Virus record (IMG/VR): IMGVR_UViG_3300012942_000010
Span: 1 to 47,537 of that record
Strand: one strand, 5' to 3'
Source of the DNA: a virus
Taxonomy: Duplodnaviria > Caudoviricetes
DNA: 47,537 nucleotides
Translations under genes and position numbers: made by a program
Shown here: piece by piece, positions 1-47,537 of the stretch
How positions within the stretch are numbered: the stretch's first letter is position 1
Layout of the letters: the number at the start of each line of letters is the position of its first letter
Notes under the pieces: model-generated
The model's input: only the letters and a program-made list of their open reading frames with translations
Told to the model about the DNA's origin: nothing
Database searches by the model: none

Positions 1-123
1 CACTTGGGTAGTTTCTATTCCGACTAAGGATACGTTGGTCGCTGAGGTAGAAGCTCGGGGATTCGATGAGTCTATTGTTCAGTCTGCGGATGATTTGTTG
101 CTTAGCGACATGCTAGATATGCA
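1..123. repeat. Terminal direct repeat (circular assembly overlap), copy 1
   Basis: 1-123 is identical to 47415-47537, and the RNR frame continues across the join. Confidence 0.97.
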
Positions 124-388
124 GGCTCTATATCAAGAGCACTGGGCAGACAACGCCGTGTCGTACACGGCGAACATTGACCCGGACAGATACGAGCCTG
201 AACAAATCGCACGAATTCTGAAGCACTACGGGGGCCGACTTAAGGGAGCAACGATTTTCCCCGAGTCATCTATGCCGCAGGCTCCCTACGAGCGGATTAC
301 CCGCGAGGAGTACGAAGCGGCTACCGCTGTAGCCATCGCCGATGGCGTTGACGAAGACTGCGCGAACGGAGCTTGCCCCATTAAATGA
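1..388 (+). CDS. nrdJ: Class II ribonucleotide reductase, C-terminal part (continues from 45790)
   Basis: In frame with the ORF at 45790 across the circular join (670 aa total); ends in the redox pair CANGACPIK. Confidence 0.92.
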
Positions 389-570
389 ATATAAATTCTA
401 TTGACTACGTCCTAGGTTCATCGTCAACCGTATACATGGACGGTAAGTCAGTGTGGCACCTGCGTTCACCCGGTAAACCCGGTATTAGAGCCAGTCTGAC
501 TCTATCCGACTCTGAATACAAAGCCCTTCGGGCGTACCTTCTCGAAAATCTCAATCTAGAACAGGAATAA
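385..570 (+). CDS. Hypothetical protein
   Basis: ATGA overlap with RNR stop; 61 aa. Confidence 0.7.
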
Positions 571-575
571 ACACA

Positions 576-1049
576 ATGGCTCTCGATCCTTTCGCCCCCG
601 CTGTTGACGAAGCTCAGAACGAAACCACTAAGGAGAATGTCACCGTGACCCCTGAGGTTGCTACCAATGACAACGGCCATGTCACTCTGACGTTCAAGTC
701 GGGCGGAGGATTCGCCGATCCGTGGATTGTGATTCACGCTACCGACGTTGCCGACGCTTACGACCAGGTGAGCGGAGAGAACGCATCCACGCTGGCTAAG
801 CTCATGGACGCTACTGCCAAGGCTGCCAAGTACTTTGCGGGACAGTCGATTTCACCGGCTCAGGCTCCCCGGGGTGGGGGTTCTGCACCTGCCGCTAAGC
901 CTGCACCGGCACAGACAGCACCCGCTAAGGCGGGTGACCCTGAGTGCCCGGAAGGCTGGACCTACAAGACCGGTTCCAAGAACGGCAAGACGTGGCGTGC
1001 GTACATGCCTCCGCAGGGTTCCGGCGAATCGCCTATGTGGCTTAAGTAA
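576..1049 (+). CDS. Conserved phage protein of cluster A replication-arm type
   Basis: MALDPF start, VTLTFKSGGGFADPWIVIH core, C-terminal KTGSKNGKTWRAYMPP after an Ala/Pro linker. Confidence 0.75.
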   Translation: MALDPFAPAVDEAQNETTKENVTVTPEVATNDNGHVTLTFKSGGGFADPWIVIHATDVADAYDQVSGENASTLAKLMDATAKAAKYFAGQSISPAQAPRGGGSAPAAKPAPAQTAPAKAGDPECPEGWTYKTGSKNGKTWRAYMPPQGSGESPMWLK

Positions 1050-1058
1050 TCCCTCCAA

Positions 1059-1071
1059 CTTGACAGTGTAG
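1059..1071 (+). promoter_or_regulatory. Stoperator/operator CTTGACAGTGTAG
   Basis: Exact copy of the recurrent 13-mer; intergenic and oriented with transcription. Confidence 0.85.
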
Positions 1072-1147
1072 CTAGTCCTAAGCCCCGGTCGGGTGTGGTG
1101 TGCATCCCTGCACCCGACCGGTTACCAAACCTGTAAAAGGAATCCAA

Positions 1148-1396
1148 ATGATCACACCGATTATCTTTATCAAACTCCACGGGGCAGAAAATGACACAGA
1201 CACGATTAGTCTGCGGCTGGACGATCTGTCAGCCGTTGTCACCGTAGAAGGTAAAACGTTTATTCACACCCGGTCGGGTGTGACAGTCCCGGTTACCGAG
1301 TCTCCGGAGGAAGTCACACACATCGTAGTGGACGCTCTTTACGCGGCCGAGGAACGGCCGGACGAAAAGATCCTGGTTAGTTACATCCCCCGCTGA
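1148..1396 (+). CDS. Hypothetical protein
   Basis: AAAGGA RBS before ATG 1148. Confidence 0.7.
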   Translation: MITPIIFIKLHGAENDTDTISLRLDDLSAVVTVEGKTFIHTRSGVTVPVTESPEEVTHIVVDALYAAEERPDEKILVSYIPR

Positions 1397-1422
1397 GACT
1401 GATCTATCCAAAGGAATCCCCA

Positions 1423-1716
1423 ATGTCAGACATGAGCTTTGAAGAGATGATGTCCAAGTTCCTTAGTGAGGGAGCTAAGAAGGCCCCGAGTGACCCTATG
1501 CGCTCTGTTAATGATGCACCGAGCGCAGAGGACTACACGACGATTGTTTACCTGGTGAACGGTGATGTGTTCGAGCACGCAGGGACTATCGCTATGGACC
1601 TGGGTTATCGGGTTGCGATTCCCGATGGAATCGAAAACCTCACGGTGTACAACTCGGACCACGTTCTCTATTACGAGGTTATGGAGACTTCCAAGCTGGG
1701 AGGCGAGAATGCCTGA
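1423..1716 (+). CDS. Hypothetical protein
   Basis: AAAGGA RBS; 97 aa. Confidence 0.7.
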   Translation: MSDMSFEEMMSKFLSEGAKKAPSDPMRSVNDAPSAEDYTTIVYLVNGDVFEHAGTIAMDLGYRVAIPDGIENLTVYNSDHVLYYEVMETSKLGGENA

Positions 1717-2398
1717 TATCGAATTCGTTGACCGGATGTCGGTAGAGCTGATCAAGACAGACTTTGATGACAAAACGCCAGTGCTCGCCGCTCGTACTTC
1801 CACCGTTGGTGCCGAGTCCACACCGGAGGAACGTGACGGACTCATCCGGGCACTTATCCGGGATGGTCACGGTGTTCCGTTCGAGCACATGTCGATTACC
1901 TTCCGAATCGAAGCCCCGTTGTTTGTTTGGCCGCAGATTCAGCAGCATCGGGCGGGAACTTCGCTTTCTCGCGAGTCGGGTCGGTATCGGGAGTTGAAGC
2001 CCCGGTTCTATGTCCCGCCCGAGGGACGGCCGATTATCCAGGTCGGTAAACCGATGGAGTACAAGATCCTGTCGGGTACCGATGAACAGCACTCCAGTAT
2101 GGCCGCAGAGATGGGCTATAGCGTCCACCAGGCTTGGACTACATACCGAGTGTTGCTTGGTGAAGGTGTAGCCCGTGAGGTGGCCCGGATGGTTCTTCCG
2201 ATGAACACCATGAGCGTCGGTGTGATGACATTCAATGCCCGGTCGCTTATGCATTTCCTACAGCTCCGTACACCGCACGCGGGTTCACACCCGCAGGAAG
2301 AGATTGCAGAGATCGCTAAGGATATGGCGCTTCAGTTCGCGGTTTATGCGCCAGTGACCTTTGACGCGTTCAGAAAGAACGGGTGGATTGCACCGTGA
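1709..2398 (+). CDS. thyX: FAD-dependent thymidylate synthase
   Basis: GHGVPFEH, HRxxxSxxxESGRY and GVAREVARMVLP motifs; GGAGG RBS before ATG 1709. Confidence 0.92.
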   Translation: MPDIEFVDRMSVELIKTDFDDKTPVLAARTSTVGAESTPEERDGLIRALIRDGHGVPFEHMSITFRIEAPLFVWPQIQQHRAGTSLSRESGRYRELKPRFYVPPEGRPIIQVGKPMEYKILSGTDEQHSSMAAEMGYSVHQAWTTYRVLLGEGVAREVARMVLPMNTMSVGVMTFNARSLMHFLQLRTPHAGSHPQEEIAEIAKDMALQFAVYAPVTFDAFRKNGWIAP

Positions 2399-2667
2399 CC
2401 TATCCGGGACCTAAAGAGGTCGAGGACTTGATTAGCGAGCGTGATTTCCTCGCTGACCAGGTCTCCAAGCTCGAATCCGTCATTGACGATAAGCAAGACA
2501 CGGTTGATAAGCTGACTGCAACCGTTGACGAGCTTAAAGCCATGGCTAAAGCCTCGGCTGAGTACCACGCAACTAAACAAATCCAGTTGAAAGAGGAGAA
2601 CACCCAGTTGAAGAAGGACCGGGATTTCCTTCTCGGGGCGCTGACGTATATCGCTATAGGGGGTTAA
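2395..2667 (+). CDS. Coiled-coil hypothetical protein
   Basis: GTGA overlap with thyX stop; heptad pattern. Confidence 0.65.
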   Translation: MTYPGPKEVEDLISERDFLADQVSKLESVIDDKQDTVDKLTATVDELKAMAKASAEYHATKQIQLKEENTQLKKDRDFLLGALTYIAIGG

Positions 2668-2670
2668 CCC

Positions 2671-4470
2671 ATGTCTCAGCGGACCTTGATTCTGGACGTA
2701 GAGACACACTCCGCTGAGATGTTGTATTCCATGGAGCCTCACGAGTTTGTGAGGCTCTGTGGGTACGCATGGGACGACGGAGAAGTCACTCTCACCACGG
2801 ACCTGGAGGAGTTGAAAGCCCAGATTCGTAGGGCCCGATTCATCATCGGACACAATATCCACAGTTTTGACCTGAAAGCTATCTTCGGACACAAGTCTAA
2901 CGAGCCACTGGAACTCACAGATCAAGGCCGTGTGTATGACACATGGACACATGCAACCTTGGTTAATCCGGCACCGTCGACGTTCATCAATCGGTTCGGT
3001 AAGAACACTCTTGCCGATTCTCCGGACAAGATGAAGCGTTGGTTCGGTCTGGATGAACAAGCGTTCCAACTCGGTGTACCGGGTAAAACCCATGATCTTA
3101 AGGAACTGGCTAAGGAATTCGGAGGATTCGGGAGCATCCCGGTTGATGATGAGCGGTACCGGGATTACCTCGTAGGCGACGTAGAAGCCTCTAGGAACGT
3201 CGCTAAGGCTCTGCTGAAGCTCGGGCCACTGGATGACTACGCAATGCGGGAACAGCGTATAGCGGCTCGTGCAGCGGTCATTTCGTCCAACGGACTCCGG
3301 GTTGATATCGAGGCTGCACAGGCCCGTAGGGATGCCCTGGAGGTCCGTAGAGAGGACATCCTAGGGGAGCTTGAAGAGAAGTACGGGTTTCCTACCGAGG
3401 GTAAATCTCCGTGGGCTACCACGGCGGGCAAGGGAGCCATCATGAAGGCCCTTGCTGATCAGGGTATTACACCGGCTAAGCGCTCGGACTGGCCGCGCAC
3501 AGCGACCGGTACCCCGTCGCTCGGTGGTGAAGCTCTGATTAACCTCACGAAGGGAACACCAGCCGAAGAACTCGGCAGAGCCCTAGCAGAGCTTAAAGGG
3601 CAACGGTCGCTCTCACAGTTGGCTCTAGATTCCGTTCACCCGGACGGGTTTGTTCACCCGGATATCACCATGCTTCAGAGGTCCGGACGATGGAGTACTA
3701 CTAACCCTGGATTGACTATCTGGACTTCCAGGGGTGAGGGTGCAGTCGAGAAGTCGTATTTCATCCCGGATAACGACGATGATGTTCTGATCGAACTCGA
3801 CTACTCGAATGCTGACGCTCGTATTGTTGCGGCTCTGAGTGGGGATAAGAAGTTCGCAGAACGGTTCGAACCGGGGGCGGACGGGCATCTCATCAACGCT
3901 TGGGCCGCTTGGGGTAAGGACAATGTAGGAACCGATAAACATGACCCGGTAACCTCCGAGTTCCGATTCAAAGCTAAGGCGTTGGGACACGGCTGGAACT
4001 ACGGAGGACAAGCCAAGGGATTAGCTCGGGTGTCTGGCCTGCCACTAGCAGAGTCCAAAGTGTTCTGTGACGGAATGGCTAAGGCGTTCTGTGTCTTAGT
4101 TCGCTGGCAGAACGCCGTACGTGCTGAGTCACAGCGGGGCTACGTAACAAACGAGTGGGGTCGAAAGCTCTGGGTGGAGAAGGGGAGAGAGTTCACACAG
4201 GCTCCGGCCCTTAAAGGCCAGAACGGCACTCGGGAAATAGTGTGTGATGCCTTGCTCCGGATGCCTGTTCACGTACTTCGTCGTGTGAAAGCTCAGATCC
4301 ACGACGCCATGCTGTTCTCAGTTCCTAAAGCCAACTGGGAAGAGTGCAGGGATTACCTGGTGGAGTTGATGGAAACAGAGTTCCAGCCTGCCCGTGGTGG
4401 GCAACGTATTGCATTTCCGGTCTCATCGGGACCGGCTGGAAAGAATTGGATGGATGCAAGCCATGATTAG
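2671..4470 (+). CDS. polA: Family A DNA polymerase (3'-5' exonuclease plus polymerase)
   Basis: LDVET and GHNIHSFD exo motifs; SGRWST; motif A DYSNADAR; motif B KALGHGWNYG; motif C IHDA. Confidence 0.95.
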   Translation: MSQRTLILDVETHSAEMLYSMEPHEFVRLCGYAWDDGEVTLTTDLEELKAQIRRARFIIGHNIHSFDLKAIFGHKSNEPLELTDQGRVYDTWTHATLVNPAPSTFINRFGKNTLADSPDKMKRWFGLDEQAFQLGVPGKTHDLKELAKEFGGFGSIPVDDERYRDYLVGDVEASRNVAKALLKLGPLDDYAMREQRIAARAAVISSNGLRVDIEAAQARRDALEVRREDILGELEEKYGFPTEGKSPWATTAGKGAIMKALADQGITPAKRSDWPRTATGTPSLGGEALINLTKGTPAEELGRALAELKGQRSLSQLALDSVHPDGFVHPDITMLQRSGRWSTTNPGLTIWTSRGEGAVEKSYFIPDNDDDVLIELDYSNADARIVAALSGDKKFAERFEPGADGHLINAWAAWGKDNVGTDKHDPVTSEFRFKAKALGHGWNYGGQAKGLARVSGLPLAESKVFCDGMAKAFCVLVRWQNAVRAESQRGYVTNEWGRKLWVEKGREFTQAPALKGQNGTREIVCDALLRMPVHVLRRVKAQIHDAMLFSVPKANWEECRDYLVELMETEFQPARGGQRIAFPVSSGPAGKNWMDASHD

Positions 4471-4624
4471 TCGGTTGGGACTTATACAAAGGCACACACC
4501 AACGATGTTGTTGGATGGAATCCTGTGCGAGTGCGGGGAGTATTTCCCCGTAGTCGGTATCCATGGAGACCCCCGCCCTGATTGGGCTAAACACCTTGAT
4601 AATGTTTTGGAGGATAACAAGTGA
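4463..4624 (+). CDS. Small Cys/His hypothetical protein
   Basis: Overlaps both neighbours; CECG and WAKH motifs. Confidence 0.55.
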   Translation: MISRLGLIQRHTPTMLLDGILCECGEYFPVVGIHGDPRPDWAKHLDNVLEDNK

Positions 4625-5388
4625 CCGAGATTACGACTAAAGAACTGTTCGAACTGGCAAAGATCAGTTACAACGAAGGTTTCAACCACTTTCCGGCGGA
4701 TGACGCTGTTGACTGGGATGACCTTCCGCCGATCGACCAGGCTGTAATGGCTGAGGGTATTCGAAAGGTTGTCGAAGAATTGGAGCGTCGAGGGTGGAGT
4801 GCCAACGCCTACGGCGAGCGGTACACACCGACTGCGGTTGACGGTAACCCGTTGGAAAATTTCGACAACGTGCTAGACCCTACACAATGGTTCGCTGATG
4901 CGGCCAATATGCATATCGACCAGGATATCTTGACTGGTACGTATCGTCGCTGGCTCGCGGGTGAGCCTGCACCGTTCCGCCACGGCGAAGCTCGGTGTCG
5001 GGTATCAGCTGACGACGCTATCGCCAAAGCGTACGCGGACAGTGATTCGTGGAATCGGTGGGAGGACGTTCCGGTGGGTGTAACCGTCGAATCAACAAAG
5101 GGTTTTCACATCACTAAAGTAGCGGGTTATAACGAAAACTACGACATTGCTGGTCCCTTCGTCCGAGTGGACGAAACAGAGTACAAGGAAGAGGGCTACG
5201 AGTGGTCGCATTGGGAGGATGTGCCGGAGGGTGTTGTTTATAAGAACAGCAAGCCGTTGCACCGTGCTCGGTACGTCAACCGTGACGGTGTCCGTATCCT
5301 GCTAAAGCTTGACGGGTCGGAAGTCGTTTCCGAGGTATCCGACGATCATGTACAAGCGTTCGCACCGTTTATCCGAGTGGAGGGCTGA
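4621..5388 (+). CDS. Hypothetical protein with two C-terminal WxxWEDVP...PFxRV repeats
   Basis: GGAGG RBS; internal repeat visible in the translation. Confidence 0.75.
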   Translation: MTEITTKELFELAKISYNEGFNHFPADDAVDWDDLPPIDQAVMAEGIRKVVEELERRGWSANAYGERYTPTAVDGNPLENFDNVLDPTQWFADAANMHIDQDILTGTYRRWLAGEPAPFRHGEARCRVSADDAIAKAYADSDSWNRWEDVPVGVTVESTKGFHITKVAGYNENYDIAGPFVRVDETEYKEEGYEWSHWEDVPEGVVYKNSKPLHRARYVNRDGVRILLKLDGSEVVSEVSDDHVQAFAPFIRVEG

Positions 5389-5390
5389 GC

Positions 5391-5561
5391 ATGACTGACA
5401 CTGTGTACTGGCAGCCTATCGAGAAGTCGTTGCCGATTCTGTTCGGTGAATACATTGGCCGTGTCATCTCTGATGAAGAGACTCAGGTGGACAACCACCT
5501 GGTTAAGACTTACCACGGAACCGTCATGGTTCCGGATAACCAGCTTAGGTGGGTCGGGTGA
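5391..5561 (+). CDS. Hypothetical protein (56 aa)
   Basis: GGAGG RBS; MTDTVYWQP...LRWVG read from the sequence. Confidence 0.6.
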   Translation: MTDTVYWQPIEKSLPILFGEYIGRVISDEETQVDNHLVKTYHGTVMVPDNQLRWVG

Positions 5562-5728
5562 CTAACCACTACAAAGTCGAGTGGTCCGACGAAGACAACG
5601 AGTACGTAGCTACGTGCACCAAGTTTCCGTCTTTATCCTGGCTGGACGAACACCCGGTGATTGCACTGCGCGCACTTATAGCCCGGGTTCGAGAAACGGA
5701 GCTGTACATTGCGACCAACGTTCGATGA
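5558..5728 (+). CDS. HicB-like antitoxin-domain protein (56 aa)
   Basis: MTNHYKVEWSDEDNEYVATCTKFPSLSWLDEHPVIAL matches the HicB N-terminal pattern WS-ED-E-V--C--FPSLSWL. Confidence 0.72.
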   Translation: MTNHYKVEWSDEDNEYVATCTKFPSLSWLDEHPVIALRALIARVRETELYIATNVR

Positions 5729-6125
5729 GTATTTCCTTGGGATCTCCGAGGCGGTATCTGCGCGCTCTGACTGCGAGCGAGACAAAGTTGGTGCAGTTGT
5801 TGTCAACGGAAAGCGAATTCGAGCTACTGGTTACAATGGCGCTCCATCAGGTGCGCCCGGTTGTGAAACCTGCCCTAGACGCACTTCGGGTTGTCAACCG
5901 GGTAGCTCATACGATAATTGCGTAGCGATCCATGCAGAGGCGAATGCATTGCTTTACTGCGATCGTGCCGACCTGATCGGAGCAACGTTGTACGTCACCC
6001 GGGAGCCTTGCTATGCATGCTCCAAGCTCATTGCTGGCGCTGGAATCGAAAGAGTGGTTACACCCGAGAGCGATATACCTGAACATCTCTGGAACCCACA
6101 ATGTGAAGAGGAGTGCTGTAAATGA
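5709..6125 (+). CDS. dCMP deaminase
   Basis: TGYNG, HAEANA and PCYAC zinc-binding motifs. Confidence 0.93.
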   Translation: MRPTFDEYFLGISEAVSARSDCERDKVGAVVVNGKRIRATGYNGAPSGAPGCETCPRRTSGCQPGSSYDNCVAIHAEANALLYCDRADLIGATLYVTREPCYACSKLIAGAGIERVVTPESDIPEHLWNPQCEEECCK

Positions 6126-6334
6126 GGGGACACCCGGAAGACCTGACTAAGGCTGTGCGTGTCGCAGCCTACAAGGTGGTAGACGAGATTCTGAGTAAGC
6201 CATTGTCCGCAGTGGCAGTGCGTCACAACACGGAGGATATGTCCGAGGGTGACCGGTCGGCAGTTATCGACCGGGCTAATCACATCCTGACCAATCTCCG
6301 GGAGGACGCAGAGAATCTTTGGAAAGAGGGCTGA
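6122..6334 (+). CDS. Hypothetical protein
   Basis: Overlapping start; GAGGAG RBS. Confidence 0.65.
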   Translation: MRGHPEDLTKAVRVAAYKVVDEILSKPLSAVAVRHNTEDMSEGDRSAVIDRANHILTNLREDAENLWKEG

Positions 6335-6396
6335 TGTAACACCCGACCTTGCCAGTACGATCAGTGCAAGGTCGGGAAACCTAGAGGGGAAAACCA

Positions 6397-6894
6397 ATGA
6401 AACGAGTCATGGCTACCGTAGTCATCCTTGCAGCAGCTACGGCTGTACTCGTGGGGTGCAGCTCGCCGGAACAGGACACCAACACGCCGGTGCCGGTAGC
6501 TCAGACCTCGGTGGTATCTGAGCCGGTAGTCAACATCAACCACCGGTTCGGTGAGACTGCCAAGGTGTACGACGAACGAGACGGTAACGCTACGTACACG
6601 CTCAGCGCTCCCCGGGTGGCTGGACAGTACACGGTGGTGGACCTGGACATGGCGTGTGTGACCGGAACCAGTTACGGCGTCGGGACCTTCCAGGCTGTGA
6701 CCCAGTCCGGTAAGCGAGTGGATTTCACTATCCCGTATCAGTCGCAGGTCGACCAGGGAGCTTTCGACCCTTCGGTCGGGCTGGTCGCTGCTGAGCGTCG
6801 AACCGGGTACGTCCTGTTCGATACTCAGGACCCGATCACGCAGGTTATCTTGTACCACGGGACAATCAACCCGCCTGTAGCTATCTGGAAGTAA
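6397..6894 (+). CDS. Lipoprotein, probable Ig-like (DUF4352-type) fold
   Basis: Signal peptide with lipobox LVGC; beta-rich domain ending TGYVLFD...AIWK. Confidence 0.8.
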   Translation: MKRVMATVVILAAATAVLVGCSSPEQDTNTPVPVAQTSVVSEPVVNINHRFGETAKVYDERDGNATYTLSAPRVAGQYTVVDLDMACVTGTSYGVGTFQAVTQSGKRVDFTIPYQSQVDQGAFDPSVGLVAAERRTGYVLFDTQDPITQVILYHGTINPPVAIWK

Positions 6895-6900
6895 GAGAAT

Positions 6901-6931
6901 GCCCCCGGTTTAGGCCGGGGGCTTTTCTTTT
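6901..6931 (+). terminator. Intrinsic terminator between the convergent lipoprotein and integrase genes
   Basis: GCCCCCGG-TTTAGG-CCGGGGGC followed by TTTTCTTTT. Confidence 0.85.
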
Positions 6932-6951
6932 GTCTAGATTGTATCAATACA

Positions 6952-8415
6952 TTAATCCGGTGTCACCAACTCAGCGTGGTAACGGGAGTGGACCACAAAC
7001 CGGATACCGCGAGCGATAAGCAGTTGTCTCCTCTCTTCCGGCGAAGACCTATTCCAAGCGTCTGCGAACGTCTCTCCCATCCCTACAAGCTCCCACCGAG
7101 GCTCAGTGACCGGAGACGACTCCAGAAGCTTCCTACGGGCAGTCAGACCGGTAAGGCGAGACATGTACTCTGCCTCATCATCGATCAACCCAGCATCCGA
7201 CTCGGCTCGTAGTCGAGTGATAGCCGCCTTCACACGTTCAAGCTCCGGCCGGTTGTCCGACCCTGGAATAAACACTCTCTCCTCGCGCTGCATGTCCCCC
7301 CATCGATCCAAGAACAAGCCTTCCAACAACGCGTCCGCGTCATCAGCTACGTAGTTGATACCGGGGCAACGCTTACGTGCGTTGCTGCACCGGTAGTACC
7401 GATACACCTTGCCCGATGGTTTCGTGTCGAATTTTTGGGCGAGGGAGTGACCATTAGGGCATTCGCCTACGCCAAGCAAGGGGTTAGACGAAAACGTCCG
7501 ACGCTTGCCGGAAAGCCTCCGCTTAGTAACCTCTGCCTGTATCTGGTCCCACTCGTCATCAGTGAAGGACTGCGAGGTAACTTGTATCATCTCACCGTTA
7601 GCGGTGAGTATCGGATTGCCATCCGAATCTATCTTGATACCTTGGGTAGCCAATGAAGTCATCACGTGGATGAGCTGCGTAGGTGCCCACGGGTTAGTCA
7701 GCGGATCTAACCCGCGAGCCATCCGTGAACGATCCTGGTTTGTCGGAACCTTATCCTCGTTCATCCGGTTGGCTATCCGATTCCACGACCACCCATCGTT
7801 AAGTCTGGTGGCTATCGATCGGAGGATGTCTTGGCCTTCTGCATCCTGGACTAGGCAGCGACCGTTACCGTCCGGGTTAGGGCTAGTGGTAAATCCGAGT
7901 GGGGGTGTTCCGTAAGCCCATCGGGAAGTTTGACGGATAACTCTGTGAAAGTCTTTAGCTCGGGACTTGAAACGGTTAAGTTCCATCTGGGCAAAAAAGC
8001 TAGCGACCATGATAAAGAACTCAGCCATCATCCGTTCGAACGAGTCGACGTCGTCCCTGAAATTCAGTACTAGGTTGTCCTCGGCGAACACCAGGATTTT
8101 TTTATGCTTCTCTATCCACCGGGCTAGGTCGACAGTATCTCGGATAGACCGGAACGCGCGGTCAACCTTGGAGAAAACCAGGATGTCCCAGCCGAACGAC
8201 TTTTCATCCGAGAGCCAAGGGCCAAGGTCCGGCCGCTCGAACGGTGAGTACTTGTCGGCAGAGATATCGAGGTCTTCGAACGTCGCTGTGACTTCGTGAC
8301 CATGCTTGGTAACCCAGTCCGAACCGGTGCCTAGCTGCGCTGTATGGCTGACCTTCGAGTCGTCTCGATACGATGACACACGTGCGCCTACCAGGGCGCG
8401 GAGTGGTGTTGACAT
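6952..8415 (-). CDS. int: Large serine integrase (Bxb1-like)
   Basis: ARVS catalytic motif, EDLDISA, KVDRAFR, recombinase domain, zinc ribbon YRYYRC; start re-called to ATG 8415. Confidence 0.95.
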   Translation of the reverse strand: MSTPLRALVGARVSSYRDDSKVSHTAQLGTGSDWVTKHGHEVTATFEDLDISADKYSPFERPDLGPWLSDEKSFGWDILVFSKVDRAFRSIRDTVDLARWIEKHKKILVFAEDNLVLNFRDDVDSFERMMAEFFIMVASFFAQMELNRFKSRAKDFHRVIRQTSRWAYGTPPLGFTTSPNPDGNGRCLVQDAEGQDILRSIATRLNDGWSWNRIANRMNEDKVPTNQDRSRMARGLDPLTNPWAPTQLIHVMTSLATQGIKIDSDGNPILTANGEMIQVTSQSFTDDEWDQIQAEVTKRRLSGKRRTFSSNPLLGVGECPNGHSLAQKFDTKPSGKVYRYYRCSNARKRCPGINYVADDADALLEGLFLDRWGDMQREERVFIPGSDNRPELERVKAAITRLRAESDAGLIDDEAEYMSRLTGLTARRKLLESSPVTEPRWELVGMGETFADAWNRSSPEERRQLLIARGIRFVVHSRYHAELVTPD

Positions 8416-8465
8416 GTAGGTCACTGTACCAGATTCGACTTGCCGAATGTTGTACAACGACCTAC
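8416..8465. other. Probable attP site
   Basis: 50-bp imperfect inverted repeat GTAGGTC-ACT-GTAC-CAG-ATTCG-AC(TT)GC-CGAAT-GTT-GTAC-AAC-GACCTAC abutting the int start. Confidence 0.75.
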
Positions 8466-8534
8466 GCACTGACCAGGGGAAAGCCCCCAGCGCGCGAACA
8501 CTGGGGGCCGGTGCCTGAGGGTTCGGAATACGGG

Positions 8535-8741
8535 TTATGAATCAGGCACAGATAGGTTACCGCTTCCCGGGTGAAGTGCTACTACCTTCGGCGGATCCTC
8601 CCTACGGATGTACGACCGCAGACATCCATCGTCACAGAACACCCGTTCCTCTGTCCGGCGACGGGACCGGAGAGAAACAATCTCCGACCCACACCAGTCG
8701 CACCACCACTCGTCACCAGGGTCTTGCCAGCGCTCACCCAT
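8535..8741 (-). CDS. Small zinc-binding (TRASH-like) protein
   Basis: CDWC...FCDDGC; GAGGAGG RBS. Confidence 0.7.
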   Translation of the reverse strand: MGERWQDPGDEWWCDWCGSEIVSLRSRRRTEERVFCDDGCLRSYIRREDPPKVVALHPGSGNLSVPDS

Positions 8742-8886
8742 CGGACGTTCCTCCTCTGTACAGTCGAGGCGCTACCCGGTCAGCCTCGTAGTCGTAGACA
8801 CCATCACGTAACGGGCGCTCCCTATCAGGACGCTCCGGGGCAAACTCATAGATCCCATCACGTGGGTGGCCTGTCTCGTCTACCAC
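8734..8886 (-). CDS. Hypothetical 50-aa protein with RDG[IV]Y[ED][FY] repeat
   Basis: GTG 7 nt after TATCAT; overlaps the next start. Confidence 0.55.
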   Translation of the reverse strand: MVDETGHPRDGIYEFAPERPDRERPLRDGVYDYEADRVAPRLYRGGTSDG

Positions 8887-8900
8887 GTCCTTGATGATAC

Positions 8901-8931
8901 AAGTAAAGCCCCCTACTCCGGTAGGGGGCTT
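8901..8931 (-). terminator. Intrinsic terminator
   Basis: AAGCCCCCTAC-CGGA-GTAGGGGGCTT-TACTT on the minus strand. Confidence 0.75.
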
Positions 8932-8935
8932 GTGA

Positions 8936-9157
8936 CTAGCTCCACAGGTAAACCATGGTTTCTAGCGCGTGTCGGTTGTGACGGTTATAGAGGGCTTCGT
9001 GCTCTGTACCCTCCTTAGCCACTAGGGACGCCCGCACTGTGATTGTCTTGGCGGTCACCTTGTGGATTTTAAATACGCGGTACTGTCCACGCTGGTCCAG
9101 GGTGGAGGAGTAGACATCCCCGACCTTAAGGTCTTTGGCTGCAACCTGCTTTGTCAT
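8936..9157 (-). CDS. Small SH3/KOW-like protein, leaderless
   Basis: AKDLKVGD motif; ATG 6 nt after -10 TAGTCT. Confidence 0.75.
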   Translation of the reverse strand: MTKQVAAKDLKVGDVYSSTLDQRGQYRVFKIHKVTAKTITVRASLVAKEGTEHEALYNRHNRHALETMVYLWS

Positions 9158-9163
9158 GTCCTC

Positions 9164-9193
9164 AGACTAAGCCCTCGTGTCTACACTGTCAAG
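9164..9193 (-). promoter_or_regulatory. SigA promoter TTGACA-N17-TAGTCT overlapped by the operator 13-mer (9181-9193)
   Basis: Read directly from the sequence. Confidence 0.85.
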
Positions 9194-9201
9194 TCAGTAA
9201 C

Positions 9202-9229
9202 AAAAAAAGGCCCCGTCCGGAGACGGGGC
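9202..9229 (-). terminator. Intrinsic terminator
   Basis: GCCCCGTC-TCCG-GACGGGGC-CTTTTTTT on the minus strand. Confidence 0.9.
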
Positions 9230-9234
9230 GGTGG

Positions 9235-9480
9235 TCACGATTTCAGGGCGGCAAGCCCTTCGGTGGTGAGGTAGTACCTGGGTGATCGGACCTCAGTGGA
9301 GTAGAAGCCTTGGCGGTCCGAGTACCGGGCTGCGTATCCGAGTTTGACGGCTCGGTAGAGGTAGTTACGGGAACCACCGGATTGCTCTACCTCACCCCTG
9401 GTGGTTCCCGCATCGATCATCGACTCGTAGGGGCGGAGCGCTTCGAGAGTAGTCCGCATCTTAGGTGTCAGCGTTTCCAT
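9235..9480 (-). CDS. Winged-helix-like small protein, leaderless
   Basis: LTPKMRTTLEAL...AVKLGYA...YYLTTEGLAAL pattern; ATG 6 nt after -10. Confidence 0.7.
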   Translation of the reverse strand: METLTPKMRTTLEALRPYESMIDAGTTRGEVEQSGGSRNYLYRAVKLGYAARYSDRQGFYSTEVRSPRYYLTTEGLAALKS

Positions 9481-9486
9481 ACCCCA

Positions 9487-9516
9487 ACGATGCACCTATA
9501 CGCCTACACTGTCAAG
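9487..9516 (-). promoter_or_regulatory. SigA promoter TTGACA-N17-CATCGT overlapped by the operator 13-mer (9504-9516)
   Basis: Read directly from the sequence. Confidence 0.75.
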
Positions 9517-9520
9517 TGTC

Positions 9521-11662
9521 CTACGGAATACAGGCTGTGAGGATGTCTACCATCCGGGTAACACCCTGATACGACGGGTGCACCTGATCACAGGTGAGCT
9601 GGATATCTATGCTGGTCGCGGTAGTAGTTCCGCCCGTAGCGAGTAGCACCCTAACTTCGCTGTCTACGTCTATGACGCCAGAGATACCACACGGAAGCTG
9701 AGACAACCAAGAGTTGAATTGCTTTCGGATAGTCTCCATGGTGGTGGAGTAACCATAGTACGGTGCGTAGTTGATAGCATAAATAGGTACGCTTGTTCCG
9801 ACGATGGCACGGAGATTAGTCAGACATGAGGTCCAGTCCGCTTGGATCTGAGCCAGCGTACGGCTGTTCGCGATATCGTTACAGCCGATAGCGATAATCG
9901 CTGCATCGAAGGATGCGCTACCCGTAGCCTGCCGAGTCCATCCGTTATACGACGAACTAGCCCATGCCTGCGCAAAGCTGCCGTACAAACAATGAGACTG
10001 AACCATGACATCCCCACGGCGGGCGGCCCAACGGTCCAGGAACCGGGTGTGCAACGCTGTAGGGGTCGCGTCTGCACGTGCGCCCGTAGTGCTGGATAGT
10101 GCATAACCCGGGCCCTGCGTGCCTTCGGGAATTGAATCCCCGATGACCATAAAGGCTTTCTTGCGATTCGTGACCTGGTATTCGATAACCCAGTCAATCG
10201 GAATCCATGACGCGGTACTAGCCGCACCTGAACTAGCCGTAGCGGGGTTGACCGCAGATGTTGTGTCAGCCCAACGCCAGCACGAACCGATACCTGTGTG
10301 GGTGGTAGTTGCACTAGCGAAGTGGAAAGCGATACCTAGCAGCCAGTCAGTGTTGTCTATGACCTGGTCACCGGTAGCTGTAATCCACGGAGACGTATAG
10401 TACGTACCGTCACCAGGAATGGTTCCGGAAGTAGCTACAGTGGTAGCAGCACTACCCAGGAAATTACCAGTAGGCCCGACCGTTCCAACGGTCTGAGTCG
10501 TAGCTTGCCCAACAATGAGTTTATCTAGAGTCATTGCTGTTTGGGAGGCTGGTGTCTTGCTCTCGTAGTTGCGTAGCTTGACACGCCACTGCGTGGTGTT
10601 AGCGGGTAGCCTAAACGGAATACGAATAGAACAGTTGGTAAGCGAAAGGGTTGTAGCTGTACCCGCTACCAATAGTGCTTGCTGTCCACCCTGACCGCCG
10701 TTAGACCACGACAATGTTCGGGTAACTGGTGTGGTGCCACTGAACCGAGGATCATCGCCAGCGGCAATAGTTCCACTGGTTGTACCCACCATAGCCGCGA
10801 CCTTTGTAGCGACACGAGTATCGGTGTAGTACTTGTTCGAGGCACCTTCCGGAACAGCATCCGTGCTGCCAGGACTCGGAGAAATCTCGATATACACCGT
10901 GCCGGACCAACGGTAGATTTTACCGGTGTCGTCGGCTACATAGATTTTCCCGGTTGTACCTGTACCCGGGAATGCAGCTAGGTTGGCGTACTCCAGGACA
11001 TCGTCCACGTACGACGGTAGATAAACCGCAGGAACCAACGAACTCGAATCCAACGGCGTGTACCCGTTAGCAGCACCTTTGTTGGCGGTAGATTCCTTAG
11101 CCGCTAGGTCTGCTGTAAGGCCCGTGATATCCGATTCGGCGTGAGTATGGGCACTGGGAGGGAACGTCGACGGTTTGTCTGTAATACCCGTCCACGACGT
11201 TGTACCGGCCGGGCCCGTAGCCCCTGTGTCGCCTTTAGGACCGGTTGCGCCTGTAGCTCCCGTAGGTCCAGCTGGACCGGTGTCACCGGTATCGCCCTTG
11301 GGGCCGACGATCGGAGTACCGCCAGACTCGGCAGGCCACGCAGTACCAGACCAGATATACAGGCTTGTTCCAGCAAGCCAGACATCACCAGCGGTTAGGC
11401 CGGTAGTCGGCAGATCCGCATACGTGGCAACCTGCCCGTGTACCTCTAGCCCGTCGCCCTGAGGTCCCGTAGGGCCTGTATCACCCGTGTCACCCTTGGG
11501 GCCTGTGGCACCAGTAGGGCCTGTCGGCCCGGTAGCCCCCGTGGGCCCTGTAGGGCCGACCGGTCCCGCTGGACCGGGGTAAGGAACCATTAGCCCACCA
11601 GAGACCGGAGATGCGTCTCCTACTTCCGGAACCTCCGGGGGAAGACTGATAATGTCTGTCAC
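9521..11662 (-). CDS. Tail fibre/minor tail protein with collagen repeats and C-terminal SGNH hydrolase
   Basis: Gly-X-Y runs; IGDSI, GCND and DQVHP SGNH blocks. Confidence 0.85.
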
Positions 11663-11982
11663 GCTTTGGGTTCCAATCGCTTAACGTTTCCGATCACCAA
11701 TACGTGATCAGTAGCCGGGCTAGTGGTTGAATCAATAGTCACGAGCCGGAACGGCGTACGGTCCGGCATTAGGTCAGCCACCGTAGATTCAATCTTCAGG
11801 TAAGCCACGTCGTCAGTGATGATGAAGTTCCACTTTGTAGACCAGGTGGAATCGGTTCCGTCTTGGAACTCGTAATACAACGTGCGGCCGGAAGGCCACG
11901 CGGGGAGCCACTGGTACGACCATTCGAAGTCATCTCCGGTAATCAGGTTCAGAAGCTCGACTTTTACGTCACGTCCAGCCAT
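11659..11982 (-). CDS. Minor tail-associated protein
   Basis: Position in the tail module; AAGGA RBS; overlap with the next gene. Confidence 0.7.
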
Positions 11983-11991
11983 AGTTAGTCC

Positions 11992-12165
11992 TTAGATATA
12001 AATACAAAAGTCTGGACAATCGCACATGCTCAGAATCGTTCGGCGTGGCGAACCGTCTTCCCAACGAGCCAGAATGTTTATGTGATACCTCTGACCGCGA
12101 AGTACCCACGTATTACCTTCGCGGGTACCGCGTAGTTCTAGCTCATCAGCCGTAATATCAACCAC
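11992..12165 (-). CDS. Hypothetical protein (57 aa)
   Basis: GTG ORF filling the gap and overlapping the upstream stop. Confidence 0.5.
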   Translation of the reverse strand: MVDITADELELRGTREGNTWVLRGQRYHINILARWEDGSPRRTILSMCDCPDFCIYI

Positions 12166-12478
12166 TGATCTGATAACCCAGCATTCCGAGAGACAGTGCG
12201 TAACAGCCTTCTACGTACTCCGGTGTAATCGGAGCTTCATGGAGTACATAACTGCCCGCCCGACGCTTCATCGAACCACTCGGAGCACCTGTCTCCGTAG
12301 CAGCGTGAAGGGTAACTTCACCCTCGGTGTGTTTCTGTGGGACGGTTACCGTCACAGTGACGTATTCGTGGTCTACGCGGTCAAACTTCCACGGGGGATC
12401 TAGCCGGTAACACCTGGTTAGGTGATTAGCTCCGGCGTACCCGCCTACTTCCTTGATATGAATAGTTGCTGTAGCCAT
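12158..12478 (-). CDS. Hypothetical tail-region protein
   Basis: AGGA RBS before MATATIH. Confidence 0.7.
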   Translation of the reverse strand: MATATIHIKEVGGYAGANHLTRCYRLDPPWKFDRVDHEYVTVTVTVPQKHTEGEVTLHAATETGAPSGSMKRRAGSYVLHEAPITPEYVEGCYALSLGMLGYQISG

Positions 12479-12486
12479 TGGGATTC

Positions 12487-13434
12487 CTAAGCATGAGGAG
12501 ATGAGATAATCCATCCACGACCGTTGGCACCGTTCCCACCACGGCCGGTTGCTCCACCAGCGGAGAATTTACCTCCGCCACCTCCACCACCACCGGGGAA
12601 ACCACCGGGGCCGCCGTTACCGCCGCCAAAGTTGCCACCGCCCCCGCCTCCACCACCGGAACCGGGGCCTATTTGACCCGCTGGGCAGTCATTACCCGCA
12701 CCGCCATCACCACCCGCACCCCAAGCGGAATGCGCGCCAGCGGTACCACCAGAGGTCAAATAACCGTTGCCCCCATTAGAGGCAAAGTATCCGTTGTCAT
12801 CTCCGCCACCCTGACCGCCGTTAGCGGCCCATTCCGGATGAGTTCCTGAACCGGTGCTGGGTGGTGAGTTAGTACCCCCAGGACCACCCCCAGCCGTGAC
12901 AATAGAGCCGATGACTGTAGGGCTACCCGGGGAACCATCGGTGTTATCGGTTGTTGCACCAGCGCCCCCCGCACCGATAGTGATAGCTACCGAGCTAGGC
13001 ATACTCGCATCCGAAACAGTGGCTTCGGCGTAACCACCTTGCCCACCACCGAATCCGCCATTAGCGGATGCGGTACCGGCGTACGGGGACCTACCACCAC
13101 CCCCACCAGCGATAGCAATACATCTATACGTCGAAAGAGCCGGTGACGGTTTATTCCAGGTATCGTTAGAGTTGTATTCGGCGATCTGGTCGCCGGACTC
13201 TAGGATAGTGATTCGGTTCTCGTGGTTCGAGAGAACAACAGATTGCCCACCGATAGGGCCGGTAACCTGTGTTTGAACAGAGTTTTGTACATTCGTGTAG
13301 CTCTGGACTACTCCGCCAGACATGATTGCTTTAGCGGATGTCTCGGTAAGTCCTTGACCGAATGTTCCTACAGTGCCATTACTACCCCCGAGAACAAACG
13401 AGCCATCGGGGGCTGTAATACCAGGGGTAGTCAT
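12487..13434 (-). CDS. Glycine-rich minor tail protein
   Basis: GGGGGG runs; GANGRGWI end. Confidence 0.85.
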   Translation of the reverse strand: MTTPGITAPDGSFVLGGSNGTVGTFGQGLTETSAKAIMSGGVVQSYTNVQNSVQTQVTGPIGGQSVVLSNHENRITILESGDQIAEYNSNDTWNKPSPALSTYRCIAIAGGGGGRSPYAGTASANGGFGGGQGGYAEATVSDASMPSSVAITIGAGGAGATTDNTDGSPGSPTVIGSIVTAGGGPGGTNSPPSTGSGTHPEWAANGGQGGGDDNGYFASNGGNGYLTSGGTAGAHSAWGAGGDGGAGNDCPAGQIGPGSGGGGGGGGNFGGGNGGPGGFPGGGGGGGGKFSAGGATGRGGNGANGRGWIISSPHA

Positions 13435-13773
13435 TTACTCCCCTTTGATAGCCTCTTCCGCAGCTTTGCGGTAGGTTTCTACTTTGTGGTTGATAGTGTC
13501 GATACGATCTGACATGCATTCGAGCTTTCTGCCTTGCTCGAACTGAACGGCTTTGACATCAGTCATTCCCGTGATGATTTTGTCAATGTCTTCACGTAGA
13601 TTTGTTTCGTGGGTGTTAGCCACGTGCTCTTTGATCTCTTTAAGATCAGCTTTAGTATCTGCGCGCGTTTTACGCCCGCCCAGGTATCCGATTAGGGCTA
13701 CGAGCACGGGCGCTACAACGAACAGTGTCAAAAGCCATATAGGAGCACCTTCAGGCAATGTCATTTCTGCCAT
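13435..13773 (-). CDS. Lysis-cassette membrane protein (DUF2746-like)
   Basis: One TM helix, then NTHETNLREDID. Confidence 0.75.
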   Translation of the reverse strand: MAEMTLPEGAPIWLLTLFVVAPVLVALIGYLGGRKTRADTKADLKEIKEHVANTHETNLREDIDKIITGMTDVKAVQFEQGRKLECMSDRIDTINHKVETYRKAAEEAIKGE

Positions 13774-13776
13774 TGC

Positions 13777-14025
13777 TCACTGGTTCTTACCAGCGGAGGC
13801 GACACCCTGCCCTAGCTCGACAACCGCCTCAGTGGCCGACTCGATAAGCGGCTCGTTCTTGGCTAGCCACACCTTTACAAAGGTAAGTACACCGAGAGCG
13901 GCGGTAACACCGGTGGTAACCGAAGCGGGAAGGTGCGCAGACTCACTCAGAGCTGTAGCACCGACCATGAGCAGAACGCCAATAAAAGCCTCTACAGCCT
14001 TCATGTACTGGCCGATCTTAGACAT
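13777..14025 (-). CDS. Holin
   Basis: Two TM segments directly after the lysin. Confidence 0.75.
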   Translation of the reverse strand: MSKIGQYMKAVEAFIGVLLMVGATALSESAHLPASVTTGVTAALGVLTFVKVWLAKNEPLIESATEAVVELGQGVASAGKNQ

Positions 14026-14034
14026 TCAAGTTCC

Positions 14035-15141
14035 TTATTTAGCTAGACCGACAACGCCGGTAGGGTTCCAGTACAGAGTCCCGTTTTCGAAGGTCTGCAT
14101 CTTTCCCCCGTCGTAATCCACTTCCAGCCCTGTAGGCCACCCATACGGGGATTTCTCCCACCCGAGCGAAGACCAACGGTCATAAATCACACCGTGGACG
14201 TAAGAACCGGCAGAACCGTTCTTGCGGTACAGGACACCACCCTGGAAAGCCTGAATATCGCCATCGGCGGTGTGGGTGTAATCAAGAGTCGGGTAACCCA
14301 GGGCCCCCGCCTCCCAGCCATACCCGGCGTACGACTCGAACAGGGTGTTCGGGATAGCGTGTGCACCCGTCGACGGGTGCCAATACACGTATCCGTTGTC
14401 GAACTGAGTGAACCGGCCGACACCGTCAGGGCAGACCTGTTCACCACGGGTCAACCGGTTACCAAGCCAGGCATTAGCCTGGTTGGCCGCATACGCGTCA
14501 ATCTGATTCACCACCGGTGCACCAATTCCTAGGGCTAGTGCTAGTTCGTCCGAGGACATCGGAGCTGTATTCATGTCGCACGGACCGAACGGAGCACAGC
14601 CCATAGGCAAGCCCTGACCGGCACCGTAAATACCGTCTGTGTACTGGTGACCTAGCTGTCCGACTAGGCTAGGGTTAGTGCCGTATCCGGCACCGATCAT
14701 CCGCAAACCATCCGGACGTGTACGCCACATGGAATTAAAATCGCCAGCGTTGGCGTACCCGCAGACACGCTTAGGGTCTCCCGTGTAATCAGCGAGGGCC
14801 CAATACGTACGGTTAATCCAGTCGCTACCGTCACCACCCGGATTACCGCCCGACTCTACGTCAAGCATTAGTGCAACCTTCGGATGCAGACCACCATTGG
14901 AATTGATCATGTCAATCATGGTGTTGGCGGTATCCGACCAGTTCGGGCGAAGGTACGCGTAGATAATTCCGACCTTCAAACGGCCCGAGTCCAGGGCTGC
15001 ACGCATCCATCGGTAGTTCTGAGCGAAATTGTGATCACGGTACGTACCATCGTTCGTGCGAATCGCTAGAACGTCGTACGGGTAAGCATCGTTCACCGGG
15101 ACCTGAAACTCTGAGACATCAGCCCAGAAACAATCAGTCAT
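14035..15141 (-). CDS. Lysin A: GH25-type muramidase plus LGFP repeats
   Basis: WADVSEFQ and MLDVES; C-terminal GWEAGALGYP and QTFENGTLYW repeats. Confidence 0.9.
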   Translation of the reverse strand: MTDCFWADVSEFQVPVNDAYPYDVLAIRTNDGTYRDHNFAQNYRWMRAALDSGRLKVGIIYAYLRPNWSDTANTMIDMINSNGGLHPKVALMLDVESGGNPGGDGSDWINRTYWALADYTGDPKRVCGYANAGDFNSMWRTRPDGLRMIGAGYGTNPSLVGQLGHQYTDGIYGAGQGLPMGCAPFGPCDMNTAPMSSDELALALGIGAPVVNQIDAYAANQANAWLGNRLTRGEQVCPDGVGRFTQFDNGYVYWHPSTGAHAIPNTLFESYAGYGWEAGALGYPTLDYTHTADGDIQAFQGGVLYRKNGSAGSYVHGVIYDRWSSLGWEKSPYGWPTGLEVDYDGGKMQTFENGTLYWNPTGVVGLAK

Positions 15142-15745
15142 TGTGCCTCTTTAGAATGCCGTTACGTGCCTGCCCGCGCTTCTCTGCGCGGACAACACGG
15201 GCGTATTCGGTTTTGTCTTCGAGGTCACGGAGATAAGTGTTTACTTCCGTGACCGTGTGCTCATCCGGATTGAATTCCGGAGGAAGGTCTAGCGGGTATT
15301 CCACATAACCCTTAGGTGCCTCCGGCTCAGGATCGTTCACCTTGTAGCCGAGATACCTGAGCCGCTCGACCTGTGCCTCACGTTCATGAACGGTCATAGC
15401 GGCCGGGTCCTGAATAACCACCGGTTCCGGCTCTACCTCATCCATCGGCGCATACCGACCTAGAGGGTTGTATGCCGATTGCTGGCCCCTGTAGGGCCTC
15501 ACAAGCTTCTTTTCCTGCTTGGGTAGGTTGTTTACATGGACCATGCCGTTTTCATCCGCTAGAGCGCGAACCTGGTCTACATGTACGAACCCACACTCTG
15601 TGAGATGAGTAGAAATCTGCTCACCCAGGTTGCGGGGCAGGACCATAGGGTTCTTACCTACAACCGGCACATACATAAGTGCCCAGAGAATTGCCTCTTC
15701 AGGCTTCGTAGGGTCGCATGATGCCTGAGTAGGAATACCGCTCAC
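15134..15745 (-). CDS. Minor tail protein (DUF2744-like)
   Basis: IPTQASCDPTKPEEAILWAL motif of actinophage tail modules. Confidence 0.8.
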   Translation of the reverse strand: MSGIPTQASCDPTKPEEAILWALMYVPVVGKNPMVLPRNLGEQISTHLTECGFVHVDQVRALADENGMVHVNNLPKQEKKLVRPYRGQQSAYNPLGRYAPMDEVEPEPVVIQDPAAMTVHEREAQVERLRYLGYKVNDPEPEAPKGYVEYPLDLPPEFNPDEHTVTEVNTYLRDLEDKTEYARVVRAEKRGQARNGILKRHND

Positions 15746-17406
15746 AGCACACCCAATTCCTGAGTCATAGAGAAGATATCCTTAATCATTTCCATGCCCT
15801 TAACTACGGGGTCCTCAATGGCACGGGCACCGATAGTGATTTTGAACCCGGGTGTCGTATCCCTGGAGCCACCTAGTACAAGCTCCGAGACTTGGTCAAC
15901 CCAGACTTGCCCTGGTTGACCAAAGCCTTTGACGGTTAGTCCGATACGGGTACCGATGTCACAGTTTCCGTATCCCAGGGCACCTACACGAAGTCCCTCG
16001 ATACCGTCAGCTATTTCGATAGTGTGGGATATCTGCTCGCGGGTTCTCCACATTCCCGAGCGGAGTGCTACTAGGGCTGAGAGCGTGTACGCTCGGTCGC
16101 TGCCATCGCAGAAAACCTCGTGGAAATGGGACCAGCCCAAATCACCGGCACGGGCGATGTCTTTCCACTTCATAAACGCTAGGACTGTGTCCGTGTACAG
16201 CGGTTTAAGAATGGCGTCAGCCGCACCGCCAATAGGTGGTACAAAAAGTGCAGCGGCTATTAGGTCACCGGCCATATTAACGGCTGCTGAGATAAGTTCG
16301 TTCACTCCCGGCATTGAGTGACCACCAGCCACAAAGCCAACGTCAGTAGCAGGTTTCCACTTGAACGAACTTGACTGAATAGCGGTGTGCTCACCGTCCC
16401 GGAGAATGATTCCGGGTGCCTGAGGGAGTGACCCTAGGAATCCCGGAGTTGAGTATTCATCCGGAAAGCTAGGGTCGGAGATAACGTCGATACCCTGAGT
16501 CATTCCGTCGCCTGCGATTGTGGTAAACGCACGCTCTAGACCGGTGAATATATTCCCACCGAACGACGTTTCAGTAGTCCAACCAGAGTTATCGACCAGG
16601 TCCCAAACCAGAGTTCCGTTGCGGAGGTTAGCTCCGGGCCATGGCTCCGGGTCTCCCGTAAGCCAGCGACGCGGCATCCAACTAAGCTGAGCGTCGGCAA
16701 CGATCTTTTTGCTAACGTCGTGCATCGTTTTAAACCGGCTGTAGCCGATACAGAAGTTCGAGTTATCATCCTCGATTTTCAGAGGAGCAACTACCTGTGA
16801 CCAGTTAGACATCGTTGTCGTGTCGAACCAAGCGGGGTTACTTGGGTCTAGTGGGTCATCGGGTAGTGTCCACGCAGATGTTTCGAGCCTCATTAGGTTT
16901 ACCAGAAGCGTTAGCTTCAGTGCCCACTTAGACGGCCCAAAAAGAATCCAAATGCGCGGAAATTGCAATTCCGGGGGCAGGAACGGATTCGAGAATGCAA
17001 TTATGTGCTTTAGGTGCTCATAATCGTGTAGGAAGGTGGCAACAATGGTGCGGTTGCCTGTGTTATCCTTCTTAACCTCTATCTCGTCAAGGGTTCCGGA
17101 CCAACGCATACCCCGGTAATTCACGACGATGAAGACGTTCTTTTGACCGGCCCTGGACTTAGCGTCAGTCATCCATTTAGACAGGAAGTACGAAGCGGGT
17201 AGTTCTACCTGTCCTAGACCGGTCTCGTTGTCGAGACGCTGGAACGAATACGATATTTCCCGATGGACATCAGAGACTAGGTTCCAGTCCCCATCGTAGA
17301 TAAGCATCTCCGGGGGAGCTTCCCGGCGTTCTTCGTCCTCTTTCAGACGAGAGACAATGTCCTGAAATACGGCTTCATAGTCGATAGTCGTAGTAGTCGC
17401 AGTCAT
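15742..17406 (-). CDS. Minor tail (hub) protein
   Basis: YDGDWNL, NPFLPPELQFPRIW and GGHSMPGVNE motifs; start uncertain. Confidence 0.88.
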   Translation of the reverse strand: MTATTTTIDYEAVFQDIVSRLKEDEERREAPPEMLIYDGDWNLVSDVHREISYSFQRLDNETGLGQVELPASYFLSKWMTDAKSRAGQKNVFIVVNYRGMRWSGTLDEIEVKKDNTGNRTIVATFLHDYEHLKHIIAFSNPFLPPELQFPRIWILFGPSKWALKLTLLVNLMRLETSAWTLPDDPLDPSNPAWFDTTTMSNWSQVVAPLKIEDDNSNFCIGYSRFKTMHDVSKKIVADAQLSWMPRRWLTGDPEPWPGANLRNGTLVWDLVDNSGWTTETSFGGNIFTGLERAFTTIAGDGMTQGIDVISDPSFPDEYSTPGFLGSLPQAPGIILRDGEHTAIQSSSFKWKPATDVGFVAGGHSMPGVNELISAAVNMAGDLIAAALFVPPIGGAADAILKPLYTDTVLAFMKWKDIARAGDLGWSHFHEVFCDGSDRAYTLSALVALRSGMWRTREQISHTIEIADGIEGLRVGALGYGNCDIGTRIGLTVKGFGQPGQVWVDQVSELVLGGSRDTTPGFKITIGARAIEDPVVKGMEMIKDIFSMTQELGVL

Positions 17407-18323
17407 TACCACAACCCCATCGGAGTCGGCCACGCACGGCGCATACGGAGCTGTATTCCAGCACCAATGGGAGCACCGGTCACAGAGACCGGCAGTACGA
17501 TCGGATGCTGTTTAGTTCCGGTGTATTCGGTAACTCCGTACATGAACCGAACACCGTTCATGCGCATGTAGTACATGGTGTCCAGAGACGAATTGAACTG
17601 GCCGTTTTTAGCGTCCGGGTCAACGTCAACCAGAACGTGTTCACCCTCGATAGTGGGGGCCATTACAATACGTCGGGTAGCGTCTGCACCGTCCGGCCGA
17701 TCGTGCTTAGCCTCTTGACCAAAGCTGTAATCCGGGATAGTCCATACGATCCCCGCTGTACCCTGAAACATCCATTGCGGGTACATAATGATCGGAGTTT
17801 CGTTGTACAGGTTAACGGTGCCGTTTTCGGTACCTCCACCCGTGGTATCCGTAGTTGTTTCGTACGAGGATGTATCAACAGGCTCGTACCACCACGGATC
17901 ACCCGCTACGACTTCCATAGTGACCTTGGCGTATTGAGACCTGCCGGGGTCGATAGTGGGGCGCATATCCGAGTTCTTGGATAGCCGAACACACAGATAC
18001 CGCCGAGACGATTCCGTCTCATACCAGATCTTTGATTCCCGGTCGGTTCGGAACGCTCGGATAAAGTCGCTCCAATTCTTCTCCCACGTGGAGCCGGGAG
18101 TTTTCAGAATATGGACATCGAATGTCAGGGTCCGCTTATCAACGCGAGACCCACCGTAGTCGGCTCCGTCCTGAAACGCCGTGGAATTCCAAAGCGTTGA
18201 CGTAGGTGCGTACCAGAATCCGGAAACATCCTCAGCTAGCCACACACCCCGGTCACCTTTGCCGCGACCGATCAAAGTCCAGAATTGCCCATCCCAAGAC
18301 TCGACTTGAATAATGGTATCCAT
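17406..18323 (-). CDS. Distal tail protein
   Basis: Follows the tape measure gene; GDRGVWLA...AGDPWW. Confidence 0.85.
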   Translation of the reverse strand: MDTIIQVESWDGQFWTLIGRGKGDRGVWLAEDVSGFWYAPTSTLWNSTAFQDGADYGGSRVDKRTLTFDVHILKTPGSTWEKNWSDFIRAFRTDRESKIWYETESSRRYLCVRLSKNSDMRPTIDPGRSQYAKVTMEVVAGDPWWYEPVDTSSYETTTDTTGGGTENGTVNLYNETPIIMYPQWMFQGTAGIVWTIPDYSFGQEAKHDRPDGADATRRIVMAPTIEGEHVLVDVDPDAKNGQFNSSLDTMYYMRMNGVRFMYGVTEYTGTKQHPIVLPVSVTGAPIGAGIQLRMRRAWPTPMGLW

Positions 18324-18373
18324 TTAAACCTTAGGAATATGAGGCCCGTAGGTTCGGCCTACGGGCCTATTAC

Positions 18374-21300
18374 TTAGCGTCGTCCAATAAACGTCGCGGA
18401 CTGCGAACGCTGGGCTGCAAGCTGGGCATTGATTTGCTGGATAACAGTCCCTTGGATCTGTTTGACCAGCTGTTCGATAGCCCCATCACCCGAACTCGGT
18501 GCACCGATATCCCCAAGGAACTGGTTAAAGTTCGCCTGAGCGAAGTCGTTACCCATACCTTGCAGGCGGGTACCCACATCAGAAGCCGTAATCTGATTCT
18601 GTGTAGCGGATGGAGTCACCGTGTACGGAGAATCGGTTGCACCCGGATTAGGGTTGACCACGACGGTTTGCATCTGCACACCGGGTGCCGTGTTCAGGGA
18701 ACCGATAGCCTCGCCTAGTTTCCCTTGGCCTAGAAGCTGCACGAACTTCGTAAACAGTTTCCACTGATCATTAGTCAAAACAGCTTCAGGCTTACCCGAC
18801 TGGTTGATGCCGATCGAGTTGTTCGGGAAGATACCGCCCGAGTCATACCAGTTATGAGCCATCCAAAACTGTTGTGCCTTGATCGGATCGCCGTACCTGT
18901 CACGGATATATCGAGCCATCGCGTCACCCTGTACACCCGGATTCGTATTGGAATCCGGTAGGTACTGGTCCTTGGTGCTACCCAAGAACTGAGCTAGACC
19001 GAACGCACCTGAGCTCGGGTTAACCGCTGTCGGATTCCATCCGGACTCGCGTCCGATAATCCAGCTAGCAGCGGCGAACTCCGCACCGTCACCCCAGCCG
19101 TAGCGCGCAAACGCTTGCTGCACCTGGTCACGCACCGGGCCCTCGCCCGGTTGACCCGCGCTCTGATCTTCGGTAGTCGACTTACCCCGGATGAAATCTA
19201 GGGTTGAATCTGCCACCTTGTGATACAGAGCTTTAGGCATTTGACCGTACGGGCCAGGGAAGGCAGGAATAATCGCTTCGAGTGCCTTTACAGGAATCTC
19301 GAAAAGATTAGCGATCTTATCCCGGATGAACGACATGATGCCGCCCCCACCGGGACCGGCCGACTCGAACTTTCCATCCATGATGGGGAGGTGGTACCGA
19401 GTGGGGAACTCGGAGTTATCCGCACCTGCGGCAGCACCGCCGTACGCCACGTTGCCGTGGCTACCGCCCGATTCAACATTGATGGCGGGGTACTTACCCG
19501 CAGCGCTTAGCGTTCCGGCTGTATGGCCGTTAGCACCGCCCGAATCAGCTCCACCGATAACACCGATAGAGAATCCCTGCCCGAGTCCACCTACCCAGCG
19601 TTGCCCACCGGCGTTAACGTCGGAGCCCTGAGACTTCGGGAATGCGGTTGTAGCCCACCAGCGACCGTGACCGGTACCGCCCAAGACCACATCCGCAATA
19701 GCGGACATGAACCCTGAACAGTCCGTAGGTCCGGGAGCTTCTCCACCCATGAGATACGCGCGACCGTCCATAGAACGGGCGAACTCATGCGCCGATATAA
19801 GCTGTGCGGTTACCTCACCACCAGCGGCGAACTTAGGCACCAACGAAGCAAGTCCGTCAGCAGTTCCACCACCGTTGATTCGGTTCAGGTTGTCGATACC
19901 GATACGCGCTGTGGTAGCCGCGTTAAGAACGAACTCACCGTTCGACAACATCGCAGGAATCTTGTCGTCCTTCGGACCACCGGCACCTGAGACGTAACCA
20001 CCAGTAGCGAGCTTGATAGGCTCGATACCCTGAATCTCGGGTAGGTGCAGGAATCCGGCAACCTTGTTCCATGCTGCGAAGATTCCGTTATTAAGGATCT
20101 TGTCAATCACGAAGTTAATCGGATCGGCCATGACCTTTTTAATGCCATCCCACACCTTGCCGATGTAGCTAACTGCGGTGTTGAAGGCATCCTTAACGAG
20201 ACCTAGCGCGGACTTGATTCCGTCAAAGACTGGCGTAATAACCTTGTCGTAGACGAACTTAAGTCCAGTGCCTAGCGCGTTCCACGCAGGCGAAATAACC
20301 TTGTCCCAAATGTAGGTAAAGAACGAACCGATACCATCTAGGGCTGTGTGTAGCGCGTCCCATGTCGGCTTGATAACCGAGTTGTATACCCCGGAAATTA
20401 CCGCGCCAATTCCATCCCAAGCGGGCTTCAGAGCGTTGTTCCACAGCCACATAGCGGCTGCGCCGAAAGCATCGAAGATCGGCTTAATCAACGAGTTGTA
20501 GACCGACTTGATTGCTCCACCGAACAGGTTCCACGCAATCAATGCCGGTGCGATAAGCACCGTCAGCAAGATTCCCGCAGCAATGCGGATAGCCTCACCG
20601 AACCCGTTAAATACGGGCTTCAGTACCGAGTTCCACACTGTGCTGAAAATCGAGCCGATAGCGTTCCACGCGGGAACGATTACGTCTCGCCACAGCCACA
20701 AAAAGAAATTGCCGATCGTTGGGAGAAGCTGACCAATGAAGTTCAATGCCGGAATCAGAACCGGCAATAGAACGTTAGTCACCAGCCACGCGAAAGCGTT
20801 AGCTAGACCGGTCACCAGCGGAGCTAGCGCCACAATAATGCTCACCAACGGTGGCAGTAGTTCGAGCGCGATTTGTAGAAGCGCAGGAATCAGAGGCAGT
20901 AGTGACGTAAGGATGTTCTCGAACGCGGATACGATCGTTGGCAGGATCGGTGCAAGCTGGGTAATCGCCGAGACGAGAGCCTGACCGATAGTGTTAGCTA
21001 CCTGAGCTAGTACAGGTGCAATCGACTGGAATACCGGCATAAGCGATGCCGACAATTGCGAGATAACCGGCCCTAGCGCGTTGGTCAACGCGGTAAGTCC
21101 GGGTGCGAGTGCCTGAACCAGCATGTTCGCCACCTGAGCGAACAACGGCACAATCGGCTGTAGTCCCGAGATAATCGAGGTGAACAACGCAGCGATCGGT
21201 GGCAGAGCCGGGGCCAGCGCGTTCACAGCCTGAACCAGCGCGTTACCAACAATCTGTGTCACCTGGGACAGTGGCCCGATAATCGGTGTAATCGCTGTAC

Positions 21301-22999
21301 CTAGCGCATTCAACAACTGAGCGACTACCGGTAGCACCGGCTGTAGTCCGGTAGCTAGCGAGGAAATCAGTGTCGAAAGAGTCGGTAGAATACTTGCTAG
21401 CGCCTGGCCGAATACGCTTCCCAACTGTCCGAGCGGACCTGAGATAGCGACCAGAGCCGGACCTAGTGCATTGAATAGTGCTTCAATGCCGGGTGCGGCT
21501 GCGTTACCCATCGTGACTAGTGCATTGACCAGACCCGAAAGGGTCGGCCCTAGCGAAGTCACGATTCCAGCGAAGTTCTGGAACAGGGTTGTGAGCGCAC
21601 CTGAATTAGCTAGCTGAGTCAGTGTGCTACCCAGCGAACCGAACATGGTCCCGATAGCATTTCCGATACCGAGCATGGCTGGCTGTGCAGCCTTCGTCAT
21701 ATCCATGAGACCCTGAGTAAGAGTCCGGATACCCGACACCGAGCCGTTGATTACGTCACGGGTTCCCGCGAATGCAGAACGAATAGCATCCTGGCTGGAA
21801 GCCTGCGACATAAACGATGCGAACCCGCGTGCGGCATTGTTCACTGCACCCGCTACGCCTGTCATGCCGTCTCGGAGAGCGGGGATAGACGTATTCGCTA
21901 GGTTTGTGAAATCAGCACCTAGATTGGCGAACAACGCATCCTGTACAGGCTTGCCGAGTCCGCTCGACAACGCAGGACCTAGCGCTACCATTTGTTTCAC
22001 AAATGCCTGAGCGTTTGGTGAAAGCTTCTGTAGGGCCTGGTCGTACTTCTTGGCTGCGTCGCTCTGCTGATTCTGAGCATCGGCGAGAGCTTGGTTAGCT
22101 TCGGCGAGCTTGTGGTTAGAGTCCGCTAGGTTTTCCTGCGCGGTCTGGATACTCTCGTTCGCCTTGGCAACTTTGTCCTTGGCGGTTACAACCTTGTCGG
22201 AGCCTTCAACACCCTTAGCGTTAGCTTCGTTAGCGTCTTGCTGGGTGCGGGCGTTCTTTTGCAGGACGTCTTGCTGGTCGGCCAGGGCCTCGTTTAGTCG
22301 GTGCTGTGCATCCGCAATTTCGAGTGGATCGGTAGACGTAGCGCGAGCCTTGTTTAGGTCTCGTTGCGCTTCGGCAACCGCTAGGGCGGCCCCCTCTTCG
22401 TCCAGCTTCCCTTTTTGTAGCTCGCGGTTTAGGTCTTGTAGGTCCCGAGTAGCTTCCTTACGGGCCTGCGTAAGATCCTGTTCGGCAGTCTGAGAGGCTT
22501 TCTTCGCGTCGCGTAGGTTGCGTTCGGCCGACTGCTGAGAGCGCAGAGCTGAAGTAACTCCGTCCTGCGCAGACTGGACTGCCTTAGCCTTCGCTATAGC
22601 GTCGTCACTGAACGAGTCCTGAGCTGCACCCGCAGCCTTGAACGCATCCGCAATACCGTGGATACCTACAGCGACCGTAGCAACGCCTAGACCTGCCGCT
22701 CCACCAAGAGCGGCAAGACCCGCCCCCAGTGCACCTACCGCCCCCGCCGCTAGTCCGGCTGCACCGCCTACCGCTGCAACACCAGCGCCAACCGCTGAGA
22801 TTCCCCCAGCCGTTTTACCTAGGTCGGTAATAGCTTTCTTGGTAGCTGTCAGACCTTTGTTGTCAACATTGGTCTTTACGTTGATAGGGTTACGGTCCGC
22901 ATCACTCTGGATATCTTCCAGGGCTGCTTTAATAGCAGCCTTAAGCTTAGCGGTAGACGGAAGGATAGAGACATACGCTGTTGCGATCTCGATAGCCAC
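18374..22999 (-). CDS. Tape measure protein with C-terminal peptidase-like and lytic transglycosylase domains
   Basis: 1541 aa; IATAYVSILP start; amphipathic repeats; DCSG...GHTA; RESGWNPTAVNPSSGAFGLAQF. Confidence 0.95.
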   Translation of the reverse strand: MAIEIATAYVSILPSTAKLKAAIKAALEDIQSDADRNPINVKTNVDNKGLTATKKAITDLGKTAGGISAVGAGVAAVGGAAGLAAGAVGALGAGLAALGGAAGLGVATVAVGIHGIADAFKAAGAAQDSFSDDAIAKAKAVQSAQDGVTSALRSQQSAERNLRDAKKASQTAEQDLTQARKEATRDLQDLNRELQKGKLDEEGAALAVAEAQRDLNKARATSTDPLEIADAQHRLNEALADQQDVLQKNARTQQDANEANAKGVEGSDKVVTAKDKVAKANESIQTAQENLADSNHKLAEANQALADAQNQQSDAAKKYDQALQKLSPNAQAFVKQMVALGPALSSGLGKPVQDALFANLGADFTNLANTSIPALRDGMTGVAGAVNNAARGFASFMSQASSQDAIRSAFAGTRDVINGSVSGIRTLTQGLMDMTKAAQPAMLGIGNAIGTMFGSLGSTLTQLANSGALTTLFQNFAGIVTSLGPTLSGLVNALVTMGNAAAPGIEALFNALGPALVAISGPLGQLGSVFGQALASILPTLSTLISSLATGLQPVLPVVAQLLNALGTAITPIIGPLSQVTQIVGNALVQAVNALAPALPPIAALFTSIISGLQPIVPLFAQVANMLVQALAPGLTALTNALGPVISQLSASLMPVFQSIAPVLAQVANTIGQALVSAITQLAPILPTIVSAFENILTSLLPLIPALLQIALELLPPLVSIIVALAPLVTGLANAFAWLVTNVLLPVLIPALNFIGQLLPTIGNFFLWLWRDVIVPAWNAIGSIFSTVWNSVLKPVFNGFGEAIRIAAGILLTVLIAPALIAWNLFGGAIKSVYNSLIKPIFDAFGAAAMWLWNNALKPAWDGIGAVISGVYNSVIKPTWDALHTALDGIGSFFTYIWDKVISPAWNALGTGLKFVYDKVITPVFDGIKSALGLVKDAFNTAVSYIGKVWDGIKKVMADPINFVIDKILNNGIFAAWNKVAGFLHLPEIQGIEPIKLATGGYVSGAGGPKDDKIPAMLSNGEFVLNAATTARIGIDNLNRINGGGTADGLASLVPKFAAGGEVTAQLISAHEFARSMDGRAYLMGGEAPGPTDCSGFMSAIADVVLGGTGHGRWWATTAFPKSQGSDVNAGGQRWVGGLGQGFSIGVIGGADSGGANGHTAGTLSAAGKYPAINVESGGSHGNVAYGGAAAGADNSEFPTRYHLPIMDGKFESAGPGGGGIMSFIRDKIANLFEIPVKALEAIIPAFPGPYGQMPKALYHKVADSTLDFIRGKSTTEDQSAGQPGEGPVRDQVQQAFARYGWGDGAEFAAASWIIGRESGWNPTAVNPSSGAFGLAQFLGSTKDQYLPDSNTNPGVQGDAMARYIRDRYGDPIKAQQFWMAHNWYDSGGIFPNNSIGINQSGKPEAVLTNDQWKLFTKFVQLLGQGKLGEAIGSLNTAPGVQMQTVVVNPNPGATDSPYTVTPSATQNQITASDVGTRLQGMGNDFAQANFNQFLGDIGAPSSGDGAIEQLVKQIQGTVIQQINAQLAAQRSQSATFIGRR

Positions 23000-23010
23000 G
23001 TATTCTCCAA

Positions 23011-23418
23011 TTAATTATCGGACGGGTTTTCCCATCCAAGCCACGCAAGCATGTCGTCTTGTGGCATAACGTCGTATTTGTAAACTTCACCCTGGGGCTC
23101 GACAATGCCGGGGCGTTTAATCCGGTCGGGCATTCCTTCGGGCGGCTTTTTCTGAGCACCCTTGGTCTTCGCCCAACAAAGCCAGTGCAACGAATCTGCT
23201 ATGTCAGCGAGAAGCTGATTTGTGTTAGTCCACGTATATGCATCCGGGCTAATTTCCCGGATGATTGGCGAGTCAGGTGCCGCTTGTGTAATGATGACTT
23301 TTAGATCCGACCAGGTGAGCCGTTCAGTACCGAGATACCGCAACCGCTCACCAATGGTCATAAGCTCCCGTTCTACGGCGTCCGGGTGCTCATCTATAAA
23401 CTCTAGAAGCCCAATCAT
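23011..23418 (-). CDS. Tail assembly chaperone, -1 frameshift extension
   Basis: Slippery GGGGGAA (23424-23418) at the end of the upstream ORF leads into this frame. Confidence 0.85.
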   Translation of the reverse strand: MIGLLEFIDEHPDAVERELMTIGERLRYLGTERLTWSDLKVIITQAAPDSPIIREISPDAYTWTNTNQLLADIADSLHWLCWAKTKGAQKKPPEGMPDRIKRPGIVEPQGEVYKYDVMPQDDMLAWLGWENPSDN

Positions 23419-23690
23419 TCCCCCACGTCAACGCCCGCGTGACGGAACCACTCTTTCTGGAAGTCCTCGAACTCGTCATGGTCCATGTCATCGATTTTGA
23501 CGATGGTGTCCTCATCAGCGAGAGTTTCGAGCACAGTGAAAAACTGGTCGACGTCCGAAAGCTTACGGATCTTACGAATCAGACCCGGCTTAACCGAGTT
23601 GAACGGTGGAAGAGTGATTGTCGAGCCATCTTCCAGGGTGTACGTAAAATCGGTAGACGGGGTAGTGGTAGAGACCTTACGAGGGGGCAT
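23415..23690 (-). CDS. Tail assembly chaperone
   Basis: Between major tail and TMP; ends GTG GGG GAA TGA. Confidence 0.88.
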   Translation of the reverse strand: MPPRKVSTTTPSTDFTYTLEDGSTITLPPFNSVKPGLIRKIRKLSDVDQFFTVLETLADEDTIVKIDDMDHDEFEDFQKEWFRHAGVDVGE

Positions 23691-23721
23691 AGCGGGATTC
23701 CTTTCGATTGGGATTCCTGGT

Positions 23722-23759
23722 AAAACCGGCTGAGGGCGAATCCCTTTCCCTCAGCCGGG
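23722..23759 (-). terminator. Terminator/attenuator after the major tail gene
   Basis: CCGGCTGAGGG...CCCTCAGCCGG-TTTT. Confidence 0.65.
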
Positions 23760-23770
23760 GCTTTAGAGAA

Positions 23771-24352
23771 TCAGGCGCTGAAAACGCCATCGTCGTAGTA
23801 GCGGTACACCTTGTTACCGGCGTCGTCCTTGAACGCAGTCACAGTGATATCGAAGCCCTGTAGGGCACCGGCCACGTAATCGTGTTCCTTGACCTCGGAA
23901 ACCTTGGCGTTCGGCAGAACTAGGCGAGTGGTCTTAACGCCGTTCTTCATATCGAAAACGAACGAGCGGTAATCCAGCTCAGCACCGTTCTCTGTAACGG
24001 TGATCAGGGTTCCTGTGGTAGCTGTAGCCGGGGTGACAGTCACCAGGGAGTCACCAAACACGAGCTTCTGAACGTCACCGTCGTACACCTGGTAAAGAGT
24101 GAAGGTAAACGCCGAGTTGTGCTCAGTCTGAAGCTCAGCGATGATGTCACCGGTCCAGTCCTTAATAGCCTCCACCTTGCGGTCACCGGCAGCTTTCAAG
24201 CCATCCTCAGACACAAGGCCAAGCTTGACGAAGCTAACGCCAACCGCAGTAGTGGAATCGGTGGGCATAGTCGCGGTAGTGGTGCCCATGTAGACACCAC
24301 CCGCAGCATTAGGCTTACCAGCGGATAGCTTCGCGACAGAGTTAGCGGACAT
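23771..24352 (-). CDS. Major tail protein
   Basis: LGLVSEDGL and IKDWTGD motifs; position. Confidence 0.9.
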   Translation of the reverse strand: MSANSVAKLSAGKPNAAGGVYMGTTTATMPTDSTTAVGVSFVKLGLVSEDGLKAAGDRKVEAIKDWTGDIIAELQTEHNSAFTFTLYQVYDGDVQKLVFGDSLVTVTPATATTGTLITVTENGAELDYRSFVFDMKNGVKTTRLVLPNAKVSEVKEHDYVAGALQGFDITVTAFKDDAGNKVYRYYDDGVFSA

Positions 24353-24377
24353 AGAAATGTCTCCTAGAGAAAAATGT

Positions 24378-24743
24378 TTACAGCGGCTCTGCCGCTAGAA
24401 AGAGCCCCGCCTGAAATTGATATCGGGGCAAATTAGTTTCAGAATCCGGGTTGTTCACCAACCGGGATCCTTCGTACCCGTATTCGTCCATTGAGTAGAC
24501 AAATGCACGCACCCTCGCGCCGAGTTCTTGCGCGGACACTTCGTCTGTAGACCAGCACTCGAAGAGGACAACCGGGGCATCAATGCCGACGTTGCGTCTA
24601 ATGCCGCCTATACACGTCACTAGGACGAGTTTGTCCGGACGTGGGTTAGGGACCTTGGTAGACGCTTTGCAGTCCGTCAGGAAGCCATTCAGAGCCGTTA
24701 CACACAAAGCCTCTACATCTGGGAAGGTGATAAGCTCAGTCAC
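24378..24743 (-). CDS. Tail terminator
   Basis: FPDVE, VPNPRP and PRYQF; position. Confidence 0.8.
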   Translation of the reverse strand: MTELITFPDVEALCVTALNGFLTDCKASTKVPNPRPDKLVLVTCIGGIRRNVGIDAPVVLFECWSTDEVSAQELGARVRAFVYSMDEYGYEGSRLVNNPDSETNLPRYQFQAGLFLAAEPL

Positions 24744-25012
24744 GAGATAGCCTTCTCCGCCGTTATCTTTTCCAAGGTGTGATGCTTCTGGTTCGAGGCA
24801 ATCGAGTGGCCGTCAGAGGTAACCACTGCCGCACGGGACCGGGATTTACCGTGACCGGTTACAGCGATATACCCCTTGGCGTTGTGAGCTGCGTTGGCTT
24901 CGGCTGCAATCTCTATCGCGTGAGCTTCTAGGATTGCCTCTACCTGGGGTAGTCTCCGGAGTTCTTCGAACGCGTCGTTGTGCCACTGGATTTTTACTTT
25001 CGAGGCAGCCAC
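24740..25012 (-). CDS. Neck protein (HK97 gp10-like)
   Basis: Position; RSRAAVVT and NQKHHTLEK. Confidence 0.7.
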   Translation of the reverse strand: MAASKVKIQWHNDAFEELRRLPQVEAILEAHAIEIAAEANAAHNAKGYIAVTGHGKSRSRAAVVTSDGHSIASNQKHHTLEKITAEKAIS

Positions 25013-25350
25013 TAGCCCTCCACCCTGATTAGGTTGACGACTAGGCCCGGATTGAATCCGAACGGTCCGTGTGTGTAATCCTCGGGATAGCCGATAGCCT
25101 CGAACTTCCAGTTATCCGGAAGAATGATTCGATCACGGGGACCTACCACGAACCCGGGAGGCACGTACATTTCTACGTCTACTAGCGTCCGTTCTTGACC
25201 GGCGTACTTCGGCTGTATCGAGTTGGGGACCGCCCATCCGTATACCGGCTGAGGGATCGGTGTAGCCCAAGACTCGACAGGGTTACCGTGTGTGTCAGTG
25301 CCAGACTTGTTGAATGCCGATGTCTGCACCGTGTAGGGAGTGGGATACAT
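25012..25350 (-). CDS. Head-to-tail stopper
   Basis: DTHGNP...VNLIRVEG; position. Confidence 0.8.
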   Translation of the reverse strand: MYPTPYTVQTSAFNKSGTDTHGNPVESWATPIPQPVYGWAVPNSIQPKYAGQERTLVDVEMYVPPGFVVGPRDRIILPDNWKFEAIGYPEDYTHGPFGFNPGLVVNLIRVEG

Positions 25351-25773
25351 TTAACCTACCCACGGCCATATACCGGTGCCGTCCCATTCGGTAGCTGGGT
25401 TAGCTTCCGGATAGGTGTCTACCGTGAAAGCCTGCCGGTTAGTGGAGCCATCGCACAGGTTTTGCAGATCAGTAATCTCGGAAGGCCAGAACTTACCGCG
25501 CTGAATTCTCGAAGTATCGTTCGGCTGAACCTGTGTGTACGGACCTGCAACTAGAGTGCTGTTAGCACCCGAACCAGCGTCATTCCATCGGAGTATGGCC
25601 GCACGGATAATAGCTTTAGCGGCAGGCTCGTTTGTAAAACCAGCCTCGAACACACACGGTGCGAATGCCTGAGCCATAGCCAAGGCATCCGCAATCATGA
25701 TCTCAGCCTTAGCAGCGTCAATACTCGGTGCGAAAGGGCGTAGATCGGTGTCGACATCAAAAGTGATAGCCAT
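25351..25773 (-). CDS. Head-to-tail adaptor
   Basis: APC...AKAIIRAAILRWND...AGPY. Confidence 0.8.
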   Translation of the reverse strand: MAITFDVDTDLRPFAPSIDAAKAEIMIADALAMAQAFAPCVFEAGFTNEPAAKAIIRAAILRWNDAGSGANSTLVAGPYTQVQPNDTSRIQRGKFWPSEITDLQNLCDGSTNRQAFTVDTYPEANPATEWDGTGIWPWVG

Positions 25774-25786
25774 TACGCCCTACTGA

Positions 25787-25951
25787 TTAGTTTGTCTTCG
25801 GGGGACGGCCACGCCGCTTAGGGGCCGGGGATTCGGCAACCTCCGGAGCGGGTTTATCCGCGTCGACCCAACCGCGAGCCTGGTAGCTCGCGATTTGGTC
25901 TGCATCTCCTAAGCCAACGACCGTGCCCGCTTTAGGGTCACGTAGTCGCAT
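25787..25951 (-). CDS. Small capsid-adjacent protein
   Basis: MRLRDPKAGTVV...KRRGRPPK directly after the MCP. Confidence 0.65.
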   Translation of the reverse strand: MRLRDPKAGTVVGLGDADQIASYQARGWVDADKPAPEVAESPAPKRRGRPPKTN

Positions 25952-25955
25952 CGGA

Positions 25956-26924
25956 TTATGTGTTGTCCGTGAAGGTGACGAACGAATCAATGTCGTTGAT
26001 CAGGATTCCGAACTCCGTCTCAGCGCGGACAGCAACAAGGTTGTGCTCCCACAGAGAAGTCAAAGTTCCGTTCAGAGTCACGGAGGTCTCGGTGCTCACG
26101 TCGAAAGTGATTCCACCGATCTGGCCCCACACAATCTGTGACCAGTCACCACCGTAACCAACGATTCCGCCGGTGTTCGGAGTACCGGTCACAACCGCAG
26201 TAGCGACGTTGTCTCCCAGAAGCGCGGGGCGACCGATGATTGCACCTGGGGTGACAGTCTGGCCCGCCTCGTAGGTCGCATTGCTGAACAGCGGACGGCC
26301 CACGGTGTCAACCGCACCAAGGAACGTAGGCTCAATGCTCTTGTCAAACACAAACCCGTTCAGCTTGCGGTAATAACCAAGAGAGTTCTTCGAGGTAACA
26401 ATGGTCTTCAGACCGGCGACAATATCGCCGTAGGTGCCACCGTCAGCCTTGGCAGTAGTACCCAGCTCGACAGTCTTGGTGGTCTGGTCAATGTAAGCAC
26501 CGAACGGGGTGCTAGTACCGTGCAAAACCGCGTTGTCGAAAGCAACCGCGAAAGCCTCGGCAATATCAGCCTGAAGAACATCCATGTAGTTGCCCGGGTT
26601 CGCGCGCACAACCTCAGCGGAGACTACCGAGATAGCGGCAATCTTGTGGGGCTTGAACGACTTCAGACCAAGGTCAGAGCTAGTAGTAGGCTTCTGACCA
26701 GCCTCAGCCACCCATGAAGCTGTCGCCTTACCGGTCTGCACAACGATTTCGTTACCCGCGAGCCCCAGCGGAACCTTACGCGCAAGCTGCATAACGACCG
26801 AAGACTTGCGCGCTAGATCGAAGTAATTAGCAACCCGATCAGGCCGTGTAATCTTGCTGAGGTCCGTAGCAGGGCTAGCGTTGGACGGGTTGTTTACTGT
26901 AGTAGGTAGTGCCTGGTTAGACAT
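25956..26924 (-). CDS. Major capsid protein (HK97 fold)
   Basis: ASWVAEAGQKP, HKIAAISVVS and SLWEHNLVAVRAE. Confidence 0.93.
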   Translation of the reverse strand: MSNQALPTTVNNPSNASPATDLSKITRPDRVANYFDLARKSSVVMQLARKVPLGLAGNEIVVQTGKATASWVAEAGQKPTTSSDLGLKSFKPHKIAAISVVSAEVVRANPGNYMDVLQADIAEAFAVAFDNAVLHGTSTPFGAYIDQTTKTVELGTTAKADGGTYGDIVAGLKTIVTSKNSLGYYRKLNGFVFDKSIEPTFLGAVDTVGRPLFSNATYEAGQTVTPGAIIGRPALLGDNVATAVVTGTPNTGGIVGYGGDWSQIVWGQIGGITFDVSTETSVTLNGTLTSLWEHNLVAVRAETEFGILINDIDSFVTFTDNT

Positions 26925-26932
26925 CTAATTCC

Positions 26933-27430
26933 TTAGTTGATATTTAGCTTCTGGCGAAGCATTTCTTCAAGCCCATCCCCGTTAAGTGCGTGGGGGGCAT
27001 TTCGTCCCTGAGTCGGGTTAGGCATAGGGGCACGAGCCTTTGTCTGTGCACCCGCGAATTCGATTAGCGCGTCTGCGCTGGCCTCCAACTCCGCTTTAGT
27101 GGAGCCGGAAAGCAAATTGGCGGGAACCGACTTATCGCTAGCCACCTCGAAACGAAGCTGATTGAACTTCAAAGCCTGAGATTCCTTCTCAGCTTTTTCC
27201 GCTCGCTTAATCGCTTTGTCTAGGTCGCTTAGCCGCGCCTGTTCTGCCTCATCAAAGGCACTCGCCTTTGTTTTCAGATCTTCATAGTCTGCATACTGGG
27301 ACTTGACCCGTGCGACACGCTCACCGATGATTCGGTTCAAATCATCCTGAGAAGTGATGGGGGTAAAGTTGTTTTCTCCACCGTCTCCGCTCGGAGTATT
27401 TCCAGCGTCGGGGGTGACGGGTGCAGTCAT
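26933..27430 (-). CDS. Scaffolding protein
   Basis: SQDDLNRIIGERVAR...YADYEDLK; AAAGGA RBS before ATG 27430. Confidence 0.88.
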   Translation of the reverse strand: MTAPVTPDAGNTPSGDGGENNFTPITSQDDLNRIIGERVARVKSQYADYEDLKTKASAFDEAEQARLSDLDKAIKRAEKAEKESQALKFNQLRFEVASDKSVPANLLSGSTKAELEASADALIEFAGAQTKARAPMPNPTQGRNAPHALNGDGLEEMLRQKLNIN

Positions 27431-27508
27431 ATGAATATCCTTTTTCCGTAAACTCGTCAGTTTGGGCGAATGCCCGGACCACGCATTAACCGCCGCGTGT
27501 AGGCGTTG

Positions 27509-27579
27509 CTCCCCGGGCTGGAATCGAACCAACTAGGGCCACATTTCGTAGTGGCGCTCATCCATTGAGCTTCCGGGGA
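27509..27579 (-). tRNA. Atypical tRNA (Arg-ACG-like) with an 8-nt anticodon loop
   Basis: TCCCCGG/CCGGGGA acceptor, GCTC-AATGGAT-GAGC, GCCAC-TACGAAAT-GTGGC, GTTGG-TTCGATT-CCAGC. Confidence 0.7.
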
Positions 27580-27585
27580 AGTTTG

Positions 27586-28314
27586 TTACTGAGAATCCAT
27601 GGCGCGATACGCAGCCATGATGTTGTCCACCGTGCGGGTAAGCCCCGCTTCGTCTACTGCGGCCGCAACCTTTTCGTAGTCTTGCTCGTAAGCCTCGACA
27701 TACTTAGGCGGGTGGTAAGAACCACCGGGGCGAACCATTACAGCCTCACAACGGCAATGGTCGTGGTAGCTGTCGTCGGTGTGCTTAGGTGGTGCTAGGG
27801 TCCCTCGATTACGTCTAGGTCCCGTACCGTGGTACAGAGCCTGTTTATCGGACGCATACACAGCACCGCGTGTAGCCAGCATTTGACAAAACCTGCAAGC
27901 TCCCGGTTCAGCATGCCTAGCCCACTTAGCCCCCGGCTCGTTGTCCGCATTCAGCACAATCGTTCTACGAGCCGAATCATGGAACATCCGGGTAGCCGAA
28001 CCGTCTAGGTTCACTTCGCTTTGTGGTGTGGACAAAGCCCATCTGAGCGAAGCCTGAAGCTGAGCCACCGGAGCTAGGTCGGCTGTAGTGGCAACGAACG
28101 ACTTATTAGGAGATGGCGCTTCGTCGTACCACGTAGCCGCTAGCTCAGCGGCAAGCTGTAGGTGCGGAGTGATGATGTCCGGATACGCTTGTTCCGCGTA
28201 CACCGCAAACTCGGGAGCCGATAAAACCTGGGCTTGTGCCCATAGCTTCCCGAGCTTGGTTCTGTACTGAGGTTCATACGAAATCAGTAGGTCGCGGAAC
28301 TCTTCCGGAGTCAC
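27586..28314 (-). CDS. MuF-like minor capsid/capsid maturation protein
   Basis: ACRFCQMLATRGAVY...YHDHCRC; follows the portal. Confidence 0.82.
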   Translation of the reverse strand: MTPEEFRDLLISYEPQYRTKLGKLWAQAQVLSAPEFAVYAEQAYPDIITPHLQLAAELAATWYDEAPSPNKSFVATTADLAPVAQLQASLRWALSTPQSEVNLDGSATRMFHDSARRTIVLNADNEPGAKWARHAEPGACRFCQMLATRGAVYASDKQALYHGTGPRRNRGTLAPPKHTDDSYHDHCRCEAVMVRPGGSYHPPKYVEAYEQDYEKVAAAVDEAGLTRTVDNIMAAYRAMDSQ

Positions 28315-29756
28315 GCCGCACTAGGGGCGGGCGTATTGGCCCCTGGTTGCGCCGTAGGCGAGTTTTGGGGTTGACCCGGTGTAGTTGCTTGGGTCTGCTG
28401 TGCTGCAAGGTCTCTGAGGGTTGCTTTTCGCTTGTCCTTCTCCACCTGAGCCACCTCGACATCGGTCAAACCGATACGGTCGTAGGTGACCTGAGAATCA
28501 GCCGGAAGAACACCAGCACCGACAAGCTTGGTTGCCTCATCAGCCGCAGCCGAACGGGTCGGTGTAGCAGCATCACGCCAGCGCACCGCGACCTCGGTCT
28601 CAAAGCCCTTCGGGACCGATCCCTCACGCATGAGCATGATCAGGCGCGCTACCTCTAGCCATGCCTTGCCGAACACGAGCTGCCGACGCTCGGCGCGCTT
28701 GACTAGTCGGGTCTCCATGGCCCGGATAGCATCCGCACTGGCCGCCTGATCACTTGCGAACCCCAAATACGTTGGGGGGATGGCACATTCAGCCGCGAAC
28801 ATCTGGGCTAGGCCCCGAACCTGTTCGAGGTACGGGCCCGGCTGTGACTGTGCGAACTGGCCGACGCTCGGAGTAGCTTCGGGGTTGTCTTCGTCGTACG
28901 GAGCAACAAGCATCCGACCGGAAATAGCTTCCCAGCCGGTAATAGTTCCGCCGTCTGCCTTTTGAAACATATTTTCGGATACGCCAACTGCGTAACGCTG
29001 GGGGGCAGAGTAGAACTCCCGATTCACCTCCATCCCCAGGAGCGTCCGGACGGCGGCATCTGTATATCCGCGAACAGCCTGCGAGATTTCCGAGCGACCA
29101 TTAACCCGTGATGCGCGCGGCCGGTTGACCAGTGGAGCCACTGGAACACGGCCTAGGTTGTGCTGGTCCCGGTTAATGACTTCCCACGGGACAGAGCTAG
29201 AACCACGGGACATATAAATCGTCTGGTCCGGCAGGTAAAGCGTTGCTTCAACCTCTGCGTGAGTCTCAGGGTCTTTGAACCGAGAAGCAGCAGAGCCGAG
29301 ACGACGGGTGCGGGGATTCCAAATACCCGTCATATCCCGAGGAGACTCGACAGTAATCAACTGGTCCGGCTCACCGTCCGCACCCGAACCGACACACGCA
29401 AATGCGATGCCGTAAATCAGTGCGTCTAGGTGACCTAGTCCGGAATCTACGTCCAAGTCATTAGCCGAGAAGACATCCGCCAGACCAAAATCCGTACCGG
29501 ATTCAACCCAGCCAAGCCAATCTAGGCGTTCCTCCAGAACGTCAACCGCTGTACCCGACCAGCCAACCACGGTGCGAATAGCGTCCAGAACACGCGGTGG
29601 AATCGAGATACCTAGCTGACGTACCCGCTGTTCGCCCTCGTAGTACGCTTCCTTAATACGATTACGAGCCTCGAAGCGAGCTAGCTTGCCGAGAAGTAGA
29701 TCTAGTTGGTACTGCTCTTCTTGAGAGAGCGTATCCAACGTAATAAGGGTAGCCAT
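28311..29756 (-). CDS. Portal protein
   Basis: YYEGEQ, HNLGRVPV, GRSEIS and EFYSAPQR. Confidence 0.93.
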   Translation of the reverse strand: MATLITLDTLSQEEQYQLDLLLGKLARFEARNRIKEAYYEGEQRVRQLGISIPPRVLDAIRTVVGWSGTAVDVLEERLDWLGWVESGTDFGLADVFSANDLDVDSGLGHLDALIYGIAFACVGSGADGEPDQLITVESPRDMTGIWNPRTRRLGSAASRFKDPETHAEVEATLYLPDQTIYMSRGSSSVPWEVINRDQHNLGRVPVAPLVNRPRASRVNGRSEISQAVRGYTDAAVRTLLGMEVNREFYSAPQRYAVGVSENMFQKADGGTITGWEAISGRMLVAPYDEDNPEATPSVGQFAQSQPGPYLEQVRGLAQMFAAECAIPPTYLGFASDQAASADAIRAMETRLVKRAERRQLVFGKAWLEVARLIMLMREGSVPKGFETEVAVRWRDAATPTRSAAADEATKLVGAGVLPADSQVTYDRIGLTDVEVAQVEKDKRKATLRDLAAQQTQATTPGQPQNSPTAQPGANTPAPSAA

Positions 29757-31246
29757 TAGTTCATCACCATTATCTTGGTCTTTGCCGCTTTACGGCGAGT
29801 ACGGGGCTTAGCCGTAACGAAGCCCCATAGCGCCAAAGTCACGGCAACTACCGGGGTGATGTCGGATTCGGAAAGCTTTCGACCCCACGCCCACATATCA
29901 CCAAGCGGGCGTTGCCGACCGGCGTCTACCGCCGCAGTAAGCCCCGGCTGGTCAGGATGTCGAAGGGTCTTTGACATAACCGCGTCGTAGAACATTCCGC
30001 AGGCAATACCGAGTTCCTGAGCGCTGGTCCGGTAAACCGGGACCTTAAGTGCGTCTAGTTCGGGAACAACCGACGATGCAGGGCCGTCTACCACGATTGC
30101 TACAACATGATGCTGCGCAATAAGCTGGGTGAGCCGGGGGATAATCCACGATGTACCCTTGCGGTTGTCGATAACTTCGACGTGGAATCTGCCATCCGAG
30201 CGAAGACCCGCAACGGCGATAGTTGCTGAGTCGCGCTTAGGTCCGATATCAACGGCGAACGCTACGGGCTGAGTGGTGACAGAACTACTGTCTTTGACAT
30301 CGTCCCAAGACTCGGGGTCGATAACCGCTCCGGTACCGGCGAAGCGCCAACACCCACCGCGCTCACGCGCGAAACCCTCTTCCGAGAAGTCGTCAAGGTC
30401 CTCTAGAAGTTCTTCCAGCCCAGTACGGATATTCAGAGCCGGGTTAGCCATAGCGATTTGCGCTAGGTCGTACGGGTCTCCATCATCATCCATGCTCCAT
30501 TCCAGGTAACACGTACGGCGAGACGTACCCGCGAGAGCTTTGGTGCGGATATTCGTAAAAACCTCGGAGTTCATGTTCTCCGAGGGGGGCGTACCCGTCC
30601 ATATAAGCTGACGGTTCTTAAGTGGTGCAGCCGCAGTAGTAGGACTCAGAGCCTCCAGGGCGTCGAAGCCCATTTCCTGAGCTTCGTCCATCACTACGAT
30701 ATCCACCGTGAACCCACGGGACGAGTTCTTGGAGCGAGCAACGAACTCTACTGAGCCGCCATTCTTCAGGAAAATAGCTTCCTGACCGTTGGTCTTACGG
30801 ATATCGACAACCAACGCTGCTAGCTCTGGGTATTTTTTCGGATTCTCGAAGAACGAGGCCAGACGCAAGAACGCTTTGCGGGCCGTCTTAACTTCATGGG
30901 CGGTGTGTAGGATTTTCTCCCCTAGTCCGACCATCCCAAAGAGTTCGCGGATTTCAAGTAGGGCATTCTTGCCGTTCTGGCGCGGAACTGACAGCGCAGA
31001 GCGTGAATGGCACCATTTACCGTCCGCACGGAATCCCAACCACTGACGAAGTACGTATTCCTGCCAAGGGTCCGGGGTTAGCCCGTACTTCGAGGCCAAG
31101 AACGCTGCTTCATCGGCGTAGTTGCCTACCTGTGTGCATTCAATAAACAGCCGGGGAGTCTGGACACCCTTGGTACTCCGAATTTGTTCTTCGGAGTAGT
31201 TACCCAGTTGCACCACGCTTTCGTTCGAGTCGCTGGGTGAACTCAT
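29756..31246 (-). CDS. terL: Terminase large subunit
   Basis: Walker A PRQNGK, Walker B VVMDEAQE, nuclease FAVD and DITP. Confidence 0.95.
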   Translation of the reverse strand: MSSPSDSNESVVQLGNYSEEQIRSTKGVQTPRLFIECTQVGNYADEAAFLASKYGLTPDPWQEYVLRQWLGFRADGKWCHSRSALSVPRQNGKNALLEIRELFGMVGLGEKILHTAHEVKTARKAFLRLASFFENPKKYPELAALVVDIRKTNGQEAIFLKNGGSVEFVARSKNSSRGFTVDIVVMDEAQEMGFDALEALSPTTAAAPLKNRQLIWTGTPPSENMNSEVFTNIRTKALAGTSRRTCYLEWSMDDDGDPYDLAQIAMANPALNIRTGLEELLEDLDDFSEEGFARERGGCWRFAGTGAVIDPESWDDVKDSSSVTTQPVAFAVDIGPKRDSATIAVAGLRSDGRFHVEVIDNRKGTSWIIPRLTQLIAQHHVVAIVVDGPASSVVPELDALKVPVYRTSAQELGIACGMFYDAVMSKTLRHPDQPGLTAAVDAGRQRPLGDMWAWGRKLSESDITPVVAVTLALWGFVTAKPRTRRKAAKTKIMVMN

Positions 31247-31424
31247 CTAGGGGGGTGTCCTTAATATCTTGCGGGGTAAGTTCTTGAATCTTGTCCTGAA
31301 CTTCTAGGTACATTTTGAAAAGAGCCGCGTACGGTTGTCCTTTAGAGAAGGCCATACGTTCGACAAGCTGAGCGCGAGCGGCTAGAAGCGCTTCGCGTAG
31401 GTTGGAATCTTCTAGATCGGCCAT
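31200..31424 (-). CDS. terS: Terminase small subunit
   Basis: Overlaps the terL start; TPLDEFTQRLE end; GAAGGA RBS. Confidence 0.72.
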   Translation of the reverse strand: MADLEDSNLREALLAARAQLVERMAFSKGQPYAALFKMYLEVQDKIQELTPQDIKDTPLDEFTQRLERKRGATG

Positions 31425-31440
31425 TGTTTTCCTTCGTGAG

Positions 31441-31512
31441 AGCTTCCACGAGGACTCGAACCCCGCACTTGTGTTTACAAGACACATGCTTTGCCAGATA
31501 AGCTATGGAAGC
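31441..31512 (-). tRNA. tRNA-Thr(TGT)
   Basis: Cloverleaf; TGTGT-CTTGTAA-ACACA. Confidence 0.92.
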
Positions 31513-31554
31513 GAAACCCGATATTTTAGCATCCGCGTCGGGTTATGCGCCGAG

Positions 31555-31628
31555 TAATCCCGGCAGGATTCGAACCTGCAACGTACTGGGTGTAAACCAG
31601 TTGTTCTCCCGGATTGAACTACGGGACT
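31555..31628 (-). tRNA. tRNA-Val(TAC)
   Basis: Cloverleaf; ACTGG-TTTACAC-CCAGT. Confidence 0.9.
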
Positions 31629-31752
31629 TTGAAGCGGAACTTCGGACTTGGTGAGCCATATTCGCGGCGTTCCGCTAACCGCCCCCTGTCGCGACTGCTC
31701 GGAACAGCCACAGAGGTCTACACGTTCTACTCCGAGTATCAGTGCAGCGCTG

Positions 31753-31835
31753 TTGCTCTGGTGAGATTCGAACTCACATGACATAAAGCCACTGGAACCT
31801 AAATCCAGCGCGTATACCAATTTCGCCACAGAGCA
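31753..31835 (-). tRNA. tRNA-Leu(TAG)
   Basis: Cloverleaf with long variable arm; CTGGA-TTTAGGT-TCCAG. Confidence 0.92.
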
Positions 31836-31871
31836 CAGCTGGACGTGCCATTCCTAGGAGACACGTCCGCG

Positions 31872-31955
31872 CGGAAAGCTGAGGAGTCGAACCCCCGGGT
31901 GTTACCCCGCCCCCGGTTTTCAAGACCGGTTGCCTACCACTAAGCGGAGCCTTCC
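31872..31955 (-). tRNA. tRNA-Ser(TGA)
   Basis: Long variable arm, G73; CCGGT-CTTGAAA-ACCGG. Confidence 0.92.
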
Positions 31956-32023
31956 ATCTCTCGGGTTACGCGCCGAGTCGCGAGCCGTCACAGCCATGTG
32001 TTTACGGTATTTCCGTAAGAGCG

Positions 32024-32097
32024 TGAGGATACAGAGATTCGAACTCTGAATTTCAGTTTGGAAGACTGACGTGTTAGCCGTTAAACACTACATCCCC
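32024..32097 (-). tRNA. tRNA-Gly(TCC)
   Basis: Cloverleaf; TCAGT-CTTCCAA-ACTGA; discriminator is A rather than the usual U. Confidence 0.88.
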
Positions 32098-32173
32098 AAA
32101 GCCTCCAGGGCCTTTTACGTGTACACCCTTACGAGGTGACAACCCAGAGGCTAGTGTGCGGATGGCTACCGTA

Positions 32174-32297
32174 GCCACACCACCCGCGTCCTAACCTGTC
32201 GGCTCACCAACCGTCCGGATGGCTGCGTAAGGGTTAGAAGTATGTGGCCCCGCAAAGGGGGCCGATCCGTCCAGACCGACTTAACGGGTGGTGTGGC
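32174..32297 (-). ncRNA. Candidate structured RNA closed by a perfect 13-bp stem
   Basis: GCCACACCACCCG/CGGGTGGTGTGGC enclosing nested helices. Confidence 0.45.
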
Positions 32298-32328
32298 AGC
32301 ACTCCAAGGACGGAAGTATTATTCGAGC

Positions 32329-32562
32329 ATGGACGACGATGTACAGGTTCCGTACGCGCTCGAAGAACTGGACTCGGGTGTATGGCTGGGATACGCATAC
32401 CCGAAACCTGGTGAAATGGTGTGGGGTCGCGGTGCGACCCGTGAAGAGGCTATAGCCGATATCCGGGTGAAGTGCCTGGAGGCTCTTACCGGAATTCAAC
32501 ACCCGAAGCGCCGTACTGATACGAGTCTGCGTGAAAGTCGTAATTCAGATGAGCCCCAGTAG
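32329..32562 (+). CDS. HicB-like protein, leaderless, antisense to the late arm
   Basis: ELDSGVWLGY...GRGATREEAIADIR; TATTAT 6 nt before the ATG. Confidence 0.65.
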   Translation: MDDDVQVPYALEELDSGVWLGYAYPKPGEMVWGRGATREEAIADIRVKCLEALTGIQHPKRRTDTSLRESRNSDEPQ

Positions 32563-33106
32563 CTACGTATCCGTACCAGCCTGCCGGGACGTTGCACACG
32601 ACATCGTCATGGTTGCAGACCTCTAGGACCGGAACCGGGCCGAACCAGTCGTCTACACCCGCAAGCGGCCAACCGATGATCCGGTTACCCGGGATGCTAG
32701 CCAGACCGGCTCCGGCCGGTCCAGCTGCACGCTTGGGATCCGCAATGAGTACGGCTGAGGTATCCGCGACCGGGTTGTCAGTAACCCATGCGTGGATGAT
32801 TGCAGCGCCTTCAGAATGCCCGACCAGCTTAATGTGGTCGGCCGGACACACCGCCCGGTGACGCCAGTACGCGCGGTCCAGCTCCGAGTAACCCTGAGCC
32901 GGGTTCAGCGTGTCGTACTGAACTCGCTGATCGGCGTAGACGTATGAAGAGTCTTCCCAGGTTCCCGAGTACACGGAGACCTTGGCACCGCCAACACCGA
33001 TGGAGTAATCGCCGGTGCAGCTCACCGGAGCGGCTGTTGCGGGTGTCGCGAAATAAATACTTACGGCCGTAAGTACGGAGCTAAGCGCTAAGGCTAGTTT
33101 CTTCAT
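32486..33106 (-). CDS. Secreted PE-PPE/cutinase-family alpha/beta hydrolase
   Basis: Sec signal MKKLALAL...ATA; GHSEG nucleophile elbow; IADP; DDVVC; late His. Confidence 0.85.
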   Translation of the reverse strand: MKKLALALSSVLTAVSIYFATPATAAPVSCTGDYSIGVGGAKVSVYSGTWEDSSYVYADQRVQYDTLNPAQGYSELDRAYWRHRAVCPADHIKLVGHSEGAAIIHAWVTDNPVADTSAVLIADPKRAAGPAGAGLASIPGNRIIGWPLAGVDDWFGPVPVLEVCNHDDVVCNVPAGWYGYVATGAHLNYDFHADSYQYGASGVEFR

Positions 33107-33587
33107 ATGCATCTTTTTTCGAAGAGTTACAAGAACGATGGGCAAGCTGAAGATTCGACGGAGAATCCGAACCACCCTTTGACCGTGGAATAATGTGGTC
33201 GAGTGTTGCCGCCATCCGGTCGCGTTTACCGTCCAACGTTTGGTCAACCCGTTCTCCACAGATTCCACACGTCCAGTTGTCCCGCTTGTAAATCACCATG
33301 CGCTGAACGGTTGTAATCCACCCGTCTGCGTAGCGAGCGAACTCACTTCGGTAGCTCCGACCAGTACGCTCTTTAAACCGCTTCTGGAACTCACGTTGTG
33401 TAGATGCTTGATACCCCCTACAGACATCACAACGACATCCGTACGAATAACACTGGTAGGTACCGTGCGCGTTCTTAGCTAGCTCGGTCCGGCAGGCACG
33501 ATGCATTGCCTGACCTGGAGGAAGGGACCTACCGTTAGGTTGGAACAGTTCCCCGCAGTACGCACACGGGTACGGCTTACGAGGCAT
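33081..33587 (-). CDS. HNH endonuclease with N-terminal zinc motifs
   Basis: RDNWTCGICG, TLDHIIPRSKGG and LAHRSCN. Confidence 0.9.
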   Translation of the reverse strand: MPRKPYPCAYCGELFQPNGRSLPPGQAMHRACRTELAKNAHGTYQCYSYGCRCDVCRGYQASTQREFQKRFKERTGRSYRSEFARYADGWITTVQRMVIYKRDNWTCGICGERVDQTLDGKRDRMAATLDHIIPRSKGGSDSPSNLQLAHRSCNSSKKDAYEETSLSA

Positions 33588-33727
33588 CGGAAAATCCCTA
33601 AGTTAAGAGGGGCTAAGACGAGTTTTTAAGCCGGGGAGGGATCGGCCGCTATGTGTCGAGAGAGGCCCGCGCGGAGGGTGGGAGGGTCACCCCCCTAGGG
33701 TGGTGTTTGTCAAGGGGTTGACAAGAA

Positions 33728-33916
33728 CTATTTCAAAGAATCTTTCAAAGCCTTCCACCGAGGATTCACGGTTGACCGACAGCACATGCACTCGCATACA
33801 CCACGCATGCCCGTATTGCGGTCTGGACGGACCGTAGACGGCTCAGGATTGCTCAGGTGGCCATCTACCTCGAATAGGCTGAGTTGGCCTTCACAAGGCT
33901 CGTACACGATCACCAT
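33728..33916 (-). CDS. Hypothetical protein
   Basis: AGGA RBS; overlaps the HNH stop. Confidence 0.55.
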   Translation of the reverse strand: MVIVYEPCEGQLSLFEVDGHLSNPEPSTVRPDRNTGMRGVCECMCCRSTVNPRWKALKDSLK

Positions 33917-34200
33917 TCCTGACTGGTTGGAAACAGATCAGCCTTAGTGGCTTGTCGATTGCCTCGTGAGGAGTTGCACTTACGATGTGCAGCTTTGAGG
34001 TTGGACATGTCCGTAAGCGCACCACCACGCGAGCGTGGCACTACATGGTCAGCAGTCCATGACATTGGATCTGTGTATGGCAATGACTGATCAATCTCTT
34101 TACGACATATCCAACACACAGAGCTAGTAGCACGTAGGCGCTTAGTGGTTCGCCTATAGGCTCTATGATCTAAGCCTTTACGTGGCTTAGCATAAGCCAT
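33910..34200 (-). CDS. HNH endonuclease (HK97 gp74-like packaging cofactor)
   Basis: CWIC, ADHVVP and AHRKCN; small and upstream of the terminase module. Confidence 0.88.
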   Translation of the reverse strand: MAYAKPRKGLDHRAYRRTTKRLRATSSVCWICRKEIDQSLPYTDPMSWTADHVVPRSRGGALTDMSNLKAAHRKCNSSRGNRQATKADLFPTSQEW

Positions 34201-34231
34201 AATAAAACAACCTTGCTTCGAAGATTAAAGG

Positions 34232-34409
34232 TGAGTCGTACGGGAATCGAACCCGTATGCACAGTGCCCTGTGGAGTGCCATCTCTCCCAACGACGGATT
34301 CGAACCGTCACCTATCCAAGGAACTCACCAAGCTAAAGCGTAGGTGCTCTACTGAGGAGCTAAGCGTCTACCGTGAAACGGAATTACGACTGCAAAGTCA
34401 CTACGACTC
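34232..34409 (-). ncRNA. Nested tRNA-like RNA with two T arms
   Basis: Outer GAGTCGT/ACGACTC-A plus ACGGG-TTCGATT-CCCGT; inner D arm plus GACGG-TTCGAAT-CCGTC. Confidence 0.7.
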
Positions 34410-34811
34410 AGGAACACCTACGCATCTAGTGATGTACCAGCATTGCTACGAGACTTGCACATGCGTGCGTACACCAAGTATTAAGCCGACCCTTAAAGGT
34501 CGGCGCAGGTCACTGACCGATCAGGTACGGACCGACGATACGAAGGATGTCTAGTACGTCCTTGACCAACTGAACTAGGTCATTCAGCATTTAATACCCT
34601 TAAGTAGAGCGAGCCTTCGGGGCTCGCGATAAGTAGTTACTGACTAGGACCGCCCTTGGTGGGCGGTCTAACAGTCAGTGGTTACGTGAGGTACGTAGGT
34701 TACGTACCGAACTTGGTCTGTCGCTGCTATCGCAGCTCTGACGCTCGGTCGGTCGCTTCGCTCCCTCCCTCACTAGTCTATTAACTCTGATTTTTCGAGA
34801 ATGCCTTAGAT

Positions 34812-34827
34812 TGTGACCTAGTTCACA
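34812..34827. promoter_or_regulatory. CRP/GlxR-type site TGTGA-N6-TCACA
   Basis: TGTGACCTAGTTCACA is a perfect consensus in the divergent control region. Confidence 0.6.
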
Positions 34828-34871
34828 TGATTATTTGGGTCTGCACAGGCGACTGAAGCTTGGTCTTCGAC

Positions 34872-34884
34872 CTTGACAGTGTCG
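34872..34884 (+). promoter_or_regulatory. Operator CTTGACAGTGTCG
   Basis: 12/13 match to the 13-mer. Confidence 0.8.
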
Positions 34885-34929
34885 AAAACAGCTTGCTACC
34901 TGCAAGAACAAAAGTCGGTACAACACGAG

Positions 34930-34959
34930 CTTGACAGTGTAGGTCGGTAACCGTAGTGT
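34930..34959 (+). promoter_or_regulatory. Main early promoter TTGACA-N17-TAGTGT overlapped by the operator (34930-34942)
   Basis: Read directly; arrangement as for L5 Pleft. Confidence 0.85.
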
Positions 34960-34965
34960 TCATGG

Positions 34966-35283
34966 AGTCAGGCCAACCGGTTCACCGGGAAGCCAGACAC
35001 CGGAGGACACCCCAAGCGGGATCGCAAAGCGATCAGTGCGTGAGCCAGTCCCGAAGTTGATACCTCCGGTTAGGTCAGAGGCTTTCGAGCCTCTGGGGTG
35101 GCGCTACGACCATGACACGGTGGCGAGAACGTCTGAACTACTCGGAGTAGCTTCTACCATCACCACACTGGGGCTCTGAGCAAGCGGACGAGTACCCAGA
35201 CGATACGGGCGAGAGCGTTGGTTCACAGATACGCCGAGACCGCCCACACCATCTCCGGATGAGGCAAAATACGGGTACACACA
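34966..35283 (+). ncRNA. Structured non-coding early leader, 5' domain
   Basis: No long plus-strand ORF; ACCGGAGG/CCTCCGGT, GATCGC-AAA-GCGATC, AGAGGCT-TTCG-AGCCTCT and CTACTC/GAGTAG stems. Confidence 0.55.
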
Positions 35284-35523
35284 GGGTCTGTAGCTCAATG
35301 GCAAAGCACGGATATGGAAGGCTGTTAGCACGCCTATGAGCCACACTTCGGAAACTGAGTGTGGACGGCACACGGTGAAGCGACTGAGGGCTAACCCCCC
35401 GGACGAGCGATAATCCGCTAGCGCAACGGTTGGGAGCTTCATAGTGAACGCTCTAGCACTCTCGGACATAGAGAGACCTGATCCTTCCTAAGTCTAATCC
35501 CGGTTCGATTCCGGGCGGACCCA
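35284..35523 (+). ncRNA. tRNA-like RNA with a ~160-nt structured insert replacing the anticodon loop
   Basis: GGGTCTG/CGGACCC-A, TAGCTCAATGGCAAAGC, CCCGG-TTCGATT-CCGGG; GGAAGG/CCTTCC closes the insert. Confidence 0.78.
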
Positions 35524-35551
35524 CTGCAAAACAACAAACGGAGGTAAGAAC

Positions 35552-35683
35552 ATGAGTCGAGAAGTACTGCCGATGTACGCGGGTATCTGCAAAGTTACCT
35601 ACTCCGGTACCGACGAAAGGCACGGGTATTACCTCAATATCAACGGTTGCCCTGATTGCAACAACCGAAAGGTAAAGCAATGA
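35552..35683 (+). CDS. First early small protein (43 aa)
   Basis: GGAGGT RBS; CPDC motif. Confidence 0.6.
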   Translation: MSREVLPMYAGICKVTYSGTDERHGYYLNINGCPDCNNRKVKQ

Positions 35684-35871
35684 TGGATACAGGTGGAGAT
35701 GTATTGGTTCTCCCACTCCAGGAGGCATTGTACAAGGCTAACGAATTGCGTTCCCGTGGTGTCAATGCGGATGCCGTTGCTTATCCAGTCCCCTACTCAG
35801 TAGGCATAGATCCTCCGGATTCAAAGTACGCTATAAGTACTCCGTTGGGATTCTGGCGAGTAGGTGACTAG
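35680..35871 (+). CDS. Early hypothetical protein
   Basis: GAAAGGT RBS; ATGA overlap. Confidence 0.65.
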   Translation: MMDTGGDVLVLPLQEALYKANELRSRGVNADAVAYPVPYSVGIDPPDSKYAISTPLGFWRVGD

Positions 35872-35936
35872 TTAGAGCGGAGCCGGTCCCGTACCGGCTC
35901 CGTTCGAATTATTCAGAACAACTGAAAGGTAAGGAA

Positions 35937-36128
35937 ATGATCTCTGAATACGAAGCGCGTATAGCTCGGTGGGCTGGTCGGTTCGACTTGGACCGGCTCA
36001 CCCCTGAGCAAGCCGAAGGCTTTGCGTGTGTGTCGTGTGGGGGCACCGCAGGGCCATTCGTTGTAGTCGGCAGTGGGAAGCAAAGCTCTCACGTGTTCGC
36101 CTGTGTCGCCTGCGATAAATCCCAGTAG
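35937..36128 (+). CDS. Early small zinc-finger protein
   Basis: CVSC...CVAC; GAAAGGT RBS. Confidence 0.7.
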   Translation: MISEYEARIARWAGRFDLDRLTPEQAEGFACVSCGGTAGPFVVVGSGKQSSHVFACVACDKSQ

Positions 36129-36203
36129 TCCAGATGGTCACCAGTCGGGTTTTAATCCGCCTGGGGGCTGTCTAGACCGCTGGAATCACTATCAGGAGTA
36201 ACA

Positions 36204-36392
36204 ATGGAATTCAAAGTAGGGGACCGGGTTCGGGTACGGCCTATCGACCACTGGTCCGCCGGAGAGACTGGGACTGTTATCCGGAGGATCCTTGGAAACT
36301 TTTATGGATACACCGTTGACGTTCGATTGGACGACGACAGCGAGCCTAACCCCGTTAGCTATAGAGAACATGAATTGAGGATTTTGTCATGA
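36204..36392 (+). CDS. KOW/SH3-like small protein
   Basis: FKVGDRVRV; AGGAG RBS. Confidence 0.72.
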   Translation: MEFKVGDRVRVRPIDHWSAGETGTVIRRILGNFYGYTVDVRLDDDSEPNPVSYREHELRILS

Positions 36393-36601
36393 GTATCCGT
36401 GATTATCGAAACACCCGGGATATCGAGTACAGGGCTGCGCTCGGGTTGTCGCACGGCGAAGCCCTGCCTTCGTCTCTGGGCACCATTTCGCACGGTGGCA
36501 CTGCAAGCTCGCGTAAGCGTGCAGCCCGTAGCTCTTTTTATCGTCGTCAACTTGACAGTGTAGGAGAACGGGGAATCAATGCTTGCGAAGCTGATCGGTA
36601 A
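36389..36601 (+). CDS. Hypothetical protein
   Basis: ATGA overlap; GAGG RBS. Confidence 0.55.
   Translation: MSIRDYRNTRDIEYRAALGLSHGEALPSSLGTISHGGTASSRKRAARSSFYRRQLDSVGERGINACEADR
36551..36563 (+). promoter_or_regulatory. Stoperator CTTGACAGTGTAG
   Basis: Exact 13-mer. Confidence 0.85.
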
Positions 36602-36758
36602 GTCCTGCCCGCAAGGGACTGGGGGCCGTGACTGCGCGTGTTGTGGTCAGGCTCCGGGTAAGCCCCGGAAGGTCACCAAGCGCGCCGCCAAGCGGGGTGA
36701 GCGCCAGGAGTGGCGTAATAGCCTCCAGATGGAGCGGAGCGGCCATGAAACACGCTGA
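36579..36758 (+). CDS. Basic Cys-rich small protein (59 aa)
   Basis: MLAKLIGKSCPQGTGGRDCACC...KRAAKRGERQEWR. Confidence 0.6.
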   Translation: MLAKLIGKSCPQGTGGRDCACCGQAPGKPRKVTKRAAKRGERQEWRNSLQMERSGHETR

Positions 36759-36906
36759 CTACCCTCACACCCCCGGAACGCTCTATGACTGTCCTGCGTG
36801 CGAGTCCGAGTGTTTCTGTGCGGACATGAACACCGTTCACACTACCCGGGGTGAACTGGACGACGCGGCCTGTATCTACTGTTGGGAGACTGAAGTACTT
36901 GGCTAG
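36745..36906 (+). CDS. Cys-rich small protein
   Basis: HADYPHTPGTLYDCPACESECFC...CIYC. Confidence 0.65.
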   Translation: MKHADYPHTPGTLYDCPACESECFCADMNTVHTTRGELDDAACIYCWETEVLG

Positions 36907-37208
36907 AGGCTAAAGTCCCGAACCGTTGCCCCTGGTTATAGGGGCCTACCCGTAAGTAGTACTTACCATTGGTAACGGTTTGGGATCGAGCCCTAACGTT
37001 CGCTGAGAGCTTGCAGATACGTTGATCATCAGGCGAACGTGGCGCTGACCACGGCAGGATGAGGGACGAAGGGCAGAGACGATGATCACTAGCACGGATG
37101 TAGCTGGTACCGAGCGACACGTACGGCCGGGCCGATAAGGGGCCGGTCCGGCGAGCTTTACGCGGTGTTTGCGATTAGATAGGAACCGCTTCAGGTTTTA
37201 TCTACGAG

Positions 37209-37221
37209 CTTGACAATGTCG
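37209..37221 (+). promoter_or_regulatory. Variant operator CTTGACAATGTCG upstream of the repressor
   Basis: 11/13 match; position suggests autoregulation. Confidence 0.65.
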
Positions 37222-37267
37222 CTATGACACCGGAATATCTGTTGTGACAAAGGGAGGCACAACAGAA

Positions 37268-37756
37268 ATGAAGAAACGACAAAACGAAGTCGGTCTTACC
37301 CCGGACACTATTCGCAATAGATACGCGAAAGGGATGGGACCTACGGATATAGCACGTGAGTTCGGATGCTCCCGTCAGGCCGTGTCTGACATGGCTAAAA
37401 AGTACGGAATTGAATTCGACAAGGTGCGGAATATTGTTCACGACAATTTTCCGTGGGACGTGCCTAAGAAATTCCGGACACTCGCACCGTATCGAAATTT
37501 GTACGCATACGGCCGGTACGTGGCGAGTGACTGGAACAGCTTGACCGACGCGGAGCGCGAGCGGGTTTTGGCTTTCCATAACCGCATGCTCCCGGGTGAC
37601 GTAGTACTGGAGTTCGACCCGAATACAGGTTTCGAATACGTGCCACGTAGCAAGTCGGATGGGAACCTGGTGTTTCGTGTAAACGAGTACACCAAGAAAC
37701 CATCCGAGGTTGGTAAGCGTATATGGCGTCGTCCCACGGAGTTACCGACGGGATGA
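37268..37756 (+). CDS. Immunity repressor (L5 gp71-like)
   Basis: HTH DIAREFGCSRQAVS; NFPWDVP; VLEFDPN; DGNLVFRVNE; GKRIWR. Confidence 0.9.
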   Translation: MKKRQNEVGLTPDTIRNRYAKGMGPTDIAREFGCSRQAVSDMAKKYGIEFDKVRNIVHDNFPWDVPKKFRTLAPYRNLYAYGRYVASDWNSLTDAERERVLAFHNRMLPGDVVLEFDPNTGFEYVPRSKSDGNLVFRVNEYTKKPSEVGKRIWRRPTELPTG

Positions 37757-37759
37757 GAA

Positions 37760-38017
37760 TTGACAGTCATAGTTGAGCGGGTCGCAACGGAGCGACCCGT
37801 TATCTCACTGGATTGCCTTTTGTACACTCACAGTGTGGGTGAGTATTACTTCGTGTATAAATCGGTTTGGCTGCCACCCGACGACGAGTATTTAGTCGAG
37901 ATCGGTGAGTTCGTTCGGAGCGTCGGGGCTGAGCTGATTATTGAGTCTGAACAGGTCGATTACCAAATGATGCATCGGAGATCCGTGATGAGTGTGTACA
38001 GGGTTGACCATGGTTGA
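37760..38017 (+). CDS. Hypothetical protein
   Basis: Fills the gap between repressor and nuclease. Confidence 0.55.
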   Translation: MTVIVERVATERPVISLDCLLYTHSVGEYYFVYKSVWLPPDDEYLVEIGEFVRSVGAELIIESEQVDYQMMHRRSVMSVYRVDHG

Positions 38018-38798
38018 TTACCGGTCAGTGTCACAGTACAAAACGTACACGGCCTGTCCGTACCAGTATTACCTACAGCGTATCGAGCGGGCCCCCCAGA
38101 GGCCCGCAGCATGGCTTGCACAGGGGACAGCGGACCACGCAGCGTTCGAGGCTTACGAACGCTCTGGTCGAACCATGACACTGGAAGATATGCAGGCTGT
38201 GTACTCGGAGTCGTACGACGAAGAGATAAACAAGATCTGTGAGAACACGCCGGACTTCGACACCTGGTTTGCCAGCGGCCCCTACGGGGGCCGAGCGGAC
38301 ACAGAGCGCAGGTACCAGCTTGGTATGGACCAGTGCAAGCGGTACATTGACTGGTACGAGAAGCACCCACAGGAGGTTATCTGGATTGCTCCGGACGGCA
38401 CACCTGGTATTGAGCTTGGTTTTGATATCGACCTAGACGGAGTTCAAGTCAAGGGCTATATCGACGCGGTTGTCGTTAATGCAGACTACGGTATAGAAGC
38501 ACCGATTGTTCGGGACAACAAAACCGGTAACCTTCCCGGAGATGATTTCCAGTTGGCTACCTACGCGGTAGCCCTGAACAAGACGTATTCGACAGATATA
38601 GCTCTAGGTGATTACTGGATGGGTCGTACCGGTAAGCCTACGTTTTCCTACGATCTGTCCGAGTGGACAGAGGAGCGTCTAACTGATGCATTCGGTCAGA
38701 TGGACGAGGGAGTGCGTAACGAACACTTCGACCCGGACCCGGAACCGGCCAAGTGCCGGTTCTGCTCTGTGGCTCAATCATGTAAATACTCTGCCTAG
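38010..38798 (+). CDS. RecB-like PD-(D/E)xK exonuclease (Cas4-like Cys cluster)
   Basis: RSVSQ...CP, KGYID, RDNKTG, QLATY and CRFCSVAQSC. Confidence 0.9.
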   Translation: MVDYRSVSQYKTYTACPYQYYLQRIERAPQRPAAWLAQGTADHAAFEAYERSGRTMTLEDMQAVYSESYDEEINKICENTPDFDTWFASGPYGGRADTERRYQLGMDQCKRYIDWYEKHPQEVIWIAPDGTPGIELGFDIDLDGVQVKGYIDAVVVNADYGIEAPIVRDNKTGNLPGDDFQLATYAVALNKTYSTDIALGDYWMGRTGKPTFSYDLSEWTEERLTDAFGQMDEGVRNEHFDPDPEPAKCRFCSVAQSCKYSA

Positions 38799-38800
38799 AA

Positions 38801-38813
38801 CTTGACAGTGTAG
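38801..38813 (+). promoter_or_regulatory. Stoperator CTTGACAGTGTAG
   Basis: Exact 13-mer, intergenic. Confidence 0.85.
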
Positions 38814-38814
38814 A

Positions 38815-38842
38815 CCCCAGCTAAGTGGCTGGGGATTTTTTA
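38815..38842 (+). terminator. Intrinsic terminator-like hairpin
   Basis: CCCCAGC-TAAGTG-GCTGGGG-ATTTTTT. Confidence 0.7.
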
Positions 38843-38862
38843 TGCCCTAAGGAGGCAACGCA

Positions 38863-39609
38863 GTGAGTGATATTGAGAAGTTCAACTTTGACGGCACCGA
38901 GGTTCGTACCGTCATGGAGGACGGGGAGCCGTGGTTCGTGGCTAGGGATGTGACGGACGTTCTTGGCTTCACCAACGGCTCAAAGGCCGTGCGGGACCAT
39001 GTTTTGCCAGGTCAGACCCATAAAGAACGAATCGTTATGGATGGTGGGGTGATCCCCCACCGTGAGGTTACGGTGATCAGTGAACCGGGTCTTTACCGCC
39101 TGATCATGCGCTCGAACGTCCCCGACGCTACGCGGTTCCAAGCGTGGGTTACGGATGAGGTCTTGCCGACGATCCGCAAGACGGGCGGGGCGTACATCAC
39201 CCCAGGGTCGCAAGCAGAGCTTGACCTCACGGACCCAGACACGGCCCTCGACAAGCTCATTGAGATCGCTCAGGTGGCTAAGGAGGCTCGCGCTAAGGTG
39301 CGAGCGCTGGAGGCTAAGGCCACCGAGGATGCCCCGTATACAGAGTGGGCACGCGACATGATTGACACATCCGGACTCGTGAGCTTCACCAAGGCAGCTA
39401 AAGAATTGGGGCTGAAGCCCCGTTCGGAATTCCTGCCGTTGGTTCGGCAGTGGGGATGGATTTATTCGCACTCGACTATTCCCACGGCGTACGGGCTGGA
39501 CCGTGGGTACGTCAAGACAGTTGTTTATGACGAGTTGGACAAGCCGAGTGGGAAGCTTACGGCCAAGGGATTCGATCGCGCCCTGATCAAGATCCGCAAG
39601 GGTGCCTAG
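38863..39609 (+). CDS. Bro-N / KilA-C antirepressor
   Basis: GEPWFVARDV, ISEPGLYRLIMRS, EVLPTIRKTG; C-terminal AAKELG...LTAKG. Confidence 0.9.
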   Translation: MSDIEKFNFDGTEVRTVMEDGEPWFVARDVTDVLGFTNGSKAVRDHVLPGQTHKERIVMDGGVIPHREVTVISEPGLYRLIMRSNVPDATRFQAWVTDEVLPTIRKTGGAYITPGSQAELDLTDPDTALDKLIEIAQVAKEARAKVRALEAKATEDAPYTEWARDMIDTSGLVSFTKAAKELGLKPRSEFLPLVRQWGWIYSHSTIPTAYGLDRGYVKTVVYDELDKPSGKLTAKGFDRALIKIRKGA

Positions 39610-40413
39610 GTGTACACACTCGTTCAGTCCTCGCGTATCCGAGGTCCGGCCGGTGAGCCCTTGCCCGTGGTGTACGAAGCTCTAGCCCAGAACGACACCC
39701 GGTTTATCCGTGGACAGCTTGGTCTAGTAGCGGCAGGCCCCGGCACCGGAAAGTCAATCTTTGCCCTCACGTATGCATTGAAGGCCAATGTACCGACGCT
39801 GTATATCTCGGCAGATTCCGATGCGTTCACACAGGTTTCTAGGTCCGTAAGCATCATGTCCGGGTGTCACTACTCGGAGGCTAAGCGACTCACGCGAGAG
39901 GACAACCCAGCGGCATTTACGCCGCTCTCGGGTCTGCCTATTCGGTTCGCTTACGACTCCTCTCCGACGCTGGACCGTATCGAAACCTTGGTGAACAGCT
40001 ACGACGAAGTGTACGGCGATTACCCGGCAATGATCGTCGTGGACAACATCACGGATGTCATTACCGGTGGAGCTGATAACGCTGAAAACCCGTTCGCGGG
40101 GCTCGAAAGCCTTATGGGCTACCTACACGACATGGCTCGTGGCACCGGTGCTTTTGTGCTCGGTCTGCACCATGTTCTAGGTCAGTACAACGACGGTGAC
40201 AAGCCGATTCCGCTCTCGGGCATCAAAGGTCAAATCGGCCGGGTTCCGGAGCTTGTACTCACCATGCACCGGATTGTGTCGGATTACGGTCCGACCCTGG
40301 TTCGGGTTTCCACAGTCAAGCAGCGCGCGGGCCGTGCGGACCCCAGCGGCCAGAGCTTCGCCGAACTGGAATTCGATGGCGAACACATGCAACTCACAGA
40401 TATAGGAAAGTGA
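39610..40413 (+). CDS. DnaB/RecA-like helicase
   Basis: Walker A GPGTGKS; IVVDN; VKQR. Confidence 0.88.
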   Translation: MYTLVQSSRIRGPAGEPLPVVYEALAQNDTRFIRGQLGLVAAGPGTGKSIFALTYALKANVPTLYISADSDAFTQVSRSVSIMSGCHYSEAKRLTREDNPAAFTPLSGLPIRFAYDSSPTLDRIETLVNSYDEVYGDYPAMIVVDNITDVITGGADNAENPFAGLESLMGYLHDMARGTGAFVLGLHHVLGQYNDGDKPIPLSGIKGQIGRVPELVLTMHRIVSDYGPTLVRVSTVKQRAGRADPSGQSFAELEFDGEHMQLTDIGK

Positions 40414-40414
40414 A

Positions 40415-40597
40415 ATGTCCGAGGACTACACCGACTTTTTCAAGCCTTCTATTCCGTGCTTCGCATACCGGATGCGATACAAGAACATGTTCACCGGCCC
40501 ACGCGAGAACCGGGGTTTGCACGGATTCAAAATTCACTGTGTTCACGAGTTCGCGCACGACGGTAAGCACACCGACCCTACGGGGCGGGAGTGGTAG
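40415..40597 (+). CDS. Hypothetical protein
   Basis: C...H.G.H motif; AGGA RBS. Confidence 0.6.
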   Translation: MSEDYTDFFKPSIPCFAYRMRYKNMFTGPRENRGLHGFKIHCVHEFAHDGKHTDPTGREW

Positions 40598-41013
40598 CAC
40601 GCTGTATCGACTGCAAGAAAGAGGGTGTCCAGACCAGCCGGAAAGCCTCCGGTAAGCCTCTGCTGTGCGCTACGCACAGACGAGCACGGAGGTTCAACCG
40701 ACGCACATACACCCATGAAAAACACATCGGAGACACCTATGGGATCACCGCCGAAGAATACCAAGCCATATACGAATACCAAGGGCGCAAATGCGCTATT
40801 TGTCAAAGAGCTACTGGGCAACGAAAGCGGCTATCGGTGGATCACTGTCATTCTACTGGCCGCGTCCGTGGTGAACTCTGTACGACTTGCAACAAATACA
40901 TTCTTGGTCACGCTCGGGATTCGGTCGAATTCTTCGAGCGAGCCATCAAGTATCTGAACAACCCACCAGCATTCGCCGTTATCGGCGAGAGAGTAGTTCC
41001 TAATCATGAGTGA
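40591..41013 (+). CDS. Endonuclease VII-type resolvase
   Basis: YGIT, QGRKCAIC, LSVDHCHSTGRVRGELCTTCN. Confidence 0.92.
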   Translation: MVARCIDCKKEGVQTSRKASGKPLLCATHRRARRFNRRTYTHEKHIGDTYGITAEEYQAIYEYQGRKCAICQRATGQRKRLSVDHCHSTGRVRGELCTTCNKYILGHARDSVEFFERAIKYLNNPPAFAVIGERVVPNHE

Positions 41014-41224
41014 CGTACTTCGTTTTATTGGACTCCACGACGAAGAAACCGGACGTATCACGAGTGTCGAAGTCACCAACATTGTTGCTATTCGAGAAAA
41101 GATTAACGGTGGTTTGACAATTTATCTAAACGGCGGTCACAGTGTTGAGGTGACCGACGGTTATACCGACGTTCACGCAGCCATCGGTAAGTCAATGAGG
41201 GGTGAGACTAGTAATGGACTATAG
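41006..41224 (+). CDS. Hypothetical protein
   Basis: Overlapping operon packing. Confidence 0.65.
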   Translation: MSDVLRFIGLHDEETGRITSVEVTNIVAIREKINGGLTIYLNGGHSVEVTDGYTDVHAAIGKSMRGETSNGL

Positions 41225-41447
41225 CAAGTACGTAAACCACTTCGATTACAAAGCAGACCGACAAGCTTGGGGCCGCGAGGAAGGTCGAATTACTGCACTC
41301 TTTGAGGATGACCTAGCTGAGGCATTCGGGGTGACAGTACACCCCAAGCGACTCAAACTGTTCGCTAAAGCTTGGGATATGGGTCATTCGAGTGGTCTAC
41401 ATGAGGTAGAGCATTATTACTCCGAGCTTGTGGAGCTGATTGTGTAG
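41214..41447 (+). CDS. Hypothetical protein
   Basis: KLFAKAWDMGHSSGLHEV...YSELVELI. Confidence 0.7.
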   Translation: MDYSKYVNHFDYKADRQAWGREEGRITALFEDDLAEAFGVTVHPKRLKLFAKAWDMGHSSGLHEVEHYYSELVELIV

Positions 41448-41449
41448 CT

Positions 41450-41845
41450 ATGGCTATCGCTGAGGTAATCCAGCATTACAGACCTAAATGGATTCCACCA
41501 CCTAACCAAGGGCACCGTTGGGAACGGTGCCTTTGTCCTTTTCATGACGAAGACAATCCGTCTGCCGCTGTCTCATATGAATACGACGCATTTAATTGTA
41601 TGGGGTGCGGGTTGAAGGGTGATGCGATAAAGATAATTCGATATATGGAGGGCTGTAGCTATCGAGAGGCTAAGCAAACAGCAGCGAGACTTTCTCCGGG
41701 AAGCTACAACGACGTACCACGCGAGTCTGGCCGACAGTCCGGCCGCAGAGTATTTGGACAACCGGGGACTGCAAGCGGAGTCAGTGATACAGGAAATCAA
41801 TCGGTTCCGGTTGGGATACGTAGCCGAACCCCTGGTTGGGCATGA
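41450..41845 (+). CDS. Primase CHC2 zinc-finger domain
   Basis: CPFHDEDNPS...FNCMGCG..GDAI. Confidence 0.88.
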   Translation: MAIAEVIQHYRPKWIPPPNQGHRWERCLCPFHDEDNPSAAVSYEYDAFNCMGCGLKGDAIKIIRYMEGCSYREAKQTAARLSPGSYNDVPRESGRQSGRRVFGQPGTASGVSDTGNQSVPVGIRSRTPGWA

Positions 41846-42326
41846 GCAGTACCGGGGGATGCTCGCTATTCCGTATCTTCGCAGGTCAGCCCAGGGCGGT
41901 TGGGATGTAGTAAGCCTTCGGTTCCGGTGTATCGAGCCACATGATTGCAAGGCTGCGAAGCACGGCAAGTACCGCACGGTGCCGGGTGACCGGCCGAGGA
42001 TGTACAACACCCTCGCGTTGCTTCAGGACACGGCAACGGTTGCCATCACAGAAGGCGAGCTAGACGCCATCACGGCAAGTATCTCGGGTATCCCAGCCGT
42101 AGGAATTCCTGGGGCTACGTCATGGCAATCCTATTTTCGTGAACCGTTTCTTGGGTATCAGACGGTTTACATCCTCGCGGATGGGGATGACCCAGGAATG
42201 AAGTTCGCCGAGACAGTGGCTAAGACACTGCCAAACTCGAAGATTATTCCGATGCCGGATAAAACCGATGTCAATTCACTGGTGGTCCAGCATGGACCTA
42301 AAGCGCTATTGGAGCGTATTAAATGA
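41661..42326 (+). CDS. Primase TOPRIM domain; ATC start or +1 frameshift
   Basis: ITEGELDA and ADGDDPG; protein-like sequence extends 31 codons upstream of the first TTG (41754). Confidence 0.85.
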   Translation: MERLSKQQRDFLREATTTYHASLADSPAAEYLDNRGLQAESVIQEINRFRLGYVAEPLVGHEQYRGMLAIPYLRRSAQGGWDVVSLRFRCIEPHDCKAAKHGKYRTVPGDRPRMYNTLALLQDTATVAITEGELDAITASISGIPAVGIPGATSWQSYFREPFLGYQTVYILADGDDPGMKFAETVAKTLPNSKIIPMPDKTDVNSLVVQHGPKALLERIK

Positions 42327-42493
42327 ACAAGAATAAACGGTACAAAGACCGTGTGGGCGATATCTGGGAGTACCGGCATGGCGCTTGGGGGTACCGGTTT
42401 TCGGATACAGAGACATGGCATGTGTACGCTAGCCCAACCAATATTGAGTACATGGAAATTGATTTCGGTCCGTTCGTGGAGATTGACGAATGA
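42323..42493 (+). CDS. Small protein with D..GD.W...FGPFVEI module (56 aa)
   Basis: ATGA overlap; read from the sequence. Confidence 0.65.
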   Translation: MNKNKRYKDRVGDIWEYRHGAWGYRFSDTETWHVYASPTNIEYMEIDFGPFVEIDE

Positions 42494-42636
42494 ACATCTC
42501 AATGCACGGTCAGCGTATAGCAGAGCTGGAGCAGCTTAACCGTGACCTGATGATCGAACGGGACAAGTTGAACGAGGAAATCCAGATGCTCCGCACCGAG
42601 CTTTCACACGTACAGCTTTTTGGAGGTAACGAGTAA
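42490..42636 (+). CDS. Small coiled-coil protein
   Basis: ATGA overlap; GGAG RBS. Confidence 0.55.
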   Translation: MNISMHGQRIAELEQLNRDLMIERDKLNEEIQMLRTELSHVQLFGGNE

Positions 42637-42938
42637 TGATCCATGTGTACACACAGCCGGATTGCATCCCGTGTAAGCAGGCTATCCAGATGCTCGAAGA
42701 GTCTGGCGTTGACTATCGAATCTACGACATTAGTAAGTCGAATACAGCCAGGCGTTTCGTTATCGAAAAACTCGGGGCCAGTTCTACCCCGGTTATTTAC
42801 CGGCCAGTGAGTGAGCGTGGCGGAGACATCGTTATCGGGTTTCTCGCTCCGGCACAGGCCAAGCTCCGTGAGATTATCAAGGCTGAGTCTCCGAACAAAG
42901 GCACCGTAGACGGTGTGGAAGGGTTTTGGTTGGACTAA
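42636..42938 (+). CDS. nrdH: NrdH-like glutaredoxin
   Basis: VYTQPDCIPC and STPVI. Confidence 0.88.
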   Translation: MIHVYTQPDCIPCKQAIQMLEESGVDYRIYDISKSNTARRFVIEKLGASSTPVIYRPVSERGGDIVIGFLAPAQAKLREIIKAESPNKGTVDGVEGFWLD

Positions 42939-43072
42939 TGACCAAGGAACTACTTGCACAGTTCATTCATGGGGAGCTGATCAAAGAGGCATCGTACTGG
43001 TCGGGTACCTGGTATGAGGGTGACTTCGATATTGAGAAGTTGGCTGAGAAGATTATGAAAGTGATGGACTGA
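42938..43072 (+). CDS. Hypothetical protein (44 aa)
   Basis: Stop/start overlaps on both sides. Confidence 0.5.
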   Translation: MTKELLAQFIHGELIKEASYWSGTWYEGDFDIEKLAEKIMKVMD

Positions 43073-43344
43073 TGAAACCTGGACCCAAAACTCTTTACCG
43101 GCTGAGTATCGAGTGGCTTAGCTCGCTTCACAAGTTTCTTGCCGAGAACGGATGGACCGAAGACAATGACGGAGTCTGGGTTGTAGCGGCGTCGAACTAC
43201 GACAACGCGATTATTGCCGCAGTCCCGTATGCGTCTGAGATAGACGCTCTGCGTAAGTTGAACACACGGGATGAATGGTGGTCGGGGGATGCGCGAGTGG
43301 TTTTTGTCCCGTTCGGTTCGTATCTTATCGAAGTAATCCGATGA
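43072..43344 (+). CDS. Hypothetical protein
   Basis: Operon packing. Confidence 0.65.
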   Translation: MKPGPKTLYRLSIEWLSSLHKFLAENGWTEDNDGVWVVAASNYDNAIIAAVPYASEIDALRKLNTRDEWWSGDARVVFVPFGSYLIEVIR

Positions 43345-43422
43345 CGGACCCGGATGGTTTCGACTACGAGGAAGACTTGTTCAGCCGACAGTACGCCGAA
43401 GGGTATGAGGAGATGCAAGAAT

Positions 43423-43917
43423 ATGAGTGACAACATTAATCACCCGTCGCACTACGCCGAGGGCTGGTCTAACGGCTCTGAGGTTATCGACATCACGGAG
43501 CATTTGAATTTCAACCGTGGTAATGCGGTTAAGTATCTGGCTCGTGCCGGTAAGAAGAACCCGGACAACGAACTGGAAGACCTGTACAAGGCTCAGTGGT
43601 ATATCAACCGCGAGCTTAAGCGGGTTGAGTTGCGCGTAACCGCCGATAAGGCGGCAAGGGATGAGGAAGCTAAGCAGATTACACAGCAGTTGGCTAAGCA
43701 TCCGCGTACTTGGCGCAGTCTCGCCGATGTTCCGGACGGAAAGATAGTCACCGATAAAGAAGGTGACGAGTGGTACCGAGACAACGCGGATCGTTATCAC
43801 TACCGCCAGGGTAAAGACTCCGAAGGGTACGGCTATCTGTCGGAGTGGCGTAGGTCGCCTGATCCAATCGAAGTTGATGACGCCGAGTTTGGACCCTTTA
43901 CGGAAGTGATTGCATGA
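43423..43917 (+). CDS. DUF3310 protein fused to a W..L.DVP...FGPFTEV module
   Basis: DNINHPSHY, GNAVKYLARAGKK and EDLYKAQWY. Confidence 0.85.
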   Translation: MSDNINHPSHYAEGWSNGSEVIDITEHLNFNRGNAVKYLARAGKKNPDNELEDLYKAQWYINRELKRVELRVTADKAARDEEAKQITQQLAKHPRTWRSLADVPDGKIVTDKEGDEWYRDNADRYHYRQGKDSEGYGYLSEWRRSPDPIEVDDAEFGPFTEVIA

Positions 43918-44681
43918 GTAAACGTATCGTGGTAGTGCCTGATCTCCAGATTCCGTATCATGATCGTAAGGTCCTGAAGACGTTCATTGATTTTATCGGC
44001 GACTACCAGCCGAGCGAAGTAGTCATGATCGGAGATGTTCTGGACTTCCCCCAGCCTTCGCGCTGGAACAAGGACACCCGAGGAGAGTTCGAGGGGAGTA
44101 TCTACAAAGACGTAGAGGTAGCTAAGAGGGACTTGTTTGGCCCGCTGAGGGACGCTTACGACGGGCCGGTGGGCTTCCACGAGGGCAACCACGATGAGCG
44201 CCCACGGGTGTATTTGGACAAGTACGCGCCCGCACTGAGCGGTACGGACAGCTTTGACATGGCTTCGCTGTGTGACTTTGACCAGTACGGAATCAAGACT
44301 CTTCCCGAGTTCCACGATGTTGCCCCCGGCTGGGTTAGCACTCACGGGCACAAGGGCGGTATCCGTATCAACCAGATTGCGGGTAACACCGCTATGGGTG
44401 CGGCTCGTAAGTTCGGCACGAGCGTTGTCATGGGCCACACTCACCGGCTGGGGATCATCTCGCACACCTCCGGGTACGCCGGAAAGGTTACTTCCACGCT
44501 TACCGGGTTCGAGGTAGGCAACATGATGGATATGACCAAGGCGGGATACCTGAAGGGCGGTACGGCTAACTGGCAGCGAGGATTCGGCATTTTGGAGGTT
44601 GACGGTAAAACCGTGTCTCCGATCGCTGTTCCCATTATTGGCCGGAGCTTCCGTGTAGACGGTTTTACGTGGAGGTTTTAG
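43914..44681 (+). CDS. Calcineurin-like metallophosphoesterase (Bxb1 gp47-like)
   Basis: PDLQIP, IGDVLD, GNHD, THGH and GHTHR. Confidence 0.9.
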   Translation: MSKRIVVVPDLQIPYHDRKVLKTFIDFIGDYQPSEVVMIGDVLDFPQPSRWNKDTRGEFEGSIYKDVEVAKRDLFGPLRDAYDGPVGFHEGNHDERPRVYLDKYAPALSGTDSFDMASLCDFDQYGIKTLPEFHDVAPGWVSTHGHKGGIRINQIAGNTAMGAARKFGTSVVMGHTHRLGIISHTSGYAGKVTSTLTGFEVGNMMDMTKAGYLKGGTANWQRGFGILEVDGKTVSPIAVPIIGRSFRVDGFTWRF

Positions 44682-44689
44682 GTGTCGAA

Positions 44690-44702
44690 CTTGACAGTGT
44701 CG
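44690..44702 (+). promoter_or_regulatory. Stoperator CTTGACAGTGTCG
   Basis: 12/13 match, intergenic. Confidence 0.8.
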
Positions 44703-44745
44703 GAGGAGTTCTCCGACCGGGAACAAGCTGTACTCAACATGAGCG

Positions 44746-45603
44746 ATGAAGAGTATTGGATCTATTTTGAACGGAGGTTGGCAGGGCTTGATTACGACAA
44801 AGCTATTGAATGAAGTACACCGAATCGCCGTACGACTCCATGAGCGTAATTGGTCCTCTGCCGTATCCGTAGATCAGATAGACGACGTAGTGCAAGAGTT
44901 TGTGTGTCACTACTTGTCCGCTAAGGGCTTCAGGTATGCGCTCGACTCATGCGAGAACGCTGCACATCGTAAGGCGCTGATCACCCCACAGATTAATCGG
45001 TTGTATTCCGAGATGTGTCAGAGCGAGCGTTTGGCCGCTAATCAGGAGACGTATTCGATCGAGTCGGTTAAGGATGAGCTGAAAGGTGTGTCAACAAACA
45101 GGCGGATAGTCGACTTGTTGCCCGATGCTATGAAGGCACTAGATGTGCGCCACGCGGCGTATTCCGAAGCTTTGCGCTCGCGGTACCTAGACGAAGTCAT
45201 TCCGGAACAAGGTGCTGACGCGCAACTGTTGACCGACGCTCACCGAGCTATCACGGACGAAGTCAACCGGTTGAACCGTGGTGACTGGGTGTTCCGTGAT
45301 GGTCCGTCTCTGAAAAACGCCGTTCCGGCTGAGGAGCGTAAAGGCAAGGGAGCGACGTCGGACCCTACAGCGGATATGGCTATCGCTGTCATGTCCTCCG
45401 CAGAGGCACGGGACGTGTTCTATGGGGAAATCCCGGCGTATGGGCTTAATGTCCAACTAATCCATGAGCCGACACCTAATCCGGTGTGGTCGATATTCGA
45501 TGATGATTTCCGGGATATGCCGGGAGTCCACAGTTACCGGGCATCGGTGTTCCCGGACCTTTATCCGAACGAGCGGAGTAATTGGAATGATTCGGAGAAT
45601 TGA
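44746..45603 (+). CDS. Putative sigma-like DNA-binding protein
   Basis: DDVVQE, YSIESVKDELKG, YSEALRSRY and DPTADMA; synteny before RNR. Confidence 0.6.
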   Translation: MKSIGSILNGGWQGLITTKLLNEVHRIAVRLHERNWSSAVSVDQIDDVVQEFVCHYLSAKGFRYALDSCENAAHRKALITPQINRLYSEMCQSERLAANQETYSIESVKDELKGVSTNRRIVDLLPDAMKALDVRHAAYSEALRSRYLDEVIPEQGADAQLLTDAHRAITDEVNRLNRGDWVFRDGPSLKNAVPAEERKGKGATSDPTADMAIAVMSSAEARDVFYGEIPAYGLNVQLIHEPTPNPVWSIFDDDFRDMPGVHSYRASVFPDLYPNERSNWNDSEN

Positions 45604-45787
45604 AATCTCTGACGAGTTTGTCTATCGACAGTACAGCCGAAAAGTTGTTTTTCGTGATGTAGACACCGGCGAAAAGTTCGACATTTTCCCTTCCGACATG
45701 CCTGATTTGTTCGCGGGGAAGGTGTTTGAGGTTAACGCACGTGAATCTAACCGAGGCGGTTACAAGTGCCTGAAGGTGGCTAAGTGA
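45587..45787 (+). CDS. Hypothetical protein
   Basis: GGAG RBS; overlap. Confidence 0.6.
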
Positions 45788-45789
45788 AA

Positions 45790-47537
45790 ATGACAGAGAC
45801 CGGTGAGCTGGTCTACCAGCGAACCTACGCACGGACCAAGCCAGACGGCACGAAAGAAACATGGCCGGAGACAGTGGAACGGGTGGTTGATGGAAACCTG
45901 GCGCTCGTCAGCGAGCGTCACCAGCTCCCCGGCGAGCGTGACCAGCTTATCGAGATGATGACCGAGCTTAAGATCATCCCGGCTGGACGCCATCTCTGGG
46001 CTTCCGGAGTCAAGAATGCACAGCATTTGTTTAATTGCTGGGTGTCCGGTTGGACCATGGTTCCTAGCGATCACTTCGAGTTCACGTTTATGCGATTGAT
46101 GGAAGGTGGGGGAGTAGGGGCCAACTACTCGAACAAACACCTTGGGGACTACGACCGTATCCAGCACCCGCACTCGGTAGAAATCGTGTGCGATCCTTCG
46201 CACCCGGACTACCAGGTTATGAAAAACACTGGGGTTCTCTCGGAACGGTATGACTCCGAGTGGTCGGGTGCCTTCCCGGTAGAGGATTCTCGCGAGGGCT
46301 GGGCCGCAGCCCTGGTCGACCTTATCGACACGTTCTACCGCCCGAACGTGGAGCACTTCCACCGGGTGTACGACGTGTCTCGGGTCCGGCAGGCTGGGGC
46401 AAAGCTTAAGACGTTCGGCGGTACCGCTAGTGGTCCACTGCCGTTGGCTCATATGCTCATCCGTGTAGGTGACGTGTTCAGCAATCGTGTTGGGCAACGG
46501 CTTGACGGTATCTCCGCTATGGAAATCGACCACGCTATTGCTCAGTGCGTGGTTGCGGGTGGTGTTCGCCGGTCGGCGCGTATGGCAATGATGGTGTGGG
46601 ATGATCCGCAGATTGCGGAGTTCATCCAGATCAAGTCCGATACCGGTAGCCACTGGACAACCAATATCAGTGTCGAGGTGGACGAACGATTCTGGCAGTG
46701 CATCAACGGTGAAGGTCGACACCCTCAGTACGTAGAACTTGCCAAGAGGGTATTGGAATCAATCTCCGAAGGGATGGTTCGGAACGGTGAGCCGGGTTTC
46801 TGGGATTCTTCGCTGAGCAACGAGCATGAGCCTAACCCGGTTATCTGCACTAATCCTTGTGGGGAAATCACCCTCGAAGCGTGGGAGCCCTGCAACCTGG
46901 GGCATGTGAACCTAGCTGCGTTCATTGGTGAAGATGGGTACGTTGATTACAGCGAATTGAACCTAGCTCATGAACTTATGACTAGGTTCCTTATCCGTGC
47001 AACGTTCGCCCCGGTGAGTGATCCTAAGTCGAGGGAAGTCCTTGACCGTAACCGGCGTATTGGCGTAGGGCATCTCGGGGTGGCTTCGTATCTCGCGATG
47101 TCGGGTATTGGGTACTCGGATGCGCCCGACAGTTTTTTTGATTATGACCTAGAGGACTTGTCGCGTACGGTCGATTACGCGGCTCAGAAGTTCTGTAGGG
47201 AGCTTCGTATCCCGGTTCCGGTAAAACTTCGCACAGTGGCCCCTACAGGCACCATTGCGAAGCTCGCCGGAGTCTCTGAGGGTATCCACCCAATATTTAG
47301 CCGGTACTTCATCCGGCGTATCCGGTTCTCCAAGCTGGACCCCGACCAAGCCTTTACAGTCCTGGAATACATGAATAAGGGGTATACCGTCGAGGTCGAC
47401 CAGTATGCGGCCAACACTTGGGTAGTTTCTATTCCGACTAAGGATACGTTGGTCGCTGAGGTAGAAGCTCGGGGATTCGATGAGTCTATTGTTCAGTCTG
47501 CGGATGATTTGTTGCTTAGCGACATGCTAGATATGCA
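45790..47537 (+). CDS. nrdJ: Class II (B12-dependent) ribonucleotide reductase, N-terminal part
   Basis: [36 protein letters not shown] and APTGT; no beta subunit gene; wraps to 388. Confidence 0.93.
47415..47537. repeat. Terminal direct repeat, copy 2
   Basis: Identical to 1-123. Confidence 0.97.

What the first reader, a model, noticed from the sequence alone, without database searches (positions are those of the whole stretch)
34232..34423. tRNA-within-a-tRNA element with a possible conformational switch at the head of the late arm
Seen on the minus strand: an outer acceptor GAGTCGT/ACGACTC followed by A-C-C, stacked on a T arm ACGGG-TTCGATT-CCCGT. Inside is a second tRNA core with no acceptor stem: D arm TA-GCTC-CTCAGTA-GAGC, stem ACCTA/TAGGT with a 26-nt loop, and a second T arm GACGG-TTCGAAT-CCGTC (34293-34309). 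An upstream 9-mer GCGTAGGTG (34423-34415) is perfectly complementary to CACCTACGC (34346-34338) and would disrupt the inner core. The element ends about 30 nt before the first late-arm ATG (34200). Inference: a double-elbow tRNA mimic or processing-dependent switch; 5' cleavage by RNase P would remove the competing strand.
Basis: partly seen in the sequence, partly recalled or inferred. Interest (0 to 1): 0.8.

Follow-up and report, generated by a model that had tools for sequence, protein, structure and literature searches.

The report
Two-elbow tRNA mimic in phage leader
A soil phage related to mycobacterial cluster A phages carries, just ahead of its first late gene, a roughly 97-base tRNA look-alike with two T arms and no anticodon, a design that recurs in other phages; it is likely cut out by the host's tRNA-processing enzymes and would act as a decoy rather than read codons.

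Summary
(1) 34423-34338 is a long hairpin. It is kept with compensatory changes ahead of the HNH gene in the 3 closest relatives. The same layout occurs in a close relative's early leader, in another GC-rich phage and in a covarying phage family. A model built without the window finds it (37 bits, against 20.5 for the best true tRNA). Phage T5 RNA2 is a named precedent; no Rfam family fits. Its upstream acceptor strand stays a possible alternative partner. The closest relatives lack the element at this site, so it is accessory. No RNA data; processing and decoy role are inferred.

The parts
34230..34329 (-). Two-T-arm, anticodon-less tRNA-like RNA. Predicted mature body 34326-34230; 34329-34327 GGU pairs with the terminal ACC.
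   Evidence: MFE and pair probabilities; model R1, built without the window, hits 34227-34331 at 37.1 bits, E 5e-9; geometry table
34321..34326 (-). Local 5' acceptor strand GAGTTC; pairs with 34238-34233 in 5 of 6 positions (one U-G, C-C at the junction)
34311..34321 (-). Small 3-bp hairpin with a GG-bearing loop (D-loop-like, no.1)
   Evidence: pair probability 0.80; same slot holds TTGGA(T/C)A or TGG loops in family A, L026 and L276
34293..34309 (-). T arm 1, perfect 5-bp stem and TTCGAAT loop
34273..34288 (-).
   Evidence: Rfam tRNA alignment; pair probability 0.78
34261..34272 (-). 4-bp hairpin with a 4-nt GGCA loop in place of an anticodon arm
   Evidence: same GGCA-loop hairpin in L026
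34239..34257 (-). T arm 2 with a 6-bp stem
   Evidence: L026, L276 and family A also have a 6-bp stem on a 6-bp acceptor
34230..34238 (-). 3' acceptor strand, discriminator A34232, then CC (followed by T, so no encoded CCA)
34338..34423 (-). Separate conserved late-leader hairpin: outer stem 34423-34412/34349-34338, 2-nt bulge 34351-34350, inner stem 34411-34407/34356-34352, conserved GTAANTCC at 34387-34380
   Evidence: folding z -3.5 to -3.8 in window, G001, L276 and L277; compensatory pairs and a kept U-G wobble; alignment
34403..34409 (-).
33910..34200 (-). HNH endonuclease gene, first late-arm ORF; AAGG ribosome-site-like motif at 34214-34211
   Evidence: PHROG and Pfam; start matches G001
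34749..34771 (-). GAGGGAGG...GACCGA motif at the head of the late leader, shared with RGL3, CosmicSans, G001, L276, L142 and L151
   Evidence: that it marks the start of late transcription is inferred

Best explanation
The element is a ~97-nt tRNA mimic (34326-34230) with two T arms, two GG-bearing loops and no anticodon, inserted in the late leader; it is likely excised by host RNase P and 3' tRNA-trimming enzymes and would act as a stable decoy for proteins that grip the tRNA elbow. Shown: the parts, the 6+6-bp top half ending in A-C-N shared with other phage elements, the position between a conserved hairpin and the HNH ribosome site, and absence at this site in relatives. Inferred: transcription as part of an abundant late leader; a cut before G34326 and after ACC, with possible CCA repair, which would also give the late mRNA a new 5' end 29 nt before the HNH start; and two elbows formed by each GG loop docking on a T loop. 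The decoy step is the weakest. It is preferred because one T arm suffices for processing (single-arm mimics exist in other actinophages), while this class keeps two, and the element is an accessory sitting in highly transcribed leaders. The upstream hairpin is a separate conserved RNA motif.
For: T arms beyond chance. Free MFE gives hairpin plus local element; closing stem probability 0.967. Model R1 from 18 family-A sequences, window excluded, hits the element at 37.1 bits against 20.5 for the window's best true tRNA; it also hits L026 at 39.0 and L276 at 35.9. Family A structure: 97.8% of cells paired, 9 of 26 pairs with two-sided change, 0 of 500 shuffles as high, slid controls 42-55%. Window, L026, L276 and family A share a 6-bp T stem on a 6-bp acceptor and an A-C-N tail. 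Of 120 viral loci with close T loops, 69 had both stems perfect, 48 of those were not tRNA T arms, and 35 of the 48 (22 distinct cores) were closed by a terminal helix, against 15% in shuffles. T5 RNA2, annotated as a tRNA-like stable RNA, has two T arms 52 nt apart; the window's are 53 apart. In the related phage WC1 the left-end non-coding region is the most highly transcribed feature late in infection (PMC10986025 section 17); the same head motif occurs at the left end of its cluster-mate CosmicSans. In L5 most P-left transcripts end at 51,140-51,190 (PMC5712189 section 11), where I find a tRNA-shaped element.
Against: No expression, processing or binding data for this phage. No direct orthologue was found, so this copy has no covariation of its own: absent at this site in 3 of 3 close relatives (L276 and L277 have near-identical hairpins, so two lineages), and no close double T loop in 5 of 5 related records or 84 further loci. 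R1 rewards any two T arms, so its hit shows class, not descent. The local acceptor has a C-C mismatch at the junction, and GGU pairs with the terminal ACC, which could hinder RNase P. The Levitt pair is not met (G15 with U or A before the T stems). The two T arms can cross-pair (each 0.46 in the ensemble). Folding z of the short element is only -1.65. Family A's T arm 1 never varies on both sides and was part of the search pattern. No target for a decoy is identified.
Confidence: 0.45

Rival explanations
1. A decaying or inert inserted copy of such an element, or a fused remnant of two tRNA genes, with no present function.
For: Absent at this site in 3 of 3 close relatives; C-C mismatch in the acceptor and no encoded CCA; the 3' half scores as a weak tRNA (25.8 bits, below the 29-bit threshold); T arm 2 is identical over 20 nt to a tRNA T arm of G001.
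Against: Both T arms, the D arm and an 8-bp closure are intact, and the order of parts and the 6+6 geometry match unrelated phage elements, which random fusion would not be expected to give.
Confidence: 0.2
2. A cis-acting element only: a processing mark or stable fold that defines the 5' end, stability or translation of the HNH/late mRNA, with no role once released.
For: It ends 29 nt before the HNH start. Single-arm mimics in SWU2, Cafasso, Octobien14 and MrMiyagi end 31-47 nt before the next start codon, and L026's element also precedes a ribosome site.
Against: A second T arm is not needed for that role; close relatives express the same HNH gene without the element; T5 RNA2 is annotated as a stable RNA.
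Confidence: 0.2
3. A processing-dependent switch, the reader's idea in modified form: cutting the conserved hairpin frees GAGUCG at 34409, which captures the 3' acceptor strand, frees ACC and makes a ~180-nt RNase P substrate.
For: The distal strand is a perfect 6/6 (7/7) partner in the same register; with the hairpin's 5' strand removed it has probability 0.95 and the two folds are close (-58.6 against -57.4); the local fold sequesters ACC.
Confidence: 0.08
4. A bacterial Y RNA (YrlA-like) or the tRNA-like domain of a tmRNA.
For: A T arm followed by a D arm recalls the YrlA order.
Against: No Rfam YrlA or tmRNA match at E up to 5; no tmRNA by ARAGORN; no GNCGAA motif and no acceptor hairpin between T and D; no TROVE/Ro60 hit among the 44 window ORFs scanned against Pfam (not all 202 ORFs).
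Confidence: 0.02

Closest known systems
Phage T5 RNA2 (GenBank AY543070, 32959-33083, annotated 'tRNA-like stable RNA with unknown functions')
   Same: One terminal acceptor helix holding two T arms about 52 nt apart, a D-like arm, a small hairpin before the last T arm, no anticodon loop.
   Different: 125 nt; its inner T arm is nested in an extra stem; 5-bp last T stem; lies in a tRNA cluster; scores only 16.5 bits with R1. Same kind of RNA, homology not shown.
Canonical tRNA (Rfam RF00005)
   Same: T arms, one D arm, 12-bp top half, discriminator plus CC.
   Different: No 7-nt anticodon loop, two T arms, 6+6 rather than 7+5 geometry, Levitt pair not met; 25.8 bits against threshold 29, and not called by ARAGORN.
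Bacterial Y RNA YrlA (Rfam RF02553; PMC4201824)
   Same: Anticodon-less tRNA mimic found in bacteria and phages, with a T arm upstream of a D arm.
   Different: No Ro60-binding motif, no closed acceptor hairpin between T and D, a second T arm, no Ro60 gene found, no Rfam match.
Abundant non-coding RNAs at the genome ends of cluster A and CA actinophages (L5/D29, PMC5712189; WC1, PMC10986025)
   Same: Same phage lineage and same kind of location (leaders at the cos junction).
   Different: The sections I read describe abundance, processing and toxicity but no tRNA-like fold; the studied L5 RNA is from the early leader, not the late one.
Rfam SpF41 sRNA (RF02435)
   Same: Weak match through the T arm.
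   Different: 25 bits against threshold 52, E 0.62; not a member.

Membership tests
tRNA (RF00005) | Score at or above the gathering threshold, or an ARAGORN call | tested here: not met
   25.8 against 29 bits; no call
tRNA (RF00005) | 5-bp anticodon stem with a 7-nt loop | tested here: not met
   4 bp with a 4-nt loop at 34272-34261
tRNA (RF00005) | T arm and D arm consensus | tested here: met
tRNA (RF00005) | Aminoacylation | not testable with these tools
   needs experiment
YrlA Y RNA | GNCGAAN0-1G motif near the 5' end (PMC4201824 section 6) | tested here: not met
   absent from 34430-34228 by reading the sequence
YrlA Y RNA | Closed acceptor hairpin between the T and D arms | tested here: not met
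   only 4 nt between T arm 1 and the D arm
YrlA Y RNA | Ro60/TROVE gene within about 4 kb | tested here: not met
   no such hit in 44 ORFs against Pfam or 27 against PHROGs, including the flanking ones
tmRNA | ARAGORN or Rfam tmRNA model | tested here: not met
Two-T-arm phage tRNA-like RNAs (uncatalogued class; model R1) | Two intact T arms inside one terminal helix, each preceded by a GG loop | tested here: met
Two-T-arm phage tRNA-like RNAs (uncatalogued class; model R1) | 6-bp T stem on a fully paired 6-bp acceptor, tail A-C-N | tested here: inconclusive
   T stem and tail met; local acceptor 5 of 6, distal partner 6 of 6
Two-T-arm phage tRNA-like RNAs (uncatalogued class; model R1) | Common descent with family A, L026 or L276 | tested here: inconclusive
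   similarity lies mostly in the T arms; GGCA-loop hairpin shared with L026
T5 RNA2-type stable RNA | Inner T arm nested in an extra stem | tested here: not met
T5 RNA2-type stable RNA | Accumulates as a stable RNA during infection | not testable with these tools
   needs RNA from infected cells

The most novel reading that the evidence does not exclude
Phages widely encode a class of bivalent, anticodon-less 'double-elbow' RNAs that are cut from their strongest leaders and soak up host tRNA-elbow-binding proteins, such as tRNA-targeting defence nucleases or stress sensors. In this phage, release is gated by a new conserved late-leader hairpin whose cleavage swaps the acceptor partner and frees the 3' ACC. 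The tRNA-shaped modules would also explain the abundant, toxic and essential end-of-genome RNAs of cluster A mycobacteriophages.
Probability: 0.12. Interest if true: 0.85.

Novelty: new variant of a known kind. Interest (0 to 1): 0.52.

Why it matters
Phage tRNA-like stable RNAs of unknown function are long known (T5 annotations), but the two-T-arm design has no Rfam family and appears in many phage groups. This copy ties the class to the genome-end leaders of cluster A/CA-like actinophages, whose very abundant non-coding RNAs are reported as toxic and partly essential with no known mechanism (PMC5712189). That makes an open question testable in laboratory phages. The conserved late-leader hairpin is a second uncatalogued motif.

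Tried and rejected
BLAST of the element and of 33600-36200 against cultured phages: only T-arm-sized matches or none. HNH, repressor and terminase searches of viral contigs gave one close relative, G001; metagenomes gave L276 and L277. The pattern for the hairpin stem gave 43 loci, of which I recognised only G001 as related; part of that printout was cut. The genome contigs pattern gave 2 hits, neither a two-T-arm structure by eye. The pattern with GGGAG after T arm 1 gave 14 loci, mostly tRNAs followed by a fragment. The promoter/terminator scan found no sigma-70 site and no terminator at the element. No RNA holder listed. The second DNA run covered only 34979-35129. Alignment A1 held one wrongly oriented row (L242) and was replaced by A3. 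In one search the local closing stem was entered one base off and was corrected. In one search the automatic acceptor pick for L221 was wrong; its acceptor is taken. Literature searches listed no paper describing two-T-arm phage RNAs. The library lacks most subscription and older papers, and I did not read the supplementary candidate lists of PMC10690425, which may hold this class.

Full report
Context. The window is a complete 47.5-kb virus record. It has a serine integrase, a cluster-A-type repressor (38% to Rhodococcus phage RGL3), DNA polymerase, ThyX and a minus-strand late arm of HNH, five tRNAs, terminase, portal and capsid. An actinomycete host is inferred. The finding lies in a stretch without a minus-strand ORF of 60 aa or more, between a motif at 34771 shared with RGL3, CosmicSans and four uncultured relatives and the HNH start at 34200.

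Observation. The two T arms are far beyond chance: 8 arms in the window against 0.15 per shuffle, and no pair within 70 nt in 200 shuffles. Rfam gives only sub-threshold matches to tRNA (25.8 bits, 34232-34297) and SpF41; ARAGORN calls nothing here.

The 'competing 9-mer' is the conserved helix. Folding 34432-34222 freely gives a long hairpin followed by a separate short element, at -76.9 kcal/mol. The three closest relatives, G001 (HNH 72%, terminase 76%), L276 and L277 (HNH 76-77%), all carry the hairpin ahead of the same HNH gene. It keeps a 12-13-bp outer stem, the same C-G, U-A, U-G pairs beside a 2-nt 3' bulge, and a 4-5-bp inner stem, with compensatory changes further out, z-scores of -3.5 to -3.8 and a shared GTAANTCC. 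L276 and L277 are near-identical here, so this is three lineages counting the window. None has T arms between hairpin and HNH. The hairpin matched no Rfam family.

The element proper. The window has about 105 extra bases between hairpin and ribosome site. They fold as: closing stem 34329-34322/34237-34230 (probability 0.967), a 3-bp hairpin with a GG loop, T arm 1, four bases, a canonical D arm, a 4-bp hairpin with a GGCA loop, a 6-bp T arm 2, the 3' strand, then A-C-C. There is no anticodon loop.

It belongs to a class. Of these, 69 had both stems perfect; in 21 the first arm belonged to a tRNA; 35 of the other 48 (22 distinct cores) were closed by a terminal helix, against 15% in shuffles. 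A narrower pattern gave 41 viral loci, 37 of them by eye one family ('A') with the window's order of parts. On 18 distinct family-A sequences the structure covaries: 9 of 26 pairs change on both sides, 0 of 500 shuffles match, and slid controls fall to about half paired; T arm 1 itself is invariant and was selected for. A covariance model from these alone finds the window's element at 37.1 bits, E 5e-9, against 20.5 for the best true tRNA. It also finds L026, a GC-rich phage's intergenic element with the same GGCA-loop hairpin (39.0 bits), and a compact version in the early leader of the close relative L276 (35.9 bits). Window, L026, L276 and family A share a 6-bp last T stem on a 6-bp acceptor and an A-C-N tail. 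The model rewards any pair of T arms, so this shows a shared design, not descent. In that register the window's local acceptor has a C-C mismatch, offset by GGU pairing with the terminal ACC, and the distal GAGUCG is a perfect alternative. That match has a 6-14% chance, is not conserved, and wins only if the hairpin's 5' strand is gone.

Known relatives. An earlier scan note (e1-6107528) pointed to the T5 RNAs; I checked the record. RNA2 is annotated as a tRNA-like stable RNA of unknown function and has two T arms 52 nt apart within one acceptor, though its inner arm is nested in an extra stem. YrlA's defining features (PMC4201824, passages and section 6) are not met. For cluster A phages, PMC5712189 (passages, sections 10 and 11) reports very abundant, processed, toxic RNAs from the early leader, one part of which could not be deleted; most transcripts end at L5 51,140-51,190, where I find a tRNA-shaped element. 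For WC1, PMC10986025 (passages, section 17) reports the left-end non-coding region as the most highly transcribed feature late in infection. A D29 preprint (10.1101/2025.11.21.689395, passages) reports transcription across the cos junction. PMC11143913 (passages) notes that T4 tRNA precursors lack CCA and that RNase P prefers it; P1/P7 C4 RNA as an RNase P substrate I saw only as a reference title there. PMC10690425 (passages) mentions tRNA-like candidates; its supplements were not read. CCA addition by actinobacteria and elbow recognition by RNase P and other proteins are from established knowledge, not from a call.

Mechanism. Most likely the leader is transcribed late, the hairpin folds first, and the short element folds behind it and is cut out by host tRNA-processing enzymes, leaving a stable anticodon-less RNA and a late mRNA starting just ahead of the HNH ribosome site. 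Single-arm mimics in other actinophages suggest that one arm is enough as a processing mark. The second arm, the accessory distribution and the placement in strong leaders therefore point to a role of the released RNA as an elbow decoy. All of this is inferred; I put it at 0.45, with inert remnant 0.2, cis-only mark 0.2 and switch 0.08. Against it stand the lack of RNA data, the lack of a direct orthologue, the acceptor mismatch, the unmet Levitt pair and predicted cross-pairing of the T arms.

Verdict. Interest 0.52.

Noticed in passing
window 35284-35523 (+): A second tRNA-framed RNA in the early leader: 7-bp acceptor, D arm and T arm, with a ~190-nt folded insert in place of the anticodon arm; missed by ARAGORN and Rfam. 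G001 has a similar frame with an ~80-nt insert and encoded CCA (L167 738-860, minus).
   Followed up: partly
L324 833-929 (-), phage L5 51,132-51,228: tRNA-shaped, anticodon-less element at the 3' end of L5's abundant P-left non-coding RNA; the deletion that could not be made (51,195-51,407, PMC5712189) overlaps its 5' part.
   Followed up: partly
L319 1199-1244, L320 803-850 and 218-263, L321 799-844, L322 801-847, L276 842-887 (-): Unannotated ~45-nt mimics (6-bp acceptor, GG loop, 6-bp T arm, then ACG or similar) between early genes of SWU2, Cafasso, Octobien14, MrMiyagi and L276, several per genome.
   Followed up: partly
L022, L050, L052 and similar loci: A recurrent ~135-nt family that reads as two complete tRNA cores joined through their anticodon stems; no Rfam family at threshold other than tRNA.
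   Followed up: partly
window about 27507-27581 (-): Probable tRNA gene (anticodon ACG by eye) just before the ORF at 27532-26933, not called by ARAGORN; G001 and L151 have a tRNA-like T arm at a comparable place.
   Followed up: no
L215 about 5575-5640 (-) and L216 about 5208-5266 (-): By eye, tRNA-like frames with a T-arm-like hairpin in the early leaders of RGL3 and CosmicSans.
   Followed up: no
window about 33700-33625 (-): Sequence matching both ends of the linear record G001 and resembling the ends of CosmicSans; likely the cos region, which would place the HNH gene and this leader on the other side of cos from the tRNAs and terminase.
   Followed up: no
window 33081-33587 and 32486-33268 (-); L144 900-3030: A second HNH gene and a cutinase-like ORF precede the tRNA cluster; G001 has 21 T arms in this cluster against 5 tRNAs in the window.
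   Followed up: no
window 34870-34945 and about 36540 (+): Repeated TTGACAGTGT motifs, like cluster A stoperator or promoter sites (label recalled).
   Followed up: no
L186, L191, L195, L204: A conserved non-coding-looking stretch with a similar terminal stem in unrelated low-GC contigs; not the same motif.
   Followed up: no

Follow-up and report, generated by a model that had tools for sequence, protein, structure and literature searches.

What is an RNA element with the frame of a tRNA, and with a large insert in place of its anticodon loop, doing directly ahead of the first early gene of a phage? The element is 240 nt long and occupies positions 35284..35523 (+ strand) of the window, by which we mean the whole 47,537-nt stretch of viral DNA that was analyzed (IMG/VR record IMGVR_UViG_3300012942_000010). 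The repressor of the window phage matches RGL3, cluster CA and cluster A phages, and on sequence grounds the phage is a cluster A/CA-like soil phage related to mycobacteriophage L5.

The tRNA frame of 35284-35523 is real. All of the frame features named in the first-pass annotation (acceptor, U8-A9, D arm, T arm and A73) were found in their places. The acceptor stem pairs 35284-90 with 35516-22 in 7 bp, one of them U.G, and its 5' strand (35284..35290, +) begins at the predicted RNase P cut, before 35284. It is followed by U8, A9 and a D arm with A14, G18 and G19 (35291..35308, +) on a 3-bp stem (35293-95/35305-07); the 3' half of this arm matches the D arm of the same phage's tRNA-Thr. The T arm (35499-35515) runs into the acceptor 3' strand, the discriminator A73 (35523) and C74 (35524), together spanning 35499..35524 (+). 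CCA is encoded neither here nor in any of the window's five tRNAs. The 7-bp acceptor, D arm and T arm of a canonical tRNA are thus all present; a canonical tRNA was nevertheless rejected, as an irregular helix and 161 nt of inserted sequence stand where its anticodon arm (5-bp stem, 7-nt loop) and variable arm (4-5 nt or long) would be. When introns were allowed, ARAGORN called the element at default score; it was not called in default mode. A purpose-built shell detector called the element, and of all shells in the window exceeding 100 nt it alone has a 7/7 acceptor. A chance-like call of 566 nt with a 6/7 acceptor was also made there, and no shell was found in 100 dinucleotide shuffles of the window. 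The element's T arm is the only one on the + strand between 28,000 and 36,900. The element is covered with zero differences by one Logan contig, which may come from the source sample; a sequencing run (X2) covers only leader positions 34979-35129, outside the element.

The stability of the whole-element fold is not exceptional (z -1.36; 20/200 shuffles equally good). The acceptor had a pair probability of 0.99 in the isolated 240-mer and of 0.65, 0.45, 0.26, 0.19 and 0.00 in longer contexts, so other pairings compete with the frame in the nascent RNA. Computed pairing of the D arm was low (0.21), because its tertiary contacts lie outside the folding model.

At the anticodon position, an irregular helix with its 5' strand at 35310..35321 and its 3' strand at 35483..35495 (both +) leads into the insert. 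The GGAAGG/CCTTCC helix said earlier to open the anticodon arm is present (35316-21/35483-88). Two features outside it had been overlooked, namely a 4-bp helix GGAT/GTCT (35310-13/35492-95) and, between the two helices, a receptor loop. The strands UAUGG (35313-17) and CCUAAG (35487-92) are the exact 11-nt GAAA-tetraloop receptor sequence, UAUGG/CCUAAG being the consensus of this receptor (PMC10004510). When the inner 191 nt of the element were shuffled 200,000 times, both receptor strands were present in 1,920 shuffles, a receptor flanked by at least 2 pairs on each side in 21, and a flanked receptor together with a closed GAAA in 2; the test was picked after the motif had been noticed, and these figures overstate the case somewhat. 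Among 10 pairs of receptor strands within 300 nt of each other in the window, that of the element is the only helix-flanked one. The element also supplies the second half of a tetraloop/receptor system, a GAAA loop (35351-54), which is a candidate docking partner of the receptor. This loop caps, as G-GAAA-C, the hairpin CCACACT/AGTGTGG at 35341..35364 (+), the insert's best-defined hairpin, with probabilities of 0.94 for its stem and 0.42 for the closing G-C.

The insert itself (35322..35482, +; 161 nt, in place of the anticodon loop) has a folding z of -1.8 and contains three well-defined hairpins, the other two being AGCG/CGCT with a 6-nt loop (35406..35419, +; pair probabilities 0.84-0.95) and CTCTC/GAGAG with a 7-nt loop (35459..35475, +; 0.93-0.94). 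The first-pass annotation had proposed nested inner helices. Each listed helix exists as a complementary pair, but the long-range nesting was disfavored: TGTTAG/CTAGCA and CTATGA/TCATAG had mean pair probabilities of 0.05 and 0.01, compared with 0.60 and 0.69 for the rival helices GTTAG/CTGAT and GTGAAGC/GCTTCAT, and the nesting costs 4.1 kcal/mol more than these. The alternative pairing GTTAGC/GCTAAC fared no better (probability 0.01), and the inner fold first proposed is probably not the right one.

A homolog of the insert was not found in any search that was run. Rfam covariance models, including GOLLD, ROOL and tmRNA, gave no match to the element. Blastn in 50,697 phage records returned only T-arm-sized matches, and blastn in plasmids, as well as blastn and nhmmer over the collected loci, returned no homolog of the element. 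The exact 5' 18-mer occurs at 17 loci in IMG/VR, of which 16 read as ordinary tRNAs and one as a 5' fragment. Pattern searches for D arm to T arm (125 loci, 3/64 parts of the database) gave 8 long shells, none alike; searches for the receptor 3' strand plus T loop (120 loci, 35/64 parts) and for the D arm plus receptor 5' strand (120 loci, 10/64 parts) gave no homolog. A search for a short form like that of locus L244 (described below) gave 120 loci in 59/64 parts, 32 of them with a T stem, which read as ordinary tRNAs or chance matches. A DNA search of 401 genomes gave one 33-nt match at chance level (E 0.002 per genome) with no Rfam match, a single-sequence model run against 151 genomes found only one 71-nt tRNA, and single-protein locus searches with the repressor and RecB found no close relative. 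With no homolog of the insert found, its predicted fold and function rest on a single sequence.

The setting of the element is that of an early leader RNA. A predicted early promoter overlapped by an operator-like repeat lies at 34930..34959 (+), with TTGACA at 34931-36, a 17-nt spacer and TAGTGT at 34954-59. These roles are inferred. The repeat has 9 copies in the window (7 on the + strand, 2 on the - strand), the promoter/repeat layout is alike in the related locus L152 and at Pleft of L5, and a strict sigma-70 scan did not call the promoter. The predicted non-coding 5' part of the leader spans 34966..35283 (+), its start being taken from L5 spacing, and contains no sense-strand ORF of at least 50 aa. 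Its first ~60 nt align with L152, and there is a weak alignment to the L5 leader (0/60 shuffles, z 3.3, one of 64 comparisons). From ~34966 to A73 the predicted leader is about 558 nt long. The element ends 28 nt before the first early ATG, as noted at first pass (A73 at 35523, ATG at 35552). The ribosome-binding site and first early ORF, of 43 aa, lie at 35539..35683 (+), and the first 33 aa of this ORF have no PHROG match. We also observed that leader positions 35056-35071 are complementary to the ribosome-binding site region 35536-35551 of this gene. The pairing is present in the full-length fold and would be freed by cutting at the element; complementarity of this type was not seen by eye in L152. 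A search for an antisense target in the phage's own genome gave none (best E 1.3).

An RNA with a comparable position has been described from L5, D29 and StarStuff, where the Pleft RNA is the most abundant early transcript, at about 500 nt (Dedrick et al. 2017, PMC5712189). It is partly processed to species of 100-400 nt, read by the authors as having the Pleft 5' end in common, and is toxic when cloned (PMC5712189). Its 3' end was placed in the region 51,140-51,190 of L5, with no terminator seen and the end unexplained, and two deletions ending at 51,195 could not be made (PMC5712189). In L5, mRNA levels drop by >90% downstream. High expression at the corresponding position has also been described for WC1 and Kampy. 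Our analysis revealed a 93-nt tRNA look-alike at 51,226-51,134 of L5, adjoining the published 3' end region; from the Pleft start to its 3' end is 539 nt. Both unmakeable deletions remove its 5' acceptor strand, plus much else, and the viable deletion spares it. The passages of PMC5712189 that were searched hold no tRNA-like description of the Pleft end. Likewise, among titles and abstract openings, in a search mostly outside the subscription and old literature, none described a tRNA-like end on the Pleft RNA or an insert of this kind. The L5 look-alike occupies the same site as the window element, flanked by a TTGACA promoter with an overlapping operator on one side and the first early gene on the other, at the end of a leader of similar predicted length; it differs in its size, its 6-bp acceptor and its first hairpin. 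The window element is predicted to be the 3' end of a ~560-nt leader that is the counterpart of the L5 Pleft RNA.

Short look-alikes are common in this slot. We fetched 134 related loci via a RecB-like gene, of which 41 remained after dereplication and a requirement for at least 5 kb upstream. Scanning 360 kb of sense strand upstream of this gene gave 30 elements with an acceptor plus T arm, spread over 21/41 loci. The 363 kb downstream gave 0, a single shuffle of every upstream region likewise 0, and the opposite strand 6, among which are tRNA-cluster items and the L282 shell. A few of the 30 calls, such as L274:8342, are probably spurious; the remaining 20/41 loci had no call with this strict detector, which missed T arms in some loci (L174, L223). 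Most of the 30 (26) are followed, after 15-65 nt (median 36), by a ribosome-binding site plus start codon. C72-R73-C74 is found in 26/30, compared with 12% at random positions, and CCA is encoded in 2/30. Directly before the first early gene, a short fold of acceptor and T arm is present in RGL3, AngryOrchard, Kimona and L5. The interior varies from 11 to about 100 nt in total, and the shortest look-alikes measure about 42 nt. Five loci (L156, L169, L171, L269, L271) carry several short look-alikes each, every one ahead of a different early gene, an arrangement that reads as repeated punctuation of the early transcript.

An L5-type subfamily of 10 members, chosen by eye, showed double changes in 8/16 pairs (0/500 shuffles; slid controls 2-4); related sequences can beat such shuffles without structure, although the slid controls were low. 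A model of this subfamily recovered two members outside its alignment, L176 (E 1.6e-10) and L282 (E 1.4e-7), and did not match the window element at E 1. The link of the element to L5 is therefore one of position and architecture, not of sequence; in position, acceptor and T arm, and C72-R73-C74, it conforms to the L5-type look-alikes. Relatives fill the slot with differing folds, and the comparison of these sequences indicates that the early-leader slot itself is retained but its content is exchanged and changes in size. Of the full-frame forms seen in it, that of the window is the largest.

The closest match to the frame came from another soil phage, L244. A single-sequence model of the window element, run against 80 sources, matched itself, another tRNA-like element of the window, two sequences by their T arms only, and L244 at 876-958 (E 1.3e-4). 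This look-alike occupies the same slot, downstream of a TTGACA promoter, and is the best 5' match among the 30 look-alikes (0/5000 shuffles). In its acceptor, C2-G71 replaces G2-C71, a compensatory change, and U6-A67 replaces U6.G67; the D arm is reduced, with GG, and UAU and UAAG are retained at matching places. Its third arm is a short hairpin with no insert, and its loop is only a variant receptor, in which C-G and G.U replace two G-C pairs alongside a 4-nt bulge. By these matches, one soil phage has the frame of the window element without the insert. MAFFT failed to align the window element with its short relatives. L273, L274 and L283 share the D-like arm of L244 and have third arms of differing length. 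A GUGA-capped hairpin lies directly 5' of the L244 look-alike (L244:856-869) and is a possible docking partner for the receptor-like loop. L152 (RecB 76%), the one of five closer relatives (RecB 76-81%) whose locus was read, is the closest relative by protein in this comparison. Its slot holds a different look-alike of 76 nt, at the end of a leader of only about 265 nt. L152 also carries a second shell of ~123 nt (1779-1901) right after tRNA-Lys, with an encoded CCA, an enlarged anticodon arm and an acceptor that resembles that of the window element.

Other tRNA-like elements were observed in the window and elsewhere. On the - strand, 34231-34332 is tRNA-like with two tandem T arms (34309, 34256), no normal anticodon arm and a weak Rfam tRNA match. 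It ends about 30 nt ahead of the first late gene (HNH, 34200), so both divergent operons open with a tRNA look-alike. The element at 27509-27580 (-), between the VG15 and scaffold genes, has A8 and an 8-nt anticodon loop and was not called by ARAGORN at default. Two to three strong hairpins lie between tRNA-Leu and tRNA-Val at 31629-31751 (-). In a Mycolicibacterium houstonense locus, L282 (-) 18249-18377 is a 129-nt tRNA shell whose anticodon position holds a branched insert. The IMG/VR phages L046 (476-626) and L093 (394-543) have a complete tRNA nested in the anticodon arm of another shell, which resembles a nested case in Lak phages (PMC6784885).

We lean slightly towards reading the element as a processing and end-marking signal for host tRNA enzymes that has expanded into a tRNA scaffold and is at least partly released as a ~240-nt RNA. 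Transcription would start at about 34966, from the operator-overlapped promoter, and the acceptor, D and T arms would fold into a tRNA elbow. A 3' cut or trimming at A73/C74, by RNase Z or an exonuclease, would be followed by CCA addition. This cut would end the ~560-nt RNA, give the early mRNA a new 5' end about 28 nt before the first ATG and lower early-gene mRNA relative to the leader. RNase P would cut before G35284 in part of the transcripts. C74 pairs with RNase P RNA, and on long-leader precursors lacking CCA, RNase P acts before RNase Z in B. subtilis (PMC1874595); several non-tRNA phage RNAs are acted on by RNase P (PMC11143913). The element would not be decoded, as it has no anticodon loop, and the insert would fold compactly by docking of the GAAA tetraloop on the 11-nt receptor. 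The element may descend from an L244-type, tRNA-derived look-alike that gained about 160 nt in its third arm, which varies in length among relatives. For the cargo, a structural job is most likely, as a compact nuclease-resistant domain that would stabilize the RNA, and the domain may present a surface to a host factor. The first-pass annotation had suggested that the tRNA frame lets host RNase P and 3' enzymes excise and stabilize a cargo. As a processing signal the frame gained comparative support, from the look-alikes in the early regions of relatives and from the L5 end; the different look-alike in the slot of L152 and the fall of acceptor pairing in longer contexts were counted against this, and the shared Pleft 5' end of the smaller L5 species, as read in PMC5712189, against an excised piece. 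A stronger version, in which RNase P and 3' enzymes excise a 240-nt RNA whose ribozyme-like 160-nt domain has its own activity on a host factor, and in which the short look-alikes are the empty carrier and explain the Pleft 3' end, is a possibility that we think unlikely. If true, a cargo domain would be delivered in the first minutes of infection.

It is also possible, although we think it unlikely, that the element is never excised and serves as the 3' domain of one stable ~560-nt RNA, protecting its end, with the insert as its working domain, which in L5 would lie upstream of the short look-alike. The largest L5 species (~500 nt, PMC5712189) fits the 539 nt from Pleft to the end of the L5 look-alike, the predicted leader here is of similar total length (~558 nt), and the weak alignment sets the 5' leader against the dispensable 5' half of the L5 RNA, as delimited in that report, and the element opposite the undeletable half. 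On the other side, the insert has no sequence likeness to the L5 3' half (z 1.0), the L152 leader is much shorter, and a 7-bp acceptor, a D arm and C74 are what RNase P reads. A decoy is improbable: a tRNA mimic would occupy anticodon nucleases, tRNA-sensing defense proteins or translation factors, the insert shielding it from anticodon cleavage. Such a role would suit the early, repressor-controlled position, the complete D and T arms, the stable tRNA-like RNAs of T5 and T4 and the toxicity on expression of the L5 locus (PMC5712189). Nothing in the analysis points to a target, however, and elements of down to about 42 nt suffice in relatives. The anticodon loop, which is what anticodon nucleases read, is missing from the element.

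Equally improbable is a decaying tRNA gene with a random insertion whose inner structure arose by chance. The element is single-copy, its insert has a folding z of only -1.8, and unrelated long-insert shells recur in phages (L082, L096, L111, L113, L314, the second L152 shell and L282). In contrast, acceptor, D and T arms are intact around 190 nt of interior, the exact receptor is accompanied by a GAAA loop, and the sole + strand T arm of the 28,000-36,900 region stands in a slot that relatives keep filled. We regard it as very improbable that the element is an intron-bearing tRNA gene, the intron being of known or new type, from which splicing yields a functional tRNA. ARAGORN calls tRNA-Ile(GAT) with a 165-nt intron, the 3' side holds CCU-AA, resembling an Arg(CCU) anticodon loop, and phage tRNA introns have been reported in Lak phages (PMC6784885). 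However, the ARAGORN product joins within a stem, with C at position 37, and the Arg-like product has 2-3 nt between anticodon and T stems and an intron that would not end in G. At a lowered threshold ARAGORN accepted 514/531 in-silico excisions, and is hence non-discriminating; the excision products inspected by eye were non-canonical. Group I and II introns were rejected: Rfam gave no match to E 5, the candidate ends of a 161-171 nt insert do not fit, and likeness to group I or to domain V of group II was dismissed by eye against the consensus features. Splicing enzyme, ligase and maturase were absent among the 34 large ORFs. Least probable of all, and in our view barely worth entertaining, is a shrunken tmRNA-like RNA. 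In tmRNA, P2 is a long irregular helix with a short linker before the T stem, and the long irregular anticodon-position helix and 3-nt linker of the element resemble it. The G3-C70 pair, the paired 3-bp D stem and negative results with the Rfam tmRNA model and with ARAGORN in tmRNA mode, down to a 60% threshold, bear out the earlier exclusion of tmRNA, and a tag ORF was not found, as three-frame translation of the element gave short stop-broken frames only.

Among the early RNAs of cluster A mycobacteriophages, the most abundant has an unexplained end and an end-proximal part that could not be deleted (PMC5712189), and a tRNA look-alike at the Pleft end is directly testable in L5 or D29 by point mutations. 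The window would hold the extreme form, the same slot with a full frame and a domain bearing a ribozyme-type tertiary-contact signature, which suggests that phage tRNA mimics can carry folded cargo beyond serving as cut sites.

The general design of the element is known from T5 RNA1 and RNA2, annotated as 'tRNA-like stable RNA with unknown functions' (144 and 125 nt), and from T4 species 1 RNA (rnaC, 139 nt). A literature search on the T5 RNAs, mostly outside the subscription and old literature, returned nothing. In all three, tRNA ends and a T arm enclose a folded interior of increased size, and a normal anticodon arm is absent; the preferred reading, a partly released scaffold, likely resembles the T5 RNAs. 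They differ from the window element in lying in tRNA clusters, in being about 100 nt shorter, in having no receptor strands and in having no detectable sequence likeness to the insert. [quoted passage not shown] 2014, PMC4201824). In the parts of that work consulted, YrlA has a Ro60 gene alongside and an internal acceptor-like stem, whereas the RNA ends form the acceptor of the window element. YrlA was rejected, with no Rfam match and no TROVE family (Ro60) among the 34 large ORFs, a set that left out the tape measure and short ORFs. Plant mitochondrial t-elements are likewise tRNA-like folds at mRNA ends that signal to RNase P and RNase Z (Forner et al. 2007, PMC1920247); they are from a eukaryotic organelle and are described there without a large cargo, and cutting of the window element is only predicted. 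A further parallel is the artificial tRNA scaffold of Ponchon and Dardel, in which an insert replaces the anticodon stem, both the D arm and the T arm remain in place, and the RNAs are matured by the host and accumulate in E. coli (PMC5937877). The window element would be its natural counterpart. New here are the size of the element, the receptor-GAAA pair and the link of short leader elements to a full cargo-bearing frame.
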